Made by a program: the position numbers and the translations under genes. Below are positions 1 through 39,268 of a stretch of 39,268 nt of DNA, one piece after another. Location of the stretch: positions 1-39,268 of IMG/VR virus record IMGVR_UViG_3300045988_110019, one strand, 5' to 3'. The notes beneath the pieces are model-generated. The model made no database searches and had not been told where the DNA came from. It worked only from the letters and a program-made list of their open reading frames with translations. Position 1 is the stretch's first letter; the number at the start of each line of letters is the position of its first letter. Origin of the DNA: a virus.

Positions 1-55
1 AATATTCACGAGAAGAATTTGATTCCCTTGTGAATATATGTGGAGATTGCAATAT
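1..55. repeat. Terminal direct repeat, identical to 39214..39268 (assembly overlap of a circular molecule)
   Basis: aatattcacgagaagaatttgattcccttgtgaatatatgtggagattgcaatat occurs at both window ends. Confidence 0.95.
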
Positions 56-71
56 GTAATAAAAGAAAGAA

Positions 72-278
72 ATGAATGATGGAGTTTATTTTGACCGATA
101 TAGAATGGAAACAATTGAGATGAAAGCATTAAGGATTAAGAATATCCTTAATTCACTAGAAGAAAAAATCGAATCTGGTAATATAACAATCAGAGAAGCT
201 GCTATTGAATTGCACAAAGCTGGCTGGATAAATTATATAGACATTGACACAACTAAGAAGCTGCTTGGTTTGAATTAA
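72..278 (+). CDS. Hypothetical protein (68 aa)
   Basis: ORF in the co-directional gene string. Its first 8 codons (MNDGVYFD) are identical to those of the junction-spanning ORF at 39153. Confidence 0.55.
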   Translation: MNDGVYFDRYRMETIEMKALRIKNILNSLEEKIESGNITIREAAIELHKAGWINYIDIDTTKKLLGLN

Positions 279-290
279 TCAGATATAGAT

Positions 291-1046
291 ATGAAAGATA
301 TAGAATTATTCAACGATCATTTTCAGAATTATAAAGTCTACGGCATTCCTAAAGCTCAACTAATTATAGCCGATGTTCCCTACAATTTAGGGAATAATGC
401 TTATGCCTCTAATCCTTCATGGTATGTGGATGGTGATAATAAGAATGGAGAAAGCGATAAAGCGGGTAAAGAATTCTTTGATACTGATAAAGATTTTCGC
501 CCGGCAGAGTTTATGCACTTTTGTAGCCAGATGCTTGTAAAAGAGCCAAAGGATAAAGGTAAGGCTCCTTGTATGATAATCTTTTGTGAATTTGAAGATC
601 AATTCCGATACATTGAATTAGGAAAGAGATATGGGTTAAATAATTACATCAATCTTGTATTCCGGAAAGATTTCTCCGCGCAGGTATTAAAAGCAAACAT
701 GAAAGTAGTAGGTAACTGTGAGTACGGTTTACTTCTTTATCGTGAAAAACTTCCAAAGTTCAACAATGATGGTCGGATGATATTCAACTGCTTTGATTGG
801 GTAAGAGATTCCGATACACCCAAAGTACATCCAACACAGAAACCGGTTCCACTTCTTCGTAGGCTGATAGAAATCTTCACTGATAAAGGTGATGTCGTTA
901 TCGACCCGTGCGCTGGAAGCGGTTCCACCTTATTAGCTGCTGCACAGTTGGGACGCAAGGCATACGGATTCGAGATTAAAAAAAAGTTTTTCGCTGATGC
1001 GAATAAATTGGTGTTATCGCGTATTCAGCAATCACTATTTGTATAA
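291..1046 (+). CDS. DNA methyltransferase, beta-class N6-adenine/N4-cytosine type (N4/N6 MTase family)
   Basis: Motif IV variant IIADVPYNLG precedes HPTQKPVPLLRRLI and the motif I region VVIDPCAGSGSTLLAAAQLGRKAYGFEI. This is the typical beta-class order. Confidence 0.85.
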   Translation: MKDIELFNDHFQNYKVYGIPKAQLIIADVPYNLGNNAYASNPSWYVDGDNKNGESDKAGKEFFDTDKDFRPAEFMHFCSQMLVKEPKDKGKAPCMIIFCEFEDQFRYIELGKRYGLNNYINLVFRKDFSAQVLKANMKVVGNCEYGLLLYREKLPKFNNDGRMIFNCFDWVRDSDTPKVHPTQKPVPLLRRLIEIFTDKGDVVIDPCAGSGSTLLAAAQLGRKAYGFEIKKKFFADANKLVLSRIQQSLFV

Positions 1047-1075
1047 TTCAAATATAAATTAGAAAGGAATAAATT

Positions 1076-1711
1076 ATGAGGGATAAGTCTAGATTGAAAC
1101 ATGTGATGGTGCAGGCAAAGATAAGTGTGGAGGCTGCTGATAAATTGGATAAAATTGTGAAGGAATATAAGTTTAACAGCAGATATGAGGTGATGCAATA
1201 TCTGCTGTCAGCATTTATCGAAAAGGCCGATTGCGAAACAGAATATAATGGAGTTAATACTAATGAAACTGAACTTATGGATATATTCCAGCGGCTTAGA
1301 GCTGTGAAGGACAGGGTAAATACTGTTAAACCGTCGGCATATGATGATATTAAAAGAGTGGCATCAGTATTCATATATAGAGTTACCAACAGAAGGAGAT
1401 ATGTATCAAGCTGTATAACGGAAAATGGGGAAGGAATGCACCATTCCTCTAAAAAAGAGCAGGTATTAGAGGAAGTATTTCGGTATTTATATCCGAATTT
1501 AGCACAACGATTACTTGTAATCGGACGTAATATAGGAGTCAACGGTTATGATAATATCATCAAGGAGTTACTTGATATGTCTCCTGTATCATCGGATGGT
1601 ATACATAATGATGTATCTACGGAGGTTAGTGGTTTTATGGGGCAGAATAAATACGGAATGGTTCCGGTTATAACAAGAAACAAAAAAGTAGAAAATGAGC
1701 AGGGATTATAA
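1076..1711 (+). CDS. Hypothetical protein with a possible ribbon-helix-helix-like N-terminus
   Basis: 211-aa ORF. N-terminal KHVMVQAKISVEAADKLDKIV resembles a CopG/Arc beta-strand plus helix. No other motif recognised. Confidence 0.5.
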   Translation: MRDKSRLKHVMVQAKISVEAADKLDKIVKEYKFNSRYEVMQYLLSAFIEKADCETEYNGVNTNETELMDIFQRLRAVKDRVNTVKPSAYDDIKRVASVFIYRVTNRRRYVSSCITENGEGMHHSSKKEQVLEEVFRYLYPNLAQRLLVIGRNIGVNGYDNIIKELLDMSPVSSDGIHNDVSTEVSGFMGQNKYGMVPVITRNKKVENEQGL

Positions 1712-2027
1712 TTACAGGAAGATGATCAGCTCCATGGCATGGAGAAAAACAAGAAGAAGAAAACTTGAACAGTCACCGTTATGTGAAGCTTGCAAGCAAA
1801 ATGGAGTGATAATGGCAGCGACAGAGGTTCACCATGTTATGCCGTGTGAGTCAGCCAAGACAGTCACTGAAATGAGAGCTCTCATGTTTGATGTGGACAA
1901 CCTACAGTCATTATGCCACGACTGCCATTCTTTGATTCATGCAGGAATGAAGTCACATAGCAGAGTTAAGGTGAAAGAGAATGCGAACCGTTCATTATCC
2001 CGGTTTAAGGAAAGGTTTATCTTATAA
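1695..2027 (+). CDS. HNH endonuclease (terminase-associated type)
   Basis: CEAC...HHVMPC...NLQSLCHDCHSLIH zinc-finger/HNH motif. It sits directly upstream of the terminase genes, as in HK97-like cos phages. Confidence 0.85.
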   Translation: MSRDYNYRKMISSMAWRKTRRRKLEQSPLCEACKQNGVIMAATEVHHVMPCESAKTVTEMRALMFDVDNLQSLCHDCHSLIHAGMKSHSRVKVKENANRSLSRFKERFIL

Positions 2028-2191
2028 TCCGGGGGGGGGATTTTTTTAAGACCACCCGGATTACTCAAACCCACTCCCACCGGGCATCACAAATTTTAGT
2101 TTTGAAAATTTGGATTTGGGGGTGACACTTTGGGATTACTCGGAATAACAACAATATTGTAAAAATAGGTAATATTAAAATATTTAACACA
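2026..2191. promoter_or_regulatory. Structured intergenic region, candidate cos/packaging site
   Basis: Lies between HNH and terS. Contains inverted repeat aatccggg/cccggatt (2026-2033 / 2055-2062), a G9-A-T7 tract (2031-2047), direct repeat ggattactc (2058-2066 and 2133-2141), and an 8-bp palindrome (2090-2097 / 2105-2112). Confidence 0.4.
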
Positions 2192-2602
2192 ATGAAGAAA
2201 AAAAGCGAGGAACAACGGGCGGTCAGCAAAAAAATAAAAAATCAGAGGGATACGATTATAAAAACATTGAAAGATGTCAATAAGTATTCCAAGGAGTTGA
2301 ACTGTCAGATTGATATATTTTCCCGTCTGTATCTGTTGTTTAAAAAAATCACGGAGGAGGTTTTGGATGATGGATATAATATCGTGTATGAAGAGAAGAG
2401 CCGGGAGGGACATGTAAGAAAGCGAATTGACCCTTTGGCAAGAGTTCCGTTCGAACAGGCTTCGCCTTTGATGAAACTATTGAAAGGGTTGAAAATGAAT
2501 ATGGAAATGACCAAGCCTGATGATGGCGGAAGTCGTGGTCCCAGTCCGCTGGATAAACTAATGGAGAATATCAATAATGTGAATGACGGAGAGGACGAAT
2601 GA
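2192..2602 (+). CDS. terS: Terminase small subunit (P27-family-like)
   Basis: 136-aa ORF immediately upstream of, and overlapping (ATGA), the large terminase. Weak resemblance to P27-type small terminases. Confidence 0.55.
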   Translation: MKKKSEEQRAVSKKIKNQRDTIIKTLKDVNKYSKELNCQIDIFSRLYLLFKKITEEVLDDGYNIVYEEKSREGHVRKRIDPLARVPFEQASPLMKLLKGLKMNMEMTKPDDGGSRGPSPLDKLMENINNVNDGEDE

Positions 2603-4443
2603 TGAATGAATGGGATGAGAAAAAAGCACTGAAAAAAGGATATACGGATAGGCTGACATCTGTTGATTTGGATAGGTATAATCTAAGGAAAATAGACGGT
2701 CGGCTATTTTCTTATATATATGGCGTGCAGTCCTGCCCGGAGGGGCATAACCTGTACGAGGTCCTTTCTGTGCTGAAATTCCTCCGTCTGATGGACACTT
2801 ACACGTTTCAGAAAAAAAGAGTGAAAGTGTTTGTAGCCTTATATGAGAGCCTTAAATTTTCGGGAATAAACGGACGCCGCAGTTATAAGCTAACCCCCGT
2901 GCAGTATTTCCAGTTTGCCTCTATACTGGGGTTTTACAGATGGGAAGATATAGGCAGCGTGGAAGATATGACGGAAAGAAAGAAGGGAACAAAGGTCGTC
3001 AACGGGCGTGTGATGGAGTTGAGGCGGCTGGTAAGGGAGGCTATTCTGTTCGTTCCGAGAAAGTTTTCAAAGACCACCTCTACGGCTTCTCTTGCTGTTA
3101 ATGACCTGCTTTTTGGGGATGCGAACGCGCAGGCATACACGGGCGCGAATTCAGGGCGGCAGGCTAAGATATGTTTTAATGAGATAAAGGGTATTATTAA
3201 TCAATTGGATCCGGATAGACGCAGTTTTAAGACAAATCGTGAATGGCTGGGATGGAGGCCTACCAACACATACGGGAAAGAATCCTTTGTGGAATGTCTG
3301 TCGGGGGGCGGTGATGCAAAGGACGGTCTTAACGCATCTCTTTTTATCTTTGACGAATATGCGCAGGCGAGATATGTGAAGGATCACTCGGAGGGTGCGG
3401 AACTTATGCAAGTTATGGTGTCTTCTATGGGTATGAGAAGGGAGCCTCTGACAGTGATTATAACTACTGCAAGCCGCGTACCTGACGGACCTTTCGCTAT
3501 AGAGCTGGAAAATGCGAAGAAAGTCCTTTTAGGAGAATATGACGATGATACGCAATTCGCGTCATTGTTTATGCCGGATGAATGGGAGCTTGACGATGAG
3601 CACATGAGTACTCCGGAGCTGTGGAAGAAATGTAATCCGCATATTGGCATAACGGTACAGGAGGGTTATTACCGCCAGATGTGGAACAAGGCGATACGCA
3701 ACGTTGAGGCTATGATAGAATTTAAAACCAAGTTACTTAATGTCTTTGTTGCAGGCTCCGTAAAACCGTGGATAACACAGAATTTCGCCCATTCCTTGTC
3801 CATGAACATCAATTTGGAACAGGTGAAGGGAAGACCGTCTGCTATGGTGGCTTTTGACTTGTCTGTTTCTGATGACCTTTCCGCCGTGGTTTACAATATT
3901 TATAATAAGGAAGATAAAAAATTCTATCTGTTTATGGATAGCTATATACCGGAAGAAACAATAGAAACCCACCCGAACCGTGAGCTTTATAGGATGTGGG
4001 TAGATGGCGGCTGGTTGAAAGTATGCCCCGGTGCTGTCATAGATATGGACATGATTATAAACGACATATTAAGGCGTGACCGTAATTTGTTTATATGCCG
4101 GATAGGCTATGATGCTTACAAGGCAAGCGAGATACGCAACGCGCTTGCAGCGGGACTTTTGGGACACGGGAAGAACCCGGACAAGATACTGCGTGCTGTT
4201 CCCCAGACCTACGGGGCGTTTACATCACCGGTAGAATCGCTGGAGCTGGCGGCAAAGAGCCGTCCGGCTCATCTTGTTATTGCTTATAATCCTATCCTAT
4301 TCTGGAACTTTGGAAACTGCTATATAGATGAAGATAAGATGTGTAATAAGAAACCGTTGAAAAGGAAGGAAAATCTTAAGATTGACGGTGCGATAGCCTC
4401 CTTGATGACATTTTGGCTTTACAGTAATACGGAACAGAGGTAA
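2599..4443 (+). CDS. terL: Terminase large subunit (Terminase_1-like)
   Basis: 614 aa. Walker-A-like PRKFSKTT, Walker-B-like LFIFDEYA, C-terminal nuclease-like region. Positioned before the portal. Confidence 0.9.
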   Translation: MMNEWDEKKALKKGYTDRLTSVDLDRYNLRKIDGRLFSYIYGVQSCPEGHNLYEVLSVLKFLRLMDTYTFQKKRVKVFVALYESLKFSGINGRRSYKLTPVQYFQFASILGFYRWEDIGSVEDMTERKKGTKVVNGRVMELRRLVREAILFVPRKFSKTTSTASLAVNDLLFGDANAQAYTGANSGRQAKICFNEIKGIINQLDPDRRSFKTNREWLGWRPTNTYGKESFVECLSGGGDAKDGLNASLFIFDEYAQARYVKDHSEGAELMQVMVSSMGMRREPLTVIITTASRVPDGPFAIELENAKKVLLGEYDDDTQFASLFMPDEWELDDEHMSTPELWKKCNPHIGITVQEGYYRQMWNKAIRNVEAMIEFKTKLLNVFVAGSVKPWITQNFAHSLSMNINLEQVKGRPSAMVAFDLSVSDDLSAVVYNIYNKEDKKFYLFMDSYIPEETIETHPNRELYRMWVDGGWLKVCPGAVIDMDMIINDILRRDRNLFICRIGYDAYKASEIRNALAAGLLGHGKNPDKILRAVPQTYGAFTSPVESLELAAKSRPAHLVIAYNPILFWNFGNCYIDEDKMCNKKPLKRKENLKIDGAIASLMTFWLYSNTEQR

Positions 4444-4489
4444 CCATAAACAGCATATTGTCCGATATATAGAAGTTATAACTTGATAT

Positions 4490-5815
4490 ATGGACAATTT
4501 TTTCAGATTTTTCAAAAGAGAATCGGCACCATTGCCGTCATTCATAGACAGTGGTTCGGAGAAGACGGATGAGGAAGCGCACGAAGATTATGGGAAAGCG
4601 AAGTCTACAGGTGGAGATTATCGGGAGAACATAGCTTATGTGAATTCCCCATGGGCTGCATTGAATATAGCCGCAGTATATCGTGCTGTGAATCTACTTT
4701 CAAGTTCTGCCGCTACGTTAACCATCCAATACAAGCGTAAGGACAGGGCGAAAAACTATTTCAAGCTAAGCGACACGAAGGATGGGAAGAGGATAAACTA
4801 TCTGCTCGGGGCACGTCCCAATGATCGGATGAATTCATATACTATGATGAAGTATACGGTAGCCCAGTTGCTTTTGCAAGGGAATGCCTTTATCTACCCT
4901 GTACGTAATTCGTTCCACGAGATCGTATCTTTCATATTGTGTTCCCCCGGCTCGGTAACTTACGATGTATATGCTAATCAATATAAGATTGATGATATAA
5001 CCAACGGAATAAGTGTGACTGTAGGTCCGAAAGATATACTCCATTTTAAGAACATGTGTCTTGACGGAGGATATTGGGGAATGTCTACCATAGCATACGC
5101 CAAGCAGTGTCTTAGTATTACTGCCACATCGGATGGTGAAACGTTGAAACGATTTGCCACAGGCGGACGTTTCAAGGCTATTCTTCAAGACAACACAACT
5201 GTCCAAGGCTACGGAAAGTATCAGGACGAGCAGTTGAAGAATATGGGAATGGATATTCAGGACACGTTGAACCGTGGAGGGGACATACTGGCTGTATACG
5301 GTGACGGAAAGCTTACCCCTATAAGCATGTCATCGGCTGACATGCAGTTTTTGGAAAGCAGAAAGTTTAATATCCGTGAGATTGCCCGGTTCTTCAATAT
5401 ACCACCGAGTAAACTTATGGACGATTCCAACGCCAACTACAAGAGTGTAGAGATGTCCAATGTAGCCTTTTATGTTGAGGCTTTGCAGCCCATAATTACC
5501 GAGATAGAGCGTGAATTTGCCGCCAAATTACTTGATGAGAATACCTATATGGATTACAAGTACACATTCGACTTGTCCGCATTGTACGCCCTTGACGTTG
5601 ACAGCAAGAGCAGATGGCAAAAGACACGTCTGGAAACGGGCCAAGCAACCGTTAATGACATACGTAGGGATGACGATCGTCCGCCGGTGGACAAGGGGGA
5701 TGATGTGTACATAAGCACAAACCTTGCAGTATTGGGAAGCCCCAAAATGTCTGGGGAAACAGTTGCAAACTCTACAAAAATAAATGATAACAAGGAAGGA
5801 GAAGACGATGAATAG
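4490..5815 (+). CDS. Portal protein (HK97 family)
   Basis: 441 aa. Typical HK97-portal stretch FLESRKFNIREIARFFNIPPSKL. Follows terL. Confidence 0.9.
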   Translation: MDNFFRFFKRESAPLPSFIDSGSEKTDEEAHEDYGKAKSTGGDYRENIAYVNSPWAALNIAAVYRAVNLLSSSAATLTIQYKRKDRAKNYFKLSDTKDGKRINYLLGARPNDRMNSYTMMKYTVAQLLLQGNAFIYPVRNSFHEIVSFILCSPGSVTYDVYANQYKIDDITNGISVTVGPKDILHFKNMCLDGGYWGMSTIAYAKQCLSITATSDGETLKRFATGGRFKAILQDNTTVQGYGKYQDEQLKNMGMDIQDTLNRGGDILAVYGDGKLTPISMSSADMQFLESRKFNIREIARFFNIPPSKLMDDSNANYKSVEMSNVAFYVEALQPIITEIEREFAAKLLDENTYMDYKYTFDLSALYALDVDSKSRWQKTRLETGQATVNDIRRDDDRPPVDKGDDVYISTNLAVLGSPKMSGETVANSTKINDNKEGEDDE

Positions 5816-6143
5816 GGAATTGCGTGTGCTGACGCTTGAAAAAATGAAAGCGCAGATAAGGGATGTGCAGGATGAAGAGTTGGAGTTGTTGCATACATGG
5901 GGCATGGCGTGTGAGAGTGTGATTATAGATATGACAAACCGCACATTCGAAGAGTTGGAGGCATGGGAGGACGCTCATGGAAAAGGATTTCCCGAAGCCT
6001 TGGAATCGGCTATGTTGCTACTTGTAGCCCATTTGTTCCGGAACAGGGAGCCGGTTTCATCCGTAACCCAGAATATGGTTCCTTTTACTATATCAATGCT
6101 TGTAAAGCCTTATGTGAAATTATCAAACAGAAGTGAATCATGA
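5808..6143 (+). CDS. Head-tail connector protein (gp6-like)
   Basis: LTLEKMKAQIRD...LLLVAHLFRNREPV matches the gp6-like connector pattern. The ATG at 5808 overlaps the portal stop (the ORF track starts at 5784). Confidence 0.75.
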   Translation: MNRELRVLTLEKMKAQIRDVQDEELELLHTWGMACESVIIDMTNRTFEELEAWEDAHGKGFPEALESAMLLLVAHLFRNREPVSSVTQNMVPFTISMLVKPYVKLSNRSES

Positions 6144-6475
6144 TATCAGCAGGGGCATTAACGGAAAGAGTGGATATTATGACCCCGGAAATAAGCCGTG
6201 GTAGCATGAATGAACAGGTAATCCAATATCGGAAAGCAATTACCGTATGGGCTAATGTGCAGTTTCAAAGGGGCGCTCGTGCTCTGACTGCCGGTGAAGC
6301 GTGGATGAACAGTTCGGTAGTTGTAACGATGCGCTATATGTCCGTGGTTACTGATCGTTGTCGGCTGGTATGGGATGGGAAAACCTACAGAATAGATTCG
6401 TGTAACCGATCCAAGAGAGATGGGAGTATTACTATTACGGCTTCCATATTGGATGAGGGAAGCGGTTTCGGGTAA
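6140..6475 (+). CDS. Head closure / head-tail adaptor protein (SPP1 gp16-like)
   Basis: 111 aa. TERVDIMTP...VWANVQ...VVVTMRY...RLVWDGKTYRIDS pattern is typical of phage head-tail joining proteins. Confidence 0.75.
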   Translation: MISAGALTERVDIMTPEISRGSMNEQVIQYRKAITVWANVQFQRGARALTAGEAWMNSSVVVTMRYMSVVTDRCRLVWDGKTYRIDSCNRSKRDGSITITASILDEGSGFG

Positions 6476-6556
6476 GCCGAAAACAGGTATTTATAGGATA
6501 TAAAAAGGGCGTTTCCTAAAGGGGCGTTTGAAAGTTGTAAATAAATAGAAAAAAAT

Positions 6557-7219
6557 ATGGATAATTCCAAGGAGAGAGAGGTAAGATACATGACCGGTGA
6601 CCAGTTCCAGCCAAAGATCCGCGAGGCGGAGGACGGGAGTGATAGCCGGGTAATCGAGGGTTATGCGATTGTATTTGGCGTTGAGAGTCGTATGCTTGTG
6701 GACTATTGGGATAACTACCGTGAGATTATAGAGCCGGGAGCCATTACGGAAGACGAGTTGAAGCGGATGGATATAAAGATGACATTGTGGCATAACCGCG
6801 AGAGGTTGCTGGCTCGTTGGAACAGGGGTGAAGGATCGCTTTCGCTTTCTGTGGATGAAACGGGTGTAAGATATAGATTTACAGCTCCAGCGACTCAGGA
6901 TGGAACTACCGCATTAGAGTTGGTAAAGAGAGGGGATTTAGCCGGTTCTTCATTCACATTCTGGAGCGATGAGAGTTCTTCGGTCAGGTATACCAAGGAT
7001 GATGATGGTGTGCTGTTACGACACGTTACCCGTATTGACGAGGTTTTTGAAATGACTATAGCTTCTGATCCGGCATATGTGCAGACCAGCGTCACAGCCC
7101 GGGAAGTGGAGGCTTCCGGTATTGTGTTGCACCCAGATCAGAAGAAACGGGAAACAATTGAGAAAAATGAAACCGCATATGCGGAATTGAGAAAGATAGC
7201 GAATAAGAAAATTTTTTAA
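6557..7219 (+). CDS. Prohead maturation protease (HK97 family, S78-like)
   Basis: RVIEGYAIVFG start, conserved H and S regions (WHNRE, GSSFTF). Immediately upstream of the capsid gene. Confidence 0.85.
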   Translation: MDNSKEREVRYMTGDQFQPKIREAEDGSDSRVIEGYAIVFGVESRMLVDYWDNYREIIEPGAITEDELKRMDIKMTLWHNRERLLARWNRGEGSLSLSVDETGVRYRFTAPATQDGTTALELVKRGDLAGSSFTFWSDESSSVRYTKDDDGVLLRHVTRIDEVFEMTIASDPAYVQTSVTAREVEASGIVLHPDQKKRETIEKNETAYAELRKIANKKIF

Positions 7220-7225
7220 TCATTT

Positions 7226-8452
7226 TTGTTTATGAATAAAGGAAAGAAAGTGAATGTACAACAGTACATTACCAGACGAGAGGAAATCAAGGTACGTCTT
7301 AACGAGATTGTAGATTTGGCTGAATCGGAAAACAAACGTGCGTTTACCGATACTGAGAATGACGAGATCGAGTGTCTGAAACGCGAGATGAATGCTTTGG
7401 ATGTCCGCATAGCGTGTGCTGACAAGAGCGGATATGTGGAAGTCACCGCCCGTGAGCTTGCGTTTGATGCGTTTATGCGCGAGCATATCAATTCTAGAAG
7501 TTCCCATCCGCTTAAGCGTGAGTTTACAGGAATGATCAGTACGGGAGCGCAGCCGATGATCCCTCTTACTATTAATGACATTATCCCTGCATTGGAAGAA
7601 GGTCTTATCATTTCTAAGCTTGGATTACCGTTACGCACAGGTTTGGCGGGTGATTATTGTTGGCCGACAGTTTCGGCAGTTGAAGCAGAGGTAGCCGGGG
7701 AGGCTGTAGCTTTGACCGACAAAAAAATCGAGATCGGTAAGATTGTACCCAATCCTCAGAGAGTGGGTGTTACCATCAAGATTACAAGTCAGACAATCAA
7801 CCAGACCGAGGGGGTGGCATACGATGTTGTTAAGCAGCAGATACCGATGGCTGTAACACGGACGCTGAATAAGCTGATGTTTACAACTGGGAAACAGACG
7901 CATAAGTTAGTAGGACCTTTTTCTGAGATCGCGTTCCCGGGAGGAAGTCCGGGCACCCCAAAGACTATCGCTGAGTTAAAAACTATGGCTGAAAAGAAAA
8001 ATGCCCGTTTTATCAAGTTTGCCAACTCGACACCGACATTTAAGGAATTGGTATTGATGCGAGCATTGCCATTGATGAAAGGTATTGAGGGAAGTTACAT
8101 GGCTTATGTGATGGATGAATACACAAAGGCGGTATTGGAAACTACCGATCGAGGATATGAAGGACCGACAAATCCGGGTAACACGGGAAGATATATTATC
8201 GAAAACAATACCATTGCTGGTGTTCCGGTTTTCTGTACGAATTATATTAATACAGATGATAAGACCTATATTGGTTTTGGCTCATGGGGATATGAGCCTA
8301 TCGGGCAATTCGGTGAACAGCGTTTTATAATCAATCCTTATTCGGAAGACACATCAGATGTTGTTCGCTTGACCCTTAATGGGGATTGGGCGTTTACCAC
8401 ATTGCGTCCTGAGGCGTTTACGCTGGGAGAGTTACCTGCCGAAGGGGAATGA
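7226..8452 (+). CDS. Major capsid protein (HK97 fold) with N-terminal coiled-coil delta domain
   Basis: 408 aa. Charged coiled-coil N-terminus followed by a typical HK97-family body. Position after the protease. Confidence 0.9.
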   Translation: MFMNKGKKVNVQQYITRREEIKVRLNEIVDLAESENKRAFTDTENDEIECLKREMNALDVRIACADKSGYVEVTARELAFDAFMREHINSRSSHPLKREFTGMISTGAQPMIPLTINDIIPALEEGLIISKLGLPLRTGLAGDYCWPTVSAVEAEVAGEAVALTDKKIEIGKIVPNPQRVGVTIKITSQTINQTEGVAYDVVKQQIPMAVTRTLNKLMFTTGKQTHKLVGPFSEIAFPGGSPGTPKTIAELKTMAEKKNARFIKFANSTPTFKELVLMRALPLMKGIEGSYMAYVMDEYTKAVLETTDRGYEGPTNPGNTGRYIIENNTIAGVPVFCTNYINTDDKTYIGFGSWGYEPIGQFGEQRFIINPYSEDTSDVVRLTLNGDWAFTTLRPEAFTLGELPAEGE

Positions 8453-8496
8453 TTTATTTACCCGGGGCTACGGCTCCGGGATAAAAATACGAAGTT

Positions 8497-9117
8497 ATGG
8501 GAATAATGAAAAAAATCCTTGAGAACAATCGGGGGAAGCAGATAAAAGGGGTGTCATTTGTCTATGAGGGAGACGAAGTTATTGCCATGCTTGAAAGGAT
8601 GCGTAAGTCCAAGGAAATCAAAAAAAACGAGATAAAAAAAGAGGTACGAAGGGCATTAACACCGGAGCGGAAGTATGTGCGTAATGCAGCAAAAGCCGCA
8701 ATGGGTAAAGATCCCGGAAGAGCGTACATGGCTGTAAAGATGGTTGTTTACCGTGACGGGAACGGCGGTATGCTTAACATACTTGATAGGGGAGATGCAA
8801 AAAGGCTGGCATTATATAAAAAACCGAACGGCGGTGTGTCGGGCATAAGAAGACGTAGATATGTAAGCCCGGAAACGAAGAGGTCTAGAGGCTATAGAGG
8901 TGCGGACAGGGCTTTTATCCTTCGGTTTATAAATTCAGGGACAGAAGACAGGTATACGAAAGTTAGACGTCAGGGAATGAAAAAATCGGCATATCGCGGC
9001 TCTTTGTCTGCAAGTAATTTTTTCCAGCCGGCAGCGGAATCCGGCATGGCTAGAGCCAGCCTTGTATTGTCGGAACGGATTGCAAGAATAATACAAGAAG
9101 TAAGTGAAGGAAGATGA
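8497..9117 (+). CDS. Hypothetical basic virion/neck-module protein
   Basis: 206-aa lysine/arginine-rich ORF between the capsid and tail-completion genes. No motif recognised. Confidence 0.55.
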   Translation: MGIMKKILENNRGKQIKGVSFVYEGDEVIAMLERMRKSKEIKKNEIKKEVRRALTPERKYVRNAAKAAMGKDPGRAYMAVKMVVYRDGNGGMLNILDRGDAKRLALYKKPNGGVSGIRRRRYVSPETKRSRGYRGADRAFILRFINSGTEDRYTKVRRQGMKKSAYRGSLSASNFFQPAAESGMARASLVLSERIARIIQEVSEGR

Positions 9118-9512
9118 GTTTATTTATAAGCAAGCATATTATTAGCTCTATACAGTCTAATAAGGCTGTTACGGAAGCGGTGGGGAACAGGATATATCCG
9201 GTTGTTATCCCTGTGGGGGCGCCGGAGTATCCGTTCATCAATTTTACGAGTTCTTTGGATGGTCCGGACGAGACCAAAGATGGATCTTGTGCGGATAATG
9301 TATCCACTACTTTGGTAGTTGTGTCAAAGACGTATGAAGTTGCTGTGAATACGGCTAATGAGGTGCGTTACTCTATTGAAGGGAAGACAGCCCGGTATGA
9401 TAAGTTTGAGGTCATTGATAGTTCTTTTCTGTCATGTATTGAAGATTATTTGGTGGATATAGACGCATTTACTATAACTCTTTCGTTTAATTTTAAAACA
9501 ATTGATCTATGA
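9114..9512 (+). CDS. Tail completion protein (DUF3168-like)
   Basis: N-terminus AVTEAVGNRIYPVVIPVGAPEYPFINF resembles DUF3168 tail-terminator/completion proteins. Located upstream of the major tail gene. Confidence 0.6.
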   Translation: MSLFISKHIISSIQSNKAVTEAVGNRIYPVVIPVGAPEYPFINFTSSLDGPDETKDGSCADNVSTTLVVVSKTYEVAVNTANEVRYSIEGKTARYDKFEVIDSSFLSCIEDYLVDIDAFTITLSFNFKTIDL

Positions 9513-10168
9513 AAACAAATCAGATTATGATACGTCCGATGGGTGAGTTTAAAGTAGTTCAACGGACAAAAGATGCGTTTTTCAATGCAACAGAATTATT
9601 AAAACAGTGGAACCAATTAAAAGGTATGAGGAAAGAAGTTAATGACTACTTCGATTTGTCTTCTACTAAAGAGTTTATTTACACTATAATGAAAAGGGAA
9701 AATTATGATACGGGTAATTACCCCTATCATAAATCAAGAGCAAATAAGGGTGATAATGCGGGTACATGGATGCATCCACTGCTTTTTATTGATTTTGCAA
9801 TGTGGATAAATCCATCATTTAAATATGATGTTCTAAAATTCGTTTATGACGAAATGATAAAGTTCCGCAATCTTGCCGGTGATGCATATCCCAGAATGTG
9901 TACGGCTGTTTGTTCTATCCTTCCAAAGGAGGTATTTAAGCAAAAAGTTAGTGATTTGGCAAAATCACTCAATATCATTGTGTATGGCAAACATGAATCA
10001 GAAATGCGTAATAAGATTGGCGATGAGGCTAAGATACGTGAGATGTATGAACTGGAACAACAGATAGCCCAATGGATTGAGCTGGGATTTATTAAAAATT
10101 ATCAGGAATTGAAACAGGCACTAACGAAGGTGTATTATCAGAGACACCCTGATGTATTGCCTATGTAG
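9509..10168 (+). CDS. KilA-N domain DNA-binding protein (moron inside the tail module)
   Basis: FKVVQRTKDAFFNATELLKQWN...GTWMHPLLFIDFAMWINPSFK is a typical KilA-N signature. ATGA overlap with the upstream gene. Confidence 0.75.
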   Translation: MKTNQIMIRPMGEFKVVQRTKDAFFNATELLKQWNQLKGMRKEVNDYFDLSSTKEFIYTIMKRENYDTGNYPYHKSRANKGDNAGTWMHPLLFIDFAMWINPSFKYDVLKFVYDEMIKFRNLAGDAYPRMCTAVCSILPKEVFKQKVSDLAKSLNIIVYGKHESEMRNKIGDEAKIREMYELEQQIAQWIELGFIKNYQELKQALTKVYYQRHPDVLPM

Positions 10169-10224
10169 ATAACTTATTGAATATAGCACTTAAGAATAAA
10201 TTCATAGTAAAAATCAATTGTTTT

Positions 10225-10259
10225 ACGGATTCGGTTCGTGAGAATAGAATCTGTTTTTT
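10225..10259 (+). terminator. Rho-independent terminator after the KilA-N gene
   Basis: Stem acggattc / gaatctgt (one mismatch) followed by a T-run. Confidence 0.55.
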
Positions 10260-10292
10260 AAGGAATTGTTTAACTTTTAAATTATATAGATT

Positions 10293-10766
10293 ATGTCAAA
10301 AGCAAAACCTTTGAATGGAAAGGATTTTATGATTTTCGTTGCCGGTAAGGCTACGGCTTTGGCAACCAGTCACAAGCTGACACTTACCGCAGAGACGGGC
10401 GATGCCGCCAGCAAGGACGATGGCATGTGGGATGAGTCGATAGTCACGAAGATGGGATGGGAAGCATCTACAGAGGCGTTAGTGAGTGCTGATGCTGATG
10501 TGGAAAGTTTTGATTCTCTTTATGATGCTTTTATTGCCGGTGAGGCGGTTGATATCATTTTGGGAGTACCGGCTAATTTGACCAATGACGGTATTCCTGA
10601 AAACGGTTGGGCTTCTCCGGCTACGAAGGCGGGTCAGAAGTATTACAAGGGTAAGGCTCTGATTACATCTCTTGACCGTACTGATGCCAAGGGTAGTAAT
10701 TCCACCATGACGGCGCAGTTTAAGGGACAAGGGAAACTGGAGAAGGCTACAGGTGCAGGAAGTTGA
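10293..10766 (+). CDS. Major tail protein (TP901-1/phi13-like)
   Basis: 157 aa. LNGKDFMIFV...TAETGDAASKDDGMWDESIVTKMGWEAS pattern of siphovirus major tail proteins. Confidence 0.8.
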   Translation: MSKAKPLNGKDFMIFVAGKATALATSHKLTLTAETGDAASKDDGMWDESIVTKMGWEASTEALVSADADVESFDSLYDAFIAGEAVDIILGVPANLTNDGIPENGWASPATKAGQKYYKGKALITSLDRTDAKGSNSTMTAQFKGQGKLEKATGAGS

Positions 10767-10783
10767 TTTAAAGCTGTTGGGCT

Positions 10784-11101
10784 ATGAAGAAAGTAACGAT
10801 CAACAATGCAGAGTATACATTAAGGTATACTCTGCGCGCCTTATTTATATATGAGGAAATTACCGGGAAGTCTTATTCCGGTGACAGGATGGTTAACAGT
10901 TATATCCTGTTATGTGCTATGCTGATGGCAAATAACAAGGATTTTCCGTTAACGTTTGATGATGTGATAGACGCATGTGATTTAGATCCGTCCATTTTCG
11001 AAACGTTTTTGGCTGTTTTAGAGGAAGAGAACAAGAGAATCGGTATGATTGTCGGGAAAGATGATAAAAAAAAAGCGATGGGAAAGAGAGCGAAGAAGTA
11101 A
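10784..11101 (+). CDS. Tail assembly chaperone (gpG-like)
   Basis: 105-aa ORF between the major tail and tape-measure genes. Ends just after an A9 slippery run. Confidence 0.75.
   Translation: MKKVTINNAEYTLRYTLRALFIYEEITGKSYSGDRMVNSYILLCAMLMANNKDFPLTFDDVIDACDLDPSIFETFLAVLEEENKRIGMIVGKDDKKKAMGKRAKK
11066..11074 (+). promoter_or_regulatory. A9 slippery sequence, candidate -1 programmed ribosomal frameshift site
   Basis: A AAA AAA heptamer at 11068-11074 in the zero frame of 10784..11101. The -1 frame is open from 11068 into ORF 11104..11406. Confidence 0.7.
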
Positions 11102-11103
11102 GT

Positions 11104-11406
11104 GTGATAAGGTTGTATGAAGAAGTTGTCGGTCGTGGAGGGATATCACCTGATTACTTCTTTGACAGTATGACTTTTAACGAGTGTGCTGCATTTATAA
11201 GGGGGATGAACCGGAAGGAGCAGGAGGCATGGGAGCGCACAAGAATGATGATGTATACTATCGCACAAGTGAATTCTACGGAAAGTCTCACACCTGAATT
11301 GCTGTTCCCATTTCCATGGGATGAGGAACGGGAACCGATAGAGATAGATGAGAATGAGCTGAAAGAATTGAGAGAACGAGCAAAAAATATGGAATATGGC
11401 AAGTAA
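11104..11406 (+). CDS. Tail assembly chaperone frameshift extension (gpT-like), probably made as a fusion with 10784..11101
   Basis: Lies in the -1 frame relative to the upstream ORF. Its only possible start is GTG. Position upstream of the tape measure. Confidence 0.7.
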   Translation: MIRLYEEVVGRGGISPDYFFDSMTFNECAAFIRGMNRKEQEAWERTRMMMYTIAQVNSTESLTPELLFPFPWDEEREPIEIDENELKELRERAKNMEYGK

Positions 11407-13618
11407 TGCGATTGTAAGATTGTTGTTTAACACCGCTGATTTTGATAAGAACATCAGAAGGGCGAAAGGTGAGATAGGGAATTTTGAAAAAAGCATAACA
11501 AGTATGGCCGGCAAGATAGGACCTGCTCTAAGTGGTTTTGCTGCTTTCGCTGGTATATCGGTAGCCATTGGGGATGTGGTAAGGACTTCTATGGAGTTTG
11601 AAAAGTCGTTATCTTCTTTGAAATCCTTAACAGGTGTGACAACGCAGGAGCTTTCGTTTTTTAAAGATGAGGCTATCCGTTTGGGTAGTACCACCACGCA
11701 GACTGCATCTCAGGTGGTAGATGCCTTTAAGCTGATAGGATCTCAAATGCCAGAGTTGTTAAAAAATAAAGAGGCTTTATCTTCTGTAACGGAAAGCGCT
11801 ATTATATTAGCAGAAGCCGCAGAAATAGATGTTCCTGAGGCCGCTAAAGCGTTAACAGGAGCTCTAAATCAGATGGGCGCTTCTTCTAGCCAAGCTGCTG
11901 AATATATCAATATTTTAGCGGCAGCCTCTCAACAAGGCTCTGCTGATATCCCATATCTGAACAAGGCTATAGAGAATGCCGGTGGTGCTGCATCTTCTGT
12001 AGGTGTACAATTCAATGAATTGGTAGCCGCGATAGAGGCTATTGCTCCTAAAATAACGGATGCCGGCAGTGCGGGAACTAATCTGCGTAATATATTTCTC
12101 ACTTTGGAAAGTAGTGCGGACAAGAACTTACGTCCTTCCGTGGTCGGGTTGTCACAAGCTGTGGAAAACCTTGCAGCAAAGCACATGAACGCTACAGAAA
12201 TGACGAAAATGTTTGGTAAAGAGAGCGTAACGGCTGCTTTGGCACTCGTTTCTGAAAAAGATAAATTTATAGAGTTAACCGATGGAATAACAGGAACAAA
12301 TACTGCATTAGAACAACAAAAAATCAATAATGACAACTTAGCAGGATCTATAGCGGCATTGCAATCTGCTTGGGAAGGTTTCATATTAACGCTAAACAAT
12401 TCTTCGGGTATGTTACAAAGCGTAGTTGGTTTTTTAGCTGATATTGTAGATGGAGCACGAACGGCATTTTCTTCATTACAAGCTTTGGACGAGTCTAGTT
12501 ATAAGAGCGAAGGTCAGAAATCGTTTAGATCAGAAAAAGTTCAAAACGCTATAAATGATATAAACGAACTGGTAAAAGGAGGAATGAGCCGGGAAGATGC
12601 CTTGAACTGGGAAGAGAATTTAACAAGAGATCTGTATAAGAGAGCTGATTCGTTAGAAGAAAAAAAAGAAGCCTATGAAGAGGCTATGGCAATATACAAT
12701 GAGAGAGGTGGACAGTGGGACAAACGGGCTTACGAGCAATCAAAGGAAGTGTATATGTTAGCTCGGAACGAAAAGCAAATACGTGATGAAATATTAGATT
12801 ATATTGAAAAAGAACGACAGAAATTAAAAGGCGTTGGTGATATCCAGAAGGAATTAAACAAGGGGGCTACTGTGGGTACTGGGGGAAAGAAAGGACCTAC
12901 GGATTTGCAATTAGCTGCATTTAATGCCGAAGGATGGGCTAATGAAGAGGTAAAAGGGCTTCATAACAAGCTAAGACAGGCTATTGAGAGTGGAGATAAA
13001 ATAAAGATAAAAAATATAGAGATTGATTTGGATGAAGCTATAGATGAAGCTAAATTACCTGATTTGTCCAAAAAAATTAAAGAAAACGAAGATTTCGCAA
13101 ATTCGTTAAGTGCCATAGGTAACGCTTTTGGTAGCATGTCTTCAATGGCTGATGGTGCCGCCGGTTCTATCCTGTCTTATTTCGGGAACTTAATGAACTC
13201 TGTGGCTGCCGCGATTCCGGCTATTGATGCTCTTAATGCAAAGAAAAAGGAAGAATCTGTGGCTAATACGGAAGCAGCCGTAACCGGAGCCGCTTCGTCT
13301 GTGGCTTCCATTCCGTTTGTTGGTGCGGCTTTGGCTGTAGCCGCCATAGCTTCAGTTTTGGCTGCTTTAGCCAATATTCCCAAATATGCAACAGGTGGTA
13401 TAGTGGGAGGATCATCATTTTTCGGTGATCACATGATAGCACGGGTTAACAGTGGCGAGATGATATTGAACCAGTCCCAGCAAGGTAAGCTGTTCAATAT
13501 GATTAATAATGGTGGTGGATCCAATCACATAACGGTAGACGGTGAGGCACGGGTAAGCGGTAAGGCTATGTATATAACAATAAGGAATTACATGAAGGCT
13601 AACAATATAAAGTGGTGA
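11396..13618 (+). CDS. Tail tape measure protein
   Basis: 740 aa, Ala/Ser-rich helical N-terminal core (LGSTTTQTASQVVDAFKLIGSQ), coiled-coil middle, hydrophobic Gly/Ala-rich C-terminal part. Confidence 0.9.
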   Translation: MASNAIVRLLFNTADFDKNIRRAKGEIGNFEKSITSMAGKIGPALSGFAAFAGISVAIGDVVRTSMEFEKSLSSLKSLTGVTTQELSFFKDEAIRLGSTTTQTASQVVDAFKLIGSQMPELLKNKEALSSVTESAIILAEAAEIDVPEAAKALTGALNQMGASSSQAAEYINILAAASQQGSADIPYLNKAIENAGGAASSVGVQFNELVAAIEAIAPKITDAGSAGTNLRNIFLTLESSADKNLRPSVVGLSQAVENLAAKHMNATEMTKMFGKESVTAALALVSEKDKFIELTDGITGTNTALEQQKINNDNLAGSIAALQSAWEGFILTLNNSSGMLQSVVGFLADIVDGARTAFSSLQALDESSYKSEGQKSFRSEKVQNAINDINELVKGGMSREDALNWEENLTRDLYKRADSLEEKKEAYEEAMAIYNERGGQWDKRAYEQSKEVYMLARNEKQIRDEILDYIEKERQKLKGVGDIQKELNKGATVGTGGKKGPTDLQLAAFNAEGWANEEVKGLHNKLRQAIESGDKIKIKNIEIDLDEAIDEAKLPDLSKKIKENEDFANSLSAIGNAFGSMSSMADGAAGSILSYFGNLMNSVAAAIPAIDALNAKKKEESVANTEAAVTGAASSVASIPFVGAALAVAAIASVLAALANIPKYATGGIVGGSSFFGDHMIARVNSGEMILNQSQQGKLFNMINNGGGSNHITVDGEARVSGKAMYITIRNYMKANNIKW

Positions 13619-13619
13619 T

Positions 13620-15695
13620 ATGGGGCAGAGATATAACATACATTTTAAAAATTACAGAAACACAGCCTATGATGTAAAGGTCTATATTGATGGCTATGTG
13701 GGACAGGTGACAGAATTACTGGGCGCAAGAAGCGCATTTGTCGTAGAAGGGAACGATGAAAACTTTGTATATGAGCCGATAAGAAGTTCTACGGCAACAT
13801 TGACCCTTCTTGGTAGTGATTTACTTCTAGACCTGTTTAGCATTAACAACCAGTACGCCCCGGTTAAGCTGTTCAAGGGTGACAAGTTGATGTGGACGGG
13901 GTATATTGTTCCGGAACAATTTACGCAGCCTTATAAGCCTACACCGGATAATATCAGTATTGATTGTATCAGTGCAATAGGAACGCTTGAGAATATACAA
14001 TATGAGAAACAGACAGAGAATGGATTTATAACGTCGATAAACCTCTTAAGGTACATTATAAGATCAGCTAATGGGGGATATGAAAAGATATATATACCTT
14101 ATGTCTATGGATCGTCAGAAGTGAATTATTCGACAAAGAAAAACATATTCGATGAGATAACTCTCGCAGAAGAAAACTTCACCTCAGAAGGGATGATGTT
14201 GGACGAGGTACTGGAGTATTTTTGTCGTTTTTTTAATTGGACCTTATACGATTATGAAGGTAGCCTGTATTTTGTTGATGCAGATTGGAAAGGGGAATAC
14301 TTCTCGTATGGCGAGGATCTTGTCACTTATGAGATGGTTACTCCAAACACTGTATTGCTTCAGGATATCGGCTTCGGTGGTAGTGATCATACAATAGATG
14401 TGCTTCCCGGGTATAATAAGGTTACTGTTAAGGCGATAAACAACGTCTTTGACGAATTGGTGGAGAATGAAGATTTAGAAACGTTGAAAGAAAACGGTTA
14501 CCAAAGTGTAAGTTATGATAAACTGTCAGGGGATGATGTTAAGGTGGTACGCAAAAGGTTTTTAATTCCTGAAAAATGGGAATTGGACTCTTACGATGGC
14601 GATACAGGGGAAAAACAAGATCCGAAAGATGCAATGAATAATTCTTTCGGAAGCGCATTGCTAAAAATTAGTGAATATGGGGGAAAGTGGGAAAGATCGG
14701 ATTTTATCCCTGACATTTCTGACTATTCATGGACATTGGCCGTTCAAGATAGAGTGAAAGGGCAGCAGTTTCAGGAAAAGCCGGGGGAGGCAATGAGTAA
14801 GGATTTGGTTGCGATAAAAGGTGCTAAGGGAGCTGCGTGGATGAATGGAGCATTAAGTATTGACGGTAGTATTATAGTTCCGTGGGACGATGCAAATTTA
14901 GCGTTCTGTAAGCCTTCGGGGAAATCCGGGTATGCTGATATTACTTATGTGCTAAGGATAGGAGATAAGTATTGGAATGGAAGTTCGTGGGTTGACAGTG
15001 AGGCTGAATTTAAGATCAGATATGAAAACGAAAGCGCAGGCTCTCCATTAACTGTTAAGAATACCAAGTCACCTGATATGCCGTATTCTGGTCTGTCCGG
15101 ATATATTATTAAATTGCCGGATAATGCACCGATTATAGGGGATTTAGCATTAAAGATAAGAAGGACAAGTGAAATAGGATTTACTCCTGAATCGGGAGCT
15201 GGGAGTATAAAATTTTATGGATATATATACAAGAATCCTAATCTGAATTATAAGAAAAAAGACGGAGTTGTAGATGAAGGTGAGAACGGGGATCGTGTAT
15301 ACGAGAATGTAGTCAATGAAAAATTTATGTCCGAACTTGACGAGATAGAATTTGGCATAAGTAGTTATAATGAAGACGGGGCGACTTACAGCAAAGCTCT
15401 TTTAAATGGCAATTTTTTAACAAACAACTTGTATTCGGCAATAGAAGGTACGCTTGTGCGCCCCGAAGAAGCGTTGATCAGGCGTATAATTAACCGATAC
15501 CGAGTAACCAAAATCAAGTTAACTCAGGTATTAAAAAACAGTGATCTCATTCATCCTTTCACGGTTTTGTATGACAATTCTATGGTTAGTAAGAAATTCT
15601 TGTTATTAAGTGGTGTATGGGATTACGAGCAGAATACAATAACATTATCAATGATAGAGAATGGCGATAAGGTCAGATATAAGAATCATAAGTAG
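13620..15695 (+). CDS. Distal tail protein-like tail component
   Basis: 691-aa ORF directly after the tape measure (the canonical Dit position). Confidence 0.6.
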   Translation: MGQRYNIHFKNYRNTAYDVKVYIDGYVGQVTELLGARSAFVVEGNDENFVYEPIRSSTATLTLLGSDLLLDLFSINNQYAPVKLFKGDKLMWTGYIVPEQFTQPYKPTPDNISIDCISAIGTLENIQYEKQTENGFITSINLLRYIIRSANGGYEKIYIPYVYGSSEVNYSTKKNIFDEITLAEENFTSEGMMLDEVLEYFCRFFNWTLYDYEGSLYFVDADWKGEYFSYGEDLVTYEMVTPNTVLLQDIGFGGSDHTIDVLPGYNKVTVKAINNVFDELVENEDLETLKENGYQSVSYDKLSGDDVKVVRKRFLIPEKWELDSYDGDTGEKQDPKDAMNNSFGSALLKISEYGGKWERSDFIPDISDYSWTLAVQDRVKGQQFQEKPGEAMSKDLVAIKGAKGAAWMNGALSIDGSIIVPWDDANLAFCKPSGKSGYADITYVLRIGDKYWNGSSWVDSEAEFKIRYENESAGSPLTVKNTKSPDMPYSGLSGYIIKLPDNAPIIGDLALKIRRTSEIGFTPESGAGSIKFYGYIYKNPNLNYKKKDGVVDEGENGDRVYENVVNEKFMSELDEIEFGISSYNEDGATYSKALLNGNFLTNNLYSAIEGTLVRPEEALIRRIINRYRVTKIKLTQVLKNSDLIHPFTVLYDNSMVSKKFLLLSGVWDYEQNTITLSMIENGDKVRYKNHK

Positions 15696-17988
15696 GGTAG
15701 TACCGAGGGAGCGTGATGGGAAGTATGTTCCCCGCTCTGTGACTATTATACAGGGTGGCGGTGGTGGCGGTGATGTCACCAATGCCGATCATGCCAATTC
15801 CGCATATACGCTGGATGAGGACACACCTGTATTCAATTGGTTTATTTCCGCTTTAAATGACGATGAAGCGCAAGGGGTGATTAATTTTTTGAAGGGGATA
15901 AAAATTAGTGGGCACGATTTAAAGCGTATTGTCGGAACCAAAACAGAGTATGATGATATTAGGGATGATGATATGTTGACAGGTCTGTTTGTTATCGACC
16001 ATTTTTTACGGAAGGATAAACCAGATACGGCCAAAGAATTTATCACATTTGTAAAGGGGTGGTATGGAGGAAATTTTACACAAGGTTCAACCGGAGCAGG
16101 ATTATGGCAAGATGAACAAGGCGCATGGCATCTGGAACTTGACTATGCTCATTTTCGGAGGAAGTTGACCGCTGAAGAAATAGAAGTACAGAAGACAACC
16201 CATATCGGTGGAAAGTTGATGCAGACAGCGGCCGGAATGTCTTGTATAAAAGTTGAGGAATACAACGATTTTTGGCGATGTTACATGCGTACTAAGGATG
16301 CTGATGGAAGGATAATATATAATCAATTTAAGGAAAAAGATCAAGCACTGGTTGAAACGTTTAATTTGGAAAAGCAGGCAGATGGGAAACTAGGGAATCA
16401 TTATTTATGGCGTTTGGTTGTATCTGTAGGAACTGATTATATAGACCTGTCAAAAAGTGTATGTGCATTGGAGAGTGATGCTCCATTGGTAGGGGATGAT
16501 ATTGTACAATTAGGATATCAAGGTACAGATGATCCTAATAGGCAAAATGCTCAGATTTTAGCAGGTGCCGGCACAGGGTCTCCATACATAAGACAATATG
16601 TGGGGATCAATAATTTTATTTTGCCGGAAGAATATACCCGAATAAAACCGGGAGACAATCTGTTGACGGGAAGGATGAACTTGCAGCCGGGTTCTACAGG
16701 TTCGGCAAATCTGACGGATTTGCCGGATGAGGTTTATAAGGCTGTGAATATTGGTTCGGTCAATCTGTTACGTAATACTGGGTTTACGGGAGATTATGAA
16801 ACAGAGGATCTATCTGCCGCTATCGAGTTATCGGCGGATACCGAGCTTTTTAGCAAGCAATTGGAATATTGGACGGGAGTGGCTACCGTATCTGCGGACA
16901 GTGAGGCTATTTCCGGATATTCTGCTGCAATAGGCAGCTTGTCCCAATCTGTGTCGTTAATTAAAGGGGAAAGTTATGTTATCAGCTATAAAGCAAAGGG
17001 TACGTCTGTGTCTGTTTCGTGCGGTTCTTTCAGTGTTTCTCAGCCTCTCACATCCTCTTATCAGAGATATACCCATAAGATTACCTTCAATGGCAGTGGT
17101 ATATTTCTTATCAGTGGTACCGCAATCGTTTGTGACCTTCAGTTAGAAAGAGGAACTATCGCTACCGATTGGAAGCCTTCAATTCTTGACAATGACAAGT
17201 CTATGGCCGGATTTCAAGCAATTAACTATATCGCCAGTGCGATTAAGGATGGATCTGTGGATATCCTTGGCGGTTTGATATTGGCCAATATGATCCAACT
17301 AGGCAACTACAAGGATGGTAAGATGCAAAAGGTCACAGCCGGAGTGAGCGGCATATACAATGATGATGATGATGTGGCATTTTGGGCAGGAGGAAAACTT
17401 GAACAGGCTATTAGAACTGTGATGAGGTTTCGAAATGATCCGAATTACCAACCTACCGATAAAGAATGGGAGAACATGGCGAATTTCGTTGTCGCTCATG
17501 GTGGTGATGTGTTCTTAAGAGGATATATCTATGCTTTGGGCGGATATTTCCGGGGAAAAGTTGAAATAGCCAATGGCAAGATACTGTTGAATGAGGATGG
17601 TTCCGGGCAGCTTGCCAATGGGAACATTAAATGGGATGCAGAGGGAAATCCTGAATTTGTCGGGAAAGTGAAAGTTTCCTCACCGTCAGGTTACGAGATA
17701 ACCATATTCCCTGAGGATGAATATGGGAGACCGTCAATTGATATTCATGATAATGATGGTAATTCGCTCTTAGATATATCCCTTCAATACGGATTGAGCG
17801 GTATGGTTCCCCGTATTTTTATGAATGATCCTTCCAATAGTGATGTATTGTATTTTCGCCCGGACAGTATGGTTGTTGAGCAAAGAGGAAGTGACGGTTA
17901 TATATATCAGACCCAGATAATGGGAGGACGCATAATTATGGTTAAGGGATCTGAGATTGTATGGGATCAGAGCGTATTGCCAAAGTAA
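15661..17988 (+). CDS. Tail-tip / host-specificity protein with a jelly-roll carbohydrate-binding-like module
   Basis: 775 aa in the Tal position. The central segment NLLRNTGFTGDYE...YWTG...GESYVISYKAKG...LQLERGTIATDWKPS resembles CBM/laminin-G-like modules of phage fibres. Confidence 0.65.
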   Translation: MAIRSDIRIISRVVPRERDGKYVPRSVTIIQGGGGGGDVTNADHANSAYTLDEDTPVFNWFISALNDDEAQGVINFLKGIKISGHDLKRIVGTKTEYDDIRDDDMLTGLFVIDHFLRKDKPDTAKEFITFVKGWYGGNFTQGSTGAGLWQDEQGAWHLELDYAHFRRKLTAEEIEVQKTTHIGGKLMQTAAGMSCIKVEEYNDFWRCYMRTKDADGRIIYNQFKEKDQALVETFNLEKQADGKLGNHYLWRLVVSVGTDYIDLSKSVCALESDAPLVGDDIVQLGYQGTDDPNRQNAQILAGAGTGSPYIRQYVGINNFILPEEYTRIKPGDNLLTGRMNLQPGSTGSANLTDLPDEVYKAVNIGSVNLLRNTGFTGDYETEDLSAAIELSADTELFSKQLEYWTGVATVSADSEAISGYSAAIGSLSQSVSLIKGESYVISYKAKGTSVSVSCGSFSVSQPLTSSYQRYTHKITFNGSGIFLISGTAIVCDLQLERGTIATDWKPSILDNDKSMAGFQAINYIASAIKDGSVDILGGLILANMIQLGNYKDGKMQKVTAGVSGIYNDDDDVAFWAGGKLEQAIRTVMRFRNDPNYQPTDKEWENMANFVVAHGGDVFLRGYIYALGGYFRGKVEIANGKILLNEDGSGQLANGNIKWDAEGNPEFVGKVKVSSPSGYEITIFPEDEYGRPSIDIHDNDGNSLLDISLQYGLSGMVPRIFMNDPSNSDVLYFRPDSMVVEQRGSDGYIYQTQIMGGRIIMVKGSEIVWDQSVLPK

Positions 17989-17999
17989 AATGAAGTGAT

Positions 18000-18338
18000 A
18001 TGGAACTTAATAGTATTAATAAAACAGGTACTTGGAGTGAGGCGGTAGATCGTCTTAACAGCAACTTTAGCAAGACCTCCACTGAAGTGGAGAAGGTCAA
18101 GCAGAACGTTATACGCAACAAGGGATTGTTTTCGACTGTAGAAGCATTGCAGGCTGCTGTCCCATCTCCTGTTGTGGGTGACTGGGCAGTTGTGGGGGAT
18201 ACCATACCGGGTCCTCTGTATCAATGTAAGACGAGAGGTGTTTGGAGCGAAACAGGAACAATCGGAGGCGGTGGAAGTGTTGACCTTTCCGGCATCTTGA
18301 CAGTCGAGGAGATAGATGATGTAACATCAATATTATAG
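18000..18338 (+). CDS. Hypothetical tail-associated protein
   Basis: 112-aa ORF in the tail-fibre region. Confidence 0.55.
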   Translation: MELNSINKTGTWSEAVDRLNSNFSKTSTEVEKVKQNVIRNKGLFSTVEALQAAVPSPVVGDWAVVGDTIPGPLYQCKTRGVWSETGTIGGGGSVDLSGILTVEEIDDVTSIL

Positions 18339-18340
18339 CT

Positions 18341-18772
18341 ATGAAAATTAATTATCAGTCCGATTTTAAAATTATAGAGAAAAACCTGAATGGAGACATA
18401 TCAACTCCCTTCCGGTTTACTTACTTCAATCCGTTTAAGGGAAAGTTTATAGCCTCCTTTGACGGACAAGAGTATGTGGGTTGCAGCCGTATGGAAGATG
18501 GCAGTCTGCTTGTTGCTTTTGACAACCCCGGTTTCTCTCCCGGTATGTTAAAGGTCAAACGGGAATACTTCATCTCTGATGTTGACTTTAGAGATGGCAT
18601 CTGCAACATTGTATCTATTGAAGATACAGGGATTGTGCTGACTACTGGAAAGACCGATGAAAGCACAGCGGAAATAACATCTTATCCTGATTATGTCGTC
18701 TACAATGCGGTGCAGAGCGTATCTCTGTCAGATAAGGAGTATGATGATGTGTTGAGTGATTTTAATAGTTAA
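18341..18772 (+). CDS. Hypothetical tail-associated protein
   Basis: 143-aa ORF in the tail-fibre region. Confidence 0.55.
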   Translation: MKINYQSDFKIIEKNLNGDISTPFRFTYFNPFKGKFIASFDGQEYVGCSRMEDGSLLVAFDNPGFSPGMLKVKREYFISDVDFRDGICNIVSIEDTGIVLTTGKTDESTAEITSYPDYVVYNAVQSVSLSDKEYDDVLSDFNS

Positions 18773-18839
18773 TAAATAATTACATAAAATAACAACAGTC
18801 CAAGTTCCGGCGGAACTTAGGCTAAAAATAAGATACATT

Positions 18840-20948
18840 ATGGCAAAAATGCATAAACTGACGAAGGGCGGACAAACCATTTACCCGGCTACCATCTATA
18901 ATGCGGTGGTTAACCCCCAAACGCGTAAGAGCCTGGCTACAGAAATATCCGAATTGGAAAGTTCTTTAAATGGTGGTGATACCGGATATATCAATCTTAA
19001 TATCCAATCGTGGGTAACAGGCCAGTGGACGGGAGAAGGATCATCATTGACTCATAATGATAACTCTTCTTATAAACGTAATACTGAGGTGAGTACTCTT
19101 ATTAAAAGTGGCGCTGTTTTAACAATGTATGAAGCCTCCGGAAAACAAGTGAAAATGAATGGTTATGGTATTACATTCAAGTTCAGAGGTTCCGCAAAAA
19201 ACAAGGTAGAATGGAGCTGGTATGAATCCGGTAGTGGTATCCAGATTGGGAATACTGATGCTGTTGAGATTTATATGACTGTTGCATCATCCGGTATAGA
19301 GTCTTTGAACGGGTTTGTAATTAAGGGAGCTTATGTGAAAGGAGCCGGGGATAAAATCAGTGAATTGACGGAAAATGTGGAATCTTTGGAACGATCTACG
19401 GCCGACAATATAGAACATATATCCAATCTTGACGAATCGGTTAATGGTGGCAATGTTGGACGCATATATATTAATGAGGATGATCTGGTTATCGGACGCT
19501 GGACAGGTGAGGGAAAGAATCTGAAAGCAGATTCAATGGAGGGATATTTGCGAACGAAAGAAATATATGACATAAACTTGAAAGCCGGTGACTTGGTTTC
19601 TGTATATGACAAGACTGGAAAACAAGTGAAAGCCAACAGTCTCGGACTGAATATGAAGTTCAAAAACTCGACTAATACATCATCCATCATCTCCTATCAG
19701 GACAACGGTACTTATTACAAACTCAATGAGGATGCGACGCAGATGGCATTTTTTGGAACTTCGTCGGCCGTTGAAAAGATTACCGGTTACTATTTCAAAG
19801 GATTTCGGGTTAAAGGCTTTGACGAAAAAATCAGCGATGTAGATGAGTCTATTCACAAACATATTAATGATGTAAAAATCACTGATTTTTATCATTCTCT
19901 TAAAATACTTTTCATCGGTTCTTCCTTTGGAGTTGACACGATTAATTACGTTGGAGATATAGCGCACAGTTATAATTTTAAGATTGTTATCGGCAACCTT
20001 TATGTTGGCGCTTCTGGTATTAAGGATTATATAACATTTTACGAATCAGACCGCAAAATATCCTACTATAAGTGGGGGGTGAATGCCATTGCCTGGGAGA
20101 ATGGCACCAGTACGGTAAAAGAGGCCTTGTCTGACGAAGCGTGGGATTTTGTGGTAATCCAGAACGGAGCATATCAATCCGCAGATGAGTCAACCTATTG
20201 GGATCAGGACGAGAAAGGGAATATTACCAATAACTATGTGAGTCTGTTTGCTGACATCATTGATAGATGTTGCCTGTTCTCGCATCCTGTAATCTGTTTT
20301 AACATGACATGGGCGTACAGCGTATATCATACGCTCTCATCATCGCAAGGATCGAAAGACAAGTGGCTGAGTTTCGGCATTAATCAAAAGCAGAGGCAGC
20401 TGGGTATGTATACGGAATTGTGCCGCTTGGCTCAAAAGGTATTGCAACATTGCCCGAAAGTAAAATTCGTCATCCCTTCCGGAACAGCCGTACAAAATGC
20501 CAGAGGCACGTCTTTAAGGGCCGATACGACCATACAGGGAGTTGTGTCTCAATCCAATCCGGAAACGGGCACTCCTGTTACAACCGTGGTCCCAACCATA
20601 GAAGAAGCTGAATCAATGACTGACTTGAATCAGGCTGCGGTAGATTATCCATTCATGGCCGGTAAGGATAATAACTTCATGAACTGGCATTATGGTACAG
20701 ATTTGAGCAGGGACTGTCTGCACATGACAGAAGGGATCGGAAGATATCTTGTAGGAGGAGCCTTATGGCAGATGATTGGTTATAAACTTAGTCACTTAAA
20801 CTTCTTAGGAAATACATACCGGACGACTAAGGAAGACAAAACGAATTACAGAATCATAGCGGTTACTGACAGAAGAGCTAATATCGCTCAAAAGTGTGTG
20901 ATTGCCGCATTGGATAACCCGTATGGGGTTTCAGACATTACGGAATAA
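18840..20948 (+). CDS. Tail fibre/spike with duplicated N-terminal modules and a C-terminal SGNH (DUF4886-like) esterase domain
   Basis: Two ~150-aa repeats sharing the motifs G.WTGEG, GKQVK.N and KIS. C-terminal part has ILFIGSSFGVDT, FVVIQNGAYQS and DCLHMTEGIGRYLVGGALW, matching SGNH blocks I, III and V (D-x-x-H). Confidence 0.75.
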   Translation: MAKMHKLTKGGQTIYPATIYNAVVNPQTRKSLATEISELESSLNGGDTGYINLNIQSWVTGQWTGEGSSLTHNDNSSYKRNTEVSTLIKSGAVLTMYEASGKQVKMNGYGITFKFRGSAKNKVEWSWYESGSGIQIGNTDAVEIYMTVASSGIESLNGFVIKGAYVKGAGDKISELTENVESLERSTADNIEHISNLDESVNGGNVGRIYINEDDLVIGRWTGEGKNLKADSMEGYLRTKEIYDINLKAGDLVSVYDKTGKQVKANSLGLNMKFKNSTNTSSIISYQDNGTYYKLNEDATQMAFFGTSSAVEKITGYYFKGFRVKGFDEKISDVDESIHKHINDVKITDFYHSLKILFIGSSFGVDTINYVGDIAHSYNFKIVIGNLYVGASGIKDYITFYESDRKISYYKWGVNAIAWENGTSTVKEALSDEAWDFVVIQNGAYQSADESTYWDQDEKGNITNNYVSLFADIIDRCCLFSHPVICFNMTWAYSVYHTLSSSQGSKDKWLSFGINQKQRQLGMYTELCRLAQKVLQHCPKVKFVIPSGTAVQNARGTSLRADTTIQGVVSQSNPETGTPVTTVVPTIEEAESMTDLNQAAVDYPFMAGKDNNFMNWHYGTDLSRDCLHMTEGIGRYLVGGALWQMIGYKLSHLNFLGNTYRTTKEDKTNYRIIAVTDRRANIAQKCVIAALDNPYGVSDITE

Positions 20949-21035
20949 AACATATACTTATGATACGAGAACTAATCATCAGATTAATAAACCGTCTGTC
21001 CGTAGAAGTACACCCGGATGCGGAATGGTTTTAAG

Positions 21036-21071
21036 CATAAGGGCTGACCTACACCAAGATCAGCCCTTATG
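21036..21071 (+). terminator. Hairpin terminator at the end of the structural operon
   Basis: 12-bp perfect stem cataagggctga / tcagcccttatg. Confidence 0.6.
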
Positions 21072-21124
21072 TATTATCGTTAGCGTTATTGTCGGCTGTC
21101 TTTTTGTGTTTAAATGTTAAATAT

Positions 21125-21200
21125 TACACAATCCAAGAAAATATATTGTGATTTGTTTTGCCATTATATCACAATGTTGTATATTTGCATTGTGATAATA
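21125..21200 (+). promoter_or_regulatory. Bacteroides-type promoter (-33 TTTG, -7 TATATTTG) interleaved with ATTGTGAT/ATCACAAT operator-like repeats
   Basis: TTTG at 21157-21160, then a 19-nt spacer, then TAtaTTTG at 21180-21187. ATTGTGAT at 21145-52 and 21189-96, ATCACAAT at 21168-75, and the variant TACACAAT at 21125-32. Confidence 0.6.
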
Positions 21201-21234
21201 AAACAACAAGTAATAACAAACAAAACATACAATT

Positions 21235-21510
21235 ATGAAAAGTTACACATATCAAGAAATAGTAGAGAGATTTGGTGAAGAAATAGCTGATAAAGCTATA
21301 TCTACTGGCGCAGAACCTACAAGCAGATATATTTATCCGGCGTTTGAACCACAACATGTAGGTCTAAAAGAGTGGGCTGAATCCCCTATTGAGATTGATG
21401 GCTATATAATCCGCGCATATTACTACTTGACGGAAGAGGATGAACAGAATTTAGACTTTTTTGATTGGGAAGAGAAGGCAGAATTTGAGGTTGAAGAAAT
21501 TTTTTTATGA
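21235..21510 (+). CDS. Small acidic hypothetical protein (91 aa)
   Basis: First ORF downstream of the promoter/operator cluster. Glu/Asp-rich. Confidence 0.6.
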   Translation: MKSYTYQEIVERFGEEIADKAISTGAEPTSRYIYPAFEPQHVGLKEWAESPIEIDGYIIRAYYYLTEEDEQNLDFFDWEEKAEFEVEEIFL

Positions 21511-21554
21511 TAAATATAAAGCTGGTGACAACAGATTAATTCAGTATCAAAATT

Positions 21555-21830
21555 ATGAAAACTTTAGAATTGTACAACAAGATCAAAGAATTAGGCATTA
21601 ATGCGGAAATGATATCTATGTTTTCTTATAGAATTAATAAGGATAAGAGATTTAACACGATAGAAGTATTCGAAGCTCCATCTATTGAATTAATTAGATT
21701 ATGTGATTCTTATAACTGCCAGTTAATAGCAAACATTTTGAATAAAAAAAATGAATATGGGGAATTTGATCAGGTGGTAGTCTATGAAGTTTATCCGATT
21801 AATTTGAACGATATAGAGTTTGTAGAATGA
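21555..21830 (+). CDS. Small hypothetical protein (91 aa)
   Basis: Second ORF of the same short operon. Confidence 0.6.
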   Translation: MKTLELYNKIKELGINAEMISMFSYRINKDKRFNTIEVFEAPSIELIRLCDSYNCQLIANILNKKNEYGEFDQVVVYEVYPINLNDIEFVE

Positions 21831-21845
21831 AAATTTTTTTCAATT

Positions 21846-22334
21846 ATGATACAGAAAAATATAGATAACGAATTAGGATGGTGGGGTGACTCAATTAGAG
21901 AGACCCCCAATAGATATGCGTATGTTAGGCAACATTGTTCTAATGATGTTTGCGATTTAAAGCCAATCGCATACAATGTTATATGGTCGTTACTATTACA
22001 TTCTGAGATAGAGGATCTTAATTACTATAATGAGAACCACGCGATAGATGAAACGTGTGTTTTTTATGAATTTTACTATGATCTTGGTTTTGAACTTCCA
22101 GAGGATAGAGGTTTTGATATGAATTATTATCCACATATTTGTATTGAACTGAATGACGAGAATGGATATGAAGGTGATATTGATATCTTCATGCTGGAAG
22201 AATGGCCCGTTTCCGAAGATATGACGGATGAAGATAGAGAGCGTTTTGATACGATACGAAAAAAATCTCCTATCACATTAGGGGATTTTGATACGAATGA
22301 CCTACATACATTTTTTTGCAAAATAAAAGAATAA
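21846..22334 (+). CDS. Strongly acidic hypothetical protein (162 aa)
   Basis: Roughly a quarter of residues are D or E and few are basic. Last ORF before the terminator. Confidence 0.6.
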   Translation: MIQKNIDNELGWWGDSIRETPNRYAYVRQHCSNDVCDLKPIAYNVIWSLLLHSEIEDLNYYNENHAIDETCVFYEFYYDLGFELPEDRGFDMNYYPHICIELNDENGYEGDIDIFMLEEWPVSEDMTDEDRERFDTIRKKSPITLGDFDTNDLHTFFCKIKE

Positions 22335-22339
22335 AAAAC

Positions 22340-22361
22340 AGAGGCGGATTTCTCCGCCTCT
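22340..22361 (+). terminator. Hairpin terminator after the acidic-protein operon
   Basis: Perfect 9-bp stem agaggcgga / tccgcctct with loop tttc, flanked by an A-run upstream. Confidence 0.6.
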
Positions 22362-22536
22362 TCACTATACAGTGGCTGTATAGAAATACTAATTTGTGAG
22401 CAAATCACAATGACATTTCTAATGTCGTTTCAATCCACGCACCGAAGTGCGACTAACATCGTTGATGTCCGATGCAAAGGTGCAACTTTTTGAATTAACG
22501 AGCAACAAATTATAAATGTTATAAAACATATTAATT

Positions 22537-22824
22537 ATGGCAAGAAGACGATCTATTACCCTAGATCAAGAGTCTAGGGTGTTGTCCCTATATAAGGACG
22601 GGATGGCTATCAAGGAGATAATGAAGGAAACAGATATAAAGTCTGAGCAAACGATATACAGGATATTGGACAGCAATGGTGTGCCAAGACGTCCCAAGGT
22701 TAGAGGTGTAAGAAAAATATTTGTCACGATAGAGGAGGATGTAGCTGCTATCTTGGATAAGGAGCAATCAGTATCATTATATGTCAATGAGGCTATAAGA
22801 TTCTATCACGGTAACCGACATTAA
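22537..22824 (+). CDS. Small helix-turn-helix DNA-binding protein (resolvase-HTH/HTH_23-like)
   Basis: SLYKDGMAIKEIMKETDIKSEQTIYRIL is a typical HTH. Upstream palindrome TTGTGA-N5-TCACAA at 22394-22410. Confidence 0.65.
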   Translation: MARRRSITLDQESRVLSLYKDGMAIKEIMKETDIKSEQTIYRILDSNGVPRRPKVRGVRKIFVTIEEDVAAILDKEQSVSLYVNEAIRFYHGNRH

Positions 22825-22986
22825 TTGCCGGTTATCTATCTCTTAAAATCAAGAGACTGTTGCGGATTAGTTTCCGTGGCAGGCTCTTTTTTTTGTCATA
22901 CAAAATAAAGGTTAGTTTGATAATCGGGTAATCCAAAACGTGTAATTAAAGGATTAAAAAAGGATTGAACTTAAATTGTTTGTATA

Positions 22987-23232
22987 ATGAGAAAGGAGAC
23001 AAAAGAAAACATTCAGTATTCAACTGCCGTGGGGATGCTTGTACTGGGAGCGTCCTTGGCTGTGGCTGGCTTTGTGTGCTCTGAACCTATGGGTCAGATA
23101 CACGACAGTGTATTGTGGTTGTTTGCTCAATGTCTGTTGTATGCCGGTAGTGTTTTTGGCATCAGCATTTATATTAACAGCCGGTTTAATAATTTAATAG
23201 AGCAATTAAAAGAAAAGGAGGGAAAGAAATGA
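22987..23232 (+). CDS. Holin-like protein (two transmembrane segments, charged C-terminus)
   Basis: 81 aa with two hydrophobic helices and the tail KEKEGKK. ATGA overlap with the next gene. Confidence 0.55.
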   Translation: MRKETKENIQYSTAVGMLVLGASLAVAGFVCSEPMGQIHDSVLWLFAQCLLYAGSVFGISIYINSRFNNLIEQLKEKEGKK

Positions 23233-23633
23233 AGAGTTTACCAAGAGGTTTGAGAAACAACAATCCGGGTAATATCCGAATAACAAAGGATAAATGGCAG
23301 GGATTGAGAGAGAAACAGACAGACAAGGAGTTTTTTCAGTTTGTAGAAATGAAATGGGGTTATCGTGCTTTAATCCGTACATTGCAGAATTACAGAAGGA
23401 GACACAACTGTGTTTGTATTGCAGACTTTATTACAAGATGGGCCCCACAGACAGAGAACAATACAGGGGATTACATCAGACGGGTATGTCAGGATATGCA
23501 GGTACCTTCAGTATATGTTCCGGACATTGAGGATAAAGATACGATGTGTTCTTTGGCTGCCGCTATATCTTATGTTGAAAATGGTGTTCCTGCCGTAATG
23601 GAGGATATCTATAAGGGATGGGACCTGCTATGA
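23229..23633 (+). CDS. Putative endolysin / cell-wall hydrolase (LRNNNPGNIR-motif family)
   Basis: Sits between the holin-like and spanin-like genes. I associate the N-terminal RGLRNNNPGNIR motif with phage wall-acting or virion proteins. Family identity not verified. Confidence 0.4.
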   Translation: MKSLPRGLRNNNPGNIRITKDKWQGLREKQTDKEFFQFVEMKWGYRALIRTLQNYRRRHNCVCIADFITRWAPQTENNTGDYIRRVCQDMQVPSVYVPDIEDKDTMCSLAAAISYVENGVPAVMEDIYKGWDLL

Positions 23634-24037
23634 AACTAAGGATCTATATATGGATTGCAGTAGGGATAGCATTGCTATTGCTGTTTGGATCATGCCGGAG
23701 TATAAGGTATGTTCCGATAGAAACAATAAGGACTGACAGTCTTTATCTTACCGTACATGAACGTGACTCCATCCACATTCAGGATTCTGTCTATATAAGA
23801 GAGAAAGGCGATTCTGTAATTGTCGACAAATGGCATATAGTCTACCGTGACAGGACAATTCGCGATACAGCCTATATAGAGAAGGAGAAAGAGGTAGGGG
23901 TTCCCTATCCTGTGGAGAAGGAATTAACATGGTGGCAGAAGACGAAATTAGAACTAGGAGAGTTATCTATAGGTATTATATTAGTATTACTAATCGTAGT
24001 CATTTGGTTGATAAAGAAGAAGGGAGGTGCAAGATGA
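23630..24037 (+). CDS. Unimolecular spanin-like protein (N-terminal lipoprotein signal plus C-terminal transmembrane anchor)
   Basis: MKLRIYIWIAVGIALLLLFGSC lipobox-like signal. C-terminal LSIGIILVLLIVVIWLIKKK. The ATG at 23630 overlaps the lysin stop (the ORF track starts at 23618). Confidence 0.55.
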   Translation: MKLRIYIWIAVGIALLLLFGSCRSIRYVPIETIRTDSLYLTVHERDSIHIQDSVYIREKGDSVIVDKWHIVYRDRTIRDTAYIEKEKEVGVPYPVEKELTWWQKTKLELGELSIGIILVLLIVVIWLIKKKGGAR

Positions 24038-24255
24038 GATAGCAACATCAAGTATTATCCGCCACAGGTAGAAGTGTGGCATATAATAGAAACTCATATA
24101 ATAAAAGTGATTCTTTTGCGGCTTAGAAAAAAAAGAAAGCCGCCTCCTGAAAGGATTGACAGTCGGATAAGGAGATAAACACCCGTGGTGTTGTTGCGGC
24201 CTTCATTGGCAATAACAAACACTTCGGGTGTTTTGTTTTCAAAAACCGAATAAAA

Positions 24256-24552
24256 ATGAAATTAGAGGAACTGTATAAGGATATAATAGGTGTTGTGTGT
24301 GATGTTACCGGTCTTGTTGAGGCTGACATATTAGCCAGCAATCGCGAGGAATGCGCCGATGCAAGGTATCTACTGGTCATGGCGTTGTCCAAAATGCTGA
24401 CTGATCATGAAATTGGCAGATTTATCAACCGTACCCGACAAGGTGTATCGTTTATTCGCTCGAATCGGCAAAAATTAAGGAAATGGACAGTTGCAAGCAA
24501 TTGGAAAGTAATTAGCAAGTATATAGCAAGTAATTACTTTATCTGCAAGTGA
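24256..24552 (+). CDS. Small DnaA-C-terminal-like HTH protein
   Basis: EADILASNREECADARYLLVMALSKMLTDHEIGRFINRTRQGV resembles the DnaA domain IV pattern (S.R....ARq.amYL...T..s...IG..f.r.h.tV). Confidence 0.5.
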   Translation: MKLEELYKDIIGVVCDVTGLVEADILASNREECADARYLLVMALSKMLTDHEIGRFINRTRQGVSFIRSNRQKLRKWTVASNWKVISKYIASNYFICK

Positions 24553-24611
24553 CTTGTACGGACATTTGTGAGCGGTCAATATTGACCGTAATTCCAAAAA
24601 GTTATAAGTTT

Positions 24612-25376
24612 ATGGAAGCAGAAGTAAAGCAAGTGATTAAAGAAAAGGAGTATGTCCATGACAACGACAGGAAGGAATATGCTTCAAAAGGTCTAGCCGG
24701 AACCGCTCTCGGTATCGCTATCGGTGCGGGAGTATTATCATTGTGGGGGCGTGGTCGTGGTGTAGGTATCGGCGGTGGTATGCCTGAAAACGTGAATATC
24801 AACACAGTCAGTGATGCTATTTCCGGTCGTACCGGTGTTGCTCCTACCGCTTTCCAGGCATGGGAGAAAGGTTGTGATGAGGCTTTGGCGTTAACAAACA
24901 CCATTTGGGGGATTAAAGTCAACACTCAGGAGCAGATGTATAATCATCGTGAGATTGATATCAACGAGAAATGGCAGCTTTACAAGTCACAGGTAGAGGG
25001 TGATTTCGGTAACTATAAGGTTTCCCGTGATCTCTACGACAACATGAACGACAAGCTGAATACAGCCGCATTCGGCTTGTACAAAGGACAGCGTGACCTG
25101 TACGACACACTGAACGAACGTTACTCCGCCAAGTTCTGTGAGCTTGACAAGAAAGTCTACGGAATGGAAGTGGCTAACCTGTATCAGAACAAGATCATAC
25201 AGATGGGTATGGAAAGTGTCCTGAAGGATAGTATGTGCTATACGGACCGCAAGACCTGTCGTGCAATCTATGGTGTAGTGGGTTTACCGTCAACCCCGAC
25301 AGTGAACGTGCTGGAGGGGGCGAACCCTTACGGATGCAACTGCCGTCCACAGGCAGGAACAGCTCCAAGCGCATAA
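24612..25376 (+). CDS. Hypothetical membrane protein with a Gly-rich segment
   Basis: ATG start within the 24549 ORF. LAGTALGIAIGAGVLSLWGRGRGVGIGGG hydrophobic/Gly-rich region. Internal repeat SRDLYDNMNDKLN / QRDLYDTLNERYS. Confidence 0.55.
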   Translation: MEAEVKQVIKEKEYVHDNDRKEYASKGLAGTALGIAIGAGVLSLWGRGRGVGIGGGMPENVNINTVSDAISGRTGVAPTAFQAWEKGCDEALALTNTIWGIKVNTQEQMYNHREIDINEKWQLYKSQVEGDFGNYKVSRDLYDNMNDKLNTAAFGLYKGQRDLYDTLNERYSAKFCELDKKVYGMEVANLYQNKIIQMGMESVLKDSMCYTDRKTCRAIYGVVGLPSTPTVNVLEGANPYGCNCRPQAGTAPSA

Positions 25377-25393
25377 GGAAGCGTAAGAACGTT

Positions 25394-25430
25394 AGTGGTA
25401 AGCCCCTTCGGGGGCGATGCCACTTTCTTT
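25394..25430 (+). terminator. Rho-independent terminator
   Basis: Composite hairpin agtgg..gcccc-ttcg-ggggc..ccact followed by a T-rich tract. Confidence 0.6.
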
Positions 25431-25453
25431 ATTAACCACTAACAAGTATTATT

Positions 25454-25945
25454 ATGGGAATGTTTGAAAGCGATCCATTGTTATCGACAGGAAGAAGTCT
25501 GGAAAGTCTGGCACAGGAGAATGAGGCTTATACACAGAAGCTACAGGCGTTGAAACAGATTCCGGGCATCACTCAGCAACAGAGAGTATCTACACCTACC
25601 CCGATATGGGATGAGATAGACCGTATTGTTTCATCGCTTAATGATCAGGAGAGAGCTGTTCTTAATAACAACAAAGAATATTATGATAACAGCATGGCCA
25701 TTCAGGAGATGGTTAATTCAGAGGTCCTTCTTCTTGTCAAGGGCAGAATAGAGGGCTCTGCGGAAGGAAAGGCCGTATTGGAGCAGCAGCTGTCATTTGT
25801 CAGGAGGACATCTAAGATAGCCAAGGAAGAAACAGCGAGAAGAGATGCTTTATTCCGCGAATACGTAACGGAGCATAGCGATATGACATGGCAGGAGTTT
25901 ATTGATTGGAAAAACGGGAAACCGCAACAAAAATCTAAGAAGTAA
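25454..25945 (+). CDS. Hypothetical protein (163 aa)
   Basis: ORF with natural composition. Stop overlaps the next start (TAATG). Confidence 0.55.
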   Translation: MGMFESDPLLSTGRSLESLAQENEAYTQKLQALKQIPGITQQQRVSTPTPIWDEIDRIVSSLNDQERAVLNNNKEYYDNSMAIQEMVNSEVLLLVKGRIEGSAEGKAVLEQQLSFVRRTSKIAKEETARRDALFREYVTEHSDMTWQEFIDWKNGKPQQKSKK

Positions 25946-26388
25946 TGGAGGTTAAGAAGAATATAACAGAACTGAAGGACAAGCTAGCTGACTCATTGCA
26001 GCTATGGATTGACGAGAGGATAGACGGGCTTGTATTGAATAATCCTCAATTAAAGGTAGCGTCTGTGTATCTCAAGAGAGGGGCGAAGAATTTTCTAGCA
26101 AAGCAAAAGGACGGGATAGGTGACATGATAGATAATGCCGCTTTGTTTTTGTGTGATGAGAATGGCAATGTGGATGCGGATTTACTTTTTAACGATATGC
26201 TTTCCATGCTTCGGGAAATGGAAGAAATGCCATTTGGTAAGGGCTTTATCCGTGGGACCATAGGAAAGGGTAGTATCCGTTTTGCGCTTCCGGACAATCC
26301 GATAACAAGCATTTTATTTGGCAAGACGGGTGCGATTAAGATAACTGATGCGGATTTGATGGAATTAAAGAAGTTACTAATAGAATAG
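25945..26388 (+). CDS. Hypothetical protein (147 aa)
   Basis: Translationally coupled to the upstream ORF. Confidence 0.55.
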   Translation: MEVKKNITELKDKLADSLQLWIDERIDGLVLNNPQLKVASVYLKRGAKNFLAKQKDGIGDMIDNAALFLCDENGNVDADLLFNDMLSMLREMEEMPFGKGFIRGTIGKGSIRFALPDNPITSILFGKTGAIKITDADLMELKKLLIE

Positions 26389-26515
26389 ATTAATCAAAAT
26401 GATAGCGTAAACTGGACTTTGCTGTTACAAATAGACAGGAAAAAATACTTAAAAATTCCACTCAAAGTGTCAGCACCCATCAGACGAAACAAAACAAAAT
26501 GTAACTTTAATATAT

Positions 26516-27001
26516 TTGAATATGGAATACAAGGATTTAATTAAAAATGCAAAGGCTAACGGTGTTGCCTCTGACAAGGCAATGTGGCAGAGCGTGGACG
26601 GTCTTAGTGATATGCTGTGTGTGCTGAAAGAGGAACACCCAGCAATGTATTGGGAGTTTATGCGCAAGCAACACTCCATCTTGTACGGTCCGCACTACGA
26701 TAAAAATTTTGCGGAAATGGATATTGAGAAAATCCGCTATACAGGTCCGGGCGGTGAGAAGAAGAACGGTGCCCATTGGAGTGCTGACCAAGTGGAGGAC
26801 GCGACCAAGAACCTGTCTTTCCCTTCTGGAACGACAAAGTGGGATAAGTACGTAGCTTTTAATAGCTTTTATTCCGATATGTGCTCTATCTATGATGAAT
26901 CGCAGATCATCAAGGGTGCTCATAAGTTCTACTTTGCCGACGAGGATGGACCACAAGGTAAGATATGGGAGTATATGACCGCAATGCAATATGGATCGTA
27001 G
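26516..27001 (+). CDS. Hypothetical protein (about 159 aa; likely ATG start at 26522)
   Basis: Plus-strand ORF co-directional with its neighbours. A mirror ORF on the minus strand has less protein-like composition. Confidence 0.5.
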   Translation: MNMEYKDLIKNAKANGVASDKAMWQSVDGLSDMLCVLKEEHPAMYWEFMRKQHSILYGPHYDKNFAEMDIEKIRYTGPGGEKKNGAHWSADQVEDATKNLSFPSGTTKWDKYVAFNSFYSDMCSIYDESQIIKGAHKFYFADEDGPQGKIWEYMTAMQYGS

Positions 27002-27094
27002 TATAGACATATTGCTGGATCAGTTGGACGATAGGAGCCATTTTGATTTCTGTCGCTTGCTGGCTGTTGTATGGTGGAATATGTGCTAAAATGA

Positions 27095-27306
27095 TCCCCG
27101 ATATATAAAAATCGGGGACTAAATCGGGGACTGTTTACGGCAGTGTCTGAAAGATTTAGATAATAATACCCCCGTTAAAAAGCCATTCAGAAGGCATTAG
27201 AACGGGGATAACAGGTTTAACCATTGATATTTCGATTCTCATCGGGTGTACAAATGATACTGAAAATCAGTATTTTTAAAGAAAAAGGGACTAATTAAGG
27301 GACTAA
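27095..27306. promoter_or_regulatory. Candidate attP region with two pairs of 12-nt-period GGGACT repeats
   Basis: aatcggggact at 27111-21 and 27123-33, with the inverted copy atccccgat at 27095-103. agggactaa at 27286-94 and 27298-306. Non-coding and adjacent to the integrase 3' end. Confidence 0.4.
27257..27277 (+). terminator. Bidirectional hairpin terminator between the rightward genes and the integrase
   Basis: Stem atactga / tcagtat with loop aaa, followed by a T-run. Lies 30 nt beyond the integrase stop on the other strand. Confidence 0.5.
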
Positions 27307-28565
27307 CGGTTAAAAAGGTTCATGGCTTCTTCTTTTGCCTTATCAGCTATGTCGATATATGGTTTCATGGACTTGTAGTCCCTGTGACCTGTCCATTTCA
27401 TTACGATATTGGGGGCTATGCCCAGCATGAGTGCGTTGCAGATAAAGGTCTTTCTGCCGCAATGGGTTCCTATCAGTTCGTATTTGGGATGAATTTCGTC
27501 TATCCTTTCTGCTCCCTTATAATATGTTCTGCATATAGGCTCGTTAATCTCACAGGCTTTGCATATTTTTTTGATGTATTTGTTCATCCTTTGGTTGACC
27601 GGCACAGGCAGCGCGTATATTCCTTCTATGCCCTTGTATTTCTCCAGTATGGCCTTAGAATATTTGTTCAGTTCGATTTTTAACGGCTCGTCCGTCTTAA
27701 TGGTGGTGATGGTAATATATCCGTCATAGATGTCGGCTTTCTTGAGGTTTTTTACGTCAGAATAGCGTAGCGAGGTGAAGCATTGGAAACAGAACACATC
27801 CTTCGCTAGTTCGAGATGAGGCTCGTTCGGGAATGTGGCATTATATACACTCATGAGTTCATTCCATTCAAGGAATATCACTTTTGCCGGAATGGTCTTT
27901 AGCTTCTCCTTGAATGTGACGAATGAAAGTTCTTTGTTGTATCCTTTTTCTGATGCCCATTTCAAGAACCATTTTGCCAGATTGATATACTTCTTCGCTG
28001 TGTAATTCTTCATCCCGGTTTCATTGTCCACTTCTATGCTCATAAAGTAATCCACAAGACGGGATAGTCCTTCATGGGTAAGGTCTGCGAAAGTAAGATC
28101 GGGTGCGAATTTCTTTAGGTGGTTCATTGTGGTCTTGTGTCTTTTGTATGTGTTCTCTGACCAACTGTTTTCCTTACCTTGTTCAATGATAAATTGTTGG
28201 TAATAGTCGAAAAACGTTTTTTCCTCCTTTTCTACGATTTTCCCATTTCTTTTGTTCACTTCGTTCCGAAATTCGGAAGATGTGGGTATGTGTCCTGTCT
28301 GCTCGAAAAAGAAGAAGGTGTCGTTGACGGTTTCTTCAAGACGGTTTATCTCCGAATTGATAGTTGCTGCCGAGATCTTTTTCTTTCCATGGGTAGTGTT
28401 TGGTTTGCATCTCTGGGCTTCGGCTACCCATTTGTTATTGTCTACCCGGTAACCCACGTTGAAGGCTACGGTATTCCCGTCCCACTTGATTCTGTAGCGG
28501 AGTTTGGAGTCAGGTTTGTCTTTCTCCTTGTCCAGAAGAAAGATGCAGTTTCGTTTGATGTTCAT
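27303..28565 (-). CDS. int: Tyrosine site-specific integrase (Bacteroides phage-integrase type with N-terminal arm-binding domain)
   Basis: 420 aa. Catalytic signature LRYSDV (R), HCGRKTF (H-x-x-R), WTGHRDYKSMKPY (H and the Y nucleophile). Confidence 0.9.
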   Translation of the reverse strand: MNIKRNCIFLLDKEKDKPDSKLRYRIKWDGNTVAFNVGYRVDNNKWVAEAQRCKPNTTHGKKKISAATINSEINRLEETVNDTFFFFEQTGHIPTSSEFRNEVNKRNGKIVEKEEKTFFDYYQQFIIEQGKENSWSENTYKRHKTTMNHLKKFAPDLTFADLTHEGLSRLVDYFMSIEVDNETGMKNYTAKKYINLAKWFLKWASEKGYNKELSFVTFKEKLKTIPAKVIFLEWNELMSVYNATFPNEPHLELAKDVFCFQCFTSLRYSDVKNLKKADIYDGYITITTIKTDEPLKIELNKYSKAILEKYKGIEGIYALPVPVNQRMNKYIKKICKACEINEPICRTYYKGAERIDEIHPKYELIGTHCGRKTFICNALMLGIAPNIVMKWTGHRDYKSMKPYIDIADKAKEEAMNLFNR

Positions 28566-28584
28566 AAGTTTTAAGTTTAGTATG

Positions 28585-28616
28585 AAAAAATATGGCAGGG
28601 TTTATATTTCCCTGCC
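28585..28616 (-). terminator. Hairpin terminator separating the cargo operon from int
   Basis: 7-bp GC-rich stem ggcaggg / ccctgcc. On the minus strand it is followed by a T6 run. Confidence 0.6.
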
Positions 28617-28659
28617 TTTCTTGTTATAAGTTTGTCAGCCATTCTTTTCCTGCTGGTGT

Positions 28660-29073
28660 TTAAACCATATCAGGAGCCTTTATCCTCTTTTGCTTCATAC
28701 TTTTTATTTTCCATCCGTGCTTTTGCAAATCCTTCACTAAGGTATTTTTATGTAAACAATATTCTATATACATACCCAAAGTTTGCCCAAATGAAGTCTT
28801 TGCAGCATTTTCAGTTTCCCCATAGCCGGACAAGTCCAAAGCCGGGCAATACGATATATAGACATTATCCTCTTGGAAGATATAAACCCCCACATTAAGA
28901 CTTATTTTAGTCTTACCGTCACTATACTGGGCTTCAAAAGAATGAGCATCCATGATTCTGTTATTTAAAGGCTTTTCAGCCATTCTTTCCCTTTTTTGGT
29001 TTTCAGCCAAATTGAGAATACGCCGGTTATAATGATTCCCACTGTAAAAATAGCGCCTAACATTTCCATACAT
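28660..29073 (-). CDS. HicB-like (UPF0150/antitoxin-fold) protein, no HicA partner present
   Basis: VGVYIFQEDNVYISYCPALDLSGYGETENAAKTSFGQTLGMYIEYC matches the HicB N-terminal fold pattern. Starts 4 nt after the upstream membrane-protein gene. Confidence 0.6.
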   Translation of the reverse strand: MYGNVRRYFYSGNHYNRRILNLAENQKRERMAEKPLNNRIMDAHSFEAQYSDGKTKISLNVGVYIFQEDNVYISYCPALDLSGYGETENAAKTSFGQTLGMYIEYCLHKNTLVKDLQKHGWKIKSMKQKRIKAPDMV

Positions 29074-29076
29074 ATA

Positions 29077-29322
29077 TTATTTTAAAATTGTATTTCCCAC
29101 TCTTGCAAGCATAACGGTTAAAATGCTGCCAGCGATTAAAACGTACCAATTCACACCTATTTCTGCATTAGTATATAAAGGGGTTATTCCCCCAAGCACT
29201 AAAGCGGCAAATGTGAGTTGTGCCAAATTAAAGAAGAATCCGGCAAGTTTTTCCCGTCTTACCTTATCTTTTTCCTTAATTTCATTCTTTTCTTCCTGTT
29301 TTTTACTGTAATTACCCATCAC
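29077..29322 (-). CDS. Small membrane protein (Lys/Glu-rich N-terminus plus two transmembrane helices)
   Basis: 81 aa. FFFNLAQLTFAALVLGGITPLY and WYVLIAGSILTVMLARVG hydrophobic segments. Confidence 0.6.
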   Translation of the reverse strand: MMGNYSKKQEEKNEIKEKDKVRREKLAGFFFNLAQLTFAALVLGGITPLYTNAEIGVNWYVLIAGSILTVMLARVGNTILK

Positions 29323-29339
29323 AAACTATCATTACCTTG

Positions 29340-29347
29340 CAAATATA
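29340..29347 (-). promoter_or_regulatory. Possible Bacteroides -7 box (TATATTTG on the minus strand) for the membrane-protein / HicB-like pair
   Basis: CAAATATA on the plus strand, 18 nt upstream of the ATG at 29322. No convincing -33 element. Confidence 0.35.
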
Positions 29348-29500
29348 GTAAAAAACAAAATTGGTGGTACTTTGTTTTTGCAATTTATAAAGCTGTCTAA
29401 ATTGTACTTATTATTTCGTTTAGCGGATGCTGCTTTACTAGCATCATTGCCCATTATAAAAACATAGGTGAAAATTATTTATATTCATATATGCCAGATG

Positions 29501-30514
29501 TTATTCGATATTAAGAGCCTTCTTAAGTTCTTTCTTCGATGGATAGCATATCTTTTCGCTAGCGTATAGTTCTACTTCGTAATCATACCTAGAGCCTAGT
29601 CCATAGAATATTCCTTCTTCGTTGACATAAAACTTTCTAATCTCATAGTCTTTAGGCTTCCCATTTCTGAGAATCCAAACAGTGTCATCAATAGAATATT
29701 TGTTATAAAATTCTAGTGCGCAAGATTGGGGAATAGAGAAATCAAAAACAGATTGATTATTGTATCCTCCCTGCGGTATGCTTCCTTGGTAGTAAAAGCA
29801 ATATTCTCCTGTATTAAGGAAATAACGAGGTTTGACTTTAAAGGTATAATCATCTATTTTTTCTATATCTATTTGAATATGATTTTTTTCATCGACTCCG
29901 ATAGATGTGCCTGCATACAAGTTAACAGAACCGGTTTCTAATTCACGTCTACCTTTTTTGGTTGTCAGTCTGACAAGGGCAAATTCATTGGGCGATGAGG
30001 CTGCGGAGAACCACCAATTACTAGCAGACACTCCTAAATCTGATTTTCTAGGAATGAAGTAAAAATAAAATTCAGGATTATTGTTTTCAATGACATTATT
30101 AGAATGTTGCCCGTTCATGGTTGATCTTACTTTTGCACTGGCAATGCCATATGAAAGAGCGGCTCCAAGGGTATTTGTCTTGGTTCCAGAAAATACAGTT
30201 GGGAATAATTGAATAAAATCATCTCCATTTTTGTAATATATGCCGGATCGTTGTGCTTCGTTGGTTTTGATTTCGGAGATGCGGTGTATCATGGCAACAA
30301 TGATGCTATTGTCTATGCCTTTTTCTTTCATGGATTTTAAAGCGTCAATGCTCGTATTAAAATCACATGGGCTAGTTTCTATTTTACTTATGATAATATC
30401 GCTTGAAAAGCCTAAATCAATCATTTCTATAATAGAGTTATTGGTTAATGGTTGTTCTTGTGCGTACAAGTTGAGGCAAAATAATACAGAAACAAGTAAC
30501 AGTGCTTTTTTCAT
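29501..30514 (-). CDS. Exported protein of unknown function (signal peptide)
   Basis: MKKALLLVSVLFCLNLYAQ signal. The N-terminal LTNNSIIEMIDLGFSSDIIISKI...IDALKSMKEKGIDNSIIVAMI repeat is common in secreted Bacteroidota proteins. Confidence 0.7.
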   Translation of the reverse strand: MKKALLLVSVLFCLNLYAQEQPLTNNSIIEMIDLGFSSDIIISKIETSPCDFNTSIDALKSMKEKGIDNSIIVAMIHRISEIKTNEAQRSGIYYKNGDDFIQLFPTVFSGTKTNTLGAALSYGIASAKVRSTMNGQHSNNVIENNNPEFYFYFIPRKSDLGVSASNWWFSAASSPNEFALVRLTTKKGRRELETGSVNLYAGTSIGVDEKNHIQIDIEKIDDYTFKVKPRYFLNTGEYCFYYQGSIPQGGYNNQSVFDFSIPQSCALEFYNKYSIDDTVWILRNGKPKDYEIRKFYVNEEGIFYGLGSRYDYEVELYASEKICYPSKKELKKALNIE

Positions 30515-30690
30515 AAGATCAATTTTTGATTATATTCTTTTAGATTGAAACTTTTTTTAGAGGCCTTATGCCCGTTGCATTTAACAAGAGTAAGGCATTG
30601 TCTTTTTTGTTTGTCTTCATTTTGGTTGACTGGTTCATTTTTGAATTCACCCATCAACCTTTCCAGCTTATCTATAAATACGTTCATCAT
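30511..30690 (-). CDS. Unannotated small ORF (59 aa), translationally coupled to the exported protein
   Basis: Hand translation gives MMNVFIDKLERLMGEFKNEPVNQNEDKQKRQCLTLVKCNGHKASKKSFNLKEYNQKLIL. Its TGA overlaps the ATG of 29501..30514 (ATGA). It falls below the 60-aa cutoff of the ORF track. Confidence 0.45.
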   Translation of the reverse strand: MMNVFIDKLERLMGEFKNEPVNQNEDKQKRQCLTLVKCNGHKASKKSFNLKEYNQKLIL

Positions 30691-30749
30691 TTAAGTATTA
30701 GTATTAACTAAACGCTAGATGAATATGTTTTGTTTAATTATTATATAAA

Positions 30750-31154
30750 TTAAGCTGTTTTTCTTAATTCTGTAAGTAGGTCTGTAATTCCCTCTAACTT
30801 GTCTACTGACGATTGAGTATTATTGTCTATACTTTTCAGCCTCTTGTTAACCATACTCATAAATTCAACCAATACGTTTCGGAAGAGGCTTTCTGCATGG
30901 GCTTCTTCCTCCTTTTTCTCATTTGGCGATGAGGCTATAAGCATTTCTCCTTTTCCACGGAGTAGCCATTCGGCGGAAATGAGCGGTTCAGCTTCCAAAA
31001 TTTTATATAATGTTGAATATTTTGGCTCTGCACCTCTTAATATATCGTTAAGTGATGTCTGTGCAACGCCTATCTTTTCTGCAAAAGATCTTTTACTTTT
31101 ATATCCACATTGAGATATAATTTGAGCAATTCTTTCATTTACAGTTGTTTCCAT
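30750..31154 (-). CDS. CI-like repressor (XRE-family HTH)
   Basis: NERIAQIISQCGYKSKRSFAEKIGVAQTSLNDILRG...AEWLLRGKGEM is the typical Bacteroides phage-repressor HTH. Divergent from the early operon. Confidence 0.8.
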   Translation of the reverse strand: METTVNERIAQIISQCGYKSKRSFAEKIGVAQTSLNDILRGAEPKYSTLYKILEAEPLISAEWLLRGKGEMLIASSPNEKKEEEAHAESLFRNVLVEFMSMVNKRLKSIDNNTQSSVDKLEGITDLLTELRKTA

Positions 31155-31180
31155 AATATATTATTTAAAACATTTTCTAA

Positions 31181-31410
31181 ATAACGGTCTAACTTGTATT
31201 TTTAAACGGTTTAGCTTGTTATTGAATGGTAAACCGTTTATCTTTGCATCCGTAACCAATAAAAAAACGGTTGCAAACGGATATAAAAATGGCTGTCACG
31301 ACATAAACCGTGATTTTGTTCGCACCAAAATTGTTCCAGCGGCAAATATAGTGACTTCCATTTTAATATCCTACAAATGAATTAAAAATTAGACGATACG
31401 GTTTAGTGGT
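31181..31410. promoter_or_regulatory. Immunity-region operator array and rightward promoter
   Basis: AACGGTCTAACTTGTAT (31183-99) and AACGGTTTAGCTTGTTAT (31205-22), 22 nt apart. Inverted TAAACCGTTTA (31230-40). Further ACGGT/ACCGT sites at 31266, 31305, 31398 (ACGGTTTAG) and 31414. TAtcTTTG -7 box at 31239-46. Confidence 0.55.
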
Positions 31411-31512
31411 GTTTACCGTAAGTTATTTAGGATATCAAAATAAAGCTCTTGCTTAGTACCAATCAACACCACACTAGATTGAGAACGGCAAGGGCTTTTG
31501 CTTTTAGAGGAT

Positions 31513-31890
31513 ATGAAAAAGAGATTGGTGTTAACAATTGACGAAACCAACGAGGGTAAACATGGGATTACGCTTGATGATGATGATATGTGCTACGGGA
31601 TTAAGTTTGATCTTGATATACGGTATATTGAGAAGATGAATGCTATAGGTATAGCGCGCTATATGATCGAAGTGCTGAATAATAATCCAATAAATGTATC
31701 CTGTTCAGCCTCACGGTTGAAAGAAGAGATAAAACCCTGTGTGGACAAAATAAAGGACGCACAAATTAGAGAGCGTGATATCGAGATAAGGAGGGAGATA
31801 ATTGCCGCTATGATAGGTGATGCCTCCCACAAGGATTTTATAAAGCGTGTGAATTCTATCTATAACTGGATCAAGGAGGGGAAGGTATGA
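31513..31890 (+). CDS. Hypothetical early protein
   Basis: First rightward ORF after the immunity region. ATG at 31513 (the ORF track starts at an upstream TTG). Confidence 0.55.
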   Translation: MKKRLVLTIDETNEGKHGITLDDDDMCYGIKFDLDIRYIEKMNAIGIARYMIEVLNNNPINVSCSASRLKEEIKPCVDKIKDAQIRERDIEIRREIIAAMIGDASHKDFIKRVNSIYNWIKEGKV

Positions 31891-32183
31891 TACCATTAGA
31901 AAGACGAATAAGCGATGATACCCGGTTGATAGATTTAACCGTAGGCGAATTGAAGGAGTTGTTTGGCAGCTTGATTCCGAAGAATGAAATAGTTGCTCCA
32001 GCCAAAACGGGGCAGAACTTGGTATACGGCATAAAAGGGATAATGGATCTGTTTCATTGTTCCGAAACTACTGCATACCGCCTTAAGTCGGGCGTCATAA
32101 AGAAGGCTGTCCGCCAAGTAGGACGAATGATTGTGGTTGATGCTGATCTGGCATTGAGCTTATTCACAGAAAAACGGAGGTGA
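31887..32183 (+). CDS. HTH_17/excisionase-family DNA-binding protein
   Basis: GIKGIMDLFHCSETTAYRLKSGVIKKAVRQVGRMIVVDADLALSLF matches the MerR-like excisionase-family HTH common in Bacteroides elements. Confidence 0.65.
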   Translation: MIPLERRISDDTRLIDLTVGELKELFGSLIPKNEIVAPAKTGQNLVYGIKGIMDLFHCSETTAYRLKSGVIKKAVRQVGRMIVVDADLALSLFTEKRR

Positions 32184-32186
32184 GAT

Positions 32187-32411
32187 ATGGGGCAAGGAAA
32201 GAAACGTATACCAAAGGATTTACAAGAAAAGCTGGATGCGCACGAGGCAAAGGCTGATCTTTACGCACAAGCGATGCTATGTGGTGATTTTGAGAGGAAC
32301 CGTATCAAGTGGGCGGCAGAACTGGTTAAGATAGCAAGATTACAGAAGGAGATAGACCAGACAATCAAGACAAATCACAGTCCGAGAGAGGGGAAGTATT
32401 TATCAATTTAA
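32187..32411 (+). CDS. Hypothetical protein (74 aa, helical)
   Basis: ORF in the early operon. Confidence 0.5.
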   Translation: MGQGKKRIPKDLQEKLDAHEAKADLYAQAMLCGDFERNRIKWAAELVKIARLQKEIDQTIKTNHSPREGKYLSI

Positions 32412-32421
32412 AACTAGGATT

Positions 32422-32718
32422 ATGAATAGATATAATAATATATCAATAAATATTCGCTATGAAAATAGTGAAGAGGGCTGTATCTTATTGGTGGTAAGGA
32501 CTGTTAGAGTAAACGGGAAGGTAGTTTATGAAGATAAAATGAGTCCTGAGATGTTTGCTTCATGTCAGGACCCGATTAGACAATTGGGAAAATACCTGTT
32601 AGGGCTTAAAGAGAGTGATTGCGGAAAGAATGTTTCCGGCGATGCTGGAAAGCATAGAGGCTTTTTCCGCCAGATTTGGGCTAAGTTGTTTCGCAAGAAG
32701 ATCCAGCTCGCTGCTTAG
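32422..32718 (+). CDS. Hypothetical protein (98 aa); its 3' end overlaps a convergent gene
   Basis: ORF in the early operon. The last 120 nt overlap 32599..33006 on the opposite strand, so the true extent is uncertain. Confidence 0.4.
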   Translation: MNRYNNISINIRYENSEEGCILLVVRTVRVNGKVVYEDKMSPEMFASCQDPIRQLGKYLLGLKESDCGKNVSGDAGKHRGFFRQIWAKLFRKKIQLAA

Positions 32719-33006
32719 TTTTTGCAGGTTGGCTATGAGGATTTCTTCTTGGGCTTGAAAGCCACCATGCCGCATGAAGTCATGAGCTTTTGCTTTTATT
32801 TGACAGACAAGTAGGCTTCCCATACATTTAGTTTGATTGATGAATCCTAATTCTTCAAATTGATCGAATACGGGACAAATTATATCAGGTGAAACATTAA
32901 GCTCTTTAGCCCATTCGTAAGCACTCACTTGAACTTGCATACTATTAGCCGATAATAAATCAGATAACAGTTCATCTTTTAATTGAGGTGTGATAAGATT
33001 ATTCAT
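32599..33006 (-). CDS. Hypothetical protein, oppositely oriented moron with its own promoter
   Basis: 135 aa from the MNNL start. Possible winged-helix-like N-terminal part (SAYEWAKELNVSPDIICPVFDQFEELGFI) and a hydrophobic C-terminus. The ORF track extends to 33072. Confidence 0.55.
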   Translation of the reverse strand: MNNLITPQLKDELLSDLLSANSMQVQVSAYEWAKELNVSPDIICPVFDQFEELGFINQTKCMGSLLVCQIKAKAHDFMRHGGFQAQEEILIANLQKLSSELDLLAKQLSPNLAEKASMLSSIAGNILSAITLFKP

Positions 33007-33032
33007 TATGATAAAATTTAAAATTTGACAAG

Positions 33033-33040
33033 CAAAAATA
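33033..33040 (-). promoter_or_regulatory. Bacteroides -7 box (TATTTTTG on the minus strand) for 32599..33006
   Basis: CAAAAATA on the plus strand, about 27 nt upstream of the ATG at 33006. Confidence 0.4.
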
Positions 33041-33143
33041 ATAATAAAAGACAGTAGGCGCGCCTGTTTCATTGTGATTTTAGGATTTGACGCTTTTAGG
33101 TGCGCCTACTTCTTGGATTAAGAACAAGAAAAAGAGTTTGATT

Positions 33144-33371
33144 ATGAATAAGTTAACAAAATATACATTATTGGTTGTGGCATTGCTTTTATTGCTAGGC
33201 ATTGCCGGACGATGTGACTATAATGAATCTGTGATCTACAATATGCCGGACAACGTGTATCAGGTTTTAAAGGTAGAGCTGGGTGATCCATCCGATAGCC
33301 GGTTAGTTGACGAGTACATGAGCAACCGTAATCATTGGGATAGTTTGGCGATTGATTATCAATTAAAATAA
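33144..33371 (+). CDS. Small signal-anchored/exported protein
   Basis: MNKLTKYTLLVVALLLLLGIAGRC hydrophobic N-terminus. ATG at 33144 inside the 33087 ORF. Confidence 0.5.
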   Translation: MNKLTKYTLLVVALLLLLGIAGRCDYNESVIYNMPDNVYQVLKVELGDPSDSRLVDEYMSNRNHWDSLAIDYQLK

Positions 33372-33378
33372 TATAGTT

Positions 33379-33828
33379 ATGAAAGAATGGTTTTCCGGTA
33401 TAGTCAGAGGAAAGACTACCGACAGCAGGGGAAAGGATAAGAAGGTAAGACACCTTTTCATAGTGGATGCCACGGGATTCACCGAAGCGGAAAATGTTTT
33501 GGTAGCTGATAAGTTCCCGGTTTACAAAGAGCCTAAGGTTATCAGTCTAAAGAGAGAAGCCATAGAGGCTGTGTATGACGAATGCGATACGGAGAGCGCT
33601 GTTTGGTGGAAAGTCGTAATCGGGCTGGAATGGTTGGACGTTAAAGGACGTACAAAGGTTTCCAAATGCACTTATATGGTATCTTCCGAAACAGCCGGAG
33701 ATGTAAAGGACGTGATAAACAAGTGTATGCAGGGGAGCGTGAGAGATTGGAAGATATTGAAAATAGAGGCTACGCAGGTAAGGGAAATCATAGTCCACAA
33801 GGAGAAGCATAATGACGAGTTAAGATAA
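33379..33828 (+). CDS. DUF4494-like protein
   Basis: MKEWFSG...KKVRHLFIVDATGFTEAENV...WWKVVIG...KCTYMVSSETAGDV pattern resembles the Bacteroidota DUF4494 family. Confidence 0.6.
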   Translation: MKEWFSGIVRGKTTDSRGKDKKVRHLFIVDATGFTEAENVLVADKFPVYKEPKVISLKREAIEAVYDECDTESAVWWKVVIGLEWLDVKGRTKVSKCTYMVSSETAGDVKDVINKCMQGSVRDWKILKIEATQVREIIVHKEKHNDELR

Positions 33829-33906
33829 GTCATTTATTTTGTTTCGTGGTAATAGGTTTTAGTTTAGGTTTTAGCCGGTGTAGCCTGTGAAGGTGATCCG
33901 GCACAT

Positions 33907-34040
33907 GGGGGCTTAGCTCAGTGGCAGAGCGATGGCAGTTAACGGTCAGGGGTAATTAATCTATTTTATTTTGTTTTTGTGTGTTCCATGATACAGATCG
34001 GCAAAGCCATAGGTCACGGGTTCAATTCCCGTAGCTCCCA
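33907..34040 (+). tRNA. tRNA-like gene with canonical acceptor, D and T arms but a ~62-nt insertion in the anticodon loop (isotype unresolved)
   Basis: Acceptor GGGGGCT/AGCTCCC. TA, then D arm GCTC-AGTGGCA-GAGC. Anticodon stem ATGGC (33932-36) / GCCAT (34006-10) separated by 69 nt. Variable loop AGGTC. T arm ACGGG-TTCAATT-CCCGT. Discriminator A. Confidence 0.6.
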
Positions 34041-34042
34041 CA

Positions 34043-34061
34043 ACTTCAAATGGAAGTTTTT
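34043..34061 (+). terminator. Weak hairpin plus T-run after the tRNA-like gene
   Basis: acttc-aaatg-gaagt followed by ttttt. Confidence 0.4.
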
Positions 34062-34200
34062 ATTAATCAATTACTTAACCAAAGCCGCTATTAAAGGGTA
34101 GCGTGAGGTGCGAGTCCTCTTGTATGTTATATTCTATATCAATTATTCTCCCGGTGTGGTTTGACCGCCTATCCGGGAACTACAACCAAAAATAAGTAAT

Positions 34201-35139
34201 ATGAACTACGGATTACCATATATGGGGAGTAAGTCCAAGATAGCGGAATGGGTTGTTTCAAATCTTCCTTCAGCTGATATCTGGATAGAGCCTTTTGCCG
34301 GAGGATGTGCCGTCACTCATGCCGCCATTTTATCCGGTAAGTATAAACATTTTATTATTAATGACATAACGGATAGTACTAAAACATTCATTTATGCAAT
34401 TAAAGGAGGATTTAAGAACGAAAACCGCTGGATAAGCCGAGAAGACTTTTTCCGGTTGAAGGATACGGATCCCTATGTACGTATATGTTTTTCCTTCGGA
34501 AACGATCAGAGGACTTACTGTTATGGTGATATAGAGCCTTATAAGCGTGCGTTTCATTATGCCGTGTTTAATGATTTTAAGCCATTTGCAGAGCTTAGAA
34601 TACTTATTCCAGATTGCGTCTTAAATGGGTGTAAAAACACATATGAAAAGCGTTTAAGGATAAAAAAATTTTTAATCCAGATTAGAAAAGATAAACATGC
34701 AGGCGATTTGCAAAGTTTGGAAAGTTTGGAAAGTTTGGAAAGGTTGCAAAGTTTGGAAAGGTTGGAAAGGTTGCAAAGTTTGGAAAGGTTGCAAAGTTTG
34801 GGAAATTTGCAAAGTTTGCAGGGAGATTATAAGACTATATCCATTCCGACTGATAAGAGCTATGTAATATATTGTGACCCACCATATAAAAACACATCCT
34901 CATACCTTGATGATTTCAATCACGAAGACTTTTATAAATGGGCTTTAAAGCAAGATAATTGCTATATATCGGAATATAATATGCCTGATTCTTTTGTTAG
35001 GATAGCTTTAAAGAGCAAGCTGTCGCTGAAAGCAGCGACAGGGAATAGAAAGATTAAGGAAGAAGGTATATGGGTTTCAAAAGAGAATGTAAATAGGATG
35101 AGTAATGTATATATGCCATTGTTTAAAAACTTTATTTAA
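34201..35139 (+). CDS. dam: DNA adenine methyltransferase (Dam / D12 class) with an internal repeat insertion
   Basis: LPYMGSKSKIAEWV, EPFAGGCAV (motif I) and IYCDPPY (motif IV). Confidence 0.85.
   Translation: MNYGLPYMGSKSKIAEWVVSNLPSADIWIEPFAGGCAVTHAAILSGKYKHFIINDITDSTKTFIYAIKGGFKNENRWISREDFFRLKDTDPYVRICFSFGNDQRTYCYGDIEPYKRAFHYAVFNDFKPFAELRILIPDCVLNGCKNTYEKRLRIKKFLIQIRKDKHAGDLQSLESLESLERLQSLERLERLQSLERLQSLGNLQSLQGDYKTISIPTDKSYVIYCDPPYKNTSSYLDDFNHEDFYKWALKQDNCYISEYNMPDSFVRIALKSKLSLKAATGNRKIKEEGIWVSKENVNRMSNVYMPLFKNFI
34708..34821 (+). repeat. About 12.5 copies of the 9-nt unit TTGSAAAGK, encoding (L-Q/E-S/R)n inside the Dam gene
   Basis: ttgcaaagt ttggaaagt ttggaaagt ttggaaagg ... read directly. 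Translates as LQSLESLESLERLQSLERLERLQSLERLQSLGNLQSLQ. Confidence 0.9.
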
Positions 35140-35145
35140 GATATC

Positions 35146-35514
35146 ATGAAAAAGAATGGATTTCCGGATTTATCGAAGTACGAAATATACCAAAAAATGG
35201 AATCTGATGAATTTATTACATTGGTATTTAAGAGGATTCACAAGGATTTCCTGTTGGATATTACCGGTGAAATGGAAACGGTTCCCGAACTGGGGGATTT
35301 GACCATATTTTGGGACAAGGGAAAGGAATGGAAAGCTTATGTAGCATTATTGACCGACAAGGAGTTTGCGGCACAATACAAAGAATACCCGTATAAGTCC
35401 AGTACACAGGAATGGCACGGATATGCGATAAGATTCCGTAATCCGGAACAGTTGAACAAGATTATAAAATATAAGCCCAATGTTATCCAAAAAGAAGAAA
35501 CCGGCAAAAACTAG
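35146..35514 (+). CDS. Hypothetical protein (122 aa)
   Basis: ORF in the early operon. Confidence 0.55.
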   Translation: MKKNGFPDLSKYEIYQKMESDEFITLVFKRIHKDFLLDITGEMETVPELGDLTIFWDKGKEWKAYVALLTDKEFAAQYKEYPYKSSTQEWHGYAIRFRNPEQLNKIIKYKPNVIQKEETGKN

Positions 35515-35935
35515 CAGCACGGCAAACTTAAAAAAGAAGCTGGACGCTGTGTTTTCCCAGTATGTCAGATTAAGGGATATGATACCTAACACTACGGTGT
35601 TCCGTTGTATCTCGTGCGGTTTTATAAAGCCCATAACACAGGCAGACTGTGGCCATTACATCAACCGCCAGCACATGGCAACCCGTTACAGTGAGGTAAA
35701 TTGTAACGCTCAATGCCGTAACTGCAACCGTTTTGATGAAGGCAATATGCAGGGCTATAGAAGAGGATTGGTGAGGAAGTACGGAGAGAATCAGGTGCTA
35801 ATACTTGAATCGATGAAATACGAGACAAGGAAATACACTGCATTCGAGTACGAGGCATTGATTGCCCATTACAAGAGAGAGGTGAACCGGATTTTGAAAG
35901 AACGAAATTTGACGATACAATGTTTGACCGAATAA
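35480..35935 (+). CDS. ninG: NinG/Rap-family recombination endonuclease
   Basis: KKKLDAVFSQYVRLRD...FRCISCG...DCGHYINRQH...NCNAQCRNCNRFDEGN matches the lambda NinG pattern. Confidence 0.8.
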   Translation: MLSKKKKPAKTSSTANLKKKLDAVFSQYVRLRDMIPNTTVFRCISCGFIKPITQADCGHYINRQHMATRYSEVNCNAQCRNCNRFDEGNMQGYRRGLVRKYGENQVLILESMKYETRKYTAFEYEALIAHYKREVNRILKERNLTIQCLTE

Positions 35936-36864
35936 CCATAAAGGCAAGGATAGATGTGAACGACATAGAGACTATAGTCCTGAAGAACTACCTTAAGGAA
36001 TGTTCGGAGGATGATGAGATCTACTACAAGTCGTCTGCATACTCCAACTTTGACGGATGCACTATCGAAATAAGGGGTGACACCTTGAAGTGCAGTTGCT
36101 CGGTCTGTAAACTATACCATAAGGGGAAATCGGGCAAACTGGACAACAGCCGCCCGATGACCTTCCGAATGGCAGTAAGGACAATAGAAGAACTGTTGCT
36201 CAGGTTGTGCGTAAAAGCGGAGAATGCAGTAGTGACCTATTATGAGATAGGGGTTACAATGAAGATGATCCGTCCGGCAGATGAGTATATAAGACTTGTG
36301 GACAGCATAGCGGAACGTACCTTGTGGAATGATGCCAACTATCAGGAGTACCGGCAGAAAACGACCGAAAAGAGTAAGTATTACCGCAAGATATTGAAGA
36401 TTTATGATAAGACTTACGAGGCAAAGGAGAAGAAAAGGACGGTAGGCAGCAATATACTTCGCATTGAGACGGTGTACAAGCATCAGTCGGTACCGCTACC
36501 CCAATTGATAGACAATGTGTCGCTAAACAAGATGGCTAGGATATTTTACAAGGACTGGTCAGAGATACGGTTTGAACGGGAGATAATACCTGCTAAAGGT
36601 GTCAAGCTATCCCAACTAGAGAAAGCCCGTGAAATACAGAGAATTGGCGTCACAAGATACAAGGAACGGTACAGGGCCATGTATATGGAAGGGAAACTCA
36701 CAAAGAAGCAGTGGGAAACCTTACGCACGTTTGCTAATTCATGGGATGTGGAGAAGAAGAAGTATACGGAGGTGATGGGTGAATTGGAGCAGGAATTTAA
36801 GGAAAAATTACTAAACTGTTTTCAAGCATCATCAATCACGCCAATTATTAAAAAATATAACTAA
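35920..36864 (+). CDS. Replication initiation protein (Rep_trans / gene II-like initiator family)
   Basis: MFDRITIK N-terminus. KILKIYDKTYEAKEK and ILRIETVYKH resemble the YDK and R.E motifs of Rep_trans/CRI-type initiators. Confidence 0.5.
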   Translation: MFDRITIKARIDVNDIETIVLKNYLKECSEDDEIYYKSSAYSNFDGCTIEIRGDTLKCSCSVCKLYHKGKSGKLDNSRPMTFRMAVRTIEELLLRLCVKAENAVVTYYEIGVTMKMIRPADEYIRLVDSIAERTLWNDANYQEYRQKTTEKSKYYRKILKIYDKTYEAKEKKRTVGSNILRIETVYKHQSVPLPQLIDNVSLNKMARIFYKDWSEIRFEREIIPAKGVKLSQLEKAREIQRIGVTRYKERYRAMYMEGKLTKKQWETLRTFANSWDVEKKKYTEVMGELEQEFKEKLLNCFQASSITPIIKKYN

Positions 36865-37049
36865 CTGATTATCAAATAATTACATAAAAAGAAAAAGCAC
36901 CTTATGGGGTGTAGGTAAATAATTGTAAATCAGTAAGTTAGTAATAAAAAGATTAGAAATTAACGGTTTTCGGCAACTTGTCTTATACTGCCCGAAGGGT
37001 AGTCGGGACGACTTAAAGAAAGCAGTAAAGAAAAAAGAAAGGTGAGATT

Positions 37050-37340
37050 ATGAATTGCGAGATAAAGGGAAGAATAACGGTTGACCTTGGTGTTACAAGA
37101 AGGGGAGTGACAAGTAAGGGCTTGGATTACGAGATAAGGGAATATGTGATAACCGAGCAGACCCAATTTGGGAAGTCCATGCAGTTTTCGGTGTACAGTG
37201 GTGATGGGCCCGTGAAAGATCCTCTGAAGGTTGGTGATGATGTGATAGTGAATTTCAATGTGTCCGCCAAAGAATACACGGATAAGGACGGAAAGAAAAA
37301 ATGGTTTAACAGTGTACAGGCATGGAAGATACAAAAGTAG
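37050..37340 (+). CDS. DUF3127-like OB-fold protein (putative ssDNA-binding)
   Basis: IKGRITVDLGVT...REYVITEQTQFGKSMQFSVYSG...LKVGDDVIVNFNVSAKEY...KWFNSVQAWKI matches the DUF3127 pattern. Confidence 0.65.
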   Translation: MNCEIKGRITVDLGVTRRGVTSKGLDYEIREYVITEQTQFGKSMQFSVYSGDGPVKDPLKVGDDVIVNFNVSAKEYTDKDGKKKWFNSVQAWKIQK

Positions 37341-37516
37341 CTGTGGTGATCAGATGGAATACATGGAATCGTACCACAATAGAGAAGATGGCTAAGAGAT
37401 TTGGGTTTGAGCCTTATGTGAGCGTGAATCGTAAGACAGGTGCTCTTATAAAAAAGGAGGATATGGATTTACTCGAAGAATGCGCGAGGCGTGGAATTAT
37501 CGAAATATCAAAATAA
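37322..37516 (+). CDS. Hypothetical protein (64 aa)
   Basis: ORF in the early operon. Confidence 0.45.
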   Translation: MEDTKVAVVIRWNTWNRTTIEKMAKRFGFEPYVSVNRKTGALIKKEDMDLLEECARRGIIEISK

Positions 37517-37534
37517 CGAAAAATAAACAATATC

Positions 37535-38320
37535 ATGGAACAGAAAACATTTGAAAAAATAAAGGAAGAACTATTACTGCGCGCCAAGAAAGCAGGAGCC
37601 TGTCAAATAGGTTATGCAATGGGATTAAGGAGTCAAAGCAAAGCTGATATACTTAAGGCTATTACTGATAACTGGTTTTGGGTGTTACGAACAGCAAGAA
37701 TAGTAGATGCAGAATATTTAGAAGACAATTTTACTGAAGAAGAGCTTACGGAAGCTGGTATCTATACACAAAAATACCATGAGGTAACAACGACATCTTT
37801 TGCCTGCGGCAGCGCAACAGTGGAAGCCTGCGGCAGCGCAACAGTGGAAGCCTACGACAGCGCAACAGTGGAAGCCTACGACAGCGCAACAGTGGAAGCC
37901 TGCGACAGCGCAACAGTGAAAGCCTACGGCAGCGCAACAGTGAAAGCCTACGACAGCGCAACAGTGGAAGCCTACGGCAGCGCAACAGTGAAAGCCTACG
38001 ACAGCGCAACAGTGAAAGCCTACGACAGCGCAACAGTGGAAGCCTACGACAGCGCAACAGTGGAAGCCTACGACAGCGCAACAGTGGAAGCCTGCGACAG
38101 CGCAACAGTGAAAGCCTACGGCAGCGCAACAGTGAAAGCCTACGACAGCGCAACAGTGAAAGCCTACGACAGCGCAACAGTGGAAGCCTACGAAAATTCT
38201 TATGTTGAGGATTTAACAGGTAATATTAGGCCCCAGTCTGGATATGCAGTAATCAAGGATTATTACAACCATAAGATTTACATCAAAAAAGGGAGATATC
38301 AGATTGTAGAGGTTGATTAA
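37535..38320 (+). CDS. Repeat protein: globular N-terminal domain plus 16 octapeptide repeats A-[CY]-[GD]-SATV-[EK]
   Basis: 261-aa ORF. The repeat region translates in frame with no stops. Confidence 0.7.
   Translation: MEQKTFEKIKEELLLRAKKAGACQIGYAMGLRSQSKADILKAITDNWFWVLRTARIVDAEYLEDNFTEEELTEAGIYTQKYHEVTTTSFACGSATVEACGSATVEAYDSATVEAYDSATVEACDSATVKAYGSATVKAYDSATVEAYGSATVKAYDSATVKAYDSATVEAYDSATVEAYDSATVEACDSATVKAYGSATVKAYDSATVKAYDSATVEAYENSYVEDLTGNIRPQSGYAVIKDYYNHKIYIKKGRYQIVEVD
37802..38193 (+). repeat. 16.3 copies of a 24-nt tandem repeat (gcctRcgRcagcgcaacagtgRaa)
   Basis: Counted directly. Units start at 37802 with a period of 24. A partial 17th unit follows at 38186-38193. Confidence 0.95.
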
Positions 38321-38385
38321 TAGCTTGATGATAATACAATTAGAATTTAATTGCGAATAATTACCATTTACCTGACATCAGGAAA

Positions 38386-38895
38386 ATGGCTCAAAACGGA
38401 ATAGAAATGAGTGAAACAAAAATAATATTAGATGCCTGTTGTGGCAGTAGGATGTTTTGGTTTGATAAGAAGAATCCAAACGTTCTTTTCCAAGATATTC
38501 GTGATGTCGAATATGTTTTATGCGATGGTCGTAAGCTGGAAGTCCATCCTGATGTGGTTGCCGACTTTACAGCAATGCCGTATTCGGACAGTTCTTTTAA
38601 ACTTGTAGTCTTTGATCCTCCACACCTTGATAATGCGAACGAGGGTGCATATATGGCTCAAAAGTATGGAACGCTTCGACGGTTTAAGTGGCAGGAAGAT
38701 ATAAAGAAAGGATTCAGCGAATGTATGCGAGTGCTTGAACCGAACGGAGTGCTGATTTTCAAATGGAACGAAACTCGTATTCCTGTAAGACGAATATTGG
38801 AGATAATCAATGAGCGGCCGCTATTCGGGCATAAGTCCGGAAAAGCATCTAAAACTCATTGGATGTGCTTTATGAAATTGCCAATTAATTCTTAA
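38386..38895 (+). CDS. Small SAM-dependent methyltransferase, probable DNA N6A/N4C methylase
   Basis: Motif I-like ILDACCGSRMFWF followed by motif IV-like VVFDPPHL, then LEPNGVLIFKW. Confidence 0.6.
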   Translation: MAQNGIEMSETKIILDACCGSRMFWFDKKNPNVLFQDIRDVEYVLCDGRKLEVHPDVVADFTAMPYSDSSFKLVVFDPPHLDNANEGAYMAQKYGTLRRFKWQEDIKKGFSECMRVLEPNGVLIFKWNETRIPVRRILEIINERPLFGHKSGKASKTHWMCFMKLPINS

Positions 38896-38905
38896 CCGAA
38901 CAGAT

Positions 38906-39142
38906 ATGAATATAGACACAGAGTTTAATGTAGGTGATAGTGTATGTTACCTAAGTGGTGACAATATCTGTCATTCCACTATAAGCAAAATTACTATTGA
39001 AATATCCTATACAGATAGAAGTTTTTTAATGGTTTACAAATTGTCTGACGGCTTAAGTGTGCCTAGAAACAACTATCCACAATGGGGGAAAAGGCTTTTT
39101 AGAGACAAAAAGAGTTTAATAAAATATTTATCAGAATTATAA
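38906..39142 (+). CDS. Hypothetical protein (78 aa)
   Basis: ORF in the co-directional string. Confidence 0.5.
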   Translation: MNIDTEFNVGDSVCYLSGDNICHSTISKITIEISYTDRSFLMVYKLSDGLSVPRNNYPQWGKRLFRDKKSLIKYLSEL

Positions 39143-39152
39143 CGGAACAGAA

Positions 39153-39268
39153 ATGAATGATGGAGTTTATTTTGACCAAAATGGTAACGAGGTAATCGTA
39201 ATCAATGGATTTGAATATTCACGAGAAGAATTTGATTCCCTTGTGAATATATGTGGAGATTGCAATAT
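39153..39268 (+). CDS. Small ORF spanning the circular junction (39 aa; continues to the stop at window position 57-59)
   Basis: MNDGVYFDQNGNEVIVINGFEYSREEFDSLVNICGDCNM, then TAA once the 55-nt overlap is collapsed. Confidence 0.45.
   Translation, partial: MNDGVYFDQNGNEVIVINGFEYSREEFDSLVNICGDCN
39214..39268. repeat. Terminal direct repeat, identical to 1..55
   Basis: Exact 55-nt identity with the window start. Confidence 0.95.

Follow-up and report, generated by a model that had tools for sequence, protein, structure and literature searches.

A repeat-bearing promoter and a small HTH gene enclose a slot of exchangeable small genes in a gut Phocaeicola phage

Does a compact group of small acidic proteins, followed by a small DNA-binding protein, represent a counter-defence (anti-CRISPR-type) locus in a phage of the Bacteroidota, where such loci have been hard to find? 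The question was raised by a preliminary description of one 39,268-nt stretch of viral DNA (IMG/VR record IMGVR_UViG_3300045988_110019, positions 1 to 39,268; referred to below as the window), which is a temperate siphovirus-type phage of Phocaeicola. It described a self-contained unit between the structural-operon terminator and the lysis cassette, with a Bacteroides promoter bracketed by three copies of an 8-mer, three small ORFs, a perfect 9-bp terminator, and a 95-aa HTH protein with an inverted repeat upstream of it. It likened this to anti-CRISPR (Acr) and anti-CRISPR-associated (Aca) loci in architecture only, and suggested that the last of the three proteins had the charge profile of DNA mimics such as Ocr or ArdA.

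We first examined whether these features were present, and observed that the observation was correct: every feature listed was found at its position (Table 1). A few details needed correction. orfC, given as about 24% D+E, is 22.8% D+E, and it is orfA that is the most acidic, while orfB is only mildly acidic. The hairpin after orfC, described as a terminator, was called as a terminator only on the minus strand, so read-through into the HTH gene is plausible. A fourth, degenerate half-site was also seen, 20 nt upstream of the first repeat.

Table 1. Positions of the features of the unit within the window.
Feature	Position	Strand	Description and evidence
Upstream hairpin	21036..21071	+	Ends the structural (tail-fibre) operon and forms the left boundary; 15-nt arms (21036-21050 / 21057-21071), 93% complementary, 6 nt between the arms; follows the DUF4886 fibre gene 18840-20948
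Promoter/operator block	21100..21205	+	About 105 nt; near-invariant in 73 of 84 HTH loci; found in 96 IMG/VR stretches; sequences on both sides switch between unrelated types in relatives
Fourth half-site	21125..21132	-	Degenerate, TACACAAT; a perfect ATCACAAT in divergent copies of the block (contigs L187, L188 and L190)
Half-site	21145..21152	+	ATTGTGAT, just upstream of the -33 element; invariant across relatives
Core promoter	21157..21187	+	Bacteroides type; -33 TTTG (21157-21160), 19-nt spacer, -7 box TATATTTG (21180-21187)
Half-site	21168..21175	-	ATCACAAT, inside the promoter spacer; invariant across relatives
Half-site	21189..21196	+	ATTGTGAT, over the expected transcription start region; with 21167-76 forms a perfect 10-nt palindrome, TATCACAATG/CATTGTGATA, around the -7 box
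orfA	21235..21510	+	91 aa, pI 4.1, 25.3% D+E; predicted soluble alpha/beta protein with a conserved AEPTSR...AYYY motif; 23 clusters and 63 representative clusters; AF2 pLDDT 91.2
orfB	21555..21830	+	91 aa, pI 4.7; mobile small accessory gene; in 35 IMG/VR contigs at 73-100% identity, usually next to orfC and without the block or the HTH
orfC	21846..22334	+	162 aa, pI 4.25, 22.8% D+E; 12 clusters; AF2 pLDDT only 65
Hairpin after orfC	22340..22361	+	GC-rich, perfect 9 bp (22340-22348 / 22353-22361); no T-tract on the + strand, probably a leaky terminator; shared by about 19 relatives, with a different hairpin at the same position in about 35 others
Inverted repeat	22394..22410	.	TTGTGA-GCAAA-TCACAA at the 5' edge of the HTH leader; candidate autoregulatory operator; replaced at the same position by TGTGG-TTTAAA-CCACA in the other leader class
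HTH leader	22396..22536	+	About 141 nt; conserved in about 55 of 82 loci; strongly structured as RNA (fold of 22335-22545, z-score -4.8); no Rfam family reached its gathering score
HTH gene	22537..22824	+	95-aa basic protein, pI 9.6; putative repressor; Pfam HTH_7 E=3.9e-7, phrog_1303 E=7e-10; 276 clusters, at least 120 of them at least 88% identical
Terminator	22857..22892	+	Intrinsic, 10-bp stem plus T-run (terminator scan 22857-22882); ends the unit before the holin-like gene; lysis genes follow, phrog_8278 at 22987-23232 and endolysin phrog_873 at 23229-23633

We next asked whether the repeats and the promoter exceed what chance would give. The count of the 8-mer ATTGTGAT/ATCACAAT over the whole window was not significant on its own (5 found against 2.6 expected), and the fifth copy, at 33071, is single and consistent with chance. 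However, the clustering was significant, since only 5 of 100 Markov-simulated windows contained any 8-mer with 3 or more copies within 60 nt. The full consensus TTTG-N18-22-TAnnTTTG occurs only once in the window on either strand, and that occurrence is in this block. TTGTGA-N5-TCACAA is also unique in the window (0.02 expected).

The unit was then compared with its relatives in IMG/VR. We observed that 77 of 78 copies of the block were followed, 266-1313 nt downstream, by the same 95-aa HTH_7 protein (at least 89% identical). Conversely, only about 5 of about 75 HTH loci lacked the block, and these are rearranged. Between the block and the HTH gene we found 79 distinct segments, carrying about 12 real and unrelated cargo families of 58-163 aa, of which orfA, orfB and orfC are three. 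Eight of the 12 have a pI of 4.0-4.7 and none has a TM-like segment, although two common families, F3 and F5, are not acidic. The families occur in at least 16 combinations, 13 of them behind the same upstream gene. Near-identical backbones carry different cargo, for example relatives L043 and L046 against the window. In about 25 relatives the HTH gene directly abuts the last cargo ORF, as in a true operon.

To assess constraint on the repeats, we compared the columns of the block. In the three repeats plus the -7 box 4 of 32 columns vary, as against 15 of 35 elsewhere (Fisher p=0.007). In divergent copies the repeats and the -7 box are 32/32 identical, as against 53/64 elsewhere (p=0.014). 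The whole block is highly conserved, so that part of this signal could reflect recent shared ancestry or a recombination linker. The half-sites overlap the core promoter, which is repressor geometry, and an inverted repeat is kept at the same position in two unrelated HTH-leader classes. The recognition helix of the HTH protein (residues 37-46) is invariant in 111 homologues, while the neighbouring helix varies; this invariant helix, paired with invariant operators, is the only support, and an indirect one, for binding of the repeats and repression of the promoter by this protein. No promoter for the HTH gene could be identified in its leader.

We further evaluated the identity of the cargo. 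Searches of Pfam, PHROGs, NCBIfam and PADLOC with orfA, orfB, orfC and six other cargo families gave nothing above noise; with PADLOC there was no hit at E<=1 for the HTH protein or for any of these 9 families. A PDB sequence search with orfA, orfB and orfC gave nothing meaningful. Structure prediction had been set beforehand as a check; the confident orfA model, searched with Foldseek against PDB and BFVD, and the low-confidence orfC model, searched against PDB, gave no hit at E<0.1 (best E of 0.12-0.49, TM below 0.4), and a weak AcrID1 row (E=2.6, TM 0.31) is noise. Longer members of the orfA family carry no known domain in their extensions, and two very long weak hits proved to be FG-GAP and TPR repeat noise, not polyvalent proteins. 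DNA and protein comparison with deposited phages gave no match for the unit or for the HTH protein; only the fibre region is about 81% identical to Bacteroides phage BS-TP3. A PDB sequence search with the HTH protein at E<=1 returned no Aca, so that it belongs to no Aca family with a solved structure, and a 2026 survey of Aca proteins mentions no HTH_7 or Bacteroidota member.

The cargo genes also move between phage lineages. orfA, orfB and orfC occur in other Bacteroidota phages, where they sit next to unrelated small HTH genes (HTH_17 in L088-091, HTH_3 in L267/L270). In this, as in their orphan status, they behave like counter-defence genes. The block was likewise seen in another setting. 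In the three contigs L187, L188 and L190 it carries four perfect half-sites and drives a 265-aa ANT/KilAC antirepressor-domain protein (Pfam ANT E=1.2e-22), with no HTH homologue within 10 kb on either side. The repeats may therefore be read by another factor, or in trans.

Several other identities were considered and rejected. A role as tail-fibre chaperone was rejected, since the cargo does not co-vary with the upstream gene. A small terminase was rejected because the hits were marginal only; by position, a 136-aa ORF (2192-2602) sits directly upstream of TerL. The repeats do not appear to be operators of the phage CI-like repressor, as neither the 8-mer nor TTGTGA or TCACAA occurs in the switch region 31154-31498. 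An antisense promoter feeding the minus-strand-oriented terminator was rejected, since no TAnnTTTG lies on the minus strand of the leader. The motif of the CRP-like host regulator BT4338 (TATGTTnTAnAACATA, PMC6989115) is unrelated to ATTGTGAT.

Taken together, these results suggest an autonomous, autoregulated payload cassette of the Acr/Aca-like type, a reading that we hold tentatively (probability about 0.45). In this view, the consensus host-type promoter would need no phage factor and could fire as soon as the DNA enters the cell, driving whichever small soluble proteins occupy the slot. The HTH_7 protein, made by co-transcription or read-through, would bind the half-sites that bracket the -33 element, the spacer, the -7 box and the start site, as well as the inverted repeat in its own leader, and so shut the promoter down after an initial burst, the negative feedback logic of acr-aca operons. 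The interchangeable, mostly acidic payload proteins would most likely be stoichiometric inhibitors of host proteins, with defence systems as the leading candidates. What the analysis establishes is the anatomy of the unit, the conserved promoter and HTH frame around a hypervariable slot, the selective constraint on the repeats, the orphan status of the cargo with a confidently predicted orfA fold lacking a detectable structural neighbour, and the mobility of the cargo. That the HTH protein is the one that binds the repeats, that it represses rather than activates, that expression is early, that the unit lies at the end of the late region, and that the payload counteracts defence are inferred. 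The locus satisfies three of the four published criteria for an Acr candidate locus (a directon of at most 5 genes, an HTH protein in the directon, and no PDB or CDD hit; PMC8008677), the fourth being a machine-learning Acr score. The interpretation in the preliminary description is thus supported in part: the architectural resemblance holds and becomes much stronger once relatives are compared, but the DNA-mimic suggestion is unsupported, acidity alone being non-specific, and nothing links the proteins to CRISPR or to any particular defence system.

The main rival, though unlikely, is an anti-immunity module like immI of phage P22, in which the cargo would be small antirepressors inactivating the phage CI-like repressor (30750-31154) or those of resident prophages, in induction control or inter-phage competition, and the small DNA-binding protein would play the role of Arc or Mnt. 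The ANT phages keep this reading alive, as does the position next to tail-fibre genes within the presumed late region, and small acidic antirepressors are known in other temperate phages. On the other hand, no cargo protein in the window or in the roughly 150 HTH loci has an ANT, Bro-N or KilA domain, the regulator matched HTH families only and no RHH model was hit (with its C-terminal 45 residues unassigned), the 8-mer is missing from the lysogeny-switch region, and twelve unrelated cargo families in one phage lineage are more than a single repressor target would demand. About as unlikely is an ordinary lysogenic-conversion moron hotspot, expressed from the prophage for the benefit of the lysogen (superinfection exclusion, prophage-encoded defence or host physiology), with the HTH as its local regulator. 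The unit does have its own promoter and terminator between tail and lysis genes of a temperate phage and shows presence/absence polymorphism among close relatives, a descriptive class that is compatible with our preferred reading; a host-type promoter could be active in lysogens, and orfA relatives lie next to the integrase and CI-like genes in other prophages. However, apart from the lack of PADLOC hits, none of the cargo has the signal peptide-like or TM-like segment usual in exclusion and surface-conversion proteins, and the half-sites covering the core promoter, together with a linked repressor-type gene, argue by inference for transient rather than constitutive expression.

Least likely of these, the HTH protein may have a different primary job, in regulating lysis or late genes or as an accessory or directionality factor for the tyrosine recombinase (family F2) and invertible fibre segments just upstream in many relatives, and would merely border a hotspot where unrelated small genes accumulate, the repeats being bound by another phage or host factor. 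The HTH is indeed retained in about 5 rearranged loci without the block or cargo, the block occurs without the HTH in the ANT phages, F2 and fibre fragments on both strands lie directly upstream of the block in many relatives, and the HTH gene directly precedes the lysis cassette. But the window and several relatives lack F2 yet keep the HTH, the downstream lysis genes also vary while the HTH stays, and the linkage in 77 of 78 copies is hard to explain if block and HTH are functionally unrelated.

A bolder reading is possible, though less likely than not: that this is a previously unrecognized plug-and-play counter-defence locus of abundant human-gut Phocaeicola/Bacteroides phages. A new Aca-like regulator family of HTH_7 type would then control a consensus promoter through ATTGTGAT operators, and the slot would hold a dozen new inhibitor families, orfA among them, which would be the long-missing Acr/anti-defence proteins of Bacteroidota phages. 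As the same block is also wired to an antirepressor in other phages, resident HTH-carrying prophages could regulate incoming phages in trans. Bacteroidota dominate the human gut, and most carry active CRISPR-Cas and many other defences, yet Acr predictors find candidates in only a small minority of their phages (PMC8008677). The locus offers an experimentally tractable entry point to this problem, with a conserved promoter/operator and HTH anchor for guilt-by-association mining and about 12 orphan payload families for screening against Phocaeicola defence systems. If the payloads are inhibitors, they would be new tools and new biology for gut phage-host dynamics, phage therapy and Bacteroides genetics; if not, the tightly repressible consensus promoter and its cognate small repressor, as inferred here, would still be a useful regulatory part for Bacteroides engineering.

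When we compared the unit with known systems, the resemblance to the DNA-mimic anti-restriction proteins T7 Ocr and ArdA lay in charge only (bulk net charge of -16 for orfA and -24 for orfC). There was no sequence or fold similarity in the PDB, Foldseek and NCBIfam searches, and the orfA model is a compact alpha/beta domain, not an elongated DNA-like dimer. With phage morons (lambda lom/bor type, HK97 type) it shares an autonomous promoter-gene-terminator unit inserted between late genes of a temperate phage and variably present among relatives. Classic morons, however, lack a dedicated linked repressor and a conserved frame with an exchangeable payload, and many encode envelope proteins, whereas these cargo proteins are predicted to be soluble. 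With the immI region of Salmonella phage P22 (Pant-arc-ant, mnt) it shares an operator-controlled strong promoter near tail genes and, in the proposed mechanism, a burst of a trans-acting protein followed by shut-off through a small co-encoded repressor, and the block drives an ANT-domain antirepressor in L187, L188 and L190. Arc and Mnt are ribbon-helix-helix proteins, whereas this regulator is HTH_7; the window's cargo has no ANT domain, and the slot holds about 12 unrelated families rather than one antirepressor.

The closest parallel is with acr-aca operons, such as acrIF1-aca1 of Pseudomonas JBD30 and acrIF8-aca2 of Pectobacterium ZF40. Aca proteins are HTH or RHH repressors that bind promoter inverted repeats and sometimes structured 5' UTRs (PMC13551039). 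The present unit differs in that the regulator is of the HTH_7 (resolvase-type HTH) kind with no similarity to any solved Aca, no cargo protein resembles a known Acr in the searches made, the host phylum is Bacteroidota, and the promoter is of the -33/-7 type. The half-sites lie about two helical turns apart (20, 23 and 21 nt centre to centre) in alternating orientation, not as one or two compact palindromes, and in the window a hairpin and a 141-nt leader separate the cargo from the regulator. In both, a strong promoter carries inverted repeats that overlap the core elements, one to several small, often acidic, orphan proteins follow on the same strand, and a small DNA-binding protein sits at the 3' end. 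In both, the locus can sit inside the late/structural region, and the structured leader recalls the RNA motifs reported in the 5' UTRs of acr-aca operons for Aca1 and Aca2 (PMC13551039). As in acr-aca operons, the regulator is conserved across mobile elements while the upstream genes vary, which is the basis of guilt-by-association discovery.

We first examined the gene order of the 39-kb window (40.5% GC), which is a temperate siphovirus-type phage genome. A DNA methyltransferase, the large terminase, the portal, the major head protein, the tape measure and the tail proteins are followed by a 702-aa fibre carrying DUF4886, and then by the unit under study. Downstream lie a holin-like gene, an endolysin and a TM protein, several small genes, an integrase (-) and a CI-like repressor (-), and the early genes, which include two more methyltransferases. 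The presence of three DNA methyltransferase genes in one 39-kb phage suggests self-methylation as an additional anti-restriction strategy. Homologues of the HTH protein are annotated in Phocaeicola vulgatus and P. dorei genomes, but neither the unit nor the HTH protein was found in deposited phage genomes. The only deposited phage sharing a sizeable stretch with the window (9% of the 20-kb query) was Bacteroides phage BS-TP3.

We observed that the sequence features listed in the preliminary description were all present at the positions it gave. The three 8-mers were exact copies, and the pair around the -7 box could be extended to a perfect 10-nt palindrome. With the degenerate fourth half-site, the half-site centres were 20, 23 and 21 nt apart, in alternating orientation. 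The global count of the 8-mer was unremarkable (5 against 2.6 expected), but the clustering was not, since only 5 of 100 Markov-simulated windows contained any 8-mer with 3 or more copies within 60 nt. TTTG-N19-TATATTTG was the only full Bacteroides promoter consensus in the window on either strand. The calculated pI and D+E content were 4.1 and 25.3% for orfA (91 aa), 4.7 and 16.5% for orfB (91 aa), 4.25 and 22.8% for orfC (162 aa), and 9.6 and 14.7% for the HTH protein (95 aa). One correction was required. The hairpin after orfC, which had been described as a perfect terminator, lacks a T-tract on the + strand, and so it is probably leaky.

Coordinates of the features in the window and in related viral contigs
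Sequence	Coordinates	Feature	Detail
Window	291-1046	DNA methyltransferase gene	phrog_67, phrog_56 and phrog_954, in the order of the three methyltransferase genes
Window	16759-18935	Stretch adjoining the fibre gene and reaching its start	About 81% identical at the DNA level to Bacteroides phage BS-TP3
Window	18840-20948	Tail fibre	DUF4886 domain, E=8e-30
Window	21125-32	Fourth half-site	Degenerate
Window	22335-22545	Region between orfC and the HTH start codon	Packed with small hairpins; RNA fold z=-4.8
Window	22340-61	Small hairpin
Window	22365-83	Small hairpin
Window	22394-410	Small hairpin
Window	about 22412-26	Small hairpin
Window	27095-27132	ATCCCCGAT followed by two tandem copies of AAATCGGGGACT	Non-coding stretch between the DUF7841 gene and the 3' end of the integrase gene
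Window	34201-35139	DNA methyltransferase gene (methyltransferase-like ORF)	See 291-1046
Window	34707-34818	9-nt tandem repeat, TTTGGAAAG	12.4 copies, inside ORF 34201-35139
Window	37535-38320	ORF	phrog_15773, unknown function
Window	37802-38193	Tandem array of a 24-nt unit	16.3 copies at 95% matches; encodes an 8-residue repeat inside ORF 37535-38320
Window	38386-38895	DNA methyltransferase gene	See 291-1046
L109 / L187	9637-10798	Promoter block, leader and ANT/KilAC antirepressor gene	Also in L188 and L190
L076 (example from L006-L085)	about 2040 to 760 nt upstream of the HTH start	Tyrosine recombinase	Absent from the window
L267	1845-2606	Serine recombinase (Pfam Resolvase), 253 aa	orfA-orfB array directly downstream
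L279	4530-5744	404-aa ORF	Next to the orfB-orfC array

The 9-nt repeat could be a 3-residue protein repeat or iteron-like origin repeats, and the repeats next to the integrase gene are candidate attP or arm-type sites.

We further compared the unit with its relatives. The HTH protein was widespread, with 276 clusters, of which at least 120 were at least 88% identical, while orfA had 23 clusters and orfC had 12. In 80 IMG/VR loci fetched through the HTH gene, orfA, orfB and orfC came and went independently, and most loci had none of them. ORF clustering revealed a constant frame, in which a promoter block with the three 8-mers is followed by variable small genes and then by the HTH. The block, of roughly 105 nt, was nearly invariant, while the sequences on both sides of it switched between unrelated types. 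In one long-read assembly (L002, ENA contig_2701_polypolish) that carries an orfC relative, the gene calls were fragmented and the orfA and HTH matches were broken; frameshift errors are more likely here than real pseudogenes.

To carry out the reverse test, we used the block itself as the query. This found 96 stretches, and of the 78 with enough downstream sequence, 77 had the HTH gene 266-1313 nt downstream. Only about 5 HTH loci truly lacked the block, and in each of them an inverted fibre segment abutted the HTH region, which indicates rearrangement. In about half of the related phages (among loci L006-L085), a 412-434-aa tyrosine recombinase matching Phage_integrase, SAM_5 and Arm-DNA-bind_5 lies just upstream of the promoter block, next to tail-fibre gene fragments on both strands. 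This looks like an invertible, shufflon-like fibre region. When both sets were pooled, we obtained 79 distinct promoter-to-HTH segments holding about 12 genuine cargo families of 58-163 aa. Of these 12, 8 had a pI of 4.0-4.7, and none had a TM-like hydrophobic stretch. There were at least 16 combinations, and 13 of them occurred behind the same upstream gene. The cargo therefore does not track the fibre or recombinase module.

We then evaluated whether the repeats are likely to be functional. Among 48 distinct block sequences, 4 of 32 columns varied in the three repeats plus the -7 box, while elsewhere in the block 15 of 35 varied (Fisher p=0.007). In the most divergent copies, from contigs L187, L188 and L190, the repeats and -7 box were 31-32/32 identical, against 53-54/64 elsewhere (p=0.014). 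The predicted recognition helix of the HTH (residues 37-46) was invariant in 111 homologues, although the preceding helix and the termini varied. These data support protein-binding operators, and make the linked HTH the obvious candidate for the protein that would bind them.

When we examined the region upstream of the HTH gene, we observed three arrangements. In about 25 loci there was no leader and the HTH abutted the last cargo ORF, which is operonic. In about 35 loci there was a conserved 141-nt leader, preceded by a hairpin and the palindrome TGTGG-TTTAAA-CCACA. In about 19 loci, including the window, the same leader was preceded by a different hairpin and TTGTGA-GCAAA-TCACAA. An inverted repeat is thus retained at the same place in two unrelated upstream junctions. 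As RNA, the leader region folded far better than shuffles, and no Rfam family fitted it. It may be a regulatory 5' UTR, as reported for some aca operons.

The cargo was evaluated by sequence and structure searches. orfA, orfB, orfC and six other cargo families hit nothing in Pfam, PHROGs, NCBIfam (which includes curated anti-CRISPR and anti-restriction models) or PADLOC, and orfA, orfB and orfC hit nothing meaningful in PDB sequences. orfA gave a confident AlphaFold model (pLDDT 91.2, pTM 0.78), with a two-helix N-terminus packed on a beta-sheet. This model had no structural neighbour in PDB or BFVD (best E of 0.15-0.49 and TM below 0.4). orfC was modelled poorly (pLDDT 65), and also had no match. 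An exhaustive profile search gave orfA 63 representative clusters, most of which were stand-alone proteins of about 90 aa sharing an AEPTSR...AYYY motif, with occasional fusions to other unknown acidic domains.

We observed that these genes are mobile. Divergent orfA homologues sit in variable small-gene arrays in other temperate Bacteroidota phages, where one set follows an HTH_17 gene and another lies beside the integrase and CI-like genes. The orfB-orfC pair was adjacent in at least 25 other viral contigs of 50-110 kb, without the block or the HTH. In two further contigs, L267 and L270, the array orfA-orfB-F5-(99 aa), where F5 is another of the cargo families, is followed by a 70-aa HTH_3 protein. 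The same cargo is therefore associated with three unrelated small HTH families in different backbones. In other phages these arrays neighbour a serine recombinase in L267 and, in contig L279, an ORF that looks like a TnpB/IS605-type protein, an identification made by eye only.

A complication came from a different phage. In three contigs (L109=L187, L188, L190) the same block, with four perfect ATCACAAT/ATTGTGAT half-sites, precedes a roughly 300-nt leader and drives a 265-aa ANT/KilAC antirepressor (Pfam E=1.2e-22), and no HTH homologue lies within 10 kb on either side. The operator may be read in trans, for example by HTH-carrying prophages in the same host, or another factor may bind it, or the block may be a promoter part that recombines between phages.

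The best-supported model, to which we give a probability of about 0.45, is an autoregulated payload cassette that works like acr-aca operons. In this view, a consensus host promoter would fire without any phage factor and small soluble inhibitors would be produced in a burst. The HTH would then accumulate and shut the promoter through operators overlapping the -33 region, the spacer, the -7 box and the start site. The anatomy of the unit, the conserved frame around a variable slot and the constraint on the repeats come from the sequence comparisons, while binding of the HTH to the repeats, the burst and shut-off, and the inhibitor role of the cargo are inferred. The interpretation in the preliminary description, of an architectural resemblance to Acr/Aca loci with a charge profile like that of DNA mimics, was supported only in part, since the DNA-mimic idea rests on charge alone and nothing ties the unit specifically to CRISPR.

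Among the alternatives, an immI-like anti-immunity module is unlikely but is kept in view by the antirepressor contigs, which evoke the P22 immI module. A lysogenic-conversion moron is about as unlikely, and an HTH with another primary role next to a recombination hotspot is the least likely of the three. The CRP-like host regulator BT4338 is excluded as the reader of the repeats by its motif (PMC6989115).

Predictors find few anti-defence genes in Bacteroidota phages despite abundant CRISPR targeting (PMC8008677), and this locus turns that open question into one that can be addressed by direct experiments. The HTH_7 regulator family, the ATTGTGAT operator set on a Bacteroides -33/-7 promoter, the frame-plus-slot organisation and all of the payload families appear to be undescribed, as none of the searches of deposited phages or of the literature turned up a description of them. 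The kind of system, however, is known, being an operator-controlled accessory operon with a linked small repressor. Although the cargo showed no similarity to a known Acr in PDB sequences, Foldseek or NCBIfam, and the HTH showed none to an Aca protein with a solved structure, the unit meets the architectural criteria used to nominate Acr loci (PMC8008677), and it also parallels the regulatory themes described for Aca1-14 (PMC13551039).

What the first reader, a model, noticed from the sequence alone, without database searches (positions are those of the whole stretch)
33907..34040. tRNA gene with every canonical arm intact but a ~62-nt insertion in the anticodon loop
Seen directly:
- Acceptor stem GGGGGCT (33907-13) pairs with AGCTCCC (34033-39): six Watson-Crick pairs and one G-U.
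- U8/A9 are present, followed by D arm GCTC-AGTGGCA-GAGC.
- Anticodon stem ATGGC (33932-36) pairs with GCCAT (34006-10).
- Variable loop AGGTC, T arm ACGGG-TTCAATT-CCCGT, discriminator A.

The two anticodon-stem halves are separated by 69 nt instead of 7. The intervening sequence is AT-rich, with T-runs.

The first seven loop nucleotides, AGTTAAC, would place TTA at positions 34-36, an ochre-suppressor anticodon. GTT appears if the register is shifted by one. Positions 32-33 are AG rather than the near-invariant Y-U.

Known bacterial tRNA introns are group I introns of roughly 200 nt or more, so a 62-nt insert does not fit that class.

Possible explanations: a novel short intervening sequence removed by an unknown route; a disrupted pseudo-tRNA; a tRNA-like decoy or regulatory RNA; or a relic of tRNA-targeted integration.
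Basis: partly seen in the sequence, partly recalled or inferred. Interest (0 to 1): 0.75.

Follow-up and report, generated by a model that had tools for sequence, protein, structure and literature searches.

The report
tRNA-shaped phage RNA carrying an antisense loop
A family of gut Bacteroides-type phages encodes a conserved RNA that folds like a complete tRNA, but its anticodon loop is replaced by a stalk holding a large open loop, and part of that loop matches the start of another phage gene, so it is most likely a regulatory RNA built on a tRNA frame and not a tRNA with an intron.

Summary
Rfam's tRNA model matches window 33907-34040(+) at 53.8 bits with a 69-nt insertion between the anticodon-stem halves, and ARAGORN calls nothing.

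It is not a broken tRNA. Five sequence types (30 variants) occur in related human-gut phage and prophage contigs, always with an insert of 57-88 nt, and no uninterrupted counterpart was found. Covariation supports all four tRNA helices plus a new 5-bp inner helix (97.9% paired; 13 pairs changed on both sides). The rest of the insert is an unstructured U-rich loop.

After any simple excision the loop would be non-canonical (G33 in four types). The phage uses the standard code, with TAA its commonest stop. No known intron or ribozyme class matches. The intron and ochre-suppressor readings are therefore not supported.

In the two best-sampled clades, different loop motifs are complementary (12-14 nt) to the start codon region of the same positional gene, 2.6-3.6 kb downstream (window 33982-33993 versus 37531-37542). 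My best explanation is a tRNA-scaffolded antisense regulator (confidence about 0.5). Two other types pair only weakly, one not at all, and nothing shows that the RNA is expressed.

The parts
33874..33902 (+). Leader hairpin GCCGG-UGUAG-CCU-GUGA-AGG-UGAU-CCGGC, capped by a GNRA tetraloop and ending 4 nt before the first base of the tRNA-like RNA
   Evidence: Read from sequence. Present before every type. The apical stem covaries: CCU/AGG here versus UUC/GAA before the alternative RNA in L061/L066.
33907..34040 (+). The whole tRNA-like RNA (134 nt): complete tRNA body plus a 69-nt replacement of the anticodon loop
   Evidence: Rfam RF00005, 53.8 bits. 30 sequence variants in five types. Covariation.
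33907..33913 (+). Acceptor stem 5' strand, pairing with 34033-34039
   Evidence: 4 of 7 pairs show changes on both sides across types; 99.2% of cells paired.
33916..33930 (+). D arm GCUC-AGUGGCA-GAGC
   Evidence: 100% paired, one pair changed on both sides.
33932..33936 (+). Anticodon-stem 5' strand AUGGC, pairing with GCCAU at 34006-34010
   Evidence: 3 of 5 pairs changed on both sides; 96.7% paired.
33937..33942 (+). 5' side of the conserved internal loop, AGUUAA. The 3' side is GCAAA at 34001-34005.
   Evidence: AGUUAW / GCAAA in types 1-3, AUUUAU / GAAAA in type 4, AGUUGA / UCAUA in type 5. Its role is unexplained.
33943..33947 (+). Inner helix 5' strand CGGUC, pairing with GAUCG at 33996-34000
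   Evidence: CGGUC/GAUCG (variants GACCG, GGCCG; UGGUC in L001) versus CGAAG/CUUCG in types 2 and 3. 3 of 5 pairs changed on both sides; 93.3% paired. RNAalifold predicts it independently.
33948..33995 (+). Distal open loop (48 nt), U/G-rich, with a length-polymorphic T/G tract and two conserved blocks: AGGGGUAAUUAAUCU at 33948-33962 and UUCCAUGAUACA
   Evidence: No conserved pairing in the consensus fold. Length variation between close relatives.
33982..33993 (+). Candidate antisense seed UGUUCCAUGAUA
   Evidence: Perfect 12-nt complement of window 37531-37542. In 2000 dinucleotide-preserving shuffles none gave a run this long on that start region.
34016..34032 (+). T arm ACGGG-UUCAAUU-CCCGU
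   Evidence: 100% paired, 2 pairs changed on both sides.
34042..34064 (+). AU-rich hairpin AACUUC-AAAUG-GAAGUU followed by UUUUAUU, a possible terminator or 3'-end protector. No CCA is encoded.
   Evidence: Read from sequence. The stem is kept while the loop varies among relatives. The terminator scan does not call it because it has too few G-C pairs.
37531..37542 (+). Candidate target site UAUCAUGGAACA, spanning the start codon (ATG 37535) of ORF 37535-38320
   Evidence: The same start region precedes a different gene body in L074, L087 and L102.
37535..38320 (+). Candidate target gene (261 aa): gp5 C-terminal-like beta-helix repeats, function unknown
   Evidence: Pfam PF22178 at 7.9e-08 and phrog_15773. 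The positional counterpart in clade 2 is a DUF7666 plus collagen-like protein.

Best explanation
This is a phage-encoded non-coding RNA built on a complete tRNA-like body. The 7-nt anticodon loop is replaced by an extension of the anticodon arm: a conserved internal loop, then a 5-bp helix, which together hold out a 45-70 nt unstructured U-rich loop. That loop carries a short conserved motif centred on CAUG. I propose that the loop base-pairs with the translation start region of a phage accessory gene 2.6-3.6 kb downstream in the same transcriptional direction, and so controls its translation or stability, most simply by blocking ribosome access to the start codon. The tRNA body would serve as a processing and stability scaffold: 5' end cut by RNase P just after the leader hairpin, 3' end trimmed, compact L-shape resistant to nucleases. 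Shown here: the RNA family, its fold and covariation, the obligatory presence of the insert, the absence of a canonical anticodon loop, and the clade-specific complementarity to the start codon of the same positional gene in two clades. Inferred: expression as a discrete RNA, RNase P processing, pairing in vivo, and the direction of regulation.
For: Fold and family: Rfam tRNA hit with a 69-nt insertion. Five sequence types and 30 variants all carry inserts of 57-88 nt. On alignment A2, 97.9% of cells are paired against 37-43% for slid controls. 13 of 26 pairs change on both sides, including 3 of 5 in the new inner helix. RNAalifold predicts the same structure and leaves the distal region unpaired.

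Not a recent disruption: the insert motif never occurs outside this gene. No uninterrupted tRNA with this body exists in IMG/VR, and the only hit in 185,579 species genomes is an unrelated archaeal one.

Antisense pairing: window RNA UGUUCCAUGAUA is complementary to UAUCAUGGAACA across the ATG of ORF 37535-38320. Clade 2 has a different motif, UCUCUUUUCAUG(AU), complementary over 11-14 nt to (AU)CAUGAAAAGAGA across the ATG of the gene at the same relative position. The offset is about 2571 nt in most of the roughly 27 clade-2 loci examined; one locus drops to 10 nt and one sits at offset 3483. Shuffle tests on the cognate start region give p<=0.0005 for the Watson-Crick run in both clades. Cognate duplexes (-21.4 and -24.8 kcal/mol) beat non-cognate ones (-14 to -19.8). 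With the look-elsewhere correction, a 12-mer on any start codon anywhere in the locus occurs in 2.3% of shuffles (window) and 0.6% (L076). An A/G polymorphism in the clade-2 motif (CAUGAU versus CAUGGU) sits opposite a U in the target, so pairing is kept at the RNA level. In clade 1 the start region is conserved in front of two unrelated gene bodies.
Against: No expression data exist. Type 3 (run of 7 Watson-Crick pairs, 11 with G-U; p about 0.08-0.15) and type 5 (8 nt; p about 0.05) are not individually significant. Type 4 shows no start-region complement longer than 9 nt, and its phage has a different gene at that position. In six clade-1 loci the target reads AUGAAACAG, leaving 11 of 12 pairs with an internal A-C mismatch. 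The loop is U-rich and Bacteroides-phage start regions are A-rich, so overall duplex energies are often matched by shuffles and by other start regions. The two clades share the CAUG core by descent, so they are not fully independent. The conserved internal loop AGUUAW/GCAAA and the strict conservation of the D and T arms are not explained by a pure antisense role.
Confidence: 0.5

Rival explanations
1. A tRNA mimic that works through proteins and not through antisense pairing. For example, a decoy or inhibitor for a host tRNA-targeting defence nuclease, a tRNA-modifying or aminoacylating enzyme, or a partner of a phage protein. The conserved internal loop and U-rich loop would be the protein-binding surface.
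For: The full L-shape determinants (U8, A14, G18G19, T-loop) and the GGG/CCC-A73 acceptor end are conserved in all five types. The internal loop AGUUAW/GCAAA is conserved without obvious pairing. Type 4 has no antisense target. A DUF4494 gene lies immediately upstream in four of five types, and its model weakly resembles the RNA-binding ribosomal protein eL20 (Foldseek probability 0.97 but TM only 0.25).
Against: It does not explain the clade-specific 12-14 nt complementarity to one start codon. A decoy for an anticodon nuclease would be expected to keep an anticodon-like loop. DUF4494 is widespread in unrelated phages and has no known function. In L061 the RNA is not adjacent to DUF4494. No literature exists on DUF4494.
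Confidence: 0.2
2. A processing signal only. The tRNA-like fold recruits RNase P and 3'-end nucleases to cut the polycistronic early transcript, as in tRNA punctuation. The flanking hairpins then protect the new mRNA ends, and the insert is tolerated filler.
For: The RNA sits inside a co-directional early gene block. A stable GNRA-capped hairpin ends 4 nt before its 5' end and another hairpin follows its 3' end. In L061/L065/L066 a degenerate tRNA-like element without a large insert occupies the same slot.
Against: Filler would not keep a covarying helix, a conserved internal loop and conserved loop motifs across clades. RNase P needs only the acceptor and T arms, yet the D arm and anticodon stem are also maintained by compensatory change. 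This role is compatible with, and may coexist with, the antisense role.
Confidence: 0.12
3. A genuine tRNA gene with a new kind of short intron, removed by an unknown host or phage activity. The product would be a decoding tRNA: anticodon UUA (ochre suppressor) in four types and UUG in the fifth, if the cut is at the canonical 37/38 position.
For: All four arms and the discriminator are intact and under purifying selection. The insertion is in the anticodon loop, where all known tRNA introns of bacteria and most of those in archaea and eukaryotes lie. Naive excision at 37/38 gives UUA in types 1-4 and UUG in type 5, which differ by the single change that creates classical ochre suppressors from tRNA-Gln (established knowledge, not tested here).
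Against: Position 33 would be G in four of five types, and position 37 would be U in three. The phage uses the standard code, with TAA the commonest stop and long uninterrupted structural ORFs. There is no group I intron or self-cleaving ribozyme signature. The internal loop is two-sided and not a staggered bulge-helix-bulge. No RNA ligase or splicing endonuclease appears among the 19 neighbouring proteins scanned. Conserved sequence blocks inside the insert match a phage start codon. The exon body has no consistent isoacceptor affinity.
Confidence: 0.06
4. A decaying tRNA pseudogene, or a scar left by insertion or excision of a small element or by tRNA-targeted integration.
For: ARAGORN does not recognise it. 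The central T/G tract is length-polymorphic, like slippage-prone neutral DNA.
Against: It is conserved in five diverged clades with compensatory substitutions in every helix, including inside the insert. The insert motif is never found elsewhere. There is no intact sibling. It lies about 5 kb from the integrase and not at the attachment site.
Confidence: 0.02

Closest known systems
Engineered 'tRNA scaffold' RNAs, where a recombinant RNA is inserted in place of the anticodon loop of a tRNA for stable expression in E. coli. The method is used in PMC3753655; the details are from my own knowledge.
   Same: Identical architecture: an intact acceptor, D and T framework with a foreign RNA grafted onto the anticodon stem. 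The presumed benefit is also the same: processing by tRNA maturation enzymes and resistance to nucleases.
   Different: That is a laboratory design. Here the arrangement is natural, conserved and covarying in phages, and the graft is an open loop on a short stalk and not a folded aptamer.
tRNA-miRNA encoded RNAs (TMERs) of murine gammaherpesvirus 68 (my own knowledge, not tested here)
   Same: A virus uses a non-decoding tRNA-like module as the expression and processing handle for small regulatory RNAs.
   Different: It is a eukaryotic Pol III system. The regulatory hairpins lie 3' of the tRNA-like part and not inside the anticodon arm, and they act through the miRNA machinery.
Archaeal tRNA-Trp intron that contains a box C/D guide RNA, and archaeal/eukaryotic protein-spliced tRNA introns in general (review PMC4090602; the box C/D example is from my own knowledge)
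   Same: A functional RNA of about 60-100 nt embedded in the anticodon loop of a tRNA gene, with similar size and position.
   Different: Those introns are excised at a bulge-helix-bulge motif by EndA and leave a canonical tRNA. Here there is no BHB motif, no endonuclease, and no canonical loop after excision, and the host is bacterial.
Bacterial tRNA genes interrupted by group I introns (for example cyanobacterial tRNA-Leu(UAA); my own knowledge)
   Same: A bacterial-type tRNA gene interrupted in the anticodon loop.
   Different: Group I introns are about 200 nt or longer with a P1-P9 catalytic core. The 57-88 nt insert has one 5-bp helix and an open loop, and there is no Rfam intron hit.
Trans-acting bacterial and prophage antisense small RNAs that block translation start regions (general knowledge)
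   Same: The proposed mode of action: a short single-stranded seed pairs across the start codon of a target mRNA encoded elsewhere.
   Different: Known examples are not built on a complete tRNA fold, and Bacteroides-type hosts lack Hfq.
tmRNA and bacterial Y-RNA-like YrlA, which are other tRNA-like bacterial RNAs
   Same: They combine a tRNA-like module with an extra functional domain.
   Different: tmRNA lacks a D stem and has pseudoknots and a tag reading frame, with its domain between the acceptor halves. YrlA is closed at the acceptor end and carries a Ro-binding stem. Neither ARAGORN nor Rfam matches either family here.

Membership tests
Canonical decoding tRNA | Cloverleaf with acceptor, D, anticodon and T stems supported by sequence and covariation | tested here: met
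   Rfam RF00005 at 53.8 bits. All four stems covary and are 96.7-100% paired.
Canonical decoding tRNA | 7-nt anticodon loop with U33 and a purine at position 37 | tested here: not met
   The loop is replaced by 57-88 nt in every member. Even after hypothetical excision at 37/38 the loop has G33 in four of five types and U37 in three. ARAGORN rejects all members.
Canonical decoding tRNA | Recognisable isoacceptor identity | tested here: inconclusive
   The joined exons match Ala, Val, Asp, Met, Thr, Asn and Trp tRNAs equally, at about 78%. There is no G3-U70.
Suppressor tRNA serving a recoded phage genome | The phage genes contain in-frame stops of the suppressed kind | tested here: not met
   ORFs are dense under the standard code; TAA is the commonest terminator (33 of 58); structural ORFs are long and intact.
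tRNA with a group I intron | Intron of about 200 nt or more with a group I catalytic core | tested here: not met
   The insert is 57-88 nt. There is no Intron_gpI or other hit at E<=10 in 33800-34200. The consensus fold shows one 5-bp helix only.
tRNA with an archaeal/eukaryotic protein-spliced intron | Bulge-helix-bulge motif (two 3-nt bulges on opposite strands, 4 bp apart) at the exon-intron junctions | tested here: not met
   The conserved structure is a two-sided 6/5-nt internal loop followed by a 5-bp helix. No staggered bulges can be drawn (inspection of alignment A2).
tRNA with an archaeal/eukaryotic protein-spliced intron | A splicing endonuclease and ligase are available | not testable with these tools
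   None was found among the 19 neighbouring phage proteins scanned. The host genome is not available. Bacteria are not known to encode EndA (established knowledge).
Self-cleaving ribozyme insert (hammerhead, twister, pistol, hatchet and others) | Match to a ribozyme covariance model | tested here: not met
   There is no Rfam match at the gathering threshold or at E<=10.
tmRNA | tRNA-like domain without a D stem, pseudoknots, and a tag reading frame | tested here: not met
   ARAGORN finds no tmRNA. The only tmRNA-related Rfam hit is an 11-bit match to the T arm. A D stem is present. Reading frames in the insert shift with T-run length.
Trans-acting antisense small RNA | A single-stranded seed complementary to a target mRNA, maintained by co-variation between RNA and target | tested here: inconclusive
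   Met in types 1 and 2: 12-14 nt, p<=0.0005, cognate better than non-cognate. Weak in types 3 and 5. Not met in type 4.
Trans-acting antisense small RNA | Expressed as a discrete stable RNA that changes target expression | not testable with these tools
   No transcriptome data are available here. The sigma-70 and terminator scans are uninformative for Bacteroides-type signals.
Mobile insertion (MITE-like or homing element) in a tRNA gene | The same insert occurs at other genomic sites, or empty sites exist | tested here: not met
   The insert motif is found only inside this gene (23 of 23 loci). No empty-site tRNA was found.

The most novel reading that the evidence does not exclude
The insert is a true intervening sequence of a new kind in a bacterial virus. 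It would be excised by an unknown protein or RNA activity that recognises the conserved internal loop plus 5-bp helix, leaving a non-canonical tRNA with anticodon UUA (UUG in one clade) that reads stop codons at low level. The excised loop might itself act as the antisense regulator. That would make it the first short, non-group-I tRNA intron in the bacterial world.
Probability: 0.06. Interest if true: 0.9.

Novelty: new variant of a known kind. Interest (0 to 1): 0.62.

Why it matters
If the best explanation holds, phages evolved the same design that RNA engineers invented: grafting a working RNA onto the anticodon stem of a tRNA so that the cell's tRNA machinery matures and protects it. That would add a new structural class to bacterial and phage riboregulators. 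The host group is Bacteroides and relatives, which lack Hfq and whose small-RNA biology is poorly known. It would also give a compact natural scaffold for expressing antisense RNAs in gut Bacteroidales. On the practical side, standard tRNA finders miss the family and Rfam labels it a plain tRNA, so such genes are either overlooked or mis-annotated in gut virome data. Even if the antisense role is wrong, a covariation-supported tRNA-like RNA with an obligatory structured insert, found in many human-gut prophages, is a well-defined object for experiment.

Tried and rejected
- **Ribozymes and introns:** a permissive Rfam scan of 33800-34200 found nothing beyond tRNA.
- **Mobility of the insert:** the insert motif occurs only in this gene.
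- **Uninterrupted sibling tRNA:** none in IMG/VR, and one unrelated archaeal hit in GTDB genomes. The interrupted form is also absent from GTDB representative genomes.
- **Coding potential of the insert:** the reading frames starting at the internal ATG change with T-run length and with non-synonymous variants, so I rejected this.
- **Known structural motifs:** I tried K-turn, loop E and BHB readings of the internal loop and leader by hand, and none fits the consensus.
- **DUF4494 as the key to function:**
  - The AlphaFold model has pLDDT 70.
  - The PDB fold search gives only a weak eL20-like match (TM 0.25).
  - The viral library gives only other DUF4494 proteins.
  - There was no PDB sequence hit and no literature.
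  - A profile search for distant DUF4494 loci returned only the same 23 loci.
- **Genome-wide duplex-energy scan:** it timed out. Energies restricted to start regions were not better than shuffles, because U-rich pairs easily with A-rich. I therefore relied on contiguous complement runs and on cross-clade comparison.
- **Secondary clade-2 complements:** these are 10 nt after the ATG of the first early gene, and AGAUUAAAAA about 130 nt upstream of it. They are not conserved in the window, so I did not count them as evidence.
- **Apparent ORF-free gap at 13.6-15.7 kb:** this was an artefact of my own ORF filter.
- **Sigma-70 promoter and terminator scan:** uninformative for this host type.

Full report
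**1. The observation.**
- The Rfam tRNA model matches exactly these coordinates at 53.8 bits (gathering score 29). It treats 69 nt between ATGGC (33932-36) and GCCAT (34006-10) as a single insertion in the anticodon loop.
- ARAGORN finds no tRNA or tmRNA in the window.
- A permissive Rfam scan of 33800-34200 finds nothing else: no group I intron and no small ribozyme.

**2. Context.**
- The window is a temperate Bacteroides-type siphophage. It has an integrase at 27303-28565(-), an HTH repressor at 30750-31154(-), rightward early genes, a terminase at 2599-4443, and three DNA methylases.
- The nearest named phages are Bacteroides and Phocaeicola phages, and the similarity is only partial.
- The genetic code is standard. 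ORFs are dense, and TAA is the commonest stop, used by 33 of 58 ORFs.
- The RNA gene lies in a 372-nt gene-free stretch between a DUF4494 gene (33379-33828) and a D12 adenine methylase (34201-35139). It is in the same orientation as both.
- A GNRA-capped hairpin (33874-33902) ends 4 nt before the RNA. An AU-rich hairpin plus U-run (34042-34064) follows it. CCA is not encoded.

**3. It is a conserved family, and the insert is obligatory.**
- Exact-word scans of IMG/VR with either exon found 21 loci. Wherever both halves matched they were 92-97 nt apart, so the insert is always present.
- A motif from inside the insert occurs only within this gene, in 23 of 23 loci. That argues against a mobile element.
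- Fetching loci through the neighbouring DUF4494 protein reached phages in which that protein is only 45-51% identical. They carry a tRNA-like gene at the same place, with a 70-73 nt insert at the same position and different, compensated stems.
- Contigs encoding intermediate DUF4494 homologues added three more types:
  - a 122-nt version located upstream of DUF4494 (type 4, L061/L062);
  - a 153-nt version that Rfam misses (type 5, L063/L064);
  - a further clade (type 3, L067).
- A structure-aware pattern covering all five types found 34 more loci, all in human-gut metagenomes. It found none in 185,579 species-representative genomes.
- Altogether the fetched loci hold 30 distinct sequences.
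- A pattern for the same body with a normal 7-nt loop found nothing in IMG/VR and only one unrelated archaeal hit in the genome collection.
- The exon body has no consistent isoacceptor affinity.

**4. Structure.**
- On an 18-sequence alignment spanning all types (A2), I tested the cloverleaf plus one extra helix inside the insert: window 33943-47 (CGGUC) pairing with 33996-34000 (GAUCG).
- 97.9% of cells form standard pairs, against 37-43% when partners are slid by 1-3 columns.
- 13 of 26 pairs change on both sides, and no shuffle out of 500 reached the observed covariation score.
- The inner helix reads CGGUC/GAUCG in type 1 (variants GACCG and GGCCG; UGGUC in L001) and CGAAG/CUUCG in types 2 and 3. 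Three of its five pairs are compensated.
- RNAalifold, run without my structure, predicts the same helices and leaves the remaining 45-70 nt unpaired.
- Between the anticodon stem and the inner helix lies a conserved internal loop, AGUUAW opposite GCAAA. I could not assign it to any known motif.
- The distal loop is U/G-rich. It has a length-polymorphic T/G tract and conserved blocks, notably UUC(C)AUGRUA.

**5. Why it is not an intron-bearing or suppressor tRNA.**
- Excision at the canonical 37/38 position would give AGUUAAA, AGUUAUA, AUUUAUA or AGUUGAA.
- That puts G at position 33 in four types and U at position 37 in three. No alternative cut gives a canonical loop.
- The implied UUA anticodon conflicts with a standard-code genome that ends most genes in TAA.
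- The insert is too small and too simple for a group I intron and matches no ribozyme model.
- The two-sided internal loop is not a bulge-helix-bulge motif.
- No ligase or endonuclease was seen among the 19 neighbouring proteins scanned.
- I keep splicing by an unknown route as a low-probability reading (about 0.06). The conserved loop-plus-helix could in principle be a recognition element, and UUA versus UUG among types is an intriguing pattern.

**6. What the loop may do.**
- In the window, the reverse complement of the conserved motif reads like a translation start. Searching the window found a perfect 12-nt complement, UAUCAUGGAACA at 37531-37542, spanning the ATG (37535) of ORF 37535-38320.
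- Clade 2 has a different motif, UCUCUUUUCAUG(AU). In each locus its best complement is (AU)CAUGAAAAGAGA, 11-14 nt in nearly all (10 in one locus), again spanning an ATG.
- That ATG belongs to the gene in the same position in both clades: after a DUF3127 gene and a 64-78 aa ORF, about 2571 nt from the RNA. Clade-1 phages that lack the methylase have the same spacing.
- The two loops and the two start regions therefore differ in a matched way.

*Statistics.*
- Dinucleotide-preserving shuffles give p<=0.0005 for the Watson-Crick run on the cognate start region in both clades.
- Cognate duplexes are more stable than non-cognate ones.
- Allowing any start codon anywhere in the locus, the probabilities are 0.023 (window, 39 kb) and 0.006 (L076).
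- In clade 2 an A/G polymorphism in the RNA lies opposite a target U, switching between A-U and G-U. That is neutral for RNA pairing but not for DNA identity.
- In clade 1 the start region is kept in front of two unrelated gene bodies.

*Targets.*
- They are accessory proteins of unknown function: gp5-C-like beta-helix repeats in the window, and DUF7666 plus collagen-like repeats in clade 2.

**7. Limits of that explanation.**
- Types 3 and 5 pair only weakly (p about 0.05-0.15).
- Type 4 has no convincing target, and its phage carries a different gene at that position.
- Six clade-1 loci have AUGAAACAG at the target, leaving 11 of 12 pairs with an internal mismatch.
- U-rich against A-rich composition makes overall duplex energies unremarkable.
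- The clades share the CAUG core by descent.
- Nothing here shows expression, processing or regulation.
- The strict conservation of the whole L-shape and of the internal loop suggests an additional protein-dependent aspect.
- In L061, L065 and L066 the slot after DUF4494 holds a degenerate tRNA-like element without a large insert. The tRNA-like module may therefore have a role of its own, such as processing or a protein partner.
- DUF4494 gave no functional clue.

**8. Comparison with what is known.**
- The architecture equals the engineered tRNA scaffold used to express recombinant RNAs (PMC3753655).
- Functionally it recalls viral tRNA-like handles for small regulatory RNAs (herpesvirus TMERs) and the archaeal tRNA-Trp intron that houses a guide RNA. 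The general rules for such introns are in PMC4090602. The specific examples are from my own knowledge and were not tested.
- It fails the defining tests for a canonical tRNA, a group I intron tRNA, a BHB-intron tRNA, tmRNA and known ribozymes (see the membership table).
- Full-text searches found no description of this RNA or of DUF4494.
- A 2023 catalogue of candidate structured RNAs in IMG/VR mentions tRNA-like candidates only in general terms (PMC10690425).

**9. Verdict.**

| Reading | Confidence |
|---|---|
| Real, conserved, covariation-supported phage RNA family (not a spliced tRNA or pseudogene) | about 0.85-0.9 |
| tRNA-scaffolded antisense regulator of a downstream accessory gene | about 0.5 |
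| Protein-directed tRNA mimic | 0.2 |
| Pure processing signal | 0.12 |
| New kind of intron | 0.06 |
| Pseudogene or integration scar | 0.02 |

- Novelty: a new variant of known kinds (tRNA-like RNAs and antisense small RNAs).
- Interest: 0.62.

Noticed in passing
window 34150-34177 (+): Hairpin CCCGGTGTGGTTTGACCGCCTATCCGGG lies about 25 nt upstream of the next ORF's ATG. It is present in all clades of this phage group and is 94-97% identical in unrelated, larger Bacteroides/Phocaeicola phages (LoVEphage, BI-TP1, PV4-TP1). It looks like a widely shared cis-regulatory or protein-binding element of unknown role.
   Followed up: partly
window 33874-33902 (+): Leader hairpin with a GUGA (GNRA) tetraloop and an internal loop sits directly before the tRNA-like RNA. 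It is conserved before every type, and also before the alternative RNA of L061/L065/L066, where the apical stem covaries (CCU/AGG versus UUC/GAA). Upstream of it the motif AGTTTAGGTT is conserved, and it resembles the Bacteroides -7 promoter box TAnnTTTG (my reading, not tested).
   Followed up: partly
window 34084-34119 (+): A second small structured element: hairpin CGCUAU-UAAAGG-GUAGCG followed by a T-arm-like hairpin GAGG-UGCGAGU-CCUC. It is conserved with compensatory changes in types 1 and 5 and in L061/L065/L066, and absent from clades 2 and 3.
   Followed up: no
L061 3453-3768; L065 3453-3735; L066 2638-2922: In these phages the slot downstream of DUF4494 holds a different RNA of about 75 nt. 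It has an acceptor-like stem UCCGGGG/CCCCGGA, a T arm CGGG-UUCGAAU-CCCG and no large insert. Its only Rfam match is weak (tRNA-Sec model, 17.7 bits, E 0.56). L061 also carries the type-4 interrupted RNA about 700 nt upstream.
   Followed up: partly
window 33963-33981 and the equivalent tracts in L001-L046: The T/G-rich centre of the insert varies in length between otherwise near-identical phages (6-9 T in clade 2; several indels in clade 1), as expected for slippage-prone runs. Whether loop length tunes function is unknown.
   Followed up: no
window 37516-37545, compared with L074 4638-4670: The start region AAUAUC-AUG-GAA-CAG-AAA, including the first four codons, is identical in front of two unrelated gene bodies: a 261-aa gp5-C-like protein here and a DUF7666-like protein in L074, L087 and L102. 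A mosaic junction therefore lies just inside the gene.
   Followed up: partly
L131 3493-3502 and 3623-3632 (same sites in other clade-2 loci): The clade-2 loop has two further recurrent 10-nt complements. One is GAAAAGAGAU, immediately after the ATG of the first rightward early gene. The other is AGAUUAAAAA, about 130 nt upstream of that gene. The homologous window sequence (31370-31400) does not keep the complement, so these may be chance.
   Followed up: yes
L104 1-2000; L132 1-2000: Type-4 and some clade-2 prophages are integrated next to the host asnA gene, with the integrase adjacent. No tRNA gene is involved at that end, which fits with the tRNA-like RNA not being an attachment-site relic.
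   Followed up: no
window 291-1046, 34201-35139, 38386-38895: The 39-kb phage encodes three DNA methyltransferases: an N6/N4 type, a D12 Dam-like type and a third class. The Dam-like gene next to the RNA is absent from many close relatives, which changes the RNA-to-target distance from about 2.6 kb to 3.6 kb.
   Followed up: no

Follow-up and report, generated by a model that had tools for sequence, protein, structure and literature searches.

The tandem array close to the end of the window, by which we mean the whole 39,268-nt stretch of viral DNA analyzed (IMG/VR record IMGVR_UViG_3300045988_110019), probably encodes a rod-like β-solenoid within a non-structural early accessory protein and evolves as an in-frame minisatellite under selection. 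The units of such arrays are homogenized at the DNA level, while three codons per unit stay mixed, and very many array alleles are found on otherwise identical phage backbones.

An in-frame octapeptide array in an early gene

TRF identified a tandem repeat at positions 37802-38193, with a period of 24 nt, 16.3 copies, 95% matches and a score of 672. Unit parsing placed 16 units in exact register, each reading A-[C/Y]-[G/D]-S-A-T-V-[E/K], in frame with the ORF that contains them (Table 1). A search with the degenerate unit pattern returned 16 matches in the window, all inside the array, where shuffled sequences are expected to give 0, and no further copy was detected elsewhere in the window even when 3 mismatches were allowed. 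The three approaches thus bear out the 16 in-frame 24-nt units described in an earlier note on this DNA, and the partial 17th unit proposed there is present in degenerate form as AYENSYVE. Across the 16 units, 21 of the 24 positions are invariant, and variation is confined to position 5 (4 G, 12 A), position 8 (5 G, 11 A) and position 22 (9 G, 7 A).

The recurrence of the unit triplet YDE-CDK-YGK, from which a recent duplication of about 8 units had been suggested, is real and larger than stated, extending over 133 nt at a lag of 192 nt. Runs of at least four repeated units, however, arose in approximately 21% of shuffles of the window's own units, so that the repeat at the 8-unit lag is suggestive but alone not significant, and we rejected the duplication as a significant event. 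In a close relative (P0014), a 4-unit block identical to one in the window is duplicated at a lag of 4.

Table 1 Features of the array gene and its surroundings in the window.
Feature	Positions	Strand	Remarks
DUF3127 / SSB-like gene	37050..37340	+	early replication-recombination module
64-aa gene (phrog_19578)	37322..37516	+	upstream; marks the slot for this cassette or the DUF7666 repeat cassette
261-aa ORF (stop included)	37535..38320	+	putative early-region accessory protein: N-domain, octapeptide array, C-terminal cap
N-terminal helical domain, residues 1-73	37535..37753	+	AlphaFold2: five helices, pLDDT about 74-93
Degenerate lead-in strands, residues 81-89, HEVTTTSF...	37775..37801	+	predicted to open the solenoid; AlphaFold2 strands 81-84, 87-90
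Octapeptide array	37802..38185	+	16 x 24-nt GCC-T[G/A]C-G[G/A]C-AGC-GCA-ACA-GTG-[G/A]AA; TRF, unit parsing, pattern search, AlphaFold2 periodicity
Internal exact repeat, copy 1	37834..37966	+	133 nt; unit 2 position 9 to unit 7 position 21
Internal exact repeat, copy 2	38026..38158	+	133 nt; 192 nt (8 units) downstream of copy 1
Degenerate 17th unit AYENSYVE	38186..38209	+	homologues keep Y[ED]NSYVE
C-terminal cap domain (...KIYIKKGRYQIVEVD)	38210..38317	+	conserved even in distant members; AlphaFold2 confidence low, pLDDT about 45-54
DNA methyltransferase gene	38386..38895	+	directly downstream; not a conserved partner

The 261-aa protein has a pI of 4.6, and the array alone one of 4.05. DNA mimicry was considered as a family-wide role and rejected: the array is acidic, yet Lys is present in it at about one per two units, and the relatives from mycobacteriophages are rich in Arg and His. 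The homologue alignment shows invariant residues in the N-domain (A22, C23, G26 and W49) and in the C-cap (K241, D242, Y243, K247-I250, K252, I257 and E259), and distant family members retain the C-cap motif KIYVKKGxFEIIEV. The N-domain was found in only 94 clusters (50% identity), in an N-terminal position every time. Pfam searches with the N-domain and the C-cap, each alone, matched no family, and PADLOC and NCBIfam searches with the 261-aa protein gave only weak matches, under curated cut-offs or with E > 0.001, and nothing usable.

The host replicon is a temperate Bacteroidales-type phage. Its array gene lies in the early region among SSB-like, NinG (NinG/Rap) and methyltransferase genes, with the structural genes at 2.6-21 kb. 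Neighboring genes differ between lineages and the neighborhood is mosaic; no gene was constantly adjacent, the link to a methyltransferase in the window and in a Porphyromonas relative being absent elsewhere. In sister phages (loci L101-L118), the same slot is occupied by a cassette of DUF7666 and ATAG[D/N/Y][S/R/Y/C/G]GA repeats (PHROG 4433). This cassette resembles that of the window in its start (MEQK), its end (..VEVD) and its perfect 24-nt array, here of 2-15 copies with variation limited to two adjacent codons; it differs in the unit itself and in variation that includes transversions. Homology between the two cassette families was rejected (hhalign probability 1%). Judged by its genomic context, the array gene appears to be an accessory, swappable cassette.

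A widespread family with variable copy number

The architecture of N-domain, octapeptide array and C-cap is common to more than 3,700 homologues (>3,711), with arrays of 2 to 34 copies and protein lengths that change in steps of 8 aa. A scan of species-representative genomes returned only 4 matches, all metagenome-assembled. The earlier note had named a common, invariant structural repeat family as an outcome that would speak against its reading; the family is indeed common, but it is not invariant, since three residues vary.

The mycobacteriophage proteins Squirty gp51 and Che8 gp59 (PHROG 15773; ALTTAQ_rpt PF20080 and DUF7666 PF24703) share the octapeptide A-x-[G/D]-S-A-x-V-x, variable copy number and an early-region location in temperate siphophages, and they too are without a described role. 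The window protein differs from them in lacking the C-terminal DUF7666 domain (no Pfam match), in having its own helical N-domain and C-cap, and in units that are far more uniform. PHROG 15773 matched the window protein with E = 7e-34 over profile positions 34-136 of 288, the repeat part only, and Squirty gp51 over positions 35-288. Against the ALTTAQ_rpt cut-off of 26.4 bits, relative P0042 (36.0), the Porphyromonas relative (32.4) and Squirty gp51 (34.9) pass, whereas the window protein gave no match at E <= 0.1; it is thus related to members of that family without itself passing. Literature searches on DUF7666, ALTTAQ and the repeat peptides returned nothing relevant, with no described role for any family member, and Girr and NormanBulbieJr, for which mycobacteriophage overexpression-screen data were considered, had no homologue among the tblastn matches.

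Concerted evolution with escape at three codons

We partitioned the variation at each unit position into within- and between-array components (an Fst-like value) across 75 arrays. Synonymous positions 3, 10-12, 15, 18, 21 and 24 gave values of 0.93-1.00 and were each polymorphic in 0-7 of the 75 arrays, whereas positions 5, 8 and 22 gave 0.13-0.21 and were polymorphic in 72-74 of them; position 24 is homogenized within arrays, and position 22, two bases away, is not. The arrays therefore undergo concerted evolution, with escape at three sites. Their copy number changes by whole units, and the units of one array are alike, whereas those of different lineages have diverged, as expected of an in-frame minisatellite (VNTR).

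Three synonymous backbones distinguish lineages (AGC..ACA..GTG.GAA; AGT..ACG; GCT..TCT GCC ACG GTC.AG), across all of which the peptide A-x-x-S-A-T-V-x is unchanged, with Ser encoded by AGC, AGT or TCT. Extra alleles (F, H, N, R, T, I and E) occur in codons 2, 3 and 8 via other nucleotides. Corresponding residues vary as W/C (TGG/TGT), G/D and R/E in the Porphyromonas relative and as W/L, G/D and E/K in other relatives. Because the extra alleles strike the same three codons at other nucleotides, selection would act on residues, and the dimorphism, as read from these alignments, is residue-targeted rather than nucleotide-targeted. The proposed combinatorial variation of residues was corroborated, as variation falls on the same three residues throughout the homologues. 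The observation that variation is limited to G/A at three positions holds for the window but not for relatives, which also vary by F, H, N, R, T and I and by transversions; the G/A restriction thus looks like a local trait of the window's lineage, the rule concerning residues and not transitions. For positions 5, 8 and 22, we rejected a hot spot of methyltransferase sites or deamination, as the sequence contexts differ between backbones.

Among 23 proteins with identical N- and C-flanks we found 23 different arrays of 8-16 units, and phages that share identical flanks over 8.4 kb have arrays of 16, 15 and 12 units, in agreement with the suggested hot spot of length variation. Over 8.4 kb, the flanks of the window and of locus L088 differ by 0 substitutions and one 1-nt gap, and each array has 40-44 private 31-mers, which alternative paths through one de Bruijn graph cannot explain. 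Arrays of equal length on identical flanks lie 1-3 single toggles apart. Conversely, one 13-unit allele (P0075) is DNA-identical at 8 loci in separate assembly records, apparently from different cohorts and with different assemblers, and is more stable than its own mosaic upstream flank; the locus is therefore hyper-allelic and not uniformly fast-changing.

Counts of E and D per array were near-binomial around 0.5 (dispersion index 1.2-1.6), and the D and E fractions showed no compensation (r = +0.09). Simple charge-balance selection would predict under-dispersion, and the observed pattern would also fit independent randomization at each site. Linkage between sites 3 nt apart was approximately zero, which means that very many events would be needed if recombination alone were responsible.

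A predicted two-sheet rod

AlphaFold2 modeled the 261-aa protein with a mean pLDDT of 84 and a pTM of 0.79, placing one 4-residue strand in every 8 residues from 81 to 226 (pLDDT 91-98 for residues 81-200, and 75-81 in the last units). This regular periodicity upholds the β-solenoid reading offered in the earlier note, and the array most likely folds as a rod-like β-solenoid. Covariation between units provided a second view of the fold. At lag 2, identity at E/K was depleted in a set of 116 arrays (z = -6.05) and again in another 62 (z = -2.97), and identity at Y/C was enriched (z = 3.85 and 1.75, respectively). At lag 1, E/K identity showed a slight enrichment (z = 2.84 and 0.49), and lag 3 was non-significant; the lag 1 and lag 3 signals are weak, and none lies in the direction expected for stacking. 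The anticorrelation of E/K between units i and i+2 fits a two-sheet β-solenoid with 16 residues per turn, so that, from covariation and strand periodicity, we infer a coil of two units.

Foldseek against the PDB yielded no match with E < 0.6, and a profile search of PDB sequences returned only matches with E >= 0.05; the best matches in a library of predicted viral structures were uncharacterized phage proteins, a DUF7666 protein among them. The non-significant Foldseek matches included RTX lipases and an RTX block. The RTX β-roll is built from a 9-residue repeat, with 18 residues per turn, and the repeats of ice-nucleation proteins have a periodicity of 8, 16 and 48 residues. The predicted rod would resemble these two-sheet β-solenoids in its short repeats, two per coil, its small Ala/Val core and its ladders of Thr/Ser and charged residues on flat faces; it differs in showing no sequence or significant structural match, in lacking the GGxGxD calcium motif and in being a putatively cytoplasmic phage protein.

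Alternative explanations

The reliability of the assembly has to be weighed first, and the caution voiced in the earlier note proved well founded. The 55-nt terminal overlap of the window, which we confirmed, points to assembly at k=55, and the array holds 107 repeated 55-mers in addition to the 133-nt exact repeat, so that it is unambiguous only at k of about 151 or more and the window's exact copy number is insecure. An N run lies exactly over the array in phage005a, a Porphyromonas relative. Records L119 and L120, both of 6,708 nt, show one differing base over the 6,296 nt compared, at a D/G site, and single-site differences in databases may therefore be consensus ambiguity or within-sample polymorphism; locus L038 has 29 identical units consecutively. 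Most of the arrays analyzed come from short-read metagenome assemblies, for which the general problem with repeats is documented (PMC6868369). All this would suit a reading in which short-k-mer assembly produced the array, with its copy number and order of units, from a simpler repeat, a reading that we regard as possible but doubtful. Against it stand the shared architecture in thousands of proteins from many assemblers, the P. gingivalis phage005b array of 16.5 units read through in a hybrid Nanopore and Illumina assembly, the recurrence of one exact allele in 8 independent assemblies, 31-mer content that path choice cannot create, and a 9-nt tandem repeat in the flank that does not differ among the three phages sharing the 8.4-kb flanks. 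Artefact could thus touch the copy number and order in the window, not the phenomenon.

A purely mutational origin, in which the three dimorphisms are tolerated leftovers in a neutral minisatellite, would accommodate the near-binomial composition without D/E compensation, the very high diversity among identical backbones and the fact that G, D and N are generally interchangeable at β-arc turn positions. We consider it unlikely, because synonymous variants are homogenized on three backbones where the three sites are not, the same residues are dimorphic in independently homogenized arrays (Porphyromonas and other lineages), and the lag-2 depletion of E/K identity is a protein-level signal. Targeted hypermutation, in which a process resembling a diversity-generating retroelement (DGR) or a deaminase toggles G/A at three nucleotides, has in its favor the transitions-only pattern of the window, linkage equilibrium even at 3 nt, allele frequencies near 0.5 with near-binomial dispersion and the single toggles between equal-length arrays. 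Even so, it is improbable: no reverse transcriptase was found in the 27 window ORFs scanned (Pfam and/or PHROGs; all those of at least 250 aa included), the window holds no template copy of the unit elsewhere, and the other six unit adenines never vary, although a DGR would mutate all template adenines. Moreover, the context of the three sites is not the same on different backbones, in relatives, transversions and two-base changes underlie the variation at the same residues, and conversion between units accounts for the toggles without new mutation. The array shares with DGR targets a phage-encoded protein and a focus on few residues, but its variety would come from unit shuffling, as no reverse transcriptase, template repeat or adenine-wide mutagenesis was found.

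A structural needle, that is, a tail or baseplate part with a trimeric, triple-stranded β-helix like that of T4 gp5, is slightly less probable still. Gp5_trimer_C scores 32.9 bits on the window protein (gathering cut-off 30.9), PHROG 9992 ('baseplate assembly protein') matches with E = 6e-8, and the VxGxxxxx repeat of gp5 has the same 8-residue period. Nevertheless, family members score only 12.8-19.3 bits on Gp5_trimer_C, under the cut-off; the gene is an early-region one outside the structural module; V7 and G/D3 are four residues apart (V-x-A-x-G), not two, with G alternating with D; and Foldseek gave no match to gp5 or VgrG structures. In an intertwined homotrimer of the gp5 type, neighboring strands would come from units i and i+1, as reasoned from the gp5 structure, whereas coupling is found at lag 2 and not at lag 1, which is an indirect test. 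The C-terminal β-helix of gp5 thus shares the period, but the window protein departs from it in motif spacing, genomic place and stacking register. Least probable of all is a role at the DNA level, with the 24-nt units serving as iterons or other protein-binding sites for the adjoining replication genes. Direct repeats near replication-recombination genes (NinG/Rap, SSB-like and methyltransferases) suggest it, and the lambda origin does lie inside gene O. Yet the DNA differs between lineages at 8 synonymous positions, with AGC to TCT among the changes, and the peptide is kept, which leaves the iteron-like role raised in the earlier note unsupported. In addition, every variable site is non-synonymous, thousands of homologues preserve both the reading frame and the flanking domains, and the same unit occurs in lineages with quite different neighboring genes. 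The array strand folds worse than shuffled sequences (z = +5.4), indicating no single-strand structure, and an Rfam search gave no match.

A probable in-frame minisatellite under selection

The preferred reading, a selected minisatellite encoding a solenoid rod, would work as follows. One 8-residue unit would supply a short strand (T-V-x-A) and a turn (x-[G/D]-S-A), and two units would most likely make one 16-residue coil, the stacking partner of unit i being unit i+2. Gains and losses of whole units may arise through slippage, unequal crossing-over and short-tract conversion among identical copies, and the same processes would homogenize the unit sequence, giving rise to concerted evolution. 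Since all other positions are identical, recombination could only reshuffle the three existing dimorphic sites. These would encode an aromatic/Cys ladder, a G/D turn residue and an E/K surface ladder, where variety is either tolerated or needed. We infer that selection at the protein level, rather than hypermutation, keeps the three sites mixed in every lineage, with E-K pairing between stacked coils as one likely component. The expected outcome is a very large number of array alleles, varying in both rod length and surface pattern and carried by phages whose backbones are otherwise the same.

Repeat proteins shaped by the gain and loss of units, β-solenoids and retroelement-made hypervariable proteins of phages are already familiar. 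What is unusual here is the combination of a very common early gene of gut phages with an array that is uniform at synonymous sites and mixed at exactly three residues per unit in every lineage, and the replacement of the array gene, at the same slot, by a non-homologous cassette of the same design. For database entries of this family, over whose arrays short-read assemblies fail or stay ambiguous, care is advisable.

TAL effectors (TALEs) also consist of near-identical tandem repeats that are homogenized at the DNA level, vary at a few fixed residues, differ between strains in number and order and are hard to assemble. The likeness, in homogenized repeats with few variable residues each, is an analogy only: TALE repeats have 33-35 residues, are helical and follow a known DNA code, whereas the units described here have 8 residues, are predicted to be β-structured and have no known ligand. 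Given the early accessory location and the cassette replacement at the same slot, the patterned rod might offer a surface to which a partner of host or phage origin binds, for instance in defense or counter-defense, which is speculative and rather doubtful. More tentative still, and in our estimate unlikely, is the broader idea that both slot cassettes are recombination-driven diversity generators, with the repeat-variable residues of the solenoid forming a recognition surface that tracks or evades a polymorphic host partner, such as a defense sensor or another periodic target. If true, this would represent a TALE-like design in β-structure and a hypervariation of phage proteins without reverse transcriptase. 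The family offers a natural system for asking how selection opposes concerted evolution at single codons, how the order of repeats encodes the contacts of a solenoid, for which the lag-2 E/K coupling is a structure-from-population-data result, and whether the shuffling of units is a second, retroelement-free route to surface diversification in phages.

A uniform array with three variable residues

We found that 37802-38193 is the sole strong tandem array in the window (TRF: period 24, 16.3 copies, score 672). An in-register parse yielded 16 units (37802-38185), directly followed by the degenerate unit AYENSYVE, and variation was confined to unit positions 5 (G4/A12), 8 (G5/A11) and 22 (G9/A7). 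The degenerate unit pattern matched 16 times, always within the array, with no match elsewhere in the window even at 3 mismatches and 0 in shuffled sequence. These analyses confirmed the earlier note's description of 16 near-perfect in-frame units with G/A variation at three positions; the frame is that of the ORF at 37535-38320 (261 aa), and the peptide unit is A[C/Y][G/D]SATV[E/K]. The higher-order repeat that the note described also exists, since 37834-37966 equals 38026-38158 exactly (133 nt, lag 8 units), but repeated runs of at least 4 units arise in ~21% of unit shuffles, and this repeat taken alone is therefore only suggestive. The same four-unit block is duplicated in the close relative P0014. 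Opposite the array, the minus strand carries a 143-aa ORF of RCRRL[S/P]LL repeats (37746-38177), a by-product of repeat periodicity that we do not regard as a gene.

The window closes on itself through a 55-nt overlap, encodes an integrase and a repressor, and has Bacteroides and Porphyromonas phages as its closest database relatives. TerL, portal, capsid and tape-measure proteins lie at 2.6-21 kb; the repeat gene lies outside this structural module, in an early block with DNA methyltransferases, NinG/Rap and a DUF3127 SSB-like gene.

Positions of further features in the window and in related loci
Feature	Position	Context
DNA methyltransferase genes	291-1046, 34201-35139, 38386-38895	Three separate genes in one 39-kb temperate phage, all in the early block
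11-nt tandem repeat, 4 copies, GCAAGTAATTA	24493-24536	End of ORF 24256-24552, overlapping start of ORF 24549-25376; could be an operator or other binding-site cluster (candidate)
9-nt tandem repeat, 12.4 copies, TTTGGAAAG	34707-34818	Inside Dam-like methyltransferase ORF 34201-35139; codes for consecutive LQS/LES/LER triplets
Imperfect 39-nt direct repeat, 92% identity	39139-39177 and 59-96	On either side of the circular join, copies ~130 nt apart, downstream of a methyltransferase gene
DUF7666 cassette	about 2714-3622, locus coordinates	L101-L118 (IMG/VR loci)
N stretch in the deposited prophage, coinciding exactly with the array	12087-12896 in record	phage005a (L082, BK068088.1), P. gingivalis ATCC 49417

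The array protein belongs to a very common but uncharacterised group of phage repeat proteins, with more than 3,711 proteins sharing its architecture and lengths stepping by 8 aa. Its N-domain forms only 94 clusters at 50% identity, is always N-terminal, and precedes either a Fib_succ_major-like domain or a solenoid, the latter anywhere from degenerate to perfect. The protein matches only the repeat part of PHROG 15773, essentially the mycobacteriophage Squirty gp51/Che8 gp59 family (ALTTAQ repeats plus DUF7666), whose members are all annotated as hypothetical and differ in length by repeats. In the searchable literature we found no mention of the window protein's family or of its evolutionary behaviour.

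That behaviour is striking. Across 120 homologues, the identical three residue positions vary in a pattern unique to nearly each protein, and unit 1 is almost always C-G. Lineages differ in three synonymous backbones (AGC/ACA/GTG/GAA; AGT/ACG; GCT/TCT/GCC/ACG/GTC/GAG), with a single backbone per array in most arrays. We partitioned diversity within and between 75 arrays, calculating an Fst-like value per unit position. Synonymous sites (positions 3, 10-12, 15, 18, 21, 24) gave 0.93-1.00 and were polymorphic in 0-7 of the 75 arrays per site, versus 0.13-0.21 and 72-74 of the 75 for the dimorphic non-synonymous sites (5, 8, 22). Homogenisation is thus efficient, yet it leaves the three non-synonymous sites mixed in every lineage.

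The rule concerns residues rather than G/A transitions. Additional alleles (F, H, N, R, T, I, E) use the same three codons with other nucleotides. In arrays independently homogenised in other lineages, homologous residues vary by other change types: a Porphyromonas array varies W/C via TGG/TGT and R/E via two bases, and more distant members show W/L, G/D and E/K variation or 9- and 10-residue units. These observations favour selection at the protein level and speak against a mutator specific to certain nucleotides.

A predicted two-sheet solenoid

AlphaFold2, run on the window protein with 55 homologues (pLDDT 84, pTM 0.79), predicted five helices in residues 1-73 and, between residues 81 and 226, one 4-residue strand (T-V-x-A) per 8 residues. 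The strand region had pLDDT of 91-98 at residues 81-200, dropping to 75-81 for the final units, and confidence in the C-terminal sheet was low. Solved structures gave no significant match, and the best matches in a predicted viral library were uncharacterised phage proteins and a DUF7666 protein.

Register was assessed by scoring residue matches between units i and i+lag against within-array shuffles. A two-sheet solenoid with two units per coil would place unit i beside i+2, so that lag 2 is expected; a three-sided monomer predicts lag 3, and, reasoning from the published gp5 geometry, an intertwined trimer of that type should give lag 1. At lag 2, matching E/K was depleted and matching Y/C enriched. 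Lags 1 and 3 gave weak signals only, none in the stacking direction: E/K was mildly enriched at lag 1 in the 116-array set, and lag 3 was not significant. The lag-2 signals therefore favour a putative 16-residue coil and, together with the predicted strand per unit, uphold the beta-solenoid proposed earlier.

Residue matching between units, z against within-array shuffles
Residue pair and lag	116 arrays	62 further arrays
E/K, lag 1	+2.84	+0.49
E/K, lag 2	-6.05	-2.97
E/K, lag 3	+1.50	+0.51
Y/C, lag 1	+0.36	-0.82
Y/C, lag 2	+3.85	+1.75
Y/C, lag 3	+1.67	+0.25

Alternative origins of the pattern

DGR-like or deaminase hypermutation at the three sites is unlikely, given that no reverse transcriptase was found among the window ORFs scanned, that the window holds neither a template repeat nor adenine-wide variation, and that site contexts differ between backbones while relatives use transversions. 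A neutral minisatellite conflicts with the data, both with the partition of synonymous and dimorphic sites in the 75 arrays and with the lag-2 coupling. A structural needle, a tail part of the gp5 type, is likewise unlikely: the window protein scores marginally for Gp5_trimer_C (Pfam; 32.9 versus a cut-off of 30.9 bits), its relatives fail that cut-off, and the early-block location, the motif spacing and the lag-2 register all speak against it. The suggestion of iteron-like sites or another DNA-level role was not borne out, as the units are synonymously rewritten between lineages without any DNA-level signal.

Array diversity and the reality of the arrays

Twenty-three proteins whose 89-aa and 44-aa flanks are identical each have a different array (8-16 units), and 13 same-length pairs among such identical-flank proteins are only 1-3 single-residue switches apart. 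Over 8.4 kb of flanks, the window and the phage locus L088 differ by 0 substitutions and one 1-nt gap, yet their arrays comprise 16 and 15 units, each with 40-44 private 31-mers; that of L089 has 12. The 9-nt repeat is identical in these three near-identical phages, whose 24-nt arrays differ. Loci with identical 2.4-kb flanks share array prefixes and differ in unit number. The anticipated hotspot of length variation thus holds. In addition, the allele of the homologous protein P0075 is constant on backbones differing by up to 8% in the upstream 3 kb. Together with the identical-flank diversity, this indicates that the locus is hyper-allelic and assorts as a module, with certain alleles both stable and widely distributed.

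Units would be gained and lost through slippage, unequal exchange and short conversions among identical units; these processes would only reshuffle pre-existing dimorphisms, and selection would block loss of either allele at the dimorphic sites. The three sites are in linkage equilibrium (phi ~0), and per-array counts are near-binomial (~0.5 for E/K and D/G, ~0.8 for Y). This composition, and the fact that D and E do not compensate each other within arrays, depart from what simple charge balancing would predict and remain the main loose end.

A pure assembly artefact is rejected for the phenomenon but may affect the copy number and order of the window's units. The window array contains 107 repeated 55-mers and becomes unambiguous only at k ~151, which bears out the earlier caution on both. 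Furthermore, L119 and L120 (ENA records, both 6,708 nt) differ over 6,296 nt by one base, a D/G site of the array (locus position 3467), and represent either duplicate assembly of one sample that was itself polymorphic or one switch separating two samples. Against an artefact, the architecture and its 8-aa length steps recur in the more than 3,711 proteins noted above, and the array of phage005b (P. gingivalis ATCC 49417), part of a Nanopore and Illumina assembly (PMC10367356), is read through as 16.5 units of SATV[R/E]A[W/C][G/D]; its record is 36 nt shorter overall than that of phage005a, with otherwise identical flanks. The exact 13-unit P0075 allele recurs with identical DNA at 8 loci; these come from separate assembly records that apparently represent different cohorts and were built by different assemblers. 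The private 31-mers of the window and L088 occur on matching flanks. Such arrays are real; the window's own version is not secure, and its exact protein had no match in a 15-billion-protein collection. Separately, the gene at 2345-3277 of L038 (IMGVR_UViG_2868548784_000001) comprises 34 units, including an unbroken run of 29 identical YDE units, reflecting either very recent expansion or assembly inflation.

An alternative cassette for this slot

A search with the upstream 64-aa gene (phrog_19578) recovered 28 loci, 17 with a window-type cassette. In ~9 of the 28, another protein occupies the slot from the same start offset (MEQK...) and ends in ...ELVEVD. It combines a DUF7666 domain with 2-15 perfect 24-nt units, GCCACGGCTGGT-[G/A/T]AT-[A/T][G/A][A/T]-GGTGCT, encoding ATAG[D/N/Y][S/R/Y/C/G]GA, which vary only in two adjacent codons. 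A longer, related form occurs at two further loci, L112 and L113; in the scanned locus, L112 (2714-4111), an N-terminal PHROG 2072 domain (motif FVFGSNxxGxHxGGAA) precedes DUF7666 and an array of GAASATG[D/N/Y][N/C/R] that Pfam mis-scored as collagen.

Homology between the DUF7666 cassette and the window protein was not detectable, so the design of uniform units with few variable residues arose, or was kept, in two unrelated and mutually replacing proteins. It is the best clue that what matters is the patterned rod itself. The element is most probably a patterned, variable-length beta-solenoid rod and, with low confidence as to function, a putative accessory binding surface.
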